Source: Mobula hypostoma
Lineage: Eukaryota
Length of the DNA stretch: 64,000 nt
Direction of reading: 5' to 3'
Assembly (NCBI RefSeq): GCF_963921235.1
Contig: NC_086108.1
Coordinates: 79,858,001 to 79,922,000 of the forward strand
Below, piece after piece: positions 1 through 64,000 of the stretch. A model generated the notes under the pieces. The model saw nothing but the letters and a program-made list of their open reading frames with translations, was not told the origin of the DNA and did no database searches. The stretch's first letter is position 1. Each line of letters starts with the position of its first letter. The translations under genes and the position numbers were made by a program.

Positions 1-352
1 AAACCTCAAGACAGTGTTAAGAAGATTAGAAGATTATGGGCTCAGAGTATGACAGGATGTGTATGAACTCTTTAAACCAAGCATCACTTACTGTGGTCAC
101 ATGATTGACACACAAGGATTAAACTAGTGTGCTGAGAAAATTCAAGCAGCGCGAATGCCCCAAGGCCAAAGGACATGTCACAGCTGTGGTCTTTTCTAGA
201 ATTTGTCAACTATTATTACAGGTTCCTGCCAAACCTGTCTATTGTGGTCCACTTCTTGAACTCATTACTGCAGATTGGGAAGAAACAGCAATAGACAAAG
301 CGGTGTGAACTGGCTTTCCGAAATGTGAGGGAAATGGTGACATCAGACATAT
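1..352 (+). mobile_element. Ty3/Gypsy RT fragment (decayed, cut by window edge)
   Basis: Aligns by eye with the RT C-terminal part of the Gypsy copy at ~2405-2720 (ttatgggctcagag, tttaaaccaagcatcacttactgtg, cagattgggaagaaa, aaatggtga..tcagaca). Confidence 0.8.
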
Positions 353-675
353 TAATAATCACAGAAAAATTTAACTAACTTAAATTAAATGGTTGGGAAA
401 TAGATAAAGGAAATAGGGAAAAGAATAACATATTCAAAACTCATACCTAACTGAATGTAGAAAAAAAATGCAACGGGGAGGATTCACTACAGGATTGTAC
501 AAGGAATGAATAGATAAGAGAAGCAAAAGTAGAGATGCACTCACTCAGGGAACAGCGTCCAAAATACCATAAGCACTTAAAAATCAGAGTAACAAATTGG
601 AAAGATGCTTACATGAAGATTGAAGAACGAGGGTGCTGTGAAACATAGTTCATAACTAATTTAAGAAGGGAAATA

Positions 676-970
676 CACTCAGTGGCCACTTGATTAGGTA
701 CACCAGTACATCTGCTCTTTAATGCAAATATCTAATCAGCCAAATTTGTAGTAGCAACTCAACTGTCGTTCAGACCGAGCATCAGAATGGGAAAGAAATG
801 TGATTGAAAGGACTTTGACCGTGGAATAATTGTTGGCGCCAGATGGGGTGCTTTGAGTATCTCAGAAGCTGTTGATCTCCAGGGATTTTCATACCATCTC
901 TAGAGTTTAAAAACAATGGTACAAGAAAAAAACAAAAAAAATTCATACAGTGAGCAGTAGTTCTGCCGGC
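676..970 (+). mobile_element. Tc1/mariner DNA transposon 5' fragment
   Basis: TA at 674-675 is followed by the TIR-like CACTCAGTGGCCACTTGATTAGGTACACC. From 787 it reads MGKKCD*KDFDRGIIVGARWGALSISEAVDLQGFS, a Tc1 transposase N-terminal HTH. No second TIR seen. Confidence 0.8.
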
Positions 971-975
971 AGAGC

Positions 976-1856
976 AGTGTTTAAAGTAGGCATTGGAAAA
1001 TTGTCAGAGGTTACTGCGGGACATCGATAGGATACAAAACTGGGCTGAAAAGTAGCAGATGGAGTTTAACCCAGATAAGTGTGAGGTGGTTCATGTTGGT
1101 AGGTCAAATATGATGGCAGAATATAGTATTAATGGTAAGACTCTTGGCAGAGGGATCTTGGGGTCTGAGTCCATAGGACATTCAAAGCTGCTGTGCAGGT
1201 TGACTCTGTGGTTAAGAAGGCATACGGTGCATTAGCTTCCATCATCTGTGGAATTGAGTTTAAGAGCTGAGAGGTAATGTTGCAGCTATAGAGGACCCTG
1301 GTCAGACCCCACTTGGAGTACTGTGCTCAGTTCTGGTCACTCACTACAGGAGGGTTGTAGAAACTATAGAAAGGGTGCAGAGGAGACTTACAAAGATGTT
1401 GCCTGGATTGGGGAGCATGCCTTATGAGAATAGGTTGAGTGAACTCGGCCTTTTCTCCTTGGAGTGGCAGAGGATGAGAGGTAACCTGATAGAGATGTAT
1501 AAGGTGATGAGAGGCATTGATCGTGTGGATAGTCAGAGGCTTTTTCCCAGGGCTGAGATGGCCAGCATGAGAGGGCACAGTTTTAAGGTGCTTGGAAGTA
1601 GGTACAGAGGAGATGTCAGGGGTAAGTTTTTTTATGCAGAGAGTGATGAGTGTATGGAATAGGCTGCTGGCGACGGTGGTGGAGGTGGATATGATAGGGT
1701 CTTTTAAGAGACTCCTGGATAGGTACAAGGAGAGTAGAAAAATAGAGGGCTATGGGTAAGCCTAGGTAATTTCTAAAGTAAGTACATGTTCTGCACAGCA
1801 TTGTGAGCCGAAAGGCCTGTATTATGCTGTAGGTTTTCTATGTTTCTATGTTTCTA
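976..1856 (+). mobile_element. CR1-clade LINE 3' fragment
   Basis: ORF2 C-terminus (LVRPHLEYCAQFWS; ORF 1375-1662 YENRLSELGLFSLE) and a (TTTCTATG)n tail ending ~1856. Confidence 0.9.
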
Positions 1857-2985
1857 ACTCAGACATATCAAGGGTAAAAGAGTGTTAGATGAAAATACCA
1901 CACACAAGTTTTCAAACCCTGTCTGGTTCCTTATACCATCCTTGATAAAGTAGCCAGTGATCGAGATCTCATGGAGGATGGAGGAGTTCATTCCAAGGTT
2001 GAGTGGAGCTCACGGGCAATGCCAGTGGTCCCAGTAGCCAAGAAGAATGGGTCTGTCAAGATCTGTGAAGTTTTTAAGGTCATCATCAACCCAGTACTAA
2101 AAGTAGATCAATACCCCCTGCCCAGGATAGAGGATATCTTTGCAAATCTTTCTGGAGGAAAACACTTCAGCAAAGGCCTTAGCTGAGGCCTTCCTACAGA
2201 TGGAGATGAAAGAGAAATCCAAAGTGTTTCTTATCATAAACATTCACAAAGTGCTTTATCACTATAATAGGCTTATTTTTAGAGCAGCATCTGCACCTGC
2301 ACTCTGGCAGAAAGTTATGGAGCAGGTGCTGCAAGGCTGTCCAGGCACTCAGTGTTACCCAGGTAACATCATTGTGACCGGTGTAGAGATGCCAAGGGAC
2401 ATCTCCAAAATCTCAGTCCAGTGTTAAAAAGAATAGAAGGTTATGGGCTCAGAGCATGATGCAAAAAATGTTAATTTCTTTAAACCAAGCATCACTTACT
2501 GTGTTCACACAATTGACACACAAGAATTACACAAATATGTTGAGAAAGGACAATCCACAGGTACTATCCTTTTTAGGGTTTTTCAATTACTGTAATAGAT
2601 GCCTCCCAAATTTGGCTACCCCTTGAACTTAATACCACAGATTGGGAAGAAATGGCAATGGTCAAAGCAGTGTGAGGAGACTTTGCAAAAGGTAGAAAGA
2701 AATGGTGATGTCAGACACTGTGCTGACACATTATGATCCACATCATCCATTGAAGCTTGCCTGCAATGCCTCGCCTCATGATATAAGTGCAATTATGTCA
2801 CATGTTTTAAGTGATGGAAGTGAATGCTCTATAGTCTTTGCATCATGTTCCCTTATCACTGCAGAGAAAAATTATGCACAGATTGACAGAGAGGCCTTTA
2901 ATCTAGCTTGGAATGTAAAACATTTCAACCAAGACTTATATGGGAGAGAGTTCCCCTCATTACTGATCATCAACCATTAGTGCCA

Positions 2986-3560
2986 AGGTGCAACAGCGCC
3001 TTTATTTCCTGCGGAGCATCAAGAAAGCTCACCTCTGTCCCAGGATACTGACGGACTTTTACCGCTGCACCACTGAGAGTATACTCACCAACTGCATCTC
3101 AGTGTGGTATGGCAATTGTCCCGTATCAGACCGCAAAGCACTCCAGCATGTGGTGAGAACTGCCCAGTGGATTATCGTCACCCAATTGCCCACCATTGAG
3201 AATATCTACTATAACTGCTGCCTGGGCAGGGTGAAAAGCATTATCAAGGATGCATTTCACCCTAACCATGGACTTTTTACTCTCCTCCCATCAAGTAGGT
3301 GCTACAGGAGCCTCCACTCCCACACCAGCAGGCACAGGAAGAACTTCTTTCTGGAGGCTCAAAGTGCTAAGCAGTATTGCACCCATATTGGACTGTCTCA
3401 GTACTTTTATATTTGTGTGCTGTAGCACTTACTTTTTATTCGCAGTTATTTTGTAAATAATACTATTCTTTTGCACTTCTGGTCAGATGCTAATTGCATT
3501 TCGTTGACTTTGTATCTGTACTTGGCACAATGACAATAAAGTTGAATCTAATCTAATCTA
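2986..3560 (+). mobile_element. Rex1/Babar LINE 3' fragment inserted in Gypsy RNase H
   Basis: ORF 2988-3425 (QQRLYFLRSIKK, FYRCTTESILT, IIKDAFHPNHGLF), then AATAAA and a (TAATC)n tail. It interrupts the Gypsy TDHQPLV.IF motif. Confidence 0.85.
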
Positions 3561-5191
3561 ATTTTCAATCACAGAAGCGTGTTCCACTGACAACAGCAGT
3601 AAGAATACAGAGGTAGACTCTGTTTTTTGAAAGACACAATTACAAGATTGAATTCAAGAGGATGAATAATCATGGAAATACTTTTTGGTTGTCCTTTTTG
3701 CCCTTGGAAAAAGAAATAGCAGAAACATTTATAAAAAAAAAGACACTTCATTTGACATACTCACTCTAACACAAATTGAAAGTCTCCCTATTATATCAGA
3801 GATGATTCAAAGGAAAACCAGAAAAGATGCTAAACTGTCTTAGGTCTACATGGCCACCCAAGATGGCTGGAATGTGGTTGCAGGAACTCCACTTCCCCCA
3901 TTTTTACCAGTGCTGAGATAAACTTGCCCTTGACAGAGGTTGCCTTATGTGGGGATTGAGAGTTGTTGTGCCATCGAAGCCGAGAACTAAAGTGCTGGAG
4001 GAGCTACTTGCAGGTCATCTAGGCATGGTTAAAATGAGAATATTCACTCGAAGCTTTGACCAGTGGTCTGGGATAGATCAGCAATTGCCACGCACTGTTC
4101 GGGATGCCAACACATCCAGAACATGCCAAGAGCAGCGCCTCTCCATTCCTGGGAATAGCCTGCATTGCTCTGGTAGAAGATTCATGTGGATTTTGCTAGA
4201 CTGTTCATAGGCACAAATTTCTTGGTAGTAGTGGATGCAACAATAAAGGAACCAGATGTGTTGCCAACAGCCTCCATTATAGCCTCACTCACTGCTAAAG
4301 TGTTGAGAAGCCTCTTCATAAGGACTGTTTTTTCCAGAACACGTAGGCAGTGACAATGGGCCACAGTTTGTGGGGGAACAGTTTCCATCATTCCAAAAAA
4401 TAAACAGAATAAGACATATTACATCGGCTTCATACCACCCAGCTACAAATGGCTTGGCAGAAAGGTTTGGTCAGAGTTTAAAGAATTCACTACACTGACA
4501 CTGAACCAGAAGCTCACCAATTTCCTCCTTGCATATCGCAATGCAGCACACTCCACGACCAACAACTTATCAGCTATGCTGTTCCTGAGCCACCCCTTGC
4601 TTTCACACTTGGATCTCCTCAAACCCAATCTCAGAAGGAATATGCAGGACAAACAGCTGAGACAAATGAAGGCTCCTCAGGCAAGAAGGTTCAATGTTTC
4701 ATTCCCGGACAAGCAGTCCTGGTGAAGGACTACAGACGTGATCAGAAGTGGGTACTCAGAAAGATTAAGGACAGAACTGGACGGTTTACCTACACAGTGG
4801 AGATTGTGTCATCATCGGGGGACAACACATCAATCAGTTGAGGAGAGCAGAGTCGAGTGTTAGAGGACAAAGTTGTCTACTGCTATCAGAAACACTTCAT
4901 GCCATGCAGTCTCAGAGTTAGCTCCTACAACCACCACAGAGGAAGATCCGAAACCTGAGATTGTTTCACAGCCACACGACCAAGTAGAGTGATCCCCTTG
5001 TCAGGAAAGACGCTATTCCACAAGATTAAGGAACCCTCCACAGCGATTAAATCTTTCGGCCTGGATGGAGCAATTTAAAATTTATTGAGCACTGGGTGTC
5101 AGTATATAGTAGTTGTATTATATAGTATACTGTGAATATAGTTGAGATGCATTCTTTGTTGAGTTGGAGTTTATAGCTAAGCAGAGAGGAA

Positions 5192-5998
5192 TGCTGTGTA
5201 TTTAATGTTTCAGTAATATTTGAGTAATCAAGGAGGAGAAGATGGCAGCACGACGCAGCTTGCGCGGCCACTCCGGTGAATGATATCTGTAGTCTGTCAA
5301 CCAGGGTGCCGTGCACAATTCTGACTTGATGGAGACAGACATGAGAGAACGGAGGAACATCTGGAGAAACTTCTGAAATGCCTTTTTCGCTGCCGCTGTT
5401 ACTGTGTGATCCTGAATCTCTGGAGAGGAAGGCCCCGAATCCTTGGCTTTGCTTGTTGCTTGGTGGCTGGGACAGGGTCGAAGCACTCGGCAGAGATGGT
5501 GCTCTGTGTCGAAAGGCTGGTCGGGGGCTCGAAGTTTTCGGACGGACTCAGGGTCGGCTGGGGTCGGGTGCTTCCAATGCATCAACAGTAGCCGGTGCCT
5601 GGAGGTTTATGGCAGAGAGAGTTTCTCCCTTCTGCCGCCTGCTATCGAGGACTATCGGGAGTCGATTGGAACTCCGAGACTTTTTTTTACCGTTCCCATG
5701 GTCTGCTCTTTATCAAATTATGGTATTGCTTTGCACTGCTGTAACTATATGTTATAATTATGTGGTCTTGTCAGTGTTAGTCTTTGGTTTGTCCTGTTCT
5801 TTCTTTGTGATATCACTCTGGAGGAACATTGTATCATTTCTTCATGCATTTCTAAATGACAATAAACGAGGACTGAGTGTCCTCATAATCTAATCTAATC
5901 TAATCTAATTTTGTGTATATATACAGTTAGACTCAAATTTTAGACTCCAGTGTCTTCCTTTGAATTAGTTCAATGTCTTGAAGTTACAAAACATAACA
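5192..5998 (+). repeat. Gypsy 3' LTR (internally deleted, split by insertion 5229-5909)
   Basis: A purine tract (AAGCAGAGAGGAA) directly precedes TG at 5192, and the segment ends ACATAACA at 5998. The termini TGCTGTGT/ACATAACA form an imperfect inverted repeat. Confidence 0.65.
5229..5909 (+). mobile_element. Non-coding non-autonomous retroelement with Rex1-type 3' end
   Basis: Starts with AAGATGGC and has a CpG-rich body. It ends AATGACAATAAA, a GAGGAC/GTCCTC hairpin and (TAATC)n, matching the tail of the Rex1 copy at 2986-3560. Confidence 0.7.
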
Positions 5999-6259
5999 TT
6001 AAGTATAATAAATTCAAGCAGTCAGACTGTGAGATGCGACTTTGTCGCAACTGACACCATTAAAACTGAAGCTTCTGTGGTATTCTGAAGTCACCTTTAT
6101 TCATATATCTTCTTAAACAAGTGCTAAAAGTGAAACCATATCATGGAGAATTTGGTTTCAATTTTTCAATGGTCTCAGGTCTAGCTGAATCTAAAAATCA
6201 CAAAGAAGCACTTTCCCTTTCCACGTACCAGAATCAAAGTTAGTATGTGGTGGAAAGGA

Positions 6260-7085
6260 GTGGAATCCTAACCACTGAGTACATTCACAAGGAGTGTTGC
6301 CACAAGCAAGCTGCATCCATCATCAAAGACCCCTACCATCCAGGACATGCCCTCTCATTAATACCATTGAGCAAGAGGTACAAAAGCCTTAGGACCCACA
6401 CCACCAGGTTCAAGAACGGTTATTACCCTACAATCATCAGGTACCTGAACTGGCATGGATAACTTCAATCACCACTACGTAGAACTAATTCTATGACCTA
6501 CAGACTCACTTTCAAAGACTCTTTACAACTTGTGTTCCTTCCTGCTGATCTCCCTCCCTGCCCTTAACCCAGCAAGCAGCCTAAGTGCTGCACCTGCCCA
6601 TACACCTCCTCCTTCCCTTCCTCCTAAGGTCTACTCTCCTCTCCTATCAGATTCTTTCTTCTCCAGTACTTGACCTTTCCAACCCTATTGACATCACCTC
6701 ACACCTTCCAGCTATCCTCTTTCCCTTTTTTTTCTGGCATTTTCCCCTTTCCTTCTCAGCCCTGAAGAAGCGTCTTGGCCTGAAACATCAAATATCTATT
6801 CATTTCTATAAATGCCGCCTGACCAGCTGAGTTCCGCCAGCATCATGTATGTGTTGCTTTGGATTTTGAGCATCTACAGTCTTTCTTGTATTTATTATGC
6901 TCTCAATGTTATTTTTAGCTGCACGTTTTGTCCTTTGCACATTGGTGCTTGTCAGTCTTCGCTTATTTATAGTTTTTTTTGTAAAATTCTATTGTATTTC
7001 ATTTTTCCCTGCAAGAAAATGAATATCAAGGTAATATATGGTAACATATACTGTTTGTGGATTGATAAAAAATTTATTTTGAACT
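6260..7085 (+). mobile_element. Rex1/Babar-like 3' fragment split by a Penelope fragment
   Basis: ORF 6247-6462 reads AASIIKDPYHPGHAL..RTHTTRFKN. The 3' UTR resumes at ~6890 and ends in a TTTGAAC-type tail. Confidence 0.7.
6536..6890 (+). mobile_element. Penelope-like element 3' remnant with decayed hammerhead terminus
   Basis: Cys-linker remnant (aagtgctgcacctgcccatacacc), CTGAAGA at 6762 and GAAA at 6782, then the GCCTGACC.GCTGAGTTCC terminus. Confidence 0.7.
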
Positions 7086-9315
7086 GTTTGTGCTCGATCC
7101 CATTCTTCAGCTCTCCCCAATGTAACCGTACAGTTTTGCAGCAGAAACGTTACTCAATTTAGCAACCAGAATGCCGTGTCCTAGTGATGATTTTTCCTCT
7201 TAATATTTGCTGCGACTGTTCCCTCGCTCTCATCATTGACTGGCTTGCTTTCTTTCACAAACTGACACCAGCAGTAGCAACTCCCCCACTTCCCTGGTAT
7301 GAATCCAACTTCAGTCAAATGACTGAATAGCACACATTATCATTCAGTCAAAGGGCAGTGAGTTAAAGCAAACACATTTTCATCTGGAGAGTTAGCCAAG
7401 CCTCTCAAACTGCTCAATTTTCCCCTCTTGCAATTAAGGGCATCATCTGAATGCTCAATGCAATTACTGCATTAAACTTACCCCTTCTAAAGCTATTATT
7501 CTCTCTGTTGGGTCCCACTGATAGGGGCCATAAAAGCTGATACTTTGTTTACACAGGTGAAAAAGTAACAAGAGACAGAAACAAGCATAACCAGTGTGGG
7601 AAATGTAATCTGATATTGCTTCAGTAGGAAGCGTTCTTTTGAGGTTTGGGGCTAGGATGCATTGTGGGACAGAGCTGCAGGATTCTGCATTTTTTGTACT
7701 GGTTCCATACCCAAAGTCGCTAAACTCTGTTTCTGAACTTTGAAGGCAGTTTATGTTGTTAACCAATAGCTTCCTTCCAGTATTTTAGTTGTTTTTTTCT
7801 TTCATTCTTGGACTCCCCGCTCTGCCGCCAACAGTGCTGCTCTGTAACCTAGCAGAATGACAGGAACACTCTGAGGAGGTAATGTCATTTGTTGGGTCCT
7901 AAAGAAGGAAGCTTTACTTTGCATCTGGTCTATTTAACTCATCTATCTAGAGGCACAAGGCTACCCTTTTAATCCCAAGGACCAGTTTCATCCCAGTTAC
8001 AACTTGTGAGGCGCGTCAAGATTTTGGTACTCAGAAAATTCTTCCACAAATATACTTCTTCTTCAATTGGTTATTTGTTTAGATTTTCTGATCTGGCGGC
8101 TTATTTGGCTCAAAGAAAATGAAGATTTGGAAGGGGTTTTGGAATTTTTAATGACTTGTTTAACTGCAGTTACATAATATGAGCAGAGCTGTTGAAATGA
8201 CTATTAATCATTCCTTAAGAGAATCATAACAGTTTCTGTGAGGTTGCTTAAAGAGATTGAAACAATATGCATTGATCTATGTTCTCTTCATTGCTTTTAA
8301 TCAGAGATCTGGCTAACACATTACAATTGCATGCATTAAGTGAATGAAACTCAGAAACAGAAGTCTATTATTTTTGAGTCACTTTGAATTGCATCCTGGT
8401 GCCTAGAGCTTAGAATCTAGGTAGGATTCCTCTCCTTGCAAAGGGAGACAGTCTGGTCAGAACATCTGTCTGTCTATGGATATTATCTATGCTTTGCTAC
8501 CTCTTGATGAGATCCCCAGTGACCCCCAGTAGGCGTTCATTGATATGAATCATTTGCTAACAAGTGGCAAGTAACCTATATGCTACAACAAAAAAGCAAT
8601 AACCATTCCAAGTTACTCTCCATCAATTTACTTGAGGTCAATATTGATATGAAGTTTAAATGGACTAAGTAAATTTTCCCAGCAGTACAGAGGGGCTGAG
8701 ATTTCTGACACACAAATACGTTTGTAGTCTCCAATCTTTAAAGACTTTTCATAATAAAAGATGGTGCCAGACGTTTTTGCAGACTTGGGCAATTTGTTCA
8801 AGTTCATCCACGAAACAGCTTAAATCTTATTAAATCTTCTATTCTCATATCTAATTTTTCCTCTTGGGGTCCACGATCTATAGCTGTGCTCAGACTACAT
8901 TCTTCACAGGCAGTGGGTTCTCACCCTTCGGAACTCACCGAGCGGCCTGTGTTGCGAGATCGCCAGGAGTGGTTCGGAAGATGTGCACCTTCGGGTGCGA
9001 CCCTGTGGACGACCTGACTCCTCGCTGATGTCACCAACTGAAACATCGCAGGAGATTGAAACATCGAGACAGTGGATGTGGCTGTCAGAAACCTCTGCAC
9101 TCTCTCTCTCTCTCAATGGTGAGAGACAGTATGCTGATTCTCGAGTCGGGGAAAGTCGTAATAAGCAACGCTGCTGACTGTAACATCAAAACAGCAAGTT
9201 GCTGGCATCGCCTCTCACTGTGGCAGGAGTGATATCACTCTCTCCCTCATTAGTGAGAGAGGGGAACTGACGAGATGTCAAAGTGTTGGGATGGACTTTT
9301 GATGGTCCATAGATC

Positions 9316-10963
9316 ATAGTCATAGTTGTACTTTATTGATCCTGGGGGAAATTGGTTTTCATTACAGTTGCATCACAAATAATTAAATAGTAATAATAAA
9401 ACCATAAATAGTTAAATAGTAATATGTAGATTATGCCAGGAAATAAGTCCAGGACTAGCCTATTGGCTCAGGGTTTCTGACCCTCCAAGGGAGGAGTTGT
9501 AAAGTTTGATGGCCACAGGCAGGAATGACTTCCTATGACGCTCTGTGTTGCATCTCGGTGGAATGAGTCTCTGGCTGAATGTACTCCTGTGCCCAACCAG
9601 TACATTATGTAGTGGATGGGAGACATTGTCCAAGATGGCATGCAACTTGGACAGCATCCTCTTTTCAGACACCACCGTAAGAGTGTCCAGTTCCATCCCC
9701 ACAACATCACTGGCCTTACGAATGAGCTTGTTGATTCTGTTGGTGTCTGCTACCCTCAGCCTGCTGCCCCAGCACACAACAGCAAACATGATCTCACTGG
9801 CCACCACAGACTCGTAGAACATCCTCAGCATCGTCCGGCAGATGTTAAAGGACCTCAGTCTCCTTAGGAAATAGAGACGGCTCTGACCCTTCTTGTAGAC
9901 AGCCTCAGTGTTCTTTGACCAGTCCAGTTTATTGTCAATTCGTATCCCCAGGTATTTGTAATCCTCCACCATGTCCACACTGACCCCCCGGATGGAAACA
10001 GGGGTCGTCGGCACCTTAGATCTCCTCAGGTCTACCACCAGCTCCTTAGTCTTTTTCACATTAAGCTGCAGATAATTTTGCTCACACCATGTGACAAAGT
10101 TTCCTACTGTAGCCCTGTACTCAGCCTCATCTCCCTTGCTGATGCATCCAACTATGGCAGAGTCATCAGAAAAATTCTGAAGAGTTTACAAGGATGTTGA
10201 CGGGACTTGAGAAACTGAGTTACAGAGAAAGGTTGAATAGGTTAGGACTTTATTCCCTGGAGCGTAGAAGAATGAGGGGCGATTTGATAGAGGTATATAA
10301 AATTATGATGGGTATAGATAGAGTGAATGCAAGCAGGCTTTTTCCACTGAGGCTAGGGGAGGAAAAAACTAGAGGACACGGGTTAAGGGTGAAGGGGGAA
10401 AAGTTTAAAAGCAACATTGGGGGGGCTTCTTCAGACAGAGACTTGTGGGATTGTGGAATGAGCTGCCAGATGAAGTGGTAAATGAGGGCTCATTTTTAAC
10501 ATTTAAGAAAAACTAGGACAGGTACATGGATGAGAGGTGTATGGAGGGATATGGTCCAGGTGCAGGTCAGTGGGACTAGGCAGAAAAATGGTTCAGCACA
10601 GCCAAGAAGGGCAAAAAGGCCTGTTTCTGTGCTGTAATGTTCTATGGTTCTATGGTTCTATGACAAGACCCTGTGCAGTAGTTGAAGTCCGAGGTGTAAA
10701 TGGTGAAGAGAAGGGGGGACAAGACAGTCCCCTGTGGAGCCCCAGTGCTGCTGATCACTCTGTCGGGCACACAGTGTTGCAAGCACACGTACTATGGTCT
10801 GCCAGTCAGGTAATCAAGAATCCATGACACCAGGAAAGCATCCACCTTCATCGCTGTCAGCTTCTCCCCCAGCAGAGCAGGGCGGATGGTGTTGAATGCA
10901 CTGGAGAAGTCAAAAAATATGACCCTCACAGTGCTCGCTGGCTTGTCCAGGTGGGCGTAGACA
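9316..10963 (-). mobile_element. Rex1/Babar LINE, 5'-truncated, RT domain well preserved
   Basis: RT motifs FFDFSSAFNTI, GAPQGTVLSP and FSDD. ORF 9460-10059 (KTKELVVD, YKYLG, QSRLYFLRRLRSF). AATAAA plus a (CTATGA)n tail at ~9316-9337. Confidence 0.92.
10184..10660 (+). mobile_element. CR1 3' fragment inserted into Rex1 RT
   Basis: ORF 10194-10481 (YRERLNRLGLYSLERRRMRGDLIE) and a (GGTTCTAT)n tail. Rex1 rejoins as TGAAGA|TGACAAG. Confidence 0.9.
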
Positions 10964-11747
10964 TAGTCTCTGGGGGCTTGCTATTGCTGGTGGGTGGTGA
11001 GGGGGTCCTGATGCTTTTTGATGGAACAAGTGGATGAAGGGGGAGGGGTGCTTTGGGATTCTATTATTTTTCTATCATTCATTCTTTGGGGTTTTTTCTC
11101 TCTGTTTCATAGATGTAAGGATTTCAGGTTGTATATTGTATACATTCTCTGATGTTAAATTGAACAATTGAATCTATAAGTCCCAAATCAAGAACAAAAT
11201 GTGGCAATTACCTCTCAACTGAATGAACGAAAATACTATAAGTTTAACAACATTTAAGTTAATGCAGATTTGTTAGACTGTTAACTCAATTTCTAATGCC
11301 TCCACGGTCGGGTCGCAAAGGATTCTCTTTAAGGAACTCACTAAGCTTTCTTCAAAACTTCTTCTGGGCCTCATATTGTTTACCACTGAGAAAAATAAGA
11401 GAAATAATGTTTGTACTTTCAGTTGCTGCTGCTTAAGTGGCACTTGAGCTACTTGCCAAGTTACTTTTAAGCCATCATAACTCGCTTCATTTTAACTTCG
11501 ATGACAAGACCCTTGGACAATTTCATGATTCTGTGAGGTTAAGAAGCGTTGGATAAATAAATTTTCCAAATGTTGTTCAAAGTTAACTGCAGGACAGTTT
11601 TAAGCCCAGCTGTGTTAGTTCCTGGTCAACCAGTAACTTAGTTGATGGACTGGAGACATGTTGTCTGAGGAAATCTGCTTCACAGTGAATGTGTTCTGGA
11701 GGAGTCTGATAACGTAATCAATCATATGATGGAGAAACCTCAATTTA

Positions 11748-11801
11748 CGTGTGTGTGTGTGTGTGTGTGTGCGTGTGTGTGTGTGCGCGTGTTTGTGTGT
11801 G

Positions 11802-11895
<94 letters not shown>
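11748..11895. repeat. (GT)n/(CA)n microsatellite, ~150 bp, imperfect
   Basis: Seen directly, with occasional GC and TT interruptions. Confidence 0.98.
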
Positions 11896-11897
<2 letters not shown>

Positions 11898-12668
11898 GGG
11901 AAGAATTTCAAATCCTAGTGGGATGCCTAAATGTTGGAAGCTCATGATCATATTAGGTGATAGGTTCCATCTGGGGAATGATGTGGCACCAAATCATAGG
12001 ATGTTCTTGGAATTCTTTTTGACATTTTGTTGCTTATTAAATTTGACAGACAATTTTTCTATATTTTAAAACAAAGAACGTAGAACCAAACAGCCTCAGG
12101 CACATGATGTTTTGCTGATCTATATAAACTTACTCCATGTTGATTCTCACCCTTTCCTTCTAAACAGCCCAAAACCTTCCATTTTTCCCTACATCCATGT
12201 GCCTATCTAAGAGTCACTTAAATGTCCGTAATGTAGCTGCCTTTACAACCAGCCCCAGCAGTGCATTCGAAGCGCCTAGCATTCTCTGTGTAAAAAAAAC
12301 TACCTTTTATGTCTCCTCTTAATTTTCCTCAACTCACCATAAAAATGTATCCTCTGGTATTGGTGATTGTTCCCCTGGGGAAAAGGCACTGGCTGTCCAC
12401 TCTTTCATAATCTTAAACACCTCTATCAAGTCAACGCTCATACTCCTTTGCTCCAAAGAAAAAAGCTCATGCAGCCTTTTCTCAAAGAACATGGTCTCTA
12501 ATCCAGGCTGCGTCCACTGCTCCCACACCCCTCCAATAATAAGGCAACCAGTGCTGAACACAGTGCTCTAAGTGTGGTCCAACTGGAGTTGTGTAGAGCT
12601 GCAACGTTTATCTCGCAGCTCTTGAACAATGGGCTGAAATCAGCAAACAACACAGTGCTACTCTGTAC

Positions 12669-13012
12669 ATACATCTACTGATGCCTCTGGACACATCTTC
12701 AGTGATGTTCCTGGAATCATCGGCTGTTTTGGGTCCTTCAACATCATACGACCTCCTCCAGGTAACCCAGCCGGGGCTGATCAGACCCCAGCTTGTGTCC
12801 AGATGGCTAGCTACTCATGACTCCATGGCTCCCCTCTTTTGAGCCACAGCCATCTTGAGGCCCTCTCGGCCGCATCGGTGGTACTGCGGATGGCTCTCCT
12901 CTTCCTCTGTCCCTCGATGCCCAAATTGCTGAAGGCTCTAGCTAAGGAATGGGCTGCAAATCCCCTACAACCATCATCCACTGGGAGACACCTCGCTCTC
13001 CATCCAGCCTGC
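12669..13012 (-). mobile_element. RLE-clade non-LTR retrotransposon 3' end (HERO-like)
   Basis: GWRARCLPVDDGCRGFAAHSL...AAERASRWLWLKR resembles the PVEVGCRGF C-terminus of the restriction-like endonuclease domain. Stop at 12811-12813. GTAC is duplicated at 12665-12668 and 13013-13016. Confidence 0.8.
12686..12803 (-). ncRNA. Structured 3' UTR with a rearranged hammerhead-ribozyme-like core (G12 mutated in this copy)
   Basis: Six complementary segment pairs, CTGAAGA at 12702-12696, AAAAC in place of GAAAC at 12730-12726, and a GTA cleavage triplet at 12749-12747. See findings. Confidence 0.6.
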
Positions 13013-13979
13013 GTACTTGGAGGGCTTCCTTTCAAAGCTAAATTGAACTGACTCAACGAAATTGAACATTCCTAGACAGTTTCAATGACTTTGTCGTTCG
13101 ATGTTTTATATTCTGTGTTTCTCACTCATTTTTTGCCATTTGCGCAATTTGTTTTATTTTTGCACATTAGGTGTTTGATATTTTCTTTAAAGGGCCTCCA
13201 TAGTGTTTCTTTGTTTCATGCCTGTCAGTAGGAAGATGAATCTCAGGATTGTATGCTGCATACATACTTTGATAATAAATGTTCTTCGAACCTTTGATTT
13301 TTTTAATGAAGGCCAACATACCATATGCCTTCTTAGCCACCCTATCGACTTGTGAGGTAAATTTGAGTGATCTATGGACAAGAACCTCAAGATCCTTCTT
13401 GTCCTCCACACTGCTAAGAATCCTACCATTAACCTTGAACTTCATCTTCAGGTTCAATCTTCCATAATGTATGACTTCACACTTTTCCTGATTAAACTTT
13501 ATTTGCCACTTTGCTGCCCAGCTCTGCATCCTCTCTATATCCTGTTGTAACCTACAACCTTCTACACTACCCATAACATTCTACTTCCTCATCCAAATCA
13601 TTTATAAAAATTACAAAAGTAGGGAGGTCACAGAATAGATCTCTACAGAACTCCACTAGTCATCAACCTTTGGGCCAAATATTCCATCTGCTACCATCCT
13701 CTGCTTTCTGTGGGCTGATTCATATTTTAAAAGCTAAACATCTATAGTCATCTATAATATTTCTGATGCTTTTATGGTCAGTGAAGTATTTACTTTTTGA
13801 AGAACAGTCACTGTTGTAATGTAGGAAGCATGGTTGCCAAGTTGTGCATTGCAAGTTTCCACAAAGAGCAGTATGATAACAACCAGATCATCTGTCTTAG
13901 TAACGTTGAGAGAGGGATAACTATTGGGCAGGACACAAGGATAATTTTTTTTCATCTATTTCAAAATTATCCCATAAGA

Positions 13980-14878
13980 TGCTAAGGATGCTAAGAGGAT
14001 GCAGGGTGACTTGGATAGGTTGGGTGAGTGGGCAAACTCATGGCAGATGCAATTTAATGTGGATAAATGTGAAGTTATCCACTTTGATGGCAAAAATAGG
14101 AAAACAGCTTATTATCTGAATGGTGGCCGATTAGGAAAAGGGGAGGTGCAATGAGACCTGGGTGTCATTATACACCAGTCATTGAAAGTGGGCATGCAGG
14201 TACAGCAGGCGGTGAAAAAGGCAAATGGTATGCTGGCATTTATAGCAAGAGGATTCGAGTACAGGAGCAGGGAGGTACTACTGCAGTTGTACAAGGCCTT
14301 GGTGAGACCACACCTGGAGTATTGTGTGCAGTTTTGGTCCCCTAATCTGAGGAAAGACATCTTTGCCATACAGGGAGTACAAAGAAGGTTCACCAGATTG
14401 ATTCCTGGGATGGCAGGACTTTCATATGAAGAAAGACTGGATGAACTGGGCTTGTACTGGTTGGAATTTAGAAGATTGAGGGGGGATCTGATTGAAACGT
14501 ATAAGATCCTAAAGGGATTGGACAGGCTGGATGCAGGAAGATTGTTCCCGATGTTGGGGAAGTCCAGAACGAGGGGTCACAGTTTGAGGATAGAGGGGAA
14601 GCCTTTTAGGACCGAGATTAGGAAAAACTTCTTCACACAGAGAGTTGTGAATCTGTGGAATTCTCTGCCACAGGAAACTGTTGAGGCCAGTTCATTAGCT
14701 ATGTTTAAAAGGAAGTTAGATATGGCCCTTGTGGCTACAGGGGTCAGGGGGTATGGAGGGAAGGCTGGGGCGGGGTTCTGAGTTGGATGATCAGCCATGA
14801 TCATAATAAATGTCGGTGCAGGCTCGAAGGGCCGAATGGCCTACTCCTGCACCTATTTTCTATGTTTCTATGTTTCTA
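13980..14878 (+). mobile_element. Young CR1 (HER1-like) 3' fragment
   Basis: ORF 14182-14781 is an intact ORF2 C-terminus, followed by GGCCGAATGGCC and a (TTTCTATG)n tail. GATGCTAAG is duplicated at the 5' junction. Confidence 0.93.
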
Positions 14879-14879
14879 A

Positions 14880-17800
14880 GATAAGACCATCAGACCATAA
14901 GACTTAGGAGCAGAATTAGGCCATCTGACCCATCGAGTCTGCTCCACCATTCAATCATGGCTGATCCTATTTTTTTCTCTTCCGCCACCCCAGTTTCTAG
15001 CCTTCTCCCTGTAACCTTTAATGCAATAAATTCCATAAAATCACCACCTTTTGGTTAAAGAAATTTTTCCGCATCTCTGTCTTGGAAAGGCACCCCTCTA
15101 TGCTGAGGCTGTGCCCTCTTGTCCTAGACTCTCCCACCATGGGGAACATCCTTTCCTCATCTACTCTGTCTAGGCCTTTCAACATTCAAAATGTTTCAAT
15201 AAGGTGCCCCCTTCCCCTTTCTGAATTCCAGCGAGTACAGACCCAGAGCCATCAAATGTTCCTCATGTGATAACCCTTTCATTCCTGGAATCATCCTTGT
15301 GAACCTCTTCTGGACTGTCTCTAATGCCAGTACATCTTTTCTTTTTTTTTCTTTTCAAATCTTTTTATTGTTGTATTGTACAGGAAAAATAACACGAGTA
15401 CATTGAAGTAACAACACTTACAATGTCTCAAAATAGACATTATCTTAAAGATTGAAAAAAAAATTTGTGATAACAAAAAAAACCTACTAAGCAGAAAGGT
15501 GAGAAAAAAAAAGAACCCATTAGGTGTACAACTGCGGAGTCATGCTCCATACAAAAAGCTCCTAAAAATAAACATCAAACTGCCAGCAAGAAAAGAAAAT
15601 ATACTAAAAAATTTACAGTTAGATCATGGAAAAATTATATCAATTAACTCAAATGATAATAGTGAGCAAATGAGCCCCATCTTTTCTCAAAATCAAATAA
15701 AGGTTCAAAGGTTCGACTTCTAATTTTCTCCAAACTAAGACATAGGATCACTTGAGAGAACCATTGTGACAAAGTGGAAGCTGATGTGTCCTTCCACTTC
15801 AACAAAATGGCCCTCCTAGCTATCAATGTAACAAATGCAATAACATGTTGGTCAGACACAGAGATACCATGAATATTTTGAGGAATTATTCCAAAAAGCA
15901 CAGTGAATTGTTTCTTTTAAATGATTCTGTCTCTATATATGATAATACTGCTTTTAAAGTTACAGACTCTTTTAGATATCTAGGTATTATAATTACTAAA
16001 AAATATAAGGATCTTTATAAAGCCAATTTTGTTCCCTTAGTAGACTCTATGAAGTATTTATTTAGTAGATGGAGTCCACTTACATTTTCACTTGTTGGTC
16101 GTATTCATATAGTTAAAATGATGATTTTACCGAAATTTTTATATTTATTTCAGAATATTCCTGTTTTTTTGACTAGGAAGTTTTTTGATCGGATTGATTC
16201 TATTATTTTATCTTTTATTTGGAATAATAAAAGACCAAGAATTAGTAAATGTTACTTACAAAAATTGAAAAAGGGGATGGAGGTCTTGCTTTGCCTAATC
16301 TAAGAATGTATTATTGGGCTGTTAATGTGCGATATATGTCTTTTTGGTTATACTGGGTTGATAAGAGTGATCGGCTAATTTGGATAGACCTGGAACTGAA
16401 AGTTGTAAAACAGTTGTATTTAACCTCGTTATTGGGAGCTCCTTTACCTATGCAATTAGTTAAAGTTGTTAATTTAAACCTATATCCTGTGATTAAGTAT
16501 TCTTTACAAATTTGGCTCCAGTTCTGCAATTTTTTTAATCTTAAAAAATTTAAACCTTGTAGTTTAATTTACCGAAATTACTTTTTTAAGCTTTCTTTGA
16601 GTGATCCAATTTTTTTACTTCAGTACATCTTTTCTAAGATGAGCTGCCCAAAATTGATCACAATACTCAAGGTGAGGCCTCACCAGTGCCTTATAAATCA
16701 TCAGCATCACATCCTTGCTCTTGTATTCTAGACCTCTTGAAGTGAATGCTAACATAGCATTTGTCTTCCTCACCACCAACTCGACCTGCAAGTTAACCTT
16801 TAAGGTGTTCTGCACAAGGATACCCAAGTCCCTTTGCATCCCAGATTTTTGGATTTTCTCCCCACTTAGAAAATGGTCTGCACATTTATTTCTACTACCA
16901 AAGTGCATTACCATGCATTTTCTAACATTGAATTTCATTTGCCACTTTCTTACCCATGCCATGGCTCTGGCACCATGCCAGCATCCAATGATCTTTGAAA
17001 GATCATTTCTAATGCCACCACAATCTCTAATGCTACCTCTTTCAGAACCCTAGGGTACAGTTCATCTGGTCCGGGTGACTTATGTACCTTTAGCTCTTTT
17101 AGCTTTTTGAGCACCTTCTCTCTTGGAATAGTAACTGCACCCACTTCTCTTCCCTCACACACTAGAAACATCAGGCTTACTACTAGTGTCTTCCACAGTG
17201 AAGACTGATGTTAAATACTCATTTAGTTCATCAGCCATCTCCTTGTTCCCCGTTATTATTTCTGCTTCATTTTCTAGTGGTCTTATGTACATTTTCATTT
17301 CTCTTTTATTTTTAACATACTTGAAAAAACTTCTCCTATCCATTTTGATATTATATTCTAGCTTGCTTTCATATTTCATCTTTTCCCTTCGAATGATTTT
17401 TTAGTTGCTTTCTGTAGATTTTTAAAAACTTCCCAATCCTCTATCTTCCCACTAATTTTTGTTCTGTTGTATGCCCTTTCTTTCGTTTTTACAAAAGCTT
17501 TGACCTCCCTTGTCAGCCATGGTTGTACTATTTTACCATTTGAGTATTTCTTCATTTTTGGAATGCATATGTCCTGCACCTTCCTCATTTTCCCCAGAAA
17601 TGCACGCCATTGCTGCTCTGCTGACATCCCTGCCAGCAGCTCCTTCCAATTTACTTTGCCCAACTTCTCTCTCATACAACTGTAGTTTCCCTTACTCCAC
17701 TGAAGTACTGCTACGTCATACTTTATTTTCTCCCTATCAAATTTCAAGTTGAGCTCAATCATATTGGATCATTGGTTCATAAGGGTTCTTTTACCATAAG

Positions 17801-18262
17801 TTCCCTAATCGCCTCCAGTTCATTACTTAACACCCAATCCAGTATAGCTGATCCCCTAGCAGGCTCAATGACAAACTGCTCTAAAAAGCCATCTCTTAGG
17901 CATTCAACTAACTCACTCTCTTGAGATCCATTACCAACCTGATTTTCCCAATCAACCTGCATGTTAAAATCTCCCATGACTCCCATTCCTCTTTTAACTC
18001 GCCTTTTCTATTTCCTGTTGTGGTCCACTTCCCAGCCACTGTTGGTGGCTGTATATAACTGCCATCAATGTCCTTTTACCTTTACAGTTTTTTAACTCAG
18101 CCGACAAAGGTTCAACATCTTCCGATCCTATGTCACATTCTTGTACTAATTTGATACCATTCTTTACCAGTAGAGCCACACCACCCCATCTGCCTACCTT
18201 CCTATCCTTCTGATATAACATGTAACCTTGGACATTCAGCTCCCAACCACAACCATCCTTCA
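14880..18262 (-). mobile_element. CR1 LINE (EN to 3' end, internal RT deletion) split by L1
   Basis: EN (GGVALLVK, MGDFN, ILDWVL), KSPGPDELYPRVLKE and KWQMKFN motifs. The tail is at ~14880-14905. Confidence 0.88.
15343..16620 (-). mobile_element. L1-clade LINE with 5' inversion and 15-bp TSD
   Basis: Minus part 15343-15901 has the ORF2 end (ARRAILLKWK..W..LEKI), AATAAA and poly(A). Plus part 15902-16620 has FRYLGI, LPKFLYLFQ, FIW and GGLALPN..YYWA. TSD CAGTACATCTTTTCT at 15328-15342 and 16621-16635. Confidence 0.92.
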
Positions 18263-18489
18263 GACAAATAGAAAGATACATTGTTTAACAGCTACCTGAC
18301 ACTGCTATTTTAACAGCATTATTAGGCTCATGTATCTGACTGGTTGCTTTGAGTCAAAACATTATAGAGTAATACAGCATGAAAAAAGGCCCTTAGCCGA
18401 ACTTATCCATGCTAATAAAGTTGCTCACCTAGGTTAGTTCCATTTGCCAACATTTAACTGAACCTACAGCCCTCAACTCACATGTGAGC

Positions 18490-18625
18490 ATACTAATGAA
18501 GGATCTTGACCCCAAAACGTTGGCTGTTCATTTCCCTCCATAGATGGTGCCTAACCCGCTGGGTTCCTGTCGCATTTTGGGTGTTGCTCCAGATTTCCAG
18601 TACCTGTAGTCTTCCTTGTGTCTTA
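18490..18625 (+). mobile_element. Penelope-like terminal fragment with decayed hammerhead motif
   Basis: ctaatgaaggatcttgaccccaaaacgttggctg followed by the GATG.TGCCT.ACC.GCTG and gatttccag terminus. Confidence 0.6.
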
Positions 18626-20595
18626 CCAAAGGAGCCACAGCTGACATTATACTAATAAATTTCTTGTTAGTAACATCCGATAAATTTTACTTTTTCCACA
18701 ACAGGCAATATCAATGTTGTGTCAATGTAATGCTCCAGCAAAACAGCCTTTGAAAATGCAGGTAAATAAAGAACTTGGTGGCCTTGTGGTTTCACTCAGT
18801 GTTCACCAACCCCGGGAGCCTGGGCTTGAAAGTGGGCCAGACCAGTGAAAGAACGTCTCCCCTTGCTGACAACTGGAAAACTCTTTGTGAAGCAAACTCA
18901 ATTCATCTTAATCCAGTTCCCAATGAATACATTTAAAATGCCCACAAGTTGACACAAAATTTCCCCCTCACTTGGAAAGATGGCTGTTTATAAGGCTGAG
19001 TGTAGGGAGAAGGGTTATGTTGATGTAAGAATGCAGTAGGGAATCTTCTTCTGAAATTAGAGTTAACAGAATGAAAACATAGCATAATCCCTACCTCGGA
19101 AATTCTGTTCAAGATGTTCTGCAAATAAAAAGCATGTTTTGAAAACAGTGGTCACATCATTAAACAATATTGTCAGATTTACCTTTCCTTGGTAAATTAA
19201 GTCATTTTGTGTTATATACTTCTTGTATTCTCTAGTTATTTGGTGTGATCCTTTCACTTAATTTCTACCCTCTATCTTTACACTTCATCTGATTTAGGCA
19301 AATGGTAATTAGAAATATAGAGTAAAAGACGTTCTTTGTGATTAGCCTCTTGTGCCACACTTAATGAAATGCTCCAGATATAATTCAAGAAAAGTTGACA
19401 GTTTTCCTCTCTCCACAGATGCTGCCTAGACTGTTGAGTATTTTCATGTCCTTCAGTTTTGGTTTCCGATTTACAACATCTGTGGTGGTTTGCATTTTTA
19501 ATGGGGATACCATGCTCCATTTAATTGTTGTGATTGCGCTCCATTTTCGTATTTCCCAGATTGAAAAGTTAACTCAAAGTAACTTAGAAACCCTTAAATC
19601 TATCCGGCATTCAGTGATACTGTGGTAGGTGACCCTGACCGAACCTAGAGCTAAGCAGGTATCTGGTTTGGCTTCAGAATTGTTGATGCAGATGCTTTGA
19701 GGTCAATTGCATTTACTGTTTGGCTTTGGATTGTTTTCTTATGGGTGGCCCACAGTTTTGGAGGAGAAAACAATTTAAATAATGTCTCAACACTGCTCAG
19801 ACTTCTATATCCTTTTATGAGTTACACTCAAGGAGACTCATTACTAATCAGTGTCTGTCTGCCTGTTTGTGTATCCATACACATCTGTAATTGTTTCAAA
19901 TATTTTGCACATTGGAAGAAAGGTATATTTAACTCTTTAATTGAGAGTACTTATATTGTATCTCTGTTTCTTTAAGATGTATATTTTAATAAAGTTTAAA
20001 TCATGATTGATTTGTCTACTCTTGTGTTCTTTCATCCTGTTGTCATACTGACAACTACATTTATGTCGCTTATATTTCAGAGCTGCAGACATGTGTTCTA
20101 ACCTGACTTTCTTGTTACTTAATCTGCCTTGTTTATTTTATACAAAATCTCCACAAGGCACAATTGGAATCTTTTTTCTATTTGCCTGTGCCATCAATCA
20201 GCAATCTGTGAAATCATCTCTCAAAGCTTTGACACTTCAACTGGTTTGTTTCACGGACATGCTTACCTATGAATTGCACTGCACCTTTTCTCTTGTATTT
20301 AAACATTGCCTCACGTAGTTCAAATCAGGCCCTTCCCAAAAATAAAATCACACAATTAGTTGAAAACAAGTGAGCACCAGCATTAGTGCGATTTGCATCT
20401 GAAAAGAAGCATTGAATGGAGTCATTCAGCATCCTTTAGTTCCCTGGGCAGTGTTTCATTAAGATTGTCATCCCTTAAAGGTTCAATCTCCATGGCACTG
20501 CACCACCAGTAGCTCTAGTAGCATGCAGGGTGTCATTTGCAAGATGGAAGTTAGAGGGAAATTCCCGTGCCTTTTCCACATAGTCACGCTGCTGG

Positions 20596-22536
20596 AACAT
20601 AGAAACATAGAAAACATAAAAAATAGGTGCAGGAGTAGGCCATTCGGCCCTTCGAGCCTGCACCGCCATTCAGTATGATCATGGCTGATCATCCAACTCA
20701 GAACCCTGTACCAGCCTTCCCTCCGTACCCCCTGATCCCTTTAGCCACAAGGGCCATATCTAACTCCCTCTTAAATATAACCAATGAACTGGCCTCAACT
20801 GTTTCCTGTGGCAGAGAATTCCACAGATTCACCACTCTCTGTGTGAAGAAGTTTTTCCTCATCTCGGTCCTAAAAGGCTTCACCTTTATCCTTTAACTGT
20901 GACTCCTCGTTCTGGACTTCCCAACATCAGGAACAATCTTAAGATCCCCCCTCAATCTTCTAAATTCCAGCGAATGCAAGCCTAGTTCATCCAGACTTTC
21001 ATCATATGAAAATCCTGCCATCCCAGGAATCAATCTGGTGAACCTTCTTTGTATTCCCTCTATGGAAAGAATGTCTTTCCTCAGATTGGGGGACCAAAAC
21101 TGCACACAATACTCCAGGTGTGGTCTCACCAAGGCCTTGTATAACTGCAGTAGTACCTCCCTTCTCCTGTACGTGAATCCTCTTGCTATGAATGCCAGCA
21201 TACCATTCGCCTTTTTCACCGCCTGCTGTACCTGCATGCCCACTTTCAATGACTGGTGTACAATGACACCCAGGTCTCGTTGCACCTCACCTTTTCCTAA
21301 TCGGCCACCATTCAGATAATAATCTGTTTTCCTGTTTTTGCCACCAAAGTGGATAACCTCACATTTATCCACATTAAATTGCATCTGCCATGAAATTGCC
21401 CACTCACCTAACCTATCCAAGTCACCCTGCATCCTCCTCACAGCTAACACTGCTGCCCAGCTTCGTGTCATCCGCAAACTTGGAGATGCTGCATTTAATT
21501 CCCTCATCCAAGTCATTAATATATATTGTAAACAACTGGGGTCCCAGCACTGAGCCTTGCGGTACCCCACCCGTCACCGTCTGCCATTCTGAAAAGGTCC
21601 CGTTTATTCCCACTCTTTGCTTCCTGTCTGCCAACCAATTCTCTATCCACATCAATACCATACCCCCAATACCGTGTGCTTTAAGTTTGCACACTAATCT
21701 CCTGTGTGGGACCTTATCAAAAGCCTTTTGAAAATCCAAATATACCACATCCACTGGTTCTCCCCTATCCACTCTACTAGTTACATATTCAAAAAATTCT
21801 ATGAGATTCGTCAGACATGATTTTCCTTTCACAAATCCATGCTGACTTTGTCCAATGATTCCACCGCTTTCCAAATGTGCTGTTATCACATCTTTGATAA
21901 CTGACTCTAGCATTTTCCCCACCACCGATGTTAAGCTAACAGGTTTATAATTCCCCAGTTTCTCTCTCCCTCCTTTTTTAAAAAGCGGGGTTACATTAGC
22001 CACCTTCCAATCCTCAGGAACTAATCCAGAATCTAAAGAGTTTTAAAAAATTATCACTAATGCATCCACTATTTTTTGGGCTACTTTCTTAAGCTCTCTG
22101 GGATGCAGACCATCTGGCCCTGGGGATTTATCTGCCTTTAATCCCTTCAATTTACCTAACACCACTTCCCTACTAACATGTATTTCGCTCAGTTCCTCCA
22201 TCTCACTAGACCCTCGGTCCCCTACTATTTCCGGAAGATTAATTATGTCCCCCTTAGTGAAGACAGAACCAAAGTAGTTATTCAATTGGTCTGCTATGTC
22301 CTTGTTCCCCATAATCAATTCACCTGTTTCTGTCTGTAAGGGACCTACATTTGTCTTAACCAATCTTTTTCTTTTCACATATCTATAAAAGCTTTTACAG
22401 TCAGTTTTTATGTTCCCTGCCAGCTTTCCCTCATAATCTTTTTTCCCTTTCCTAATTAAGCCCTTTGTCCTCCTCTGCTGGACTCTGAATTTCTCCCAGT
22501 CCTCAGGTGTGCCGCTTTTTCTGGCTAATTTGTATG
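20596..22536 (-). mobile_element. Young CR1 (HER1-like), 5'-truncated
   Basis: RT ORF 21422-22003 ([29 protein letters not shown]). (TTTCTATG)n tail at ~20596-20620. Near-identical to 30887-32880. Confidence 0.95.
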
Positions 22537-22539
22537 TCT

Positions 22540-22785
22540 CTTACAACTTACAACTCAAGCATGCTACAACTTACTTTCTCAATATTCATTATTTTTTCTT
22601 CTTTTTTTGCATTTGCATAATTTTTTGCACACGGCTTGTTTGTCTGTCTTTCTGTGCTGTTTTCAAACGATTCCATTTTGTTTCTTGTATTTGCTGTGAA
22701 TGCCCACAGGAAAATGAATTTTAGTGTAGTTTACGGTGACATATGCAGTATGTACTTTAATAATAAATTTACTTTGAACTTTGAT
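22540..22785 (+). mobile_element. Rex-like 3' UTR fragment
   Basis: aaaatgaat...tactttaataataaatttactttgaactttga, the same tail type as at ~7080 and ~60290. Confidence 0.6.
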
Positions 22786-23427
22786 ATTGGGAATATATTA
22801 GACCTGCTAATATGCATCTAAAGCAAAAGTTCCTAGTCCTATTTTGTGATCACTGAAATTTCACCTGGAAATAATCGCAGAAATGATCTTTATCAACAAC
22901 ATTTTAAACACATTTGGACATGTATGTTGATAGGAAATGTTAGAGGGATAAGGGCCAAATGCAGGCAGATGAGACTAGCTTAGGAGAGCATCTAGGTGAG
23001 CATGGAGCAGTTGAGCCAAATAATCTGCTTCTGTGCTGTATGTCTGTCTGTAAAATCTGAATTTAAATTACGCCGTGCTGCAAAAACAGTGGAGTGCAAA
23101 ATCCAATTTCCAGGCAGATGTATTCCTAGGATATCTGTAAGTTTTTAATGGCTGCCATCCACATCTGGGCATTTATACATCTGCAGACATCTTTCCTTGA
23201 GCATTACTTAAATCCTCAGTTTAGTGTTTTACAGGCGGAGTACTTTGATTTTTATTTTGTTAAGGTTTTAGTCATTTCAGATTAAGTTGTAGATATTGGA
23301 AAACTGTTTGCATGATAGCAAGGATGAAAGCTCCCTACATTTACTGTCAGCAAGGCTGTTTAATATTATGTGTTCGGGCTAATGGTTAATTCAGTTCTGA
23401 TGTGACCCATGCCTGCAGCAAAAAAAA

Positions 23428-23975
23428 CCTCTGGTTAGACCACACTTGGAGTATTGTGTTCTGTTCTGGTCACCTCATTAGAAGAAGAAGGTGGAAGGTT
23501 TAGAGAAGGTGCAGCGGAGATTTACCAGGATGCTGTCTGGATTAAAGAACATGCCTTATGAGGAAACGCTGAGTGAACAGGGACTTTTTAGTGTGAAAGA
23601 CGACGAGAGGCAAATTGATAGAGGTGTATAAAATCATGAAAGGCATGGGTAGAGTGGACAGCCAGCATCATTTTCCCAAAGCAGCAATGGCCAATAGCAG
23701 AGGACATTCACTGAAGGTGAGTGGAGGTAAGTGTAGGGGTAGAGGTAGCTTTTCTACACAGAGAGGTAAGTGCTTGGAATGCACTGCTGAGGGTGGTGGT
23801 AGATACTGTTACAACAGGGACATTTAAAAGAATCAGGCACATGATTGAAAAAAATGGAGGGCTATGGACTGTGTAGGAGGGAAGAGTTACATTGATCATG
23901 GAGTAGGTTAAAAGATTAGAACAACGTGATGGTCTGTAGGGCCCATATTGTGCTGTACTGTTTTATGTTCTATGA
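23428..23975 (+). mobile_element. Decayed CR1 3' fragment
   Basis: LVRPHLEYCV..WSP, ORF 23615-23827 (IEVYKIMKG) and a ttttatgttctatg tail. Confidence 0.8.
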
Positions 23976-25056
23976 TACTGATGGCTGTGGTTTAGTGGGC
24001 TTGTTCACTAATAGTTTTTCTACCAAGGCCATCTTTTAAAATAAAAGTTGACCCCAGTGATGGTGTTAACCCATAGTCTCTCCTTTATAAAGAAGAACCT
24101 CAATGTCTTCGGGTTGGTATCCTTCCAATCTGATCAAAGATAAGTCATAGCGAATGCTGTGAGATGTTGACAGATACATCTCACAGTGATTTTTAACTGC
24201 ACACCCAATTGCTTTCTGCCATGGGGGTGGGATTAAAATCACCCAGCACTCTAGAAATATCAGCAACAAAGTCATGAACATTTCACTTGGTGTTGAAGTA
24301 AATTTCTTTTTAAAGGACATGGTAAGGAAGATGGTGCCAAGGATTGGCACCTCTAAATATTGGGTCTGAGAACAGAAGTTGTAGTGACCCTATCAATAGA
24401 ATTCTAGTAGTTGTCCAATGGTAGTGATGTCTCAAATGTGTGGTTGGTATTTCATTCCTATTTTCAATGATTGTTGAATGCTGATTCTTCTCATTTGGCA
24501 AAATATCTAAAAATTACTCATTGGCTGTCAGCCAGGCCACTAGAAGGAGGGCTTTAGGTAACATATCCCTTAAGGAAAAGAAATCCAGCAAGACCAATCC
24601 TGCCTTTGCAGCAGCACAGTGTGGGTGGGCTGATGCCATTGCTGATTGTTCCAGAAATGTCTACAGGCGTTACCACCTGCACTGAGGGAAGAAGAATTTA
24701 GGAGTTTACCTTAGCAGGATCCAAAGTGGTGAAAGACTGATAAAAAGTACAATTATGAATTATGCCCAAAATAGTTGGTCATAAAAAGGAAAATGAAAAA
24801 TTTTCATTCAAAAGCAGCTAATTTGTCATGAGAAACAGTCATAACAGAATAATTTATTATCTGGAAAAGTCTCGTCTTTCACCAACTGATCCATGGTTTA
24901 GATAGGGAGACGTATACAATTCAGTGAAAAAAGTGTAGGTTGACAGCACGTATGTCACTAAATTGATTGTAATTAGTCATAAAACATATCATTCCGATTA
25001 TGTTCAAAGTTCAAAAGTACATTTATTATCAAAGTATATATCGTCAAATTGCTAGT

Positions 25057-25310
25057 CAGAATCAGAATCTGGTCTATTATCTTTAACTTATATATATTGA
25101 GATTTGTTGTTTTTTGGCAGCAGTACAGGGAAAAGACATAAAATTACCATAAATTGCAAAATAAATAAATAGTTTAAAAAAGGAATAATGAAGTAGTGTT
25201 CATGAGTTTATGAACCGTTCAGAAATCTGATGGCAGAGGGGAAGAAGTTGTACTAAATCGTTGAATGTGGGTGTTCAGGCTCCTGTATCTCCTCCCGGAG
25301 AAGAGGGCAC
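25057..25310 (-). mobile_element. Rex1-like 3' fragment with (ATTCTG)n tail
   Basis: cagaatcagaatc tail, then the antisense ORF end (gttcagaaatctgatggcagaggggaagaag..ttcaggctcctgta). A similar stub lies at ~52383-52480. Confidence 0.6.
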
Positions 25311-26699
25311 GTCATTTTAGTTATATTTCCCCATTTGACTTAAAAGTAGTTAATGTTGCATACTCGTGCCATCTTTATTATATGCTAGAACTATTGAAAG
25401 AAGATTGCTTTCAAAGAATGATCTTATTGGGGACTTAGTTTCATAGAGTCAGGGAAGGAATACATGTATGCAAGAAATTGTGAAGTCTTACAGATTTTAA
25501 GGTAGTTATTGAAGAGTGAAATCTATTTCTCTTGAAATGAATAGCTTGTTATAAAACTTGGCTGTGATACACCATATGTTTGTGTTTTTGCAAAGTAATT
25601 TGAAAGACACTTCATTTAACATTTTTATGAAATAGAAGTTGTCAGCTTTATACACTAGAATTTATATTAGAATATTATCATAGATTTTAGCTGAAATGTC
25701 TTTTTACTCCTTTAAGTAAACTGCTGCAGATATTTTCTTATTTGGAAGAAATAGGCTGCCACGCTTTAAGTAAATACCTTGAAGTCATTTAGAAAGAGCA
25801 GACTGTGTGGGTTATGAATGACTCTGGCTGATATACTTGAACAGTAGGTGGCAAACAAGCTTCGTCAATAAATCTGAAAGAATCAGCTAGTGAAAAGAGG
25901 TCCATTCATAACTGTGGCTCAGAAATACAACCCACCTACACTCAACTCCCCCACTCCAGAGCCCACACCATGCCAAATAAACACTTAATTTTCTTAGAAG
26001 GAATAAGAAAATTCAAAAGCAGAATATTAAGAATGAAAAGTTGTTGCTCCCAATTTTGTCCGAGAAGTGTTTTAATGTTTATTTCTTAGCAGTGGCATTC
26101 ATGCATTCTATAACTTAGAGTTGCTAGTTAAGTATTGCAAATGAAGGTTGTTCCCTTTGATTGCTATATAAATCCATTATTCCCTCCTCTACAGCCTCTG
26201 CTGAATTACCTGATCTCACTTCATGAAAGGGGAGCCTCCAGAAGGGTAGACCCCTGTAGTTATCTTTGATGCCTATCCAGAAATTTGACAAAGATAATAA
26301 CACCCACAATATTGAATGCTGCCCAACAGGTCAATACCAATATTTATGCTTTATGCCAAAGGTGCTTGGAATTGGCAGAAGATGAGAATAGTTGCAGCCG
26401 CAATGGATTCCATTCTAAAATGGCCCATTGACAGCTGCTGTCCAGGGAATCACTGGAAAGGTGAGAAAAGTAACTGAAGGCAGCCTGTGTCTGTAGAACT
26501 GTACACTGAAAAGAAATGAGAGGGTGGCGGTTAGTGTGGGGTGGTGGTGGGGGAGAAACAAAATAAAAGTGCAAAAATAAATTAAACTAGTATTTTTTTT
26601 GCTACTTGCTCTGACTGCCCACTCATCCACATTAATTGAATGTAATCAGAGCTAAATCTGAGTTGATTTCAGAAGAATCACAGCTAAGAACAGGGTATC

Positions 26700-27075
26700 T
26701 CATGTGGGGAACCTGTTTGAAACCTACTGAATACTGAAATGCTCAGACAGAGTAGATGTGGTGAGAACGTTTCCTATGGGGCAGAGTCTCAGAACAGAAG
26801 GACATCCCTTTAGAACAGAGATTAGGAAAAAATTCCGTAGCTGGAGGGTAGTGCATCTGTGGAACATATTGTCACAGTCGGCTATGGAGGCCAAGTCATT
26901 GGGTATATTCAGAGTGGAGCTTGACAGGCTCTTGATTAGTCAGGGCATGAAATGTTATAGTGAAAAGGCAGGAGAATGGGGTTGAGGGGGAAACTAATTT
27001 AGCCATGATCTAGTGGTGGAGCAGACCCGATGGACTGAATAGCCTAATTCTGTTCCCATGTCTCATGGTTTTATA
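26700..27075 (+). mobile_element. Decayed CR1 3' fragment
   Basis: ORF 26758-26985 (GHPFRTEIRKKF..RVVHLWN) and a CR1 3' UTR. Confidence 0.8.
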
Positions 27076-27303
27076 TGGATCAAATTGAAGCAAAATTTAG
27101 AAGTAGTGAACTTTCTGACTGACGTTTGGCCTGGCATCATCTAGTAAGAACAATAATGAACTTGTTATGATTGCTATAATAATTAACATAGCCTTGTATA
27201 GAAGGCTTCCTATTGGGCATGGAAGACAAGATTCTATTGCTATACTACATAAAACCTCACTTTTCAAATGGCATCTTTGAAGACTTTTATTGGGTGGCAA
27301 AGA

Positions 27304-28052
27304 CATTGGATTCCAGTTAATTGGGCCATCTGTTAATTGGGACAGTCACTTATTTGGGACAATTCCTAAAGGACAAAAGCTAATCACGAAAATTGCCAGG
27401 ATTCCCTTTGGTTATTAGGACTCGATGCCACTTAATTGAGACTGCTGCCAAACAGTTACTAACTAGTGTCAGATGCCTGCTCTTGTGTGGCCGTTAGACA
27501 CTATACCATGGATAGGACGAACAGTTTTTAAATGGCGTCAGTTACATGTGCTTATGTTCACAAAGCAGTCATTTTTGTCACTGATAGTTGACGAGAAATA
27601 AGCACTAAAACAATTCAGAACTGTTTTGCTCATTGTGGTTTCAATCATTCAGTCGTGGAGATGACAGAGAAGTCCAGGAGTGAAAATAAAACAATTTTAT
27701 TACTTCAACAAGTTAGGACTACAAAGAATTTGAAGGTACCAATGATCATCTTGAATGCACGGAGTCTGTGCATTTACAGTCAATCAAAAGGACGTGGCAG
27801 CTTATAAGTACGCTGGATGAATTCCTCCATTGATAACAAATAAGAATTGATACACAGTTTTATAGTACCGTTGCAGTGTTAATATGGCTCTAATTTATTC
27901 TGTATTTTATTTAAATACATAACTTGTTACTCAGTTAAAGGGTACTTTGTCTTTTTTAACCCTTTTTAATTACTTCCATGGAACTTCAACTAATTAGGTC
28001 AGCTGCATAATTCAGTCAAAATGTACTGGTCCCAATTAACTGAAATCCACTG
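27304..28052 (+). mobile_element. pogo/Tigger-like non-autonomous DNA transposon with both TIRs
   Basis: 22-bp TIRs at 27304-27325 and 28031-28052 match at 20/22 positions, with TA at 28053-28054. Internal TIQNCFAHCGF (~27610) is a Tigger DDE C-terminal motif. Confidence 0.85.
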
Positions 28053-29099
28053 TAGTTATTAAAGTTGCCAATAAAGGCAGATGATCTTATTATTGATCTA
28101 CATCCCACTTTTTGTTGTCTTTCAAACTGCCTGGTGCTTGTAGAAAGTATGCTGCTTGTGACCTCTCAAATGTTAGTCACCATTGGAAAGCAGAACTCAT
28201 GCAATATGAACTCACACATTGGGGAAAGGGCTGCCTTCCATAATTGTGCTGAGCGAGGATTTCAGTGGAATCAGCCAGATGTCTGGATGGGGAAAGACAA
28301 AGCAAGGTTGGCATTCCCCTCTGTGGAAGGTGAGGTGAAGCTAACATTTGAGGTAGATGAACCGAAGATAATTGACGCAGAATTATTACGTGTGCTTTTC
28401 TCTCTACAGAGACGTGGCTGAGTACTTCCAGCATTTTCTGCTTTATTTTGATTCCTAGCATCTGTAGAATGTTGCTTTTGTGTGTTCACCTGCTGTAACC
28501 TGCTTCCCCCCTACACTTCATATGCAACTAGTGACTGAGGTAGAAGACCATGAATTCCAAGGGTCCTAGTGGAATTTTTTTTCTTTCAGCCTATGTTATA
28601 ACTGTATCTGTACATTTCCCAGAGCACTTCAGCAGCCGATGCATTCTGTTCCTAACTGCATATATACTTATGGCCCAGAAGCCTGCCAAAGCCTTCATAG
28701 GATCTTGATTTCTTATCCTTAAGCTGTCTCTGTCCCTTGAAGGTGTCTTTTCGAATGTAACAGTAAATGGGCTTTCCTCCTTTGCTCTGACGTCTTTGTT
28801 CATTTCATAGTGATCCTGGAGGTAGATAGCTTGATGCTGAGGTATATATTAAAGGTCATGTGCTGTAGTGCTTCCTCTTCATAAAAACTCAAGCGGTAAA
28901 AGAAAATCCTTCATAGAGGGAATGGTTGAGGGGTAGAATCAATCCAGTTGATAGCTGTTGGGTTGAATCTGTAATGTACAACAGTCAAGGTGTTAAAAAT
29001 ACAACTCAGAAAATGTCACCAATGAAAGGAACATAGTCAGCCATGGTAAGATCAGGATTATAATATAAGGAATCATTATGATATTTGGGATCATGACCA

Positions 29100-29575
29100 T
29101 ACAATTAAAATTGGATAATCTGCAGTCCCATTGTTTGGAAACCTTGATAAATCAGCATCTTGCTCACTGGGTTCTATTTCCTGAGCTTCCTTTAAATTCA
29201 TCAGTCCCATTTCTCACACTCGTCAGGACCATTGGCCAATGTTCCCTTTAAATTACCAAACACTGTTAACTATGCTCTCCTTAAACTTGTTGGACCCTAT
29301 TCCCTGTCTTCCCTTTAAACACACCAGAGTCCTTTTCCCTATGCTCTCTCTAAATTTTGTTGCACCTTGTTTCCCACACTTCCTTTAAACTTTCTGGGGC
29401 CCCATTTTCAGCTCCGATTATACCATGTTTACTGGAAAATATATTATTCTACTCTATGATATCTAAAAATAATTAAAGTAGTGTTAGTTTAGTAAGAGGA
29501 ATAGTATTCATTTCTCTGGAAAATGTGACAGTCTGGCACCACCAATTGATTGTGTGGGATTATCAGAGTTCCATG
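29100..29575. mobile_element. Old MITE-like element with internal ~34-bp degenerate tandem repeat
   Basis: GGATAATC and GGATTATC ends. CCTTTAAA-like units at ~29191, 29247, 29281, 29314, 29350 and 29384. Related to 53138-53448. Confidence 0.5.
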
Positions 29576-30039
29576 CCCTATAAATTTTGGACTTGCTACT
29601 GAATTCAAGTAACATTTTAATGCCATGAATAAAGGCATCTTTATCTAAAGTGAAAGGGAAATTTGGAAGATCGGCTGGCCTTGTGCAACACAACTTTGAG
29701 AAAATGGATTATGACTAGACTTGCCCTGTAGATAAGAAAAGTAAGTGACATGAAAAAGTTACCAAAGAAAGGAAAACACCTTTTAAAATGTAATAATGTT
29801 AGAGCAAGGTGGAAATTGTTTATTCAGCTATACTGTTAGTTTCCACTGTCTCATATGTATTGCTGTAATTTTATGTCTCTGTAATTTTGAGCTGGTCACT
29901 TTGAATAAACCTCTATAAAAAGGCAAATGAGTTGTATTGATTCTAATTGGTGAAGGTTGGTTTCTCCAGCAAGGTGAAAGATTTAACTCACAACACGCTG
30001 GAGGACCTCAGCAGGTGGGGCAGCATCCATGGAAACGAT

Positions 30040-30077
30040 CAGTCAACGTTTCAGTCCGGAACCTTTCATCAGGACTG
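30040..30077 (-). ncRNA. Minimal type I hammerhead ribozyme of the PLE terminus
   Basis: Minus strand reads CAGTC-CTGATGA-A-AGGTTCCGGACT-GAAA-CGTT-GACTG. Stem I is CAGTC/GACTG, the core is intact, and a palindromic AACGTT replaces helix III. Confidence 0.75.
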
Positions 30078-30359
30078 AAGAGAGAAGGGGCAGAGACCCT
30101 TTAAAGAAGTTGGGGGGAGGGTGGGAAGGAGAAGACTGCTAGGTTCCAGGTGAAAAACCAGTGAGGGGAAAGATAAAGGGGTGGGGGAGGGGAGGCAGGG
30201 AGGTGATAGGCAGGAAAGGTGAAGAAAGAATAGGGGAAAACACAATGGGTAGTAGAAGGAGGCAGAACCATGAGGGAGGTGACAGGCAGCTGGGGGAGGG
30301 GGCAGAGTGACATAGGGATAGGGGAAGGGAGGGGGAGGGAATTACTGGAAGTTAGGGAA

Positions 30360-30886
30360 TTACTGGAAGTTGGAGAATTCTATGTTCATACCAAGGGGCT
30401 GGAGACTACCTAGACAGTATATGAGGTGTTGCTCCTCCAACCTGAGTTTAGCCTCATCATGGCAGTAGAGGAGGCCATGTATGGATATATCTGAATGGGA
30501 GTGGGAAGCAGAGTTGAAGTGGGTGGCAACCGGGAGATCCTGTCTGTTGTGGCGGACGGAGAGGAGGTGCTCGATGAAGCGGTCCCCCAATCTGCGTCGG
30601 GTTTCACCGATGTAGAGGAGTCCGCACCGGGACCACCAGATGCAATAGATGACCCCAACAGATTCACAAGTGAAGTGTTGCCTCACCTGGAAGGACTGTT
30701 TGGGGCCCTGACTGGTGGCAAGAGAGGAGGTGTAGGGACAGGTGCAGCAATTATGCTTACAGGGATAAGTGCCGGGTGGGAGATCCGTGGGGAGGGACGT
30801 GTGGATCAGGGAGTCGCAGAGGGACCGATCCCTGCGGAAGGCGGAGAGGGGTGGAGAGGGAAAGATGTGCTTAGTGGTGGGGTCCT
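30360..30886 (-). pseudogene. PLE Cys-rich linker and GIY-YIG endonuclease
   Basis: PGTYPCKHNCCTCPY followed by FTCESVGVIYCIWWSRCGLLYIGETRRRLGDRFIEH..VATHF..RLEEQHLI. Confidence 0.9.
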
Positions 30887-33800
30887 AGATAGAAAACATA
30901 GAAAATAGATGCAGGAGTAGGCCATTCGGCCCTTCGAGCCTGCACCGCCATTTATTATGATCATGGCTGATCATCCAACTCAGAACCCTGCACCAGCCTT
31001 CCCTCCATACCCTCTGATCCCCCTAGCCACAAGGGCCATATCTAACTCGCTCTTAAATATAGCCAATGAACTGGCCTCAACTGTTTGCTGTGGCAGAGAA
31101 TTCCACAGATTCACCACTCTCTGTGTGAAGAAGTTTTTCCTAATCTCAGTCCTAAAAGGCTTCACCTTTATCCTCAAACCGTGACCCCTCGTTCTGGACT
31201 TCCCCAACATCGGGAACAATCTTCCTGCATCTAGCCTGTCCAATCCCTTTAGGATTTTATACGTTTCAATCAGATCCCCCCTCAATCTTCTAAATTCCAA
31301 CGAGTACAAGCCTAGTTCATCCAGTCTTTCTTCATATGAAAGTCCCGCCATCCCAGGAATCAATCTGGTGAACCTTCTTTGTACTTCCTCTATGGCAAAG
31401 ATGTCTTTCCTCAGATTAGGGGACCAAAACTGCACACGATACTCCAGGTGTGGTCTCACCAAGGTCTTGTACAACTGCAGTAGTACCTCCCTGCTCCTGT
31501 ACTCGAATCATCTTGCTATAAATGCCAGCTTACCATTCGCCTTTTTCACCGCCTGCTGTACCTGCATGCCCACTTTCAATGACTGGTGTATAATGACACC
31601 CAGGTCTCGTTGCACCTCCCCTTTTCCTAATCAGCCACCATTCAGATAATAATCTGTTTTCCTATTTTTGCCACCAAAGTGGATAACTTCACATTTATCC
31701 ACATTAAATTGCATCTGCCATGAATTTGCCCACTAACCTAACCTATCCAAGTCACCCTGCATCCTCTTAGCATCCTCCTCACAGCTAACACTGCCGCCCA
31801 GCTTCATGTCATCCACAAACTTGGAGATGCTGCATTTAATTCCCTCATCCAAGTCATTAATATATATTGTAAACAACTGGGATCCCAGCACTGAGCCTTG
31901 CGGTACCCACTAGTCACTGCCTGCCATTCTGAAAAGGTCCCGTTTATTCCCACACTTTGCTTCCTGTCTGCTAACCAATTCCCTATCCACATCAATACCA
32001 TACCCCCAATACCGTGTGCTTTAAGTTTGCACACTAATCTCCTGTGTGGGACCTTGTCAAAGGCCTTTTGAAAATCCAAATACACCACATCTACTGGTTC
32101 TCCCCTATCCACTCTACTAGTTACATCCTGAAAAAATTCTATGAGATTCGTCAGACATGATTTTCCTTTCACAAATCCATGCTGACTTTGTCTGATGATT
32201 TCACCGCTTTCCAAATGTGCTGTTATCACATCTTTGATAACTGACTCCAGCAGTTTCCCCACTATCGACGTTAGGCTAACTGGTCTATAATTCCCCGGTT
32301 TCTCTCTCCCTCCTTTTTTAAAAAGTGCAGTTACATTAGCCACCCTCCAATCCTCAGGAACTAGTCTAGAATCTAACGAGTTTTGAAAAATTATCACTAA
32401 TGTATCCATTATTTCTTGGGCTACTTCCTTAACCACTCTGGGATGCAGACCATCTGGCCCTGGGGATTTATCTGCCTTTAATCCCTTCAATTTACCTAAC
32501 ACCACTTCCTTACTAACATGTATTTCGCTCAGTTCCTCCATCTCACTGGACCTTCTGTCCCCTACTATTTCTGGAAGATAATTTATGTCCTCCTTAGTGA
32601 AGACAGAACCAAAGTAATTATTCAATTGGTCTGCCATGTCCTTGTTCCCCATAATCAATTCACTGTTTCTGTCTGTAGGGGACCTACATTTGTCTTTACC
32701 AGTCTTTTCCTTTTTACATATCTATAAAAGCTTTTACAGTCAGTTTTTATGTTCCCCGCCAGTTTGCTCTCATAACCTTTTTTCCCCTTCCTAATTAAGC
32801 CCTTTGTCCTCCTCTGCTGAACTCTGAATTTCTCCCAGTCCTCAGGTGAGCCACTTTTTCTGGCTAATTTGTATGCTTCTTCTTTGGAATTGATACTATC
32901 CCTAATTTCTCTTGTCAGCCACGGGTGCACTACCTTCCTTGATTTATTCTTTTGCCAAACTGGGATGAACAATTGTTGTAGTTCATCCATGTAATCTTTA
33001 AATGCTTGCCATTGCATATCCACCGTCAATCTTCTAAGTGTCATTTGCCAGTCTATCTTAGCTAATTCACGTCTCATACCTTCAAAGTTACCCCTCTTTA
33101 AGTTCAGAACCTTTGTTTCTGAATTAACTATGTCACTCTCCATCTTAATGAAGAATTCCACCATATTATGGTCACTCTTACCCAAGGGGCCTCTCACGAC
33201 AAGATTGCTAATTAACCCTTCCTCATTGCTCAAAACCCAGTCTAGAATAGCCTGCTCTCTAGTTGGTTCCTCGATATGTTGGTTCAAAAAACCATCCCGC
33301 ATACATTCCAAGAAATCCTCTTCCTCTGCACCTTTACCAATTTGGTTCACCCAATCTACATGTGGATTGAAGTCACCCATTATAACTGCTGTTCCTTTAT
33401 TGCATACATTTCTAATTTCCTGTTTAATACCATCCCCGACCTCACTACTACTGTTAGGTGGCCTGTATACTACTCCCACCAGCGTTTTCTGCCCCTTAGT
33501 GTTATGCAGCTCTACCCATATCGACTCCACATCTTCCCGGCTTATGTCCTTCCTTCCTATTGCGTTAATCTCCTCTTTAACCAGCAACGCCACCCCACCT
33601 CCTTTTCTTTCATGTCTATCCCTCCTGAATATTGAATATCCCTGAACGTTGAGCTCCCATCCTTGGTCACCCTGGAGCCATGTCTCTGTGATCCCAACTA
33701 TATCATAATCATTAATAACAATCTGCACTTTCAATTCATCCACCTTGTTACAAATGCTTCTGGCATTGACACACAAAGCCTTCAGGCGCTCTTTTACAAC

Positions 33801-33934
33801 TCTCTTAGCCCTTATACAATTATGTTGAAAAGTGGCCCTTTTTGATGCTTGCCCTGGATTTGTCGGCCTGCCACTTTTACTTTTCTCCTTACTACTTTTT
33901 GCTTCTACCCTCACTTTACACCCCTCTGTTTCTC
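30887..33934 (-). mobile_element. Young CR1 with near-complete ORF2 (APE endonuclease + RT), inserted in the PLE
   Basis: ORF 32655-33914 (VNARSI, GITETW, GDFN, SDH), ORF 31804-32658 ([21 protein letters not shown]) and ORF 30980-31474, with few disruptions. TCCT is duplicated at 30883-30886 and 33935-33938. Confidence 0.96.
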
Positions 33935-33938
33935 TCCT

Positions 33939-36474
33939 GTTGAAGGTGGCAGAAGTTGCGGAGGATAATTATGTTGGATCCGGAGGTTAGTGAGGTGGTA
34001 GGTGAGGACAAGGGGAAATCTGTCCCTGTTGTGGTGGCGGGAGGATGGGGTGAGGGTTGAAGTGTGGGAAATGGAGGAGATGCGGGTGAGGGCTTCATTG
34101 ATGACGGCAGAAGGGAAACCACGATCCTTAAAGAAAGAGGACATTTGAGATGTCCTGGAACGGAAAGCCTCATCCTGGAAGCAGATGCGGCGGAGACGGA
34201 GGAACTGGGAATAGGGAATGGCATTTTTGCATGTGGCTGGATGGGAAGAGGTATAGTCGAGGTAGTTATGAGAGTCAGTGGGCTTGTAGAAGATGTCAGT
34301 GGACAGTCTGTCTCCAGAGATAGAGACCGAGAGATTGAGAAAGGGGAGAGAAGTGAATAGAGTGAAAAGAGAGATAGACCAAGTGAATTTGAGGGCTGGG
34401 TGGAAGTTTGAAGTAAAGTCAATGAAATCGACGAGCTCAGCACGGGTGCAAGAAGCAGCACCAATGTAGTCGTCGATGTAGCGAAGGAAAAGTTGGGGAG
34501 CAGTACCAGAACAGGTTTGGAGCACAGACTGTTCCACATAACCAACGAAGAGGCAGGCAAAGTTGGGTCCCATGCGAGTGCCCATAGCTACACCCTCGGT
34601 CTGAAGAAAGTGGGAAGAGCCAAAAGGAAAGCTATTAAGTGTGAGTACCAGTTCTGCCATCTGGAGGAGGGTAGTGGTGGTGGGGAACTGGTGAGGTCTA
34701 TTGTCCAGAAAGTAGCGGAGGGCTTTGAGGCCCTCTTGATGGGGAATGGAGGTGTATAAGGATTGGACATCCATAGTGAAAATGAAGCGGTTGGGACTGG
34801 GGAACTGGAAGTTATTGAAGAGGTGGAGGGCATGGGATGTAACCCAGATGTAGGTGGGGAGGGACTGAACTATGGGTGACAAAATGGAGTCCAGATAGGC
34901 AGATACAAGTTTGGTGGGACAGGAGCAGGCAGAAACTATGAGTCTACTGGGACAGTCAGGCTTGTGGATCTTGGGGAGGAGGTAAAACCCAGCGGTACGG
35001 GGTGTGGGAATTATGAGTTTAGTGGCTGAGGATGGAAGGTCTCCGGAGTTGATAAGGGTGGTGATGGTGCAGGAGACAATGGTTTGATGTTTTTTGGTGG
35101 GGTCCCGTTCCAGGGGTAAGTAAGAGGAGGTGTCAGAGAGCTGCTGTTTGGTCTCAGTGAGGTAGAGGTCCGTCCGCCAGACTACTACAGCACCACCTTT
35201 GTCTGCGGGTTTGATGGTGAGGTTGGGATTAGTGCGGAGCGAGTGGAGGGCAGTGCATTCAGAGGGAGTGAGGTTGGAACAGGAGAGAGGAGTGGTGAAG
35301 TTGAGACGGTTGATGTCTCGGCGACAGCTGGTGATGAAAAGATCGAGTGCAGGCAGAGGGCCCGGGCGGGGTGTCCAGGAGGAGGAGGAAGGTTGAAGAT
35401 GGGAGAAGGGGTCATCAGTAGGGGGAGGGGAATCCTTGCCAAAGAAGTAGGCTCGGAGACGTAGGTGACGGAAGAAGAGTTCAGCGTCATGGTGGGCACG
35501 GAACTCACTGAGGTGTGGACGGAGGGGGACAAAAGTGAGGCCCTTGCTAAGGACAGAACGTTCTGCCTCAGAGAGGGGAAGGTCAGAGGGGATGGTGAAG
35601 ACACGGCAAGGATTGGGGCTGGGGTCAGAGGAGGTAAAGAGTGGGAGGTCTCAGGAGGGAGAGGGGGGTTGGGATATTCAGGGAGAGTGGGGTTAGGGGA
35701 GGATGAGGGATCAGAGGAATGGAGGGGTGATGAGGGGTAGACGGAAGTTTGGGAGTCGCGGGGAGGATAGAGGGTAGTGGGAGAATAAGACGGGCGGTAG
35801 GACCCAGCGGCAGTAAGAGCGGTCCTGGTCCGGAGAGGGTCGGGACCTCGGTCCGAGCTGGATCCGGAGCTGGGGGTGGCGGAGCCTGTAGCCTGCAGGG
35901 CCTCAGAGCTGAGGTCGGAGTCGGAGGCGAGTGAGTCTATGGCCCACCGGGGGCTGGTGACCATGTCCGGGAGGCCGTGCTTCCAGTCGGGGTCAGAGCC
36001 AGAGGCGGATGGGACTCCGGCCTGCCGAAGGCCTGAGAAGTCGAGGTCTGAGGGGTCGGGGTCTGGGCTGGAGTCGGTCGTCGTCATGGGCTCCAGGCGG
36101 ACGAGCTTGTGGTCCTTCTTGGACGCAAGGAAGGAGAAGAAATGGTGGTTGGAGGCGTGAATCCGGCGGAGAATGAAGTGTAGGAGAGGTCCATGGCAGA
36201 CAGTGGAGAGTGTGGCCCGGAGTGGTGGCAGAGAGAGGGACAGGTCCCGTAGTTATCTCCGTACGGCAGTGAGCGTGGCGTGGACAATCCGACAGGAGCA
36301 GCGGTCAATGAAGCAGAGGTACCTGGGATCCTCGGTGAGCCCGAACTGGAACCAGAGCTGGAATCCCCGCGGTACAAGATGGCGGCGGAGACATGTTCCC
36401 AGGAAGGAGACATGGCTGTGGTAGTGGGTCTGGGTGAGGATCTGGTCGAAGAGTCGGAGAGAGGCAGAGATCAC
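33939..36474 (-). pseudogene. PLE N-terminal region and reverse transcriptase
   Basis: FYLLPKIHK, FTMDVQSLYTSIP, GVAMGTRMGP and FLRYIDD motifs. One stop at 36253-36255 and frameshifts near ~35630 and ~33970. Confidence 0.9.
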
Positions 36475-36629
36475 AGAGGGGGAGCAGTGAGAGAGCGTCT
36501 CACTGAACTATTGTTAGCTTTCACATTGCAGCTTCTCTTTCTCTAGTTTACCTTTGCTTCCAGACTTTGGTTACATTTTAGGCTTTTATTCAGACTGCAA
36601 CTTCATTCAATACTGTGTGCAATACTTGA

Positions 36630-38815
36630 TCCCTCAGTAGGGAAAAAGACAAAGCAGGTGACAGAAGTTTGTGCAGGGGAACACTTTGAATCTAGTGATC
36701 ATATTGCTATTCATTTCAAGGTAATTATGGAAAAGGATCGGTCTAGTCTTTGGGTTACTATTCTAAATTGGCAAAAGGCCAATTTTGATAGTATCAGAAA
36801 GGATTTGGCAAGTGTGAACTGGGACAGGCTGTTTTCTGGCAAAGGTGTACTTGGTAATTGGGAGGCCTTCAAAAGTGGAATTTTGAGAGATCAAAACTTG
36901 TCAGAATAAAAGGCAAGGATAAGAGGTTTAGGGAACCTAGGTTTAGAGAGATATTAAGGTCCTGGTTAAGAAAAAAAATGAGGTGCATAGCAGGTATAGC
37001 CAGGTAAGAACAAATGAGGTACTTGAGGAGTATAAGAAATGCAAGAGAACAATTAAGAAGGAAACCAGGAGGACTAAAAGAAGGCATGAGGTTGCTTTAG
37101 TGTTCAAGAAAATCCCAAGGGTTTTTGCAGATGTGTACAGAGCCAAAGGATTGCAAGTGATTGGTCCTCCGGAAGATCAGAATCATAATCTATGCATGGA
37201 GCCGGATACAGAGTCTATAGGTGTGAGGCAAGACAGTAGCAAAGTCATGAACCCTATACAGATTACAGAAGAGAGGGTGTTTGCTTAATTGAGGCAAACC
37301 AGGCTGGACAAATCCCTAGGATCTGACAAGGTGTTCCTTTGGACCCCATGGGAAGCAAGTACAGAAACTGCAGGGCCTAAGCAAAGATATTTAAATCATC
37401 CTTAGTGACAGGTGAGGTACCAAAGGATTGAAGGATGCTAATATTGTTCCGCTATTTAAGAAAGGCTCCAAGAGTAAACCAGGAAATTATAGGCTGGTGA
37501 GCCTGACATCAGTAGTGGAAATCTTATTGGGAAGTATTCTAAGGGACCCGATATATGAGTATTTGGATAGACAAGGGCTGATTGGGGATAGTCACATAGC
37601 TTTGTATGTGGTAGGTCATGTCAAACCAATCTTATAGAGTTTTTTGGAGGAGTTACCATGAAAGCTGATGAAGGCAAGGCAGTAGATGTTGTCAACGTGG
37701 ACTTTAGCGAGGCATTTGACAAGGTCCAATATAGGAGATTGGTCAAGGAGGTTTAGCTTCTTGGTATTCAAAATGAGGTACTAAATTGGAATAGAAATTG
37801 ACTTTGTGGAAGAAGCCAGAGATGGTTGCCTCTGACTGGAGGCCTGTGACTAGTGCAGTGCCACAGGGATCACTGGGCCCTTTGATGATTGTCATCTATA
37901 TCTGCAAACTGGATGATAATGCAATTAATAGGATCAACAAATTTGCAGATGACACCTAGAATGGGGTTGTGGTAGACAGCAAGGAAGACTATCAAATCTT
38001 TAAGCAGGGTCTGAACCAGCTGGAAAGATGGGCTGAAAAATGGCAGATGGAATTTAGTGAAGACAAGTGTGAGGTGTTGCACTTTGGAAAGACCAACCAG
38101 GGTAGGGCACTGACAAGTAGAACAAAGGGATCTGGGAATACAGGTCCATAATTCATTGAAACTGGTGGCACAGATAGATAGGGTCATAAATAAAGCTTTT
38201 ACCACATTGGCCTTCATAAATCAAAGTACAGGAGATGGAATGTTATGTTGGAGTTGTATGACACGTTATTGAGGCCTAATTTGGAGTATTATGTGCAGTT
38301 ATGGTCACCTACCTACAGCAAAGATGTAAATAAGATTGAAAGAGTACAGAGAAAATTTACAAGGATGTTGCCAGGTCTGAAGGATCTGAATTATAGGGAA
38401 AGATTGAATAGGTTAGAACTTTATTCTCTAGAACATAGAAGATTGAGGAGAGATTTGACAGAGGTATACAAAATTATGAGGAGTATAGACAAGGTAAATG
38501 CAAGCAGGCTTCTTCCACTGAGGTTGTGTGAGACTACAACCAGAGGTCATGGGTTAAGGATAAAAGGTGAAATATTTAAGGGGATCATGAGGGGAAACTT
38601 CTTCACTCAGAGGGTCATGAGAGTGTGGAACGCGTTGCCAGCACAAGTGGTGAATGTAGGTTTGATTTCAACATTTAAGGGAAGCTTGGATACATACGTG
38701 GATGGAAGGGGTGTGGAGGGCTTTGGTCTGGGTGCAGGTTGATCAGAGTAGGCAATTTAAATGGTCCAGCATGGACTGGATGGGCTGAAGGGCCTGCTTC
38801 TGTACTGTAGTTATC
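36630..38815 (+). mobile_element. Decayed CR1 (EN end to 3' UTR)
   Basis: SSDH, PLFKKGSKSKPGNYRLVSLTS, KWQMEF and ORF 38245-38742. Confidence 0.88.
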
Positions 38816-38844
38816 TAATGGTAGGAGCTGTAACAAAATATAGA

Positions 38845-38931
38845 GACACAAAATAATTCAGATGCCGGAATCCAGAGCAAAAAAAAACGTGCCTCTGGGT
38901 CAGGCAGCATCTGTAGAGGAAAATAAACAGT
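38845..38931 (-). mobile_element. Inverted PLE terminal fragment upstream of the second PLE copy
   Basis: cagatgccggaatccagagcaa..ggtcaggcagcatctgtagagga is antisense to the terminus type seen at 41440-41535. Confidence 0.6.
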
Positions 38932-38989
38932 GCTCATGACAAATGATGGCTACAGTCAAGTGTTTGAGATGTGATGATTAACCCAAGAT

Positions 38990-41538
38990 CTGGGGTTCTA
39001 ATACACTTTAGGCCTTTTCTCAAAACCCTCTGACTTTCTCCCCCTCAAACCCTACCTCCTCTGAACACATTGCCCTCCACTCCCTCCTCACCTTAACATT
39101 GAACCCACAGACAAAGGGGATTGATGTTGTAGTACGGCAGACTGACCTCTACCTTGAAGAGGCCAGGCAGCAAGTTCAGACACATCTTCATACCTCCCCC
39201 TTGAAGAGAACCCCACTCCAGACCATCAGAAGCTGTCTCCGACACCATCACTGACCTTGTTGACTCTGGAGAGCTCCCATCCACTGCCACTAAACACAGT
39301 TCCCTTACCCTGCACTGCTCACTTCTACCTCCTACCCAAGATCCACAAACTGGACTATCTGAGTAGGCCCATTGTCTCTGTCTGCTCCTGCCCCACTGAA
39401 CTCATGTCCTCATACCTTGATTCCATTCTATCCCGTCAGGTTCATTCCCTTCCCACCTACATCCGTGACACTTTTCATGCCCTCGATCTCTTCAGTAACT
39501 TTCAATTCACTGGCCCTGAATGCCACATCTTCACCAGTCCCTGTACACCTCTATCCACCCTCAAGGAGGCCTCAAAGCTCTTCGCTTCTTTCTTGACAAA
39601 AGAACCAACCAGATCCCCTCCATCACCACCCTCTTCCATCTGGTAGAACCCTCAACAATTCTTATCTCTGGCTCCTCCCACTTTCTCCAAACTAAGAGGT
39701 AGCCATGGGTACCTGAATGGGCTCCAGATATACTTGTCTCTTGGCTGGCTACGTAAACAGTCCATGTTCAAAGCCTTCCCTCAAAATACTCCCCGACTCT
39801 TCCCCTGATTGCATTGGCACTGCTTCGTGCACCCTTGTTGAGCTCATCAATTTTATCAACTTCCAACCTACCCTTAAATTCACTTAGTTCATCTCTGACA
39901 CCCCCCTCCCCTTTCTCGATCTCTCTTTCTCCATCTCTGGAACCAAACTGTCAAACGACATCTTTTATAAACCTACTGATTCCCATGATTATCTCAACTA
40001 TATCTTTTCCCTACCTATCTCCTGTAAGAATGCTATTCTCTTTTCTCAGTTTCTTCACCCCCACCACATCTGCTGCCATGACATGGCTTTCTGTTCTGGG
40101 ACATTCAAAGAGCAGGGTTTCACTCCTTCTACTACTGATGCTGCCCTCATCCACATTCTCTCCATTTCCCAGACATCCGTGCTCACCCTATCTTCCCCCC
40201 ACCTTAACAGTGGTAGAGTTCCTCTTGTCCTTACCTACTACCCATCAGCTTCCATATCCAACACTTACTCCGTAACTTCTGCCATCTCTAGAGGGATCCT
40301 ACCACTAAACATATCTTTATCTCCCCCACCCCTCCAGGGATTTCTCCCTCCACGATTCCCTTGTGTATTCGTCCCTCCCACTAATCTCCCTCTCAGCACT
40401 TGTCCCTGTAAGCAGCCTGCTCATGCACCTTCTCCCTCACCTCTATTCAGGGCCCCAAACAGTCCTTCCAGGTGAAGCAACACTTCACCTGCAAATCTGC
40501 TGGGGTTGTCTGTTGTGTCCGCTGCTTCTGTTGCGGCCTCCTCTACATTGGAGCGACCCTTCATATACTGGGAGATCACTTCATCAAGCACCTCTGCTCC
40601 ACCTGCAACAAGCAGAATTTCCCGGTGGCCAAACATTTTAATTCCAATTCTGACATGTCAGCCCATTGCCCACTCTTGTGCCAAGATGAGGCCACCCTCA
40701 GGGTGGAGGAGCAACACCTTATATTCTGTCTGGGTAGCCTTCAACCTGATGGCATGAAAATTGATTTCTCCTTTCGATAAAAAAAGCTTCCTCTATTCCC
40801 CACTCTGACCTTTTACCTCTTCTCACCTGCCTATTACTTCCCCCTGGTTCCCTTTCTCCTACAGTCCACTCTCTTCTCCAATTCAGCAGTGAAGTGCTAC
40901 CAGGATAATCAAAGACACGACCCACCCAGCCAACACACTATTCATCCCTCTTCCCTCCGGGAGAAGGCTCAGGAGCTTGAAGACTCGTACGGCCAGATTT
41001 GGGAACAGCTTCTTTCCAACTGTGATAAGACTGCTGAACGGATCCTGACCCGGATCTGGGCCGTACCCTCCAAATATCCGGATCTGCCTCTCGGTTTTTT
41101 TGCACTACCTTACTTTCCCTTTTCTATTTTCTGTTTATGATTTATAATTTAAAATTTTAATATTTACTATCGATTTGTACTCCAGGGAGTGCAAAGCACA
41201 GAATCAAATATGGCTGTGATGATTGTACATTCTATTATCCATTGTTTGGCAACAATAAAGTATAAAAGTAAAAAAAAAGTATTAGATTCCTTCTTCTCTG
41301 GCCCTTGACCTTTCCCACCCACCTGGCTTCACCTATCACCTTCCAGGCAGCCTCATTCCCCTCCCCCATTTTTTTATTGTATCACCTTCCCCCTTCCTTC
41401 TCAGTCCAGAAGAAGGGTCTCTGCCTGGAACGTCGACTGTTTATTCAGTTCCATGGATGTTGCCTGACCTGCTGAGTTTCTCCAGCAATTTGCGTGTGTT
41501 GCTTTGGATTTCCAGCATTTGCAGACTTTTTCGTATTT
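38990..41538 (+). mobile_element. Second Penelope-like copy (RT, GIY-YIG, terminus), decayed
   Basis: HFYLLPKIHK, SLYTSI and ORF 40472-40780 (CFCCGLLYIGAT). Decayed hammerhead CAGTC-CAGAAGA..GGAACGTC-GACTG at 41402-41439. Confidence 0.9.
40883..41279 (+). mobile_element. Rex1/Babar 3' fragment inserted in the PLE 3' UTR
   Basis: RIIKDTTHPANTLF..LKTRTARFGNSFFP, then AATAAAG and an A-rich tail. Confidence 0.8.
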
Positions 41539-41629
41539 AAGAATAATTCTTCTCTCATTTATTGTGGTACTTTCTTACCTTGTTTTTACCTGGGCCTTTG
41601 ATTTTATACGTTCTGTAAATGTGTGAAAT

Positions 41630-42928
41630 AAAATCATTCAAGATGAGGTAGTGAATTGGATTAGACATTGGCTTAGTGGGAGAAACCAGAGAGTGGTAGT
41701 AGATGGTTGCTTCTCTGACTGGAGGCTTTGACGAATGGAGTGCTGCAGGGGTCCGTTTGTTGCCTGTCATCTAGGTGTTGCCTAGACCAATCAGGCTAGA
41801 TATTACACAGTGAATGGTGAGGCACTGAGAAGTGTGGTAAACAAAGGGATCAGGAAATATAGTTCCATAATTCAGCGAAAGTGGCCTCACAGGTTGATAG
41901 GGTCATAAAGAAAGCTTTTGGCACATTGGCCTTCATTAATCAAAGTACTGGGTAAAGGAGATGGGATGTTATGTTGAATGCATAAGAGATAGGTGAGGCC
42001 TAATTTGGATTATGTGTGCAGTTTTGGACATCTACCTACAGGAAAGATGTAAATAAGGTTGAAAGAGTACAGAAGCAATTTACAAGGATGTTGCTGGGTC
42101 TGGAAAACCTGAGTTATATGGAAAGATAGAATAGTGTAGGATGTTATTCAAAAGTTCAAAACATTTGAAGTAAAGTTTATTATCAGAGTACATACGTCAC
42201 CACATACAACCCTGAGATTCTTTTTCTTGCGTGTATAATTAGAAAATTAATAGAACAGTTACTGTAAACAGGATCAACTGTGAAAATGCAATAAATAATG
42301 AGTATGAAATAACATGAAATAAAAAAGCATGAAATAACAAGATAAAGAGTCCTTAAAATGGGACCATTGGTTGTGGGAACATCGGAAATAGAATGTGTAG
42401 TGATCCCCTTTTGTTCAAGAGCCTAATGGTTGAGGGGTAGTAACTGTTCCTGAACTTGGTGGTGCAAGTCCTGAGGCTCTTGTACCTTCTACCTGATGGC
42501 AGCAGCGAGAAAAGAGCATAGCCTGGGTGGTGAGGATCTTTGATGATGGATGCTGCTTTTCTATGGCAAAAGTTTCAAGTAGATGTGCTCATTGGTTGGG
42601 AGTACTCATGATATTCTAGGCCAAACCCAATAACTTTGGTAGGATTTCCACTCAAAGGAATTGGTGCTCCCATACCAGGTCCTTGGAATGTAGAAGACTG
42701 AGAGGAGATTTGATGGAGGTATACAAAATTATGAGAGGTATAGATTGGATAAGTGCAAGCAGTCTTTTTCCCACTGAGTTTAGATGGGGCTACAAATAGA
42801 GGTCATGGGTTAAGGGTGAAAGGTGAAATGTTTAAGAAGAACACGAGGAGAAACTTCTTTGCTCAGAGGGTCATGAGAGTGTGGAATGAGCTGCCAGCGC
42901 AAGTGGTGCATGCGAGTTCGGTTTCAAT
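41630..42928 (+). mobile_element. Decayed CR1 3' part split by a Rex1 insertion
   Basis: CR1 ORF2 sequence stops at ~42146 (gatgttatt) and resumes at ~42681 (ccttggaatgtagaagactgagagg). Confidence 0.8.
42147..42680 (-). mobile_element. Rex1-like 3' fragment
   Basis: Antisense KAASIIKDPHHPGYALFSLLPSGRRYKSLR, with a TTTGAAC-type tail at 42147-42170. Confidence 0.8.
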
Positions 42929-43639
42929 CGTATTTCTGTTGCTGTTGGAACACTTCATTTGTGGCAAATTATACTTACTGTAGATTTTCATGAGTCAGGA
43001 GGCGAGGAGCAAAAGCACAAGAAGGAAACAATGAGCTTTATTGTGAATTGTCTTGCTTTACTGGCTCCAGGGCTCTGTTGCCTGTTATTCAGCTAAAAGA
43101 AAGGAGGAAGAGCATGAACATTCTACAAATCTGTCGGTGCTCTTTTACGACCAGTTAGGAGGGCAAGTGCTGGTGAGGAAGCTTTACAGCTCTTTTTGTC
43201 ATCGAGGGAAACCACTTCACATGGGCCTCCATGTTTGGCAGCAATGGATTGGAAGCAAGCCAAGGATGTTTTTTCAGACGTTCAAGTCTATGGTGCAATG
43301 AGCTCTTTAAGACTATTTTTTATGTTTTTCTCTTGTGGAATTAATTTTATTGCTTATGGACTTATAGACCTCTAGAACTAAGAATGGATCATTACATTAA
43401 AAAATGGCACTGCACAGAGACACAGTGGCATCTCTGGCTCCCAATAATGGTGCTAGTTTCAAATTCTTAGATGATGTTTCAAAGTTTCTAGTCAGGTATT
43501 GCAGTTAACCAAAGCTCTGCGAATACAGCACTACTGAACTATTGGACAAAATAACTTTTAATCTGCTATGGTAGAGTTAATACTGGTGCTCAACAGATTG
43601 GGGTTCTATGGACACCACACCCAGCAACAGTGACCTGGG

Positions 43640-45260
43640 CCAGGCAGCTCAGCTGAGGGAACGGCAGACACAGGAAGCAGAAAGGCTGCAAGAGAGCCAG
43701 GGTACTAGCTAGGTTGAAAGCTAACCCGACCAGGCCAGTGGTACCATGACTTTTCCTGGCCAATGTCAGCTCGCTAGAAAATAAAATGGACTCACTGAGA
43801 CTGAGAATGAATGCACAGAAAGAGATGAGAAACAGCTGCATTCTGGTTTTCACCAAAACGTGGCTAAATAACAACATGCCCGACTCAGCCTTTTAACTCA
43901 AAGGTTCTGCGCAGATAGGAACTCAGTGTCAGGGAAATCCAAAGGAGGGGTACTCTGTGTGTATACTAACAAAGTTTGGTGCACAAACTCATCTGTAGTT
44001 GGCAGTCACTATTCTGTGGCAATTGAACATATTACAATTAAATGCCAACCACATTTTCTGCTCAGGAAGTTTATTGTTGTGTTCATCACCTCTGGCTACA
44101 TCCTCCCGAGTTCAAACGCCAAGGAGAGCTTTACAGTATCATCAGCTCTCTACAAACCAAGCACCCGGATGGTCTCCTCATGTTAGCCCGCAGGACTTTT
44201 TATCCAAATTTCACCAACATGTCACTAGGACCACTGGGGGAACAAACAGACGTGGTACTTACAAAGCCACCCCATGCCCTCATCTTGTCCTCTCTGACCA
44301 CATCTCCATCCTGTTAATCCCAGCATACCAAATGCTGCTGAAAATGGAGAAACCAGTCAAAGGGACCATCACTGTATGGCCTAATGAGGCAATCTCTATA
44401 TCTCTGAACTTGAACAGAATAACTGGCAGGTATTCAAAGAGCTTGTCACAAACAGACAAGACACAGACCTCGAGGAATGCGTCTCAGCCGTCTCCAGATA
44501 TAACTGTAAGTGGATAGACGACGTTGACACCTCAAGAATGGTCATTTAAAAAATTGCCCTAGAACACATTCTACATAATCAAAAAAACTGACCAACGCCT
44601 CCAGTATCTGGGGAGGCTGAAATGAGCTGGACTATACACATCAGTGCTCACACCGTCTACAGATGCATAGTGGAGAGCATCCTAACAAGTTGCGTCATTT
44701 CATGGTATAGAAGCTGCAATGAAGCAGGTAGGTAGGTTCTATAATGGGTGGTCAAAACTGCTCAACGTATCACCAGCACCAGCCTACCTGCCATCAAGGG
44801 CATACACTAGATATAGAAAAGTGCGAGGCAAGGGCCGGCAATATACATAATGAAGGGATCCCATCCACTCTGCTCATGGACTGTTTGTTCTACTCTCAAC
44901 AGGGAGGAGGCTAAGTAGCATTCATGCCAAAACCACCAGACTCAAAAACAGCGACTTTCCCCAAGCAGTAAGGCTGATCAATACCTCCACTCACTAACCC
45001 ATCCCACGACACATCTAACCACCACTAATTTATCATTTCTTGTCAGTCACCTTATGTATAGATACTCCTGTGTACATCATCTTATGTACAGACCATCAAT
45101 CTATTTATGTAAGCCATCTTATGTATGTATTTATGTTCATTTTATTACTGTGTTCCTTATGTTAACGTGTTTTTTTGTGCTGCTTCGAATTCAGAGTTAC
45201 AATTATTTCATTCTCCTTTACAGTGTGTACTGGAAATGACATTAAGCAATCTTGAATCTT
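43640..45260 (+). mobile_element. Rex1/Babar LINE, EN plus 3' end, RT deleted, decayed
   Basis: LANVSSLENKMD..CILVFTKTWL, GKSKGGVLCVY and SDH, then C-terminal ESILT and HPLCS-region remnants and a tcttgaatctt tail. Confidence 0.75.
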
Positions 45261-46269
45261 AAGTGTGAATCTCTTATACAGAAACTTTACCTAAAAGCAT
45301 ATCTGATGAAGCCAGTTCTGATGATTAAAAACCCTGTGCAATACATTATTTTTCTGAGCAGGCTTAAACATAATTTATACATCATATTCTATAATTTGAT
45401 AGAAATAGGTCCTTAATTAAAAGATATCTTGAGGTAATAGTGCTTCAATTTTTATTAAAACCACAGAAATTGCTGGAAAAACTCAGGCAGCATCTGTGGA
45501 GAGACAAACCACTACCTATTCTGATCTGGGAATTTTGTCATAACTTTTTTGTCCCTGCAGTTTTTAAAAAAAAATTCACTGGCATTGTATTTCATTCTAT
45601 TGGAAGGTCCAATGAATTATCTCCGAGATTACATAGAAGTTTGTACAAGGTTTTCCAAATTTGTATCTGTATAGTTATTAAGCTAAAAAAGCAAAACACT
45701 GTGTAAAAATGAAGTCAGAATGTATGATATTAAAATTGGACTAATATTGTACCACTACCATTGCAAACCTGTTAACCTGAGCCCTGTATTGACTGAAATC
45801 TGAACTGAATGTTGACTCTATGGTGTACTGCTACAGGTGATTAGCCAGTATGAGCTACATGCAGGTGCATCATTATTGAAAGAGGCCTAAGTATTAATTA
45901 TAATTAATTTTCAGTTAAAATTTGTTTTTACAGTCATATCATATGAACTGACATAGTGGAAACATAGCTGCTTCTTCTTCTGGCCCATCGCCAATTTCTT
46001 AGCATCTGCATTCTTTCTGATAATGCTTCTGTGAAACACCTTGGAAAATTATACACTGTTAAATGTCCAGTTTAAACACACATACTAAGGTTGTCATCTG
46101 AGGGAAATTTATCTTCATAGGCACCATTTAAAGATAACCATCTCATCTTTAAGGGAAGGTGCACTGTTGTTATGGAGAGCAAAGAAGCTTCAGTAGTTGA
46201 GAGGTGAGAAAAACCTGGATTGCTTTTTTTTCCCCTCAAGTGTGGAGTTTATGGGGCACCCTGATTTAT

Positions 46270-46522
46270 TTATTTTATTTAGAAAGACAGCACAGAACAA
46301 ACCCTTTGGGCCCAACAAACTGCACCGCCCTGCAATCTACCTAATTAACCCAAGTCTAATCGCAGGACAATTCACAATTCACAATGACCTATTAACCTTT
46401 GGACTGTGGGAGGAAAATGCAGCACCCAAAGGAAACCCATCCAGTCATGGGGTGAATGTGCAAACTCCTTACAACGGCATCGAAATTGAACTCGAGCTGT
46501 AATGGTGCCACACTAGTCACTA
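46270..46522 (-). mobile_element. V-SINE (HE1-like, tRNA-derived)
   Basis: Minus strand has a B-box-like GAGTTCAATT and the V-domain GGAGTTTGCACATTCACCCC..TGGGTTTCC..TTTCCTCCCACAGTCCAAAG. Confidence 0.7.
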
Positions 46523-46835
46523 CATACGTACATAGAGTAACTGTCCACCCAGCGTAGATAGTCATCTTCCCAGGGTGGAATTATCAACTACTCCGAGGGC
46601 ATAGCTTAAAATGGGGGGGGGGGGAGTTTAAAGGAGGTTTATGGGGTTAGTTTTTGCACAGGGTGTGGTAGGTGCCTGAAATGCACTGCTAGACTAAGTC
46701 ATAGAGTTAAAAAGTCACGGAATAATACCTTTGGCCCAAATGGTCCATAGTCATCACAATATCCTCCCTGCTTGTCTCTGTTGCCCATGTTCGGCTCATA
46801 ATCCTTCAAGACCTTCCCACCATGTACCTGTCCAA

Positions 46836-49352
46836 ATTGAACTCCATTGGTAACCGGCAGCCAGCCAGAGTAGGATCCCTTTTTTCGCACTCTCTGTTTT
46901 CTGCCGATCAGCCAATGCTCCACCCATGCTAGTAACTCCCCTGTAATTCCATGGGCTCCTATCTTGTTAAGCAGCCTCATGTGCAGCACCTTGTCAAAGG
47001 CCTTCTGAAGATCCAAGTACACCACACCTACTGCATCTCTTTTGTCTACCCTGCTTGTAATTTCCTCAAAAATTTGCAGTAGGTTAGTCAGATAGGATTT
47101 TCTTTTCAGGAAACCATGCTGGCTTTGGCCTATTTTGTCATGTGCCTCCAGGCATTCTGTAATCTCATCCCTAAAAATCGATTCCAACAACTTCCCAAAG
47201 ACTGATGTCAGGCTAACAGGTCTATAGTTTCCTTTCTGCTGCTCCCACCCTTCTTAAATAGCACAGTAACATTTGCAATTTTCCAGTCATCCGGTACAAT
47301 GCCAGAATCTATTGGTTCTTGAAAGATCATTGTTAATGCCTCCTCAATCTCTCCAGCTACTTCCTTCAGAACCCGAGAGTGCATTCCATCAAGTTCAGGA
47401 GATTTATCCACCCTCAGACCATTACGCTTCCTGAACACCTTCTCTGTCGTAATTTTCACTCCACATACTTCACTTCCCTGACACTCTTGAATGTCCGGTA
47501 TATTGCAGATGTCTTCCACTGTGAAAACTGATGCAAAATACGCATTCAGTTCCTCTGCCATCTCTGTGTCTCTCATTACACTATCTCCAGCGCCATTTTC
47601 TATTGGTCCTATATCTACCCTCAACTCTCTTTTACCCTTTATATACTTAAAAAAGCTTTTGGTATCTTCTTTGATATTAGTTGCCAACTTCCTTTCATAA
47701 TTGAACTTTTCTTTCCTAATGACCTTCTTAGTTTCCTTCCGTAAGTTTTTAAAACTTCCCAATCCTCTATCTTCCCACTAGCTTTGGATTCCTTGTATGC
47801 CCTCTCTTTTGCTTTTACTTTGGCCCTGACTTCACTTGTCAGCCACAGTAGTGTCCTTCTTCCATTTGAAAATTTCTTCTTATTTGGAATACATCTGTCT
47901 TGCACTTCTCTCATTTTTCACAGAAACTCCAGCCATTGCTGCTCTGCTGTCCCTCCTGCTCGTGTCCCTTTCCAGTCAACCTTGACCAGTACCCCTCTCA
48001 TGCCATTGTAATTTCCTTTATTCCACTGAAATACCGACACATTGGAATTTAGTTTCTCCTTCTCAAATTTCAATGTGAACTCAGTCATATTGTGATCACT
48101 GTTTCCTAAGGGTTCCTTAACCCTAAGCTCTCTTATCACCTCTGGATCATTGCACAACACCCAATCCAGCACAGCCGATCCCCTAGTGGGCTCAACAACA
48201 GGCTGTTCTAAAAAGCCATCCCTTAGACATTCTACAAATTCTCTCTCTTGAGATCCAGTACTAGCCTAGTTTTCCCAATCCACTTTCATGTTGAAATCCC
48301 CAACGATTATTATGATATTGCCCTTCTGACATGCCTTTTCTATCTCCTGCTGTAATTTGTAATCCACATCCCAGCTGCTGTTTGGAGGCCTGTAAGCAAC
48401 TGCCATTAGTGTCCTTTTACCCTTGCCATTTCTTAAATCAACCCATCAAGATTCTACACCTTCCGATCCCATGTCATCCCTTTCTAATGATTTAATATTA
48501 TTTCTTATACACAGGGCCACACCACCCCCTCTGCCTACTAACCTATCTTTCCAATACACGTATATCCTTGGACGTTCAGCTCCCAATGGCAGCCATACTT
48601 TAGCCAAGTTTCAGAGATGGCCACAATCTCATACTTGCCAATTTTAGCTGAATTTCAAGATCGTCCATTTTATTTCTTATGCTGCGTGCATTCAAATACA
48701 ACTCTTTCAGTCCAGTATTTGTTGCTTTCTGTTTTAACTGCACCACGCCTCTATTGCCCTGTAACTCATCCCACTGGCTGTGATTATGCCTCATCTCCTG
48801 CCTGTCCTTTCTATCATCCCTGTTGCATGCTATCTTTGATTTATTTCTGTTTTCCCCTTTCTCAGCCCTATCACTCCGGTTCTCATCCCCCTGCAAAATT
48901 GGTTTAAACCCTCCCTAACAACTCTATTAAACCTGCCTGCTAGGATAGGATCCCTTTGGGTTCAAGTGTAACCTGTCCATTTTGTACAGGTCATACCTCC
49001 CCCGGAAGATCCCTCAATGATCTAGGAACCTGAAGCCCTGCCCCCTACACCACTCTCTCAGCCACACATTAATATGCCCGATCATGCCATTCTTGTGCTC
49101 GTTAGCCCATGGCACAGGCAGCAATTCCGAGATTACTACCCTGGAGGTCCTGACTTTCAGCTTCCTACCCAACTCCCTGAATTCTCTCTTCAGGACCTCC
49201 TCCCTTTTTCTACCTACGCCATTGGTACCATCGTGTACCAAGACTTCTGGCTATTCACCCTCTCCCTTCAGAATACTCTGCACCCGATCCAAGACATCCC
49301 ATACCCTGGCACCTGGGAGACAACACACCATGCGGGTATCTCTATCAGGCTG
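46836..49352 (-). mobile_element. CR1 LINE retaining ORF1 (SGNH esterase) and ORF2 EN/RT
   Basis: ORF 49014-49241 (VHDGTNG..RVVISELLPVP..NVWLREWCRGQGFRFLDH) is a CR1 ORF1 esterase. ORF2 has LYLNARSI, NSDH, QHGF and YLDLQKAFDKV. Confidence 0.9.
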
Positions 49353-49359
49353 ATTGTGA

Positions 49360-49500
49360 ATGCAAACACGAGGAATTCTGCAGATGCTGGAATTTCAAGC
49401 AACACACATAAAAATTGCTGGTGAACGCAGCAGGCCAGGCAGCATCTCTAGGAAGAGGTACAGTTGACGTTTCGGGCCGAGAATCTTTGTCAGGACTAAC
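49360..49500 (-). mobile_element. Solo PLE terminus with hammerhead motif (G8 mutated)
   Basis: Minus strand reads AGTC-CTGACAA-AGATTCTCGGCCC-GAAA-CGTC-AACTG, followed by the GATGCTGCCTGGCCTGCTGCGTTCACCAGCA terminus. Confidence 0.8.
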
Positions 49501-51154
49501 TGAGAGAAGTATGTCATATACTGTATTACAGCCTTAGCAATCATTTGTTTCATTCACTTCACTACATATGGTGTGTGAGTGCGATTGTCAAATTGGTACC
49601 AATTAGCCAACACATTTTGAAGTTTCTTAATGCTACTGCTTTGTGTTTTCCAGAATCAGAATTGATGACTATCTGAAATCACTTAATTTGTGACTAGTAA
49701 TTGATGTCATAGAGTAAACCTTCACTCCAACTGGCTGGATTGAATTTCAGTCTAGATCCCACTGATGAAAAGACAATAGGATAACAACTGTGTCGGCCAG
49801 TGTCGTATTAGAATTTGATCCCCACTTTTTAAGTATGAAGGCAATGAAAGCAATGTGCCCAAGCCAGTGCAAGCCAGTCTTCCATTAGTTTTGGAATTAA
49901 CTCGCCCAATCTGAGAATTCTGTCCAAATTCAGAACCTAGAACTAACTCAAATGCTCTAATTAAAAATTAATTTGCAATCAGGCCCAAGAGGTGAAAGGC
50001 CAAGTATATTTTGTGTTTTTCTCTCTTTGTTGGCATTCATTGTCAGAAATTTAACAGCATCAAGCTGTGATGGAAAAAGAAATTATGTGAGTTTCAAATT
50101 AGCCTGGCAGTGCTCCGGTCCCTCTGAAATATTTCACTGTTTTCACACAGTCAAAGCTGTCAAAGCTTCTTAAAACAAACAGCTGCTGGAAGCTGGTATT
50201 AGCTCAGTCTTTGTGGCAGGGTATTAGCTGATAGATACATTGTGGTCACTCGTCAGACTGACACAGCCACCCAGAAGTAGGTATTTCACCACATACCATG
50301 ATCAATCAATGCAGATGGAAGAAAAAAATACGCAATAGAAAATAATTACATTTTTTCAGCATCTCTTCATGTAAACAATCATTAAGTTTAATTTTGGTTT
50401 AGAAACAGGATCTTTATGGCAGACCCTCACAGAGCATCTTGATTCAATGAAATATTTCCCAGCCCCTGGCCTACATTCCACCAAACTGCACTTATCAATT
50501 GCACTCCATAAAAGATGGCTAAATATGGAGCTTGCAATAAGAGATTAAGGTCCAAATGAGTCCCATTCACTTGTCATGGCACAAGTTGAGCTTTTAAATA
50601 CGTAACATCCAGAACTGAAATTATATGAGCTTTCAAGGGAGATTGGAAAACTTGGATCGATTTCCCTGCATCATCAGAGGCTGAAGGGGAACCCGTTAAA
50701 AGTATATTTTATAAGAGACACAGAGAGGGGAGACAAAGTTTATTTTACTAGACAGGAAATGCCGGATACTGGAAGGCATAGGTTTAAGGTGAGAGGAGGA
50801 AATTGGCAAGACAATCTTTTACACAGGAAATGGCAGGTGTCTGAAATACACTGCCAATGAGATGATTGAAGAAGACCCATTTGAGGGGCATTAAGACAAC
50901 CACAAGATGAGGCAGAAAATAGAAGGATATGGACCATATACTGGCAGATGGGATTACTTTAATTTGGCTTCATGGTTGGTGCGTTGTTGCTCCTGTGTTG
51001 AACTTTTCTGTGTTGTACGTTGAATTTTCAATGCTGATTTAGTTAAACGGTGAATGCCCTGCAGGTCAGTGCGAAGAAGTCATGGGAGATAAAGAAAATG
51101 ATGCTGTTAGTTACAGAAATTCATCAAATAGTTTTATAAAAGTGTGAAAGCTTC

Positions 51155-51750
51155 ATTTTATGAAACTTATGGAGAAGAGGAGTTCGGTGGGTAATAAAAT
51201 GGTCGAGTTGACGTCACTAGCCAGGAGTCAGAGAACATTTCGGGAGTGCAGTGTTATGTGTTTTACTGAAATGAGGCTGCACGAGGACATACCCGATCAA
51301 AACTTTTCCATGGATGGCTTCCAGACCATTCGGGCTGACCAGAAGTGCACTGAGAGCGGTAAGCGTAAAGGAGTTGGGGGCTTGCTGTTCTGGTTAACAA
51401 CGGATGGTGCAATCCTGGTCATATTACAATCGAGGAACGTGTTTGTAGACCGGATATTGAACTTTTTGCTGTTGGACTCCGGCCGTATTCCACCGAGATA
51501 CAACACTGGGCGTCACAGGAGGTTGTTCCTGCCGGTGGCCATCGAACTTTGTAGCTCCTCCCGTGGAGGGTCAGACACCCTGAGCCAATAGGCTGGTCCT
51601 GGACTTATTTTCATCTGGCATAGTTTGCATATTGTTGTTTGATTGTTTGTGGTTTTTGTATTGCTATATTTATGCTCTATTCTTGGTTGGTGCGGCTGTA
51701 ACGAAACCCAATTTCCCTCGGGATCAATAAAGTATATCTATCTATCTATC
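51155..51750 (+). mobile_element. Internally deleted Rex1 (EN N-terminus joined to 3' end)
   Basis: FRECSVMCFTE..DGFQTIRAD..SGKRKG is joined at ~51485 to IPPRYNT..FLPVAIEL..GGSDTLSQ*, then AATAAA and an (ATCT)n tail. Confidence 0.85.
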
Positions 51751-53137
51751 TTCACCTCCGAGATTTAAGAAACTTACTTAAAACAAAAGTTTTACTGTGT
51801 TGGGAAGTGTATGGTCATGCACTTTGGTAGAAGAAATAAAGGTGTATGTTATCCAAACAGAGATCAAATTCAGAAATCAGAGGTGCAAAGGGACTTGGGA
51901 GTCCTACTGCACGATTCCCAAAACTAAGGATTCCCAACTTGTCTAGATTGACACTTAAGTGTTTTTAGAAATTACTTACACAAGTGATGTATACATTGTT
52001 GCTAAGGCTGGCATTTATCAGCTGCCCCTAAATTCCCCTTGATAAAGTAGTGGTGATCATCGACTGGAATCATTAGTCCTTGAGGAAAAATATCCGTTTA
52101 GGATACTCTTGTCCTGCTGCAGAGTTTTGTCCCAAATACATCGACAACACCTTTCCTCCCACAAATGCTGTTCAACCTGCTGAGTTCCTTCAGCAGATTG
52201 TTTGTTTCTCCAAATTCCAGCATCTGCAATCTCTTGTGTCTCCCTTCAATGTTATTAGGCAAGGAGTCCCAGGGTTTTGAGCTTGGAGTGAAAAAAGAAT
52301 GGGTATATTTCTTAGATAAAGAATATATTTTCAAGTTATGGCAGGACATGACTTGGAGGGGGCAGTTTAGTTTCTTCGTTGACAGAATCAGAATCAGGTT
52401 TATTAGCCTGTCATATGTCATGAAATTTGTTTTGCAGCAGCAATATGGTGCAATACATAGAATATACTATAAATGATAAAAGGCAGAGACTTCTGTTCAT
52501 CAAATCCATGCTGAATTTATACCAATCCTGCAATAATCCCCTGTTTCCATACAATATAACTTACCCAAGTGGTAATTGGATAGAGTTAATTAAAGGTAAT
52601 ATAGGGATATGATGTAATGGATTACCTGAAGGCTTTTGATAAAGTGCCTTATAGAGGCAAAGAGTTTTAAAGCAATTAAGTAATGCTGAACATTTTTTAG
52701 TCCTCAATTGAAGTATCGTGTTCAATTCTGGTCATCAAATTAGGAAAAGGTGTGAAGGTAAGGAATGTTAGAGAGGAACGAGAGTAGATTTACAAAAATG
52801 ATTCTTACATTAAGGGAGTACAGTTACAAAAATAGATCAGAGATTGAAATATTTCGGAGAAGGAAATGTTGAGGGTAGATTTGGTACAAGTGTAGAAAAT
52901 GTTGACAGGATAAACAGATTGACTGTGGATATGGCTCCCTTTGGTGGAGAATTTGATGTCACAAACATAAAACAAAGGGGAAAAGAGTTAAGATTGTTAT
53001 TAAGGAAAGCATTTTTATTAGAATGTGGTTTGAATCTGTAGTGTTCGGCTTGCATGGGTGGTTTTCCAAAGTGAATTGGATAAACAGTGAAGCTAAATGT
53101 AGAAGTCTTTGGAAAATGGGTCAGTAGGTGAAACTTC

Positions 53138-53448
53138 AGGAAAACTCCAATAATCCACTTTCCCATTATTTGGAAATTGGGATGGTTCAGTATCCCGTTT
53201 CCACATTCCCTTTAAATTTGCTGGGGCCACCTTCCTATCCTCTCTTTAGGTGAATTAGGGCTTCACTCCCATGCTGCTTTTAAATTCATCAGGGACACAT
53301 TCCCACATTGCTTTTAAATTCACTGGGGACCCATTTCAGGCATATCTCCCATTTATGACTGTGTAACACCTTTAAAAAAAGTTTGCAAAAATGTGCTAAT
53401 CTGGAATCATGAAAAGCCCAGGCAGGCCAGAATATCAAAGTCTTACAG
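53138..53448. mobile_element. Old MITE-like element with ~34-bp internal tandem repeat
   Basis: Begins CAGGAAAACTCCAATAATCC and ends GAATATCAAAGTCTTACAG. TTTA(AA) units at ~53211, 53245, 53279 and 53313. Confidence 0.5.
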
Positions 53449-54169
53449 CAGTCAGTAGTTCTGCTCAGGCGGCAGCAGGAGCTGTGCTGAAACAACGCAA
53501 TGATGGAGCAATTTGATCGTTCTTTGGTGTTCAGTCATGTTAATATTATAGCATGATGTGACAAATTATTAGTAACAAGAGTCTTGGGCTAGCACAAATT
53601 ATAGAGTGGATTTCAGTGAAAATATGATTCCTTGAAAGGTGAATTCATGGTTTTAGCCATTTTATTTCTATCACTTTGATTGAAGTTTACTCTTTGTGCA
53701 CATGAATTAGCTGTCTAATTGTAATCTGCTTAGTGAAATGCATTGTACTGTATTCCTTAAAGAGGCATGTATCTTGAAAATGCTATTAATGAAATTAGTG
53801 GATTAAATATTTAAATAAGCTGATATCAGCATTTAAGTAGTCAATAAATGGATTTCATATAGTTTTTCTTACTGTTCCCTCAAGTGAACATCGTTATCAG
53901 GGGTTGCATTAGGCATAGTTTTCCTTCTGTTTCTGTTAAAAACATTTGTAATGTAAGATGCAGAAATGATCTTCTAACCATCTTCTGTCACTTAGAGGAA
54001 AGTGGAGATCCTGCCTGTTCTCAGTCCAATGTAAAAAAATACCAGTGCTCCATTCAGGAATCACTTATCTGCTTGGTGGCTGACGTGGGGAATTCATTGT
54101 TGTGAGGGATTTAAGGACAGAAAAGAAAAGAAAAAGTAGGAAAGATTTGCTTTATGTGCCACGTAAATG

Positions 54170-54608
54170 TCATATGAGGAGTATTTGATGGCTCTAGGTC
54201 TGTGCTTACTGGAATTCAGATGAATGGTGGGGGGTCTCATTCAAATGTTGAAAGACCTCAATAGAGTGGATATAGAGAAAAATTTCCTATGATGGGGGAG
54301 TCTAGGGCCAGAGGGCACAGCCTCAGAATACAGGAATGTCCATTTAGAATAGAGATGAAGAGGAATTTCTTTAGTTAGAGAGTGGTGAATTTGCTAAATT
54401 CATTGTCACAGGCGGCTGTGGAGACCAAGGCATTGGGTATACTTAAGCCAGGTGTTGATAGATTCTTGATTAGTCAGGGCATGAAGGATTACAGGGAGAA
54501 GTCGGCAAATTGGGGCTGAGAGGGAAATAGATCAGCCATGATGAAATTGCGGAGCAGACTCAATGGGCCAAATGGCCTAATTCTGTTCCTATACCTTATG
54601 GTCTTACG
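54170..54608 (+). mobile_element. CR1 3' fragment
   Basis: RARGHSLRIQ..FRIEMKRNFF..RVVNL, and the 3' GGCCAAATGGCC motif with a ttatggtctta tail. Confidence 0.8.
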
Positions 54609-54609
54609 T

Positions 54610-54860
54610 AAACATTGAAATGTAGAGTGAAATGTGTCATTTGCATCAATGACCAGCATAGTCCGAGGATGAACTGAGCGCTGCCTGCAAATGTCGCCAT
54701 GCCCACAACTCCCTAAACCTAACTCGTATGTCTTTGCAATGCGGGAGGAAACCCACTCAGTCACAGGGAGAACAGACATATTCCCTACAGACAGCGGCGG
54801 AAATTGAACCCAATCTCTGGCACTGTAAAGTGTTATCCTAATCTCTTCGCTATTGTGCCA
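54610..54860 (-). mobile_element. V-SINE-like element
   Basis: Minus strand has a TGGCACAATAGCG head, GGGTTCAATTTCC and TGTTCTCCCTGTGACTGAGTGGGTTTCCTCC. Confidence 0.65.
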
Positions 54861-56319
54861 CCCGAAAAGAATATCCCATCAGATCATGTCATTTGCAGCC
54901 AGGTAGAAATTCATCTCACAATAATACCAGTCATTGTACCAAATACCAAATTTCTTCCAGCACTAGATCTGTAAACCTTGAATTGCTTGTTTTTAAAGTT
55001 TTCTTTAACACCTAATTTTGTTTATAGTACGAATTCACTTCAGACCGAATTAAGTCTGATTTTAGCAGAATATTTATGTCTTTTACAGATGTACAGTTTA
55101 GACTGGAAGACAGAAAAGTGCATACAGTTAAAATAAACAGGAAAGGCTTTAAACACATATTGCATTAGTGCAGCCTGTCTTTAAAACAACTAAGAGCTTA
55201 ACTCTTGCTCCCCTCCCCAGTAAAACTGAGAAAATGAGGAAAATTTAGCTTATGATATTAATGTCTTTAATTGTGGGTAATTGGGAATTAGTTTTAATTC
55301 TTCAACAGGCAAACATATGTATAAAGAACGTGGCGATCATCAACCCTTTTGTACTTTTGTTCTGATGCAATCTTTCAAATGTTACATTGGAAACTTTTAT
55401 TCAATTCTTTTCATAGTTCCTCATTTGTAAAATGCTCCATTAGCCCAATCCATTTCTCGAAAGGGTTGTAGCACACATTGAGTAGAGGAGGACCACTCAG
55501 TCATGTCTGGCTATGTACAGCTTGTGTATGTCTCAGTGTCAGCTGTTGTGCATGTGTTCTGTAAACTGAGTATGTTTTATGCCTAATGCAGCAGAAAGGT
55601 CAGTGTCTGAGAGCAAGCAAGCTTTTACCGTGATGGAGGCATTGATATTCTGTTGCCTGGAATCTCAGATGATTATCAATAGTAGATATCTCTACTTGAA
55701 TTGTACTTTTTCTCCACCCAGCTCCTGAGTGATCTGTGAGCAAAAGATATTCTAGCTTTTATATAGTAATTGCTAGACATAGCTTGAGTGAAAAAAAATC
55801 TCTCAACAAAGTAATTACAATGTTTATCCAAATGGCGCAATTTCTCAGCTGCCTGTACATCCAATTTATCTTAAGAGATTTATATAGGGTTTTGATAAAC
55901 TTCTTGTCATTTGTCAGTTCATCAGCGCTCACTGTAGACATGTCCTTAAGACTCTTATTCTCAAAGCAACATCCAAGCAAGTTTGTGTCATAGAAAGACA
56001 TTGAGAGAATGTGCCATATTTGAACTACCTAGAAGTAACAATACTCCCTTGTTTTGCATTCCTAATTCTTCAAATCTTTTTGAAATGTTTAGTACAAACA
56101 TATAAATTAGCAGTACTGTGGACCACACATCCTTTCAAGCTCAGTGCATTTTTTAATGAGCATGTGGTTGATTCGATCATAATCTCAAATCTGCATTCCC
56201 ATCCACCCACACTAACATTTCAGCTGACAGCTTATCAAGTATTTACTTCTGCCTTCAAGATATCAATGGCTCTGTTTCTACACTCTTTGAGGAAGAAATC
56301 TCCAAAGACTCATGTCCAT

Positions 56320-57455
56320 TTCCAGAAAGCATTCCATAAAAGACTTATCCATAAGATAGCAATGCATGGAGTTGGGAATTAATGTATTAACATAGATATA
56401 GGACTGATTAACTAATAAAAGGCAGAGACTTAGGATAATTAGGTGTTTCTCTGGTTGGCAGTCAGTGGGGTCGGTGCTGGGCTTACCACTGTTCATGATA
56501 CACGTTAATGATTTGGAAGAGGGAAACAAGTGTAGCATATTTGGAGATGATACTAGATTGAGTGGAAAAGCAAATTATGCAGAGGATGCAGAGAGCTATA
56601 GATAAGTTAGGTGAGTGGGCAAGGGTCTGGAAGATGGTGTGCGGTACTGGTAATTGTGAGGTCATCCACTTTGGAAGGAAAAATTGAGAAGAACAGATTA
56701 TTATTTAAACAGTGAAAGACTGCAGTTGTGCAGAAGGAATTGGGCATGCTTGTGCATGTATCCGAAAAGGTTAGTCTGCACATTCAATAGGTTATCAAGG
56801 CCTTCGTTGCTGGAGGGATTGAATTTAAGAGCAGGCAGGTTATGCTGCAACTGTACAGGAGATAGTGAGGCCACACCTGGAGCACTGTGTGTAATTCTAG
56901 TCTCCTTACCTGAGGAATGATAGACTTAGCTTTGGAGGCAGTGCAGAGGAGGTTCTCTAGGATGATTCCAGAATTGAGGGAGTTAGCCTATGAGGAGAAA
57001 TTGAGTCGCCTGTGACGATACTTGCTGGAATTCAGAAGAGTGAGAGGGGATCTTATCGAAATATATACAATTATCAATGAGATGGATAAGATAGAGGCAG
57101 GAAAGTTGTTTCCACTGATAGGTGAGACTAGAACTAAGGGACATAGTCCTAGACTCAGGGATAAAGATTTAGGACTTAGATTTGAAGATTGAGGTGAAAC
57201 AATTTTTCATAGAAAGTAGTGAATCTGTGGAATTCTCTGCCCAGGGAAATAGTAGAGGCTGTTGCATTAAATGTACTTAAGATGCAGTTATATAAATTAT
57301 TGTATAGCAGGAGCATTAAGGGTAACAGGGAAAAAGCAGGTAGGTGGAACTAAGTCCATGGCAGATCAGTCATGATCTCATTGGATGGTGGATCAGGTTT
57401 GATGAGCCAGATGACCTATTCCTGCTCCCATTTCTTATGTTTTTATGTTCCTATG
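56320..57455 (+). mobile_element. Decayed CR1 RT-to-3' fragment
   Basis: Remnants of AFHK, GSVLG, GDDT, CEVIHFG and RVRGDLIE, with a ttatgttcctatg tail. Confidence 0.8.
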
Positions 57456-57479
57456 TGGGAGGGGAAAAATAATCACTTC

Positions 57480-59405
57480 ATCTCTCTCTTAAATGCCTGA
57501 CATTTTCACACTGTGCCCATCTAGTTCCAGATTCTCCCACAATCGGAAATAGATTTTTCACATCCGCCTTTTCAAAAGCCTCATTTGATTCAACTGACTC
57601 TCCTTTTGTTCTTCCAAACTACTTCAGATACAAGAATGGCGACACATGAGAATGTTGATGCAAGATTTTGCAGCAAAAAAAAATAAACTGCTGTAGGAAC
57701 TCGGCAGATAAGTGGCACCTGTGGAGGGAAAGTTTATTATTTTGCTGCAGCCTAGTCTGTCCAACCCTACCTCATAAAACAACACTATCATCTCCTCCAC
57801 AATTTCCTAAATTATGATATTGATCTCGTAAAACTCTGAATTGCTTCCAGTCCATTAATATTTCCTTTAAATAAGTAGAATAATACTGCATACAGTGCTC
57901 CAGATGTGGTCTCACCAGTGCCGTATAAACTAAAGCATAATCCCCATACCTTTATACTTAATTTCTATAGCGATCAATGACATTGTCTATTAGTTATCCT
58001 AATTATTCGCAGTATCTACATACTAGTCTTTGTGAGTCATGCATCAGAACATCCAGATCCTTGGTTCATGAGGCTTTGGACTCTCTCACAATTTAGATAA
58101 AATGATCCTTTAATCTTTCTTGCTAAAGTGGTCAACATGACATCTAATCCTTTTGCCATACCTTTGTCCTTTCTCTAAACCTATCCATAGCCCTTTGCAG
58201 GATTCTTATTTTTTCTGCATGGCTTGCTTTCTTATCTTTGTGTCAGAAATGAATTTAGCGACCATTCCTTCTGTGCTTTTGTCCAAATAATTTATATAAA
58301 TTGTAAAGTGTTGAGGTCACAGTACAAATCCTTGTGGCAACCAAATACCTTCTGTTGGTCAGGTAGTCTTCTATCCATGCTAATGTGTTACCTCATACAC
58401 CATGAATTTTAATTTTCTGCACCAACCTTTTATACGGAACCTTATTCCAAGATCCAAAGATTCAAAGTACATTCATTATCAAAGTCTGCATACAACCCTG
58501 CGATTCACCTTATCGCAGGCAGCCCTGAAACAATGAAACACCATGGAACCCATTCAAAGAAAGCATCAAACACCCAACATGCAAGAAAAAAAGAACAAAT
58601 CATGCAAACGGCAAAAAAATAGTAAATAACACACAGAATATTAAACATCAAACCGCAGAGTCTTTGAGATAGTCTAGGGATGTTCAGTGTAGTTCAGTTT
58701 AGTTCAATTTAATGCTGTGTCGTTCGTTGACTGCAGACCACAGAACCAGTCTGTGTTGAAATGCCCCAATCAAAATTGCACAAGGTAGCAATAAAAAAAG
58801 AGTAATCAGAACCAGAAACATTTGTGACATGAACCGCTGTCCTCTAAAAACGAGTCCAATCCATGAGCTGCCTTGATCAAACCTTGCCCAAGAACCGAGA
58901 CTCCTGCACCTTCATTCCAGCAGGGAGCAAGAGGGAGAGGGAGACCAGTCAAACACAGGCAGAGGGTGCTGAACATCTGCTTGCCTTCCGCTCTTGTCCT
59001 TGTTGATTTAAATCTTGCTCGACGCTTTAATTGGCAAGATCACTGAGTAATGGAGCCAATCATGGGTTCATGTTCCGCCATTAGGCCGTACACTCTGTTC
59101 TCAACCTCGCTGAATTCCCTCGGAGATAGCAAAAGCACCAGGCAAAAGCAAATCACTCAGTCGGCCCAAGACATATTATCAAAATGTAAATTGCAGGCTC
59201 CAGTCGCACACAGATTAGTTATAGGATTATCAAATGCCTTCTGCAAATCTGCTGCTCCTACAGAACTCCAAATCCAAATTGCTCAAAAACTGATTCCCTT
59301 CACCAAACCACGTTGAATTTGCCTGATTACCTTGAATGCTCTGTTATTCTATAACTCCTAACATTTTTCTTACTGGCAGATGTTCTGCTAAAGGGCCTGT
59401 AATTT
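57480..59405 (-). mobile_element. Very decayed CR1, split by 58447-59220
   Basis: Antisense blocks cagtgctccagatgtggtctcacc, accttattc|atcaaatgccttctgcaaatct and ttcaccaaaccacgttga. Confidence 0.55.
58447..59220 (-). mobile_element. Non-autonomous element with Rex-like 3' UTR (family of 12629-13298)
   Basis: Tail ccaagatccaaagattcaaagtacattcattatcaaag, with a non-coding body sharing blocks with 12629-13298. Confidence 0.65.
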
Positions 59406-59407
59406 CT

Positions 59408-59755
59408 TACACACAAAGAAGTCCGCAGATGCTGGAAATCCAAAGCAACGCGTAAAAATGCTGGAGGAACTCAGCAGGTCAGGCAGCATCTCTGGAAACC
59501 AGGAGACCCTTCTTCAGGATTGAGAAGGAAGAGGGAAGATGTAATAATAAAAAGGTGGTAGGAGGGGGAAGAGAGGCTAGCTGGAGGTGATAGGTGAAGC
59601 CAGGTGGGTGGGAAAGGTCACGAGCTGGAGAATAAGGAATCTGATGGGAGAGGAGAGTGGATCATGGGAGAAAGGGAAGGAGGAGGGGACCCAGGGGGAA
59701 ATAATAGAGGTAATAAGTCAGTGGGGAATAGAGGAAGGGAGGGGGAATTTCTTAA
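59408..59755 (-). mobile_element. PLE 3' UTR and terminus fragment
   Basis: gcagatgctggaaatcc..gctggaggaactcagcaggtcaggcagcatc, a partial CTGAAGAAGGGTCTC and a purine-rich antisense UTR. Confidence 0.8.
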
Positions 59756-59805
59756 TTTCTGCCTATTATCCTTTGCTTTTAATCCACCTTTCTTCCACAG
59801 ATGCT

Positions 59806-60301
59806 CCAGGAATGGAAAAGCACACAAAAAGTGGTGGATACAGCCCAGTCCATCATAGGCAAAGCCTTCACCATCATTGAGCACAGGAAAACAGCATCCA
59901 TTATCAAGGACCCCCTCATCCAGGCCCTGCTCTCTTCTGGCTTTTACCATCAGGCAGGAGATACAGGAGCCTTAGTTCCCATACCATCAGGTTCAGGAAC
60001 AACTATAATCCTACAACGATCATGCACCTGAACCAGAGCAATAACTTCACTCTCCTCAACTCCACAACCTATAAACTCACATTCAAGGACTCTACGCCTC
60101 AGTATTATTTATTTACAGGATATTTGTATTATTTGCACAATTTGTCTTCGTTTGGACATTGGTTGTTTGTCACTCTTGGTTGTTTATAGTTTTGCTTGAA
60201 CTCTATTTTATTTATTTACCTGTAAATATCTCAGGGTAGTATATGGTGACATGTATGTACATTGATAATAAATTTACTTAGAACCTTTTTTTGAACTTTG
60301 A
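59806..60301 (+). mobile_element. Rex1-like 3' fragment with 9-bp TSD
   Basis: QKVVDTAQSIIG..ASIIKDP and a (TTTGAAC)n tail. ACAGATGCT occurs at 59797-59805 and 60302-60310. Confidence 0.8.
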
Positions 60302-61004
60302 ACAGATGCTTTCTAATCTGTTGATTTTGATCGTCCATAAATACTGCTCCAAGTCCTATTTGTTAAACTGTCAATGCCAGCTCAAGTTATTTCTGATCTT
60401 GTAAATGTTATTTAATCATTTTCTCAAAATCATCAGACTTACTTCTACATAACAAAACACCATATCGATTGAAACACATCATCAAACATGTTGATGAATA
60501 TTCAATCTCACTAATAGTAATAATTACAATAACTTGCAAATGGAATGGTTATCATTAAAGGCTTTTGAACCTCTGTTTAAATGGCATGTTTCTGTGAAAA
60601 TTCCCCTTTAGCTTTGTCTTACTGACCCACTTCCTCACAATGAAGGATAGACTGTCGTTCTGTCATTACCAAGAAAATGTGCATCATTGTCAGTTGGATT
60701 TGATGTGTGTAGATTCAACAGTACATTAATGTTCTGCTCAGTAGAGTGACAGTCGAGGGTTCAATATCCACAAATGACTATGTGGCCAGATCCCAACCTA
60801 ATGCTAATAGGGATGCGCTTACCTTGGGAAAAACTGAAGACATGTTGTAGGTTTGAGAGTGCTGGAAAAAAAATTCATTTGAGCCCTAGGCACGTGTGCA
60901 GAGATCCAATCGTAAAAATGGTTGCAGTCACAGCAACCTTTTTTAAAGGTTGAAATTTGCATTGCTGCTTATTTGGATGAAACAGTCGTCTACCTGAATG
61001 AATG

Positions 61005-61260
61005 AGTCTATGTGGAGTTTCTGTGCACTGTGTCTACGTGGATCCTTGAGGAACTCTGGTTTTCCCCCACATCTATGGAATAGATTTAGGATAAACTACC
61101 ATTAGTACAGGTGTTAGCATGAGATCAGACGAGGGGAGTTAATGATCATGTGAGAAACAACAGGTTATAGGGAAATGCTGTGAAAATGGTACTGATAGAG
61201 ATGCTCTGAAAGCTGGCTTACATTAATGGCCTCCCACGTTATAAGCAGATATAACTATGT
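61005..61260 (+). mobile_element. Decayed V-SINE fragment
   Basis: gtctatgtggagttt..gtctacgtggat..ctctggttttcccccacatc resembles the V-domain. Confidence 0.5.
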
Positions 61261-62847
61261 GGAATATAAAAATAGCATTTGATGGTGAGGGACAAGAAGA
61301 TACTGTCAGTACTGAAACCAGTGTAACTGCCCCTACAACATAGAATCCCCTGAGGAAACAAAGTCACGAGGAAAACCCAACTAGTTCACAGAAGTTAACA
61401 ACAGGAACCAAAACTCATCAAGGATGGCAAATCTTGAAGCCATTGCTGTGATCGACAACAATTGTGATGATCCTAAGTATACATTTGTGATTCAAAACAC
61501 TCTTTTCAGTACTTAGCTAGATATCCCAAACAAGCACTTACAACTCACAAATCAGTTTGGGACCATTCTGGAGTTATGGAATTATGGACTGCATAATTAT
61601 GGATGAACTAAAATGAGAACCAGCCTTCAGGAAATAAAACCTGCACAGAATTTAACTTTCGACTGATACCTTGTGACTAGTGAAACCAAACAATCTGATT
61701 CTGTCCCATTGAAACTGCATAGGGAAAGACAACTAAAGGTGTTTTTCTGTCACTTAAGGCACAGTTCAGGACAGATGTGTTTTGTCACTTAACCTTCTGG
61801 ATAGTTGTGTATTCATATAGCCGTCCCTCAACATTGTAATAAGAGATATATTTTGTACTCAGAAGCTTTGGAATGGATACCAGCAATGAATATTCAAAAG
61901 AGTTATGTTAGTTGGAATGTGGTGCCATTGTAAATATGTAATTCTGTACATTTACTTACTACATTCTAAATGTTATAGTTATTTAGGTGATTATAACAAT
62001 TAAAACTGTAGTTAATTTTCATTGTCATCTTTGTGTTGAAGAAGTAGGAATCATTGTGTCAGCAGAGTGAGATACCCTTAGATCCTTCGGGACTCTCTCT
62101 CTACTGGAAATGCACTGTGTGAAATAGAACTTTTACATTTCTCAGTTACAACTTCTATGTGGCTCAGTTTTATACAGTCACACACTGAGCATGAGCATAG
62201 TGTCCAATGAAAGTCTTCAGAATGGTCAAAACACCATCCGTTAGTGGCTCCAAAATGGATGCCTGAACAATCTAAGAAGGACCTGGGCAATCCCACTTTC
62301 ACTTGGAATTTAAGTGCAATCCTTTACGTAAATGGAAATATTCTTCATATCTAAAACACTGCTCATGAAGTGATGAAAGAACTATGAAAATTATAACACT
62401 TCTTTTGGTTAACATGGAGAGGGATATGGTGTTCTTACACTATGTTCCTCTGTTCACGTACTTCAATTTTTAAGAACATTGTGTGTATTTTTTTGAGACT
62501 GTCAACCTTCTGAGCATTCCCAGTGTCTTGGGTGAGGGGTACAGAGAACAGCCATTAGGCTGTCGGCAGAAAGACTATATAATTAATCAAAGAAACAAGC
62601 AGCTAACAATCAGAGGCTAAAAATTTTAAATGTTTCTCTATGACCCCGATCCTGTTTCAGATAACATAGGCCCTTGCTTCTCAATCTCTCCTCTAATGAC
62701 AATCCTAGTATTCAACCTAGAGAATTTTCATTGATCCCTTTTAAAGTAAGCATATCCTTCCTTCAGCATGGCGCCAAAACTGTCCACAAAACTCTGTGTG
62801 TGCAGTTACCAAAGCTATACAATTGCAAGCAGGCTTCTTACTTCTTA

Positions 62848-63077
62848 CAACACACAAAAAATGCTGGTGGAACGCAGCAGGCCAGGCAGCATCTATAGGA
62901 AGAAGTACAGTCGACGTTTCGGGCCCAGACCCTTTCCTCAAGACCTGACAAAGGGTCTCGGCCCGAAATGTCGACTGTACTTCTTCCTATGGATGCTGCC
63001 TGGCCTGCTGCGTTCCACCAGCATTTTGTGTGTGTTGCTTGAATTTCCAGCATCCGTAGATTTCCTCGTGTTTGCGT
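62848..63077. repeat. Head-to-head inverted PLE termini (88-bp arms)
   Basis: 62848-62935 matches the reverse complement of 62950-63037 with 4 mismatches and a 14-nt spacer. The unit is inserted in a decayed CR1. Confidence 0.92.
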
Positions 63078-63195
63078 TCTTACTGCTTAGTTGCAGTAGA
63101 GACCAAAATACCAATTGCTTGGTGTGTTAGCAGTTCAAATAATTATTTTCCTGACTTATATGTTCAAAGTTGAAAGTAAATTTATTATCAAAGTA

Positions 63196-64000
63196 CTGAA
63201 TGGGAGTGATGAGGGAGGTGTAGGGGCAGGTGTGGCACTTGTTCCACTTGCAAGATTAAGAACCAGGAGGGAGATCAGTGGGGAGGGACGAATGGGCTAG
63301 GGAGTTGCGTAGGGAGGGAAAGATGTGATTGGGTGTGGGATCCAGATCAGCATTTAAGTTTCTCGATTCGGACCCTCTAAGGAACGCAGGTACTCACATT
63401 CAATTGACTGCTTCTCCTGTCGAGTGACCATCCCCACCAACAAGCACATCCTTCCCTACCCCTCCCAACTTTCTGCTTTCTGCAGGGATTGCTCCCTACG
63501 CAACACCCTTGTCCATTCATCCCTCCCCACTGATCTCCCTCCTTGCAATTGGAACAAATGCCACAGCTTCCCCAACACTTTCTCCCTCACTACCCTTGAG
63601 GGCCCCAAACAGTCCTTCCAGGTGAAGCAACACTTCACCTATGAGTCTGTTGGTGTCATCTACTGTATCCAGTGCTCCTGATGTGCTCTCCTGTATATTG
63701 ATGAGACCTGACATAGATTAGGAGACAGCGTGGCGAGCACCTATGCTCTGTCTGCCAGAAAAAACAGAATCTCCTGACGGCCACCTATTTCAATTCTACT
63801 TCCCATTCCCATTCCAACGCGTCAGTTCATGGCCTCCTCTACAGCTGCGATGAGGCCACACTCAGGTTGGAGGACAAAAAAAACTTATATTCCATTTGGG
63901 TAGCTTCCAACCTGATGGCATGAACATTGATTTCTCAAACTTCCATTAATTGCTCCCCCCTTCACTATTCCCCATTCCCATTCCCTTCTCTCACCCTATC
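63196..64000 (+). mobile_element. Third PLE fragment (linker + GIY-YIG, 63428-64000) preceded by an inverted linker copy (63196-63343)
   Basis: ORF 63424-63681 (GPKQSFQVKQHFTYESVGVIYCIQCS*..LYIDET). The antisense block gggagatcagtggggaggga at ~63270 complements tccctccccactgatctccc at ~63520. Confidence 0.85.

Follow-up and report, generated by a model that had tools for sequence, protein, structure and literature searches.

The HERO-type copy in the window

The window, meaning the whole 64-kb stretch of DNA analysed here, carries on its minus strand a 377-nt end of a HERO-type LINE. The copy is 5'-truncated, has a 23-nt internal deletion at 13013/13012, and finishes at a fixed 3' end without poly(A). 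Decayed RT fragments of other LINEs, with provisional family labels, surround it as a mosaic. Shortly after the stop codon lies a fold of six helices with the core segments of a hammerhead ribozyme. Core positions (C3, G12, H17 and so on) are named in the usual hammerhead numbering.

12661..13037, minus strand: HERO-type LINE copy, endonuclease ORF end and 3' UTR
12811..12813, minus strand: TAG stop of the ORF, with 8 nt between it and the outer helix downstream
12794..12803, minus strand: P1 (outer helix), 5' strand
12769..12793, minus strand: P2 hairpin, in a four-way junction with P1, stem II and the core, no linker bases
12764..12768, minus strand: stem II, 5' strand; 12768 is the equivalent of G10.1
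12757..12762, minus strand: P4, 5' strand; stem I-II interaction helix, as described for type SGC in passages of PMC10085705
12748..12753, minus strand: stem III, 5' strand, with G16.2 and U16.1 as its last two bases
12746..12747, minus strand: H17 (A12747) and the cut predicted at 12747/12746 by hammerhead analogy
12740..12746, minus strand: stem I, 5' strand
12731..12735, minus strand: stem II, 3' strand; C11.1 is 12731
12727..12730, minus strand: G12 A13 A14 A15.1, with A in place of G12 in this copy
12722..12727, minus strand: stem III, 3' strand
12710..12715, minus strand: P4, 3' strand, with a conserved RUGA linker before it
12703..12709, minus strand: stem I, 3' strand
12696..12702, minus strand: core C3 U4 G5 A6 N7 G8 A9, intact in this copy
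12686..12695, minus strand: P1, 3' strand, directly after A9
12661..12685, minus strand: 3' tail to the fixed end, which is 86 nt from the predicted cut
9460-10185, 10143-10481, 13167-13580, 14155-14781, 15785-16731 and 16615-17768: neighbouring RT fragments

All six helices of the earlier note, which was made from the letters alone, are present where it placed them: the outer helix (10/10), the extra helix P4 (6/6), stem I (7/7), stem II (5/5, one of them U-G), stem III (5/6) and the hairpin, which spans 12793-12769. The core segments are GUA (12749-12747), (A)AAA (12730-12727) and CUGAAGA (12702-12696). The minus strand folds with a z-score of -4.08, and none of 200 shuffles folds as well. 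The proposal that G12 was lost through CpG-type decay is borne out, with A in the window copy and G, in a CpG context, in 24 of 30 siblings sampled by position. Three further positions depart from the family: 12750 in stem III is off the majority (C in 1/30 siblings), 12724 is private to this copy (0/30) and 12764 also differs from the majority. The window copy is thus decayed. Natural intact copies exist, since 20 of the 30 siblings pass a strict six-helix descriptor; in one intact sibling (L003, z -4.40), P1, P2, P4 and stem III are in the minimum-energy structure.

The host element

Searching the 3.48-Gb genome with a 26-nt pattern from the core gave 2,042 exact matches, against none for the reversed control. 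Long copies encode, in a single ORF, an RT domain (Pfam RVT_1, E=2.6e-16), then a CCHC knuckle (CX2CX8HX4C), then a PD-(D/E)xK nuclease. The copy L150 has a 1,161-codon open frame within a 3,637-nt unit. No GIY-YIG nuclease family of Pfam was found in the C-terminal 401 aa, which has RLE motifs instead; a PDB sequence search gave no match, and no relative turned up in the viral contigs searched. Identity of the protein to Takifugu BAC82598 and to Tetraodon BAC82599 and AAN12398 is 61-65% over about 960-1,090 aa. These three fall with the element in one 100% clade of 19 rows in a protein tree built without an outgroup, and from their species and consecutive accessions we infer that they are HEROFr and HEROTn. 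The assignment of the motif to the 3' UTR of a HERO/RLE element is upheld.

Sampled copies share a common 3' end 86 nt past the predicted cut, lack poly(A) and have differing flanks; insertion is therefore not target-specific. The HERO clade (HEROFr, HEROTn and HERODr) is likewise described as having a single ORF of RT, CCHC and RLE without site specificity, but the HERO passages of PMC2790886 and PMC3636483 do not mention a ribozyme. Residues 97-118 of the L150 ORF form an N-terminal cysteine-histidine motif upstream of the RT; PMC2790886 reports that HERO has none in that position.

The L150 ORF is 87.7% identical over 988 aa to a flatfish protein (P0002), and its C-terminal part is 82-87% identical to several other teleost proteins. 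By sequence similarity, the L150-type element would be a candidate for horizontal transfer if teleosts are only distant relatives of its host. The same genome also contains two or more older HERO families (L409-L438) that have the same motif and a GUC site, with different 3' tails. Three loci (L123, L140 and L142) are rearranged, with a 5' ORF segment joined to the 3' end. The name Zebulon is reportedly also used in the HERO clade, for an element with partial-tandem structure.

Conservation of the fold and core

The best 80 of 318 metagenome relatives (43-88% protein identity) were scanned with a descriptor of the six helices that allowed one core mismatch. It matches 42 of the 80, namely 40 among the 64 whose downstream sequence is 200 nt or longer, and two shorter ones; 14 of the other loci are too short and 24 were missed. 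The descriptor found nothing in 64 reverse complements, 80 upstream coding stretches or 192 shuffles, nor in 80 viral and 80 prokaryotic loci taken, among the pattern matches listed, for having GAAAC...CUGANGA at similar spacing. Even four helices form in only 0/80 of these viral and 1/80 of these prokaryotic loci, among the matches listed. Elsewhere in the window the descriptor gives one false positive, at 9901-10200 in an RT fragment.

A covariance model was trained on 47 rows: the window copy and 46 relatives, of which 38 were descriptor matches and eight came from a looser parse, with three near-duplicates and one decayed copy left out. It matches 68 of the 80 relatives, on the coding strand and downstream of the nuclease, and 22 of these 68 lie outside the training set. 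Among the 12 relatives that it misses, nine end within 171 nt and L043 is cut short inside the motif, which leaves L098 and L114 as loci without the motif downstream of the nuclease.

In a structure-blind MAFFT alignment of the 47 sequences, whose median identity is 48%, paired cells make up 87.8% of the total, against 30-44% in slid controls. Two-sided changes occur in 32 of 36 pairs, and covariation is 0.645 compared with at most 0.158 for slid partners. On the protein tree, in which some rows have frameshifts and long branches, partners change together in 210 of 287 cases (73%) against 37% for non-partners, whose maximum in 10,000 draws is 48%. The covariation called for in the earlier note is thus strong in all six helices. 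Stem I is 88.0% paired, with its first pair formed in 47/47 rows by five pair types; stem III is 89.6% paired and P4 87.2%, with two-sided change in five of six P4 pairs. The majority of the main family in the genome (89/105) has a U-C mismatch in stem III.

The catalytic positions follow the hammerhead pattern. A15.1-U16.1 appears as U-A in 44/47 rows, the N16.2 pair is G-C in all 47, and H17 is A in 11, C in 18 and U in 18. G12 is G in 43/47 rows. CUGANGA is invariant in the 47 rows, which were selected for having the core; held-out matches are the fairer test for that reason. Among 23 model matches outside training, several of them near-duplicates of training rows, C3 is kept in 14/17, U4 in 17/17, G5 in 17/17, A6 in 18/18, G8 in 16/17, A9 in 17/17, G12 in 17/20 and U16.1 in 22/22, while N7 takes all four bases and H17 is G in 0/21. 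One subclade (L064:2181-2299, L065:2074-2192 and L104:1523-1637) has U for C3 and keeps G8. In another (L057, L060, L065, L081 and L104), P1 is apparently shortened to about 4 bp.

Core and covariation are kept even where as much as 380 nt separates the motif from the stop. Indirect evidence comes from protein C-termini: in 98 of 227 retrieved proteins, among them the named ones of pufferfish, zebrafish and lancelet, they match, under a loose pattern, peptides that spell the 5' half of the motif. Rfam gave no meaningful match: the best E value for the window was 1.3, and eight relatives gave none at E<=1. Taken together, a conserved fold of the hammerhead type is very probably real; judged from sequence, it belongs to the HERO family of fish and lancelets and is deeply conserved.

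A split core on a four-way junction

From 5' to 3', the strand order is stem II, P4, stem III with GUH, stem I, stem II with GAAA, stem III, P4, and stem I with CUGANGA, and the whole is clamped by P1 and the P2 hairpin. A9 runs into P1, and a G of an upstream strand supplies G10.1. The core, P1, P2 and stem II therefore meet in a four-way junction, whose linkers have zero bases in 37 of 42 parses, a count to be read with the descriptor's preference for short linkers and a few parses with a wrong P1. The linker from stem I to stem II is 0-8 nt in 41 of the 42 parses, mostly 2-4.

A canonical stem II, between the strand 3' of A9 and the strand 5' of G12, was considered and rejected: pairing covers only 73 of 186 cells, none of the 47 rows has the full set of four pairs, and co-change (12/31) is at the null level. 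With the upstream strand, all four pairs form in 42/47 rows and 97% of cells pair. The first base of that strand is G in 44/47 rows, pairing with C11.1 or U, and R10.1-Y11.1 is G-C in 37/47 and G-U in 6/47.

According to passages of Eckert 2023 (PMC10085705), the three blocks of the hammerhead core are assumed to be uninterrupted, and six permutations therefore follow. The same passages describe type SGC, in which about 3 nt link stem I to stem II and a helix connects the other sides of the two stems. The type-SGC ribozyme HRIMA-1 has, like the HERO motif, the order of site, GAAA and CUGAnGA, the same core, the short linker and the joining helix. In type SGC, however, Block C is uninterrupted, and the 5' strand of stem II and the P4 partner come after CUGAnGA; here these strands lie upstream of the cut strand, and Block C is broken, with A9 entering P1 and the four-way junction. 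The earlier note's reading as a non-circularly permuted hammerhead holds. An assignment to plain type SGC does not, as the link from A9 to 10.1 is replaced by the junction and the feature of a contiguous stem II fails. The SGC/CSG/GCS ring has its opening within Block C and the four-way junction as its clamp, a topology outside Eckert's six permutations. On the sequence tests applied, the motif appears hammerhead-like in every respect except the contiguous stem II.

A crystal structure of a pseudoknot (PK) hammerhead is described in passages of PMC11300833. Its core survives a re-engineered helix II, with G12 as base, G8 as acid and the A9-G12 pair beside G10.1-C11.1; there, unlike here, A9 and G10.1 belong to the same short stem and no four-way junction is described. 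By analogy, we infer that stem II would stack on the G12-A9 pair and P1 on P2, preserving that active site. In the hammerheads covered by passages of PMC10085705 and PMC11300833, A9 adjoins 10.1 or is at most 1-2 nt from it, and the four-way junction could, on this comparison, impair catalysis. Some precedent for tolerance exists: passages of PMC4209133 report that an extra base before stem II is accepted, and those of PMC13725137 that hammerheads without helix II still cleave slowly. With stem II so stacked, the RNA would probably cleave after H17, with G12 as base and the 2'-OH of G8 as acid.

No description of this wiring order was found, and it is apparently new. Full-text searches outside most subscription papers, Repbase Reports, the Zebulon paper, Fell et al. 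2025 with its supplements, and bioRxiv supplements returned no paper that links HERO to hammerheads and none on this wiring. Four motif strings and the word HERO were absent from the Eckert supplement.

Partial tandems and the insertion template

The genomic copies were examined for traces of the predicted cut. A 5' UTR pattern has 153 matches, of which 90 were examined; in 82 of these 90 elements, a 5'-truncated 3' fragment (the head) lies directly upstream of the 5' UTR. Such partial tandems also place the motif 86 nt ahead of the unit that follows. Heads run past the predicted cut in 57 of 90 cases; one of 90 ends at the cut and three of 90 end within 2 nt of the unit junction. Drop-off along the heads is steady, at 0.30-0.43% per nt, and the junction is without an indel in 79 of 80.

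Insertions read straight through the predicted cut and end 86 nt downstream. A targeted scan found none of 30 starting at the cut, and none of the 30 examined, of 45 pattern matches, ended there. The cut is therefore rejected as the determinant of both the 5' and the 3' ends of insertions. The 3'-located self-cleaving RNA suggested in the earlier note thus covers only half of this arrangement. From these results it follows that the template runs covalently unbroken across the cut site and the unit junction, and that the 3' end is set internally. The lack of ends at the cut fits a circle and, equally, an uncut template. Among the contigs listed, mostly guessed to be RNA, none bridges the cut with 31 letters on each side, and contigs cannot show ends.

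Heads resemble the tails of their own elements. In the 28 usable pairs of 42 (14 were dropped, as the 3' end of the tail lay outside the sequence compared), the rate at which a head has non-majority variants in common with its own tail is 0.0050 per site, compared with 0.0015 for the tails of other elements, and none of 5,000 permutations is as high. This argues against later insertion by random family members. Two loci, L169 and L212, have 41 nt of flank in common directly upstream of their heads, the sole such pair among 87 flanks, as read-through or template switching would give; this pair weighs against a circular template. Their heads start 11 nt apart, and neither has a tail at the expected distance.

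In eight metagenome loci, the ribozyme is followed by a conserved 5' UTR motif, at a distance from the cut of 100-137 nt in the seven measured, so that the tandem layout extends beyond this genome. The HERO 5' UTR starts with the motif CAGTGAC..CCAGG-AAAG..CTGG, followed by short repeats starting GTGAC.

L150:1039-1150, 5' UTR motif; also in L054, L072, L079, L080, L086, L095, L097 and L103

Situated just past the fixed 3' end, the motif is possibly a signal for protein binding or for priming; the overall fold of the 5' UTR is not significant (z -0.81). One metagenome contig has two units head-to-tail, L086 then L082, with 70% nucleotide identity and 3,730 nt apart, which may be a hetero-tandem or a misassembly.

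The ribozyme also overlaps coding sequence in some families. In P0092, P0034, P0061, P0065 and others, one frame runs through its 5' half; by comparison with the loci, the stop of the P0092-type frame would be the first three bases after the predicted cut, and an alternative frame has its stop within the loop of P2. Translation could unfold the ribozyme.

A proposed circular template and its alternatives

The reading preferred here, which in its most far-reaching form has a probability of roughly 0.4, is that HERO elements have an active seventh, split-core hammerhead permutation on a four-way junction and replicate by a rolling cycle on a circular template. A read-through transcript of a partial tandem would carry two ribozymes one unit (3,637 nt) apart, which would excise a monomer. 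P1, stem II, P4 and stem III would keep the ends of this monomer together, and ligation would close it into a circle. The HERO protein would then prime internally, always 86 nt past the ligation point, and its RT would copy round the circle to give 5'-truncated copies with one fixed 3' end. More than one lap would yield a new partial tandem with two ribozymes, and the window copy would be an early-terminated product that later decayed. The step by which the ribozyme cuts and circularises the unit RNA, and the RT copies the circle from an internal start, has slightly less than even odds. A circle explains the continuous template and the internal 3' end, and also the regeneration of heads.

Penelope-like elements offer a parallel. 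Passages of PMC4209133 and PMC11167929 describe a hammerhead in a partial-tandem retroelement with a fixed 3' end shortly downstream of the ribozyme, as here, and no genomic or RNA-seq trace of a cut; here there is likewise no genomic trace. A circular model has been proposed for them (passages of PMC4209133), and internal priming has been shown for one (passages of PMC11167929). In these accounts, the RT of Penelope-like elements is telomerase-like, their nuclease is of the GIY-YIG type and their hammerheads are minimal ones of type I, in contrast to the R2-group RT, PD-(D/E)xK nuclease and non-circular permutation of HERO, and the likeness would be one of mechanism only. The 5' HDV-like ribozymes of R2 and other LINEs, as covered in passages of PMC7650587, PMC3636483 and PMC13580325, are also self-cleaving RNAs of elements with no promoter of their own. 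They are of another class, and their cut sets the RNA 5' end, whereas most HERO heads run through the predicted site.

An active ribozyme could also coexist with integration from an uncut, internally primed read-through tandem RNA, a less likely account that nevertheless explains most of the same picture, including the heads, their own-tail variants and the lack of ends at the cut. Cleavage would then be slow or protein-gated and would serve another RNA pool; it might free or open the downstream unit for cap-independent translation, as with the R2 HDV-like ribozymes, or limit RNA levels. In passages of PMC11167929, the anole Penelope hammerhead needs protein, ribozyme mutants still insert in vitro, so that it is dispensable there, and uncut RNA is the dominant template; in RNA viruses, according to passages of PMC13725137, hammerheads that precede ORFs promote their translation. 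The HERO frame is itself open from the junction, with the first Met about 80 codons in. On an uncut template, however, heads could only shrink with each generation, and daughters should often run into the flank of the parent, yet only the one pair of flanks is shared and head starts do not pile up.

That the fold derives from a hammerhead but no longer cleaves, and acts as a scaffold for protein binding or priming comparable to the R2 3' UTR pseudoknot, is unlikely. The missing genomic trace of a cut, the absent canonical stem II linkage, the fixed 3' end close behind the fold and the subclade with U for C3 would suit such a scaffold; the exact match to the catalytic pattern (N7 free, H17 never G, and G12, G8 and A15.1-U16.1 kept) in elements down to 43% protein identity, and the slow cleavage of hammerheads without helix II, reported in passages of PMC13725137, speak against it. 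Linear unit RNAs, possibly nicked by the ribozyme but with four helices holding them, might instead give tandems when the RT jumps between templates or when insertion occurs at the 5' end of another HERO. Template jumping is a property of the R2 RT. The possible hetero-tandem L086/L082 favours linear units and counts against a circle, because a monomer circle cannot make a hetero-tandem; but linear units should leave starts piled up at the junction or the cut, and the junction would hardly be so free of indels, which makes this origin improbable. The idea that the resemblance arose by chance, or that overlap with the end of the ORF drove the conservation, draws only on the translation of the motif's 5' half in some families. 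It is refuted by the covariation in 47 rows and the tree-aware co-change, and is scarcely credible when core and covariation persist so far past the stop and 0 of 160 core-matched controls fold, among the matches listed.

Implications for HERO elements

The wiring breaks the stated assumption that limits hammerheads to six permutations. Covariance-model and descriptor searches built on that assumption are blind to it, in keeping with the lack of an Rfam match. Non-circular hammerheads hereby move from anonymous metatranscriptomes to a widespread, protein-coding animal retrotransposon with a biology accessible to experiment. The circle would offer a mechanism for the partial-tandem structure and the fixed, tail-less 3' end of HERO LINEs, and HERO provides a second system for testing the open circle hypothesis for Penelope. 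As R2-group elements are being engineered for gene insertion, their template requirements matter. If the preferred reading is true, an autonomous LINE of the R2 group would have converged on a circular RNA cycle like that of viroids or Penelope elements, and vertebrate genomes would harbour a non-circularly permuted hammerhead at thousands of copies.
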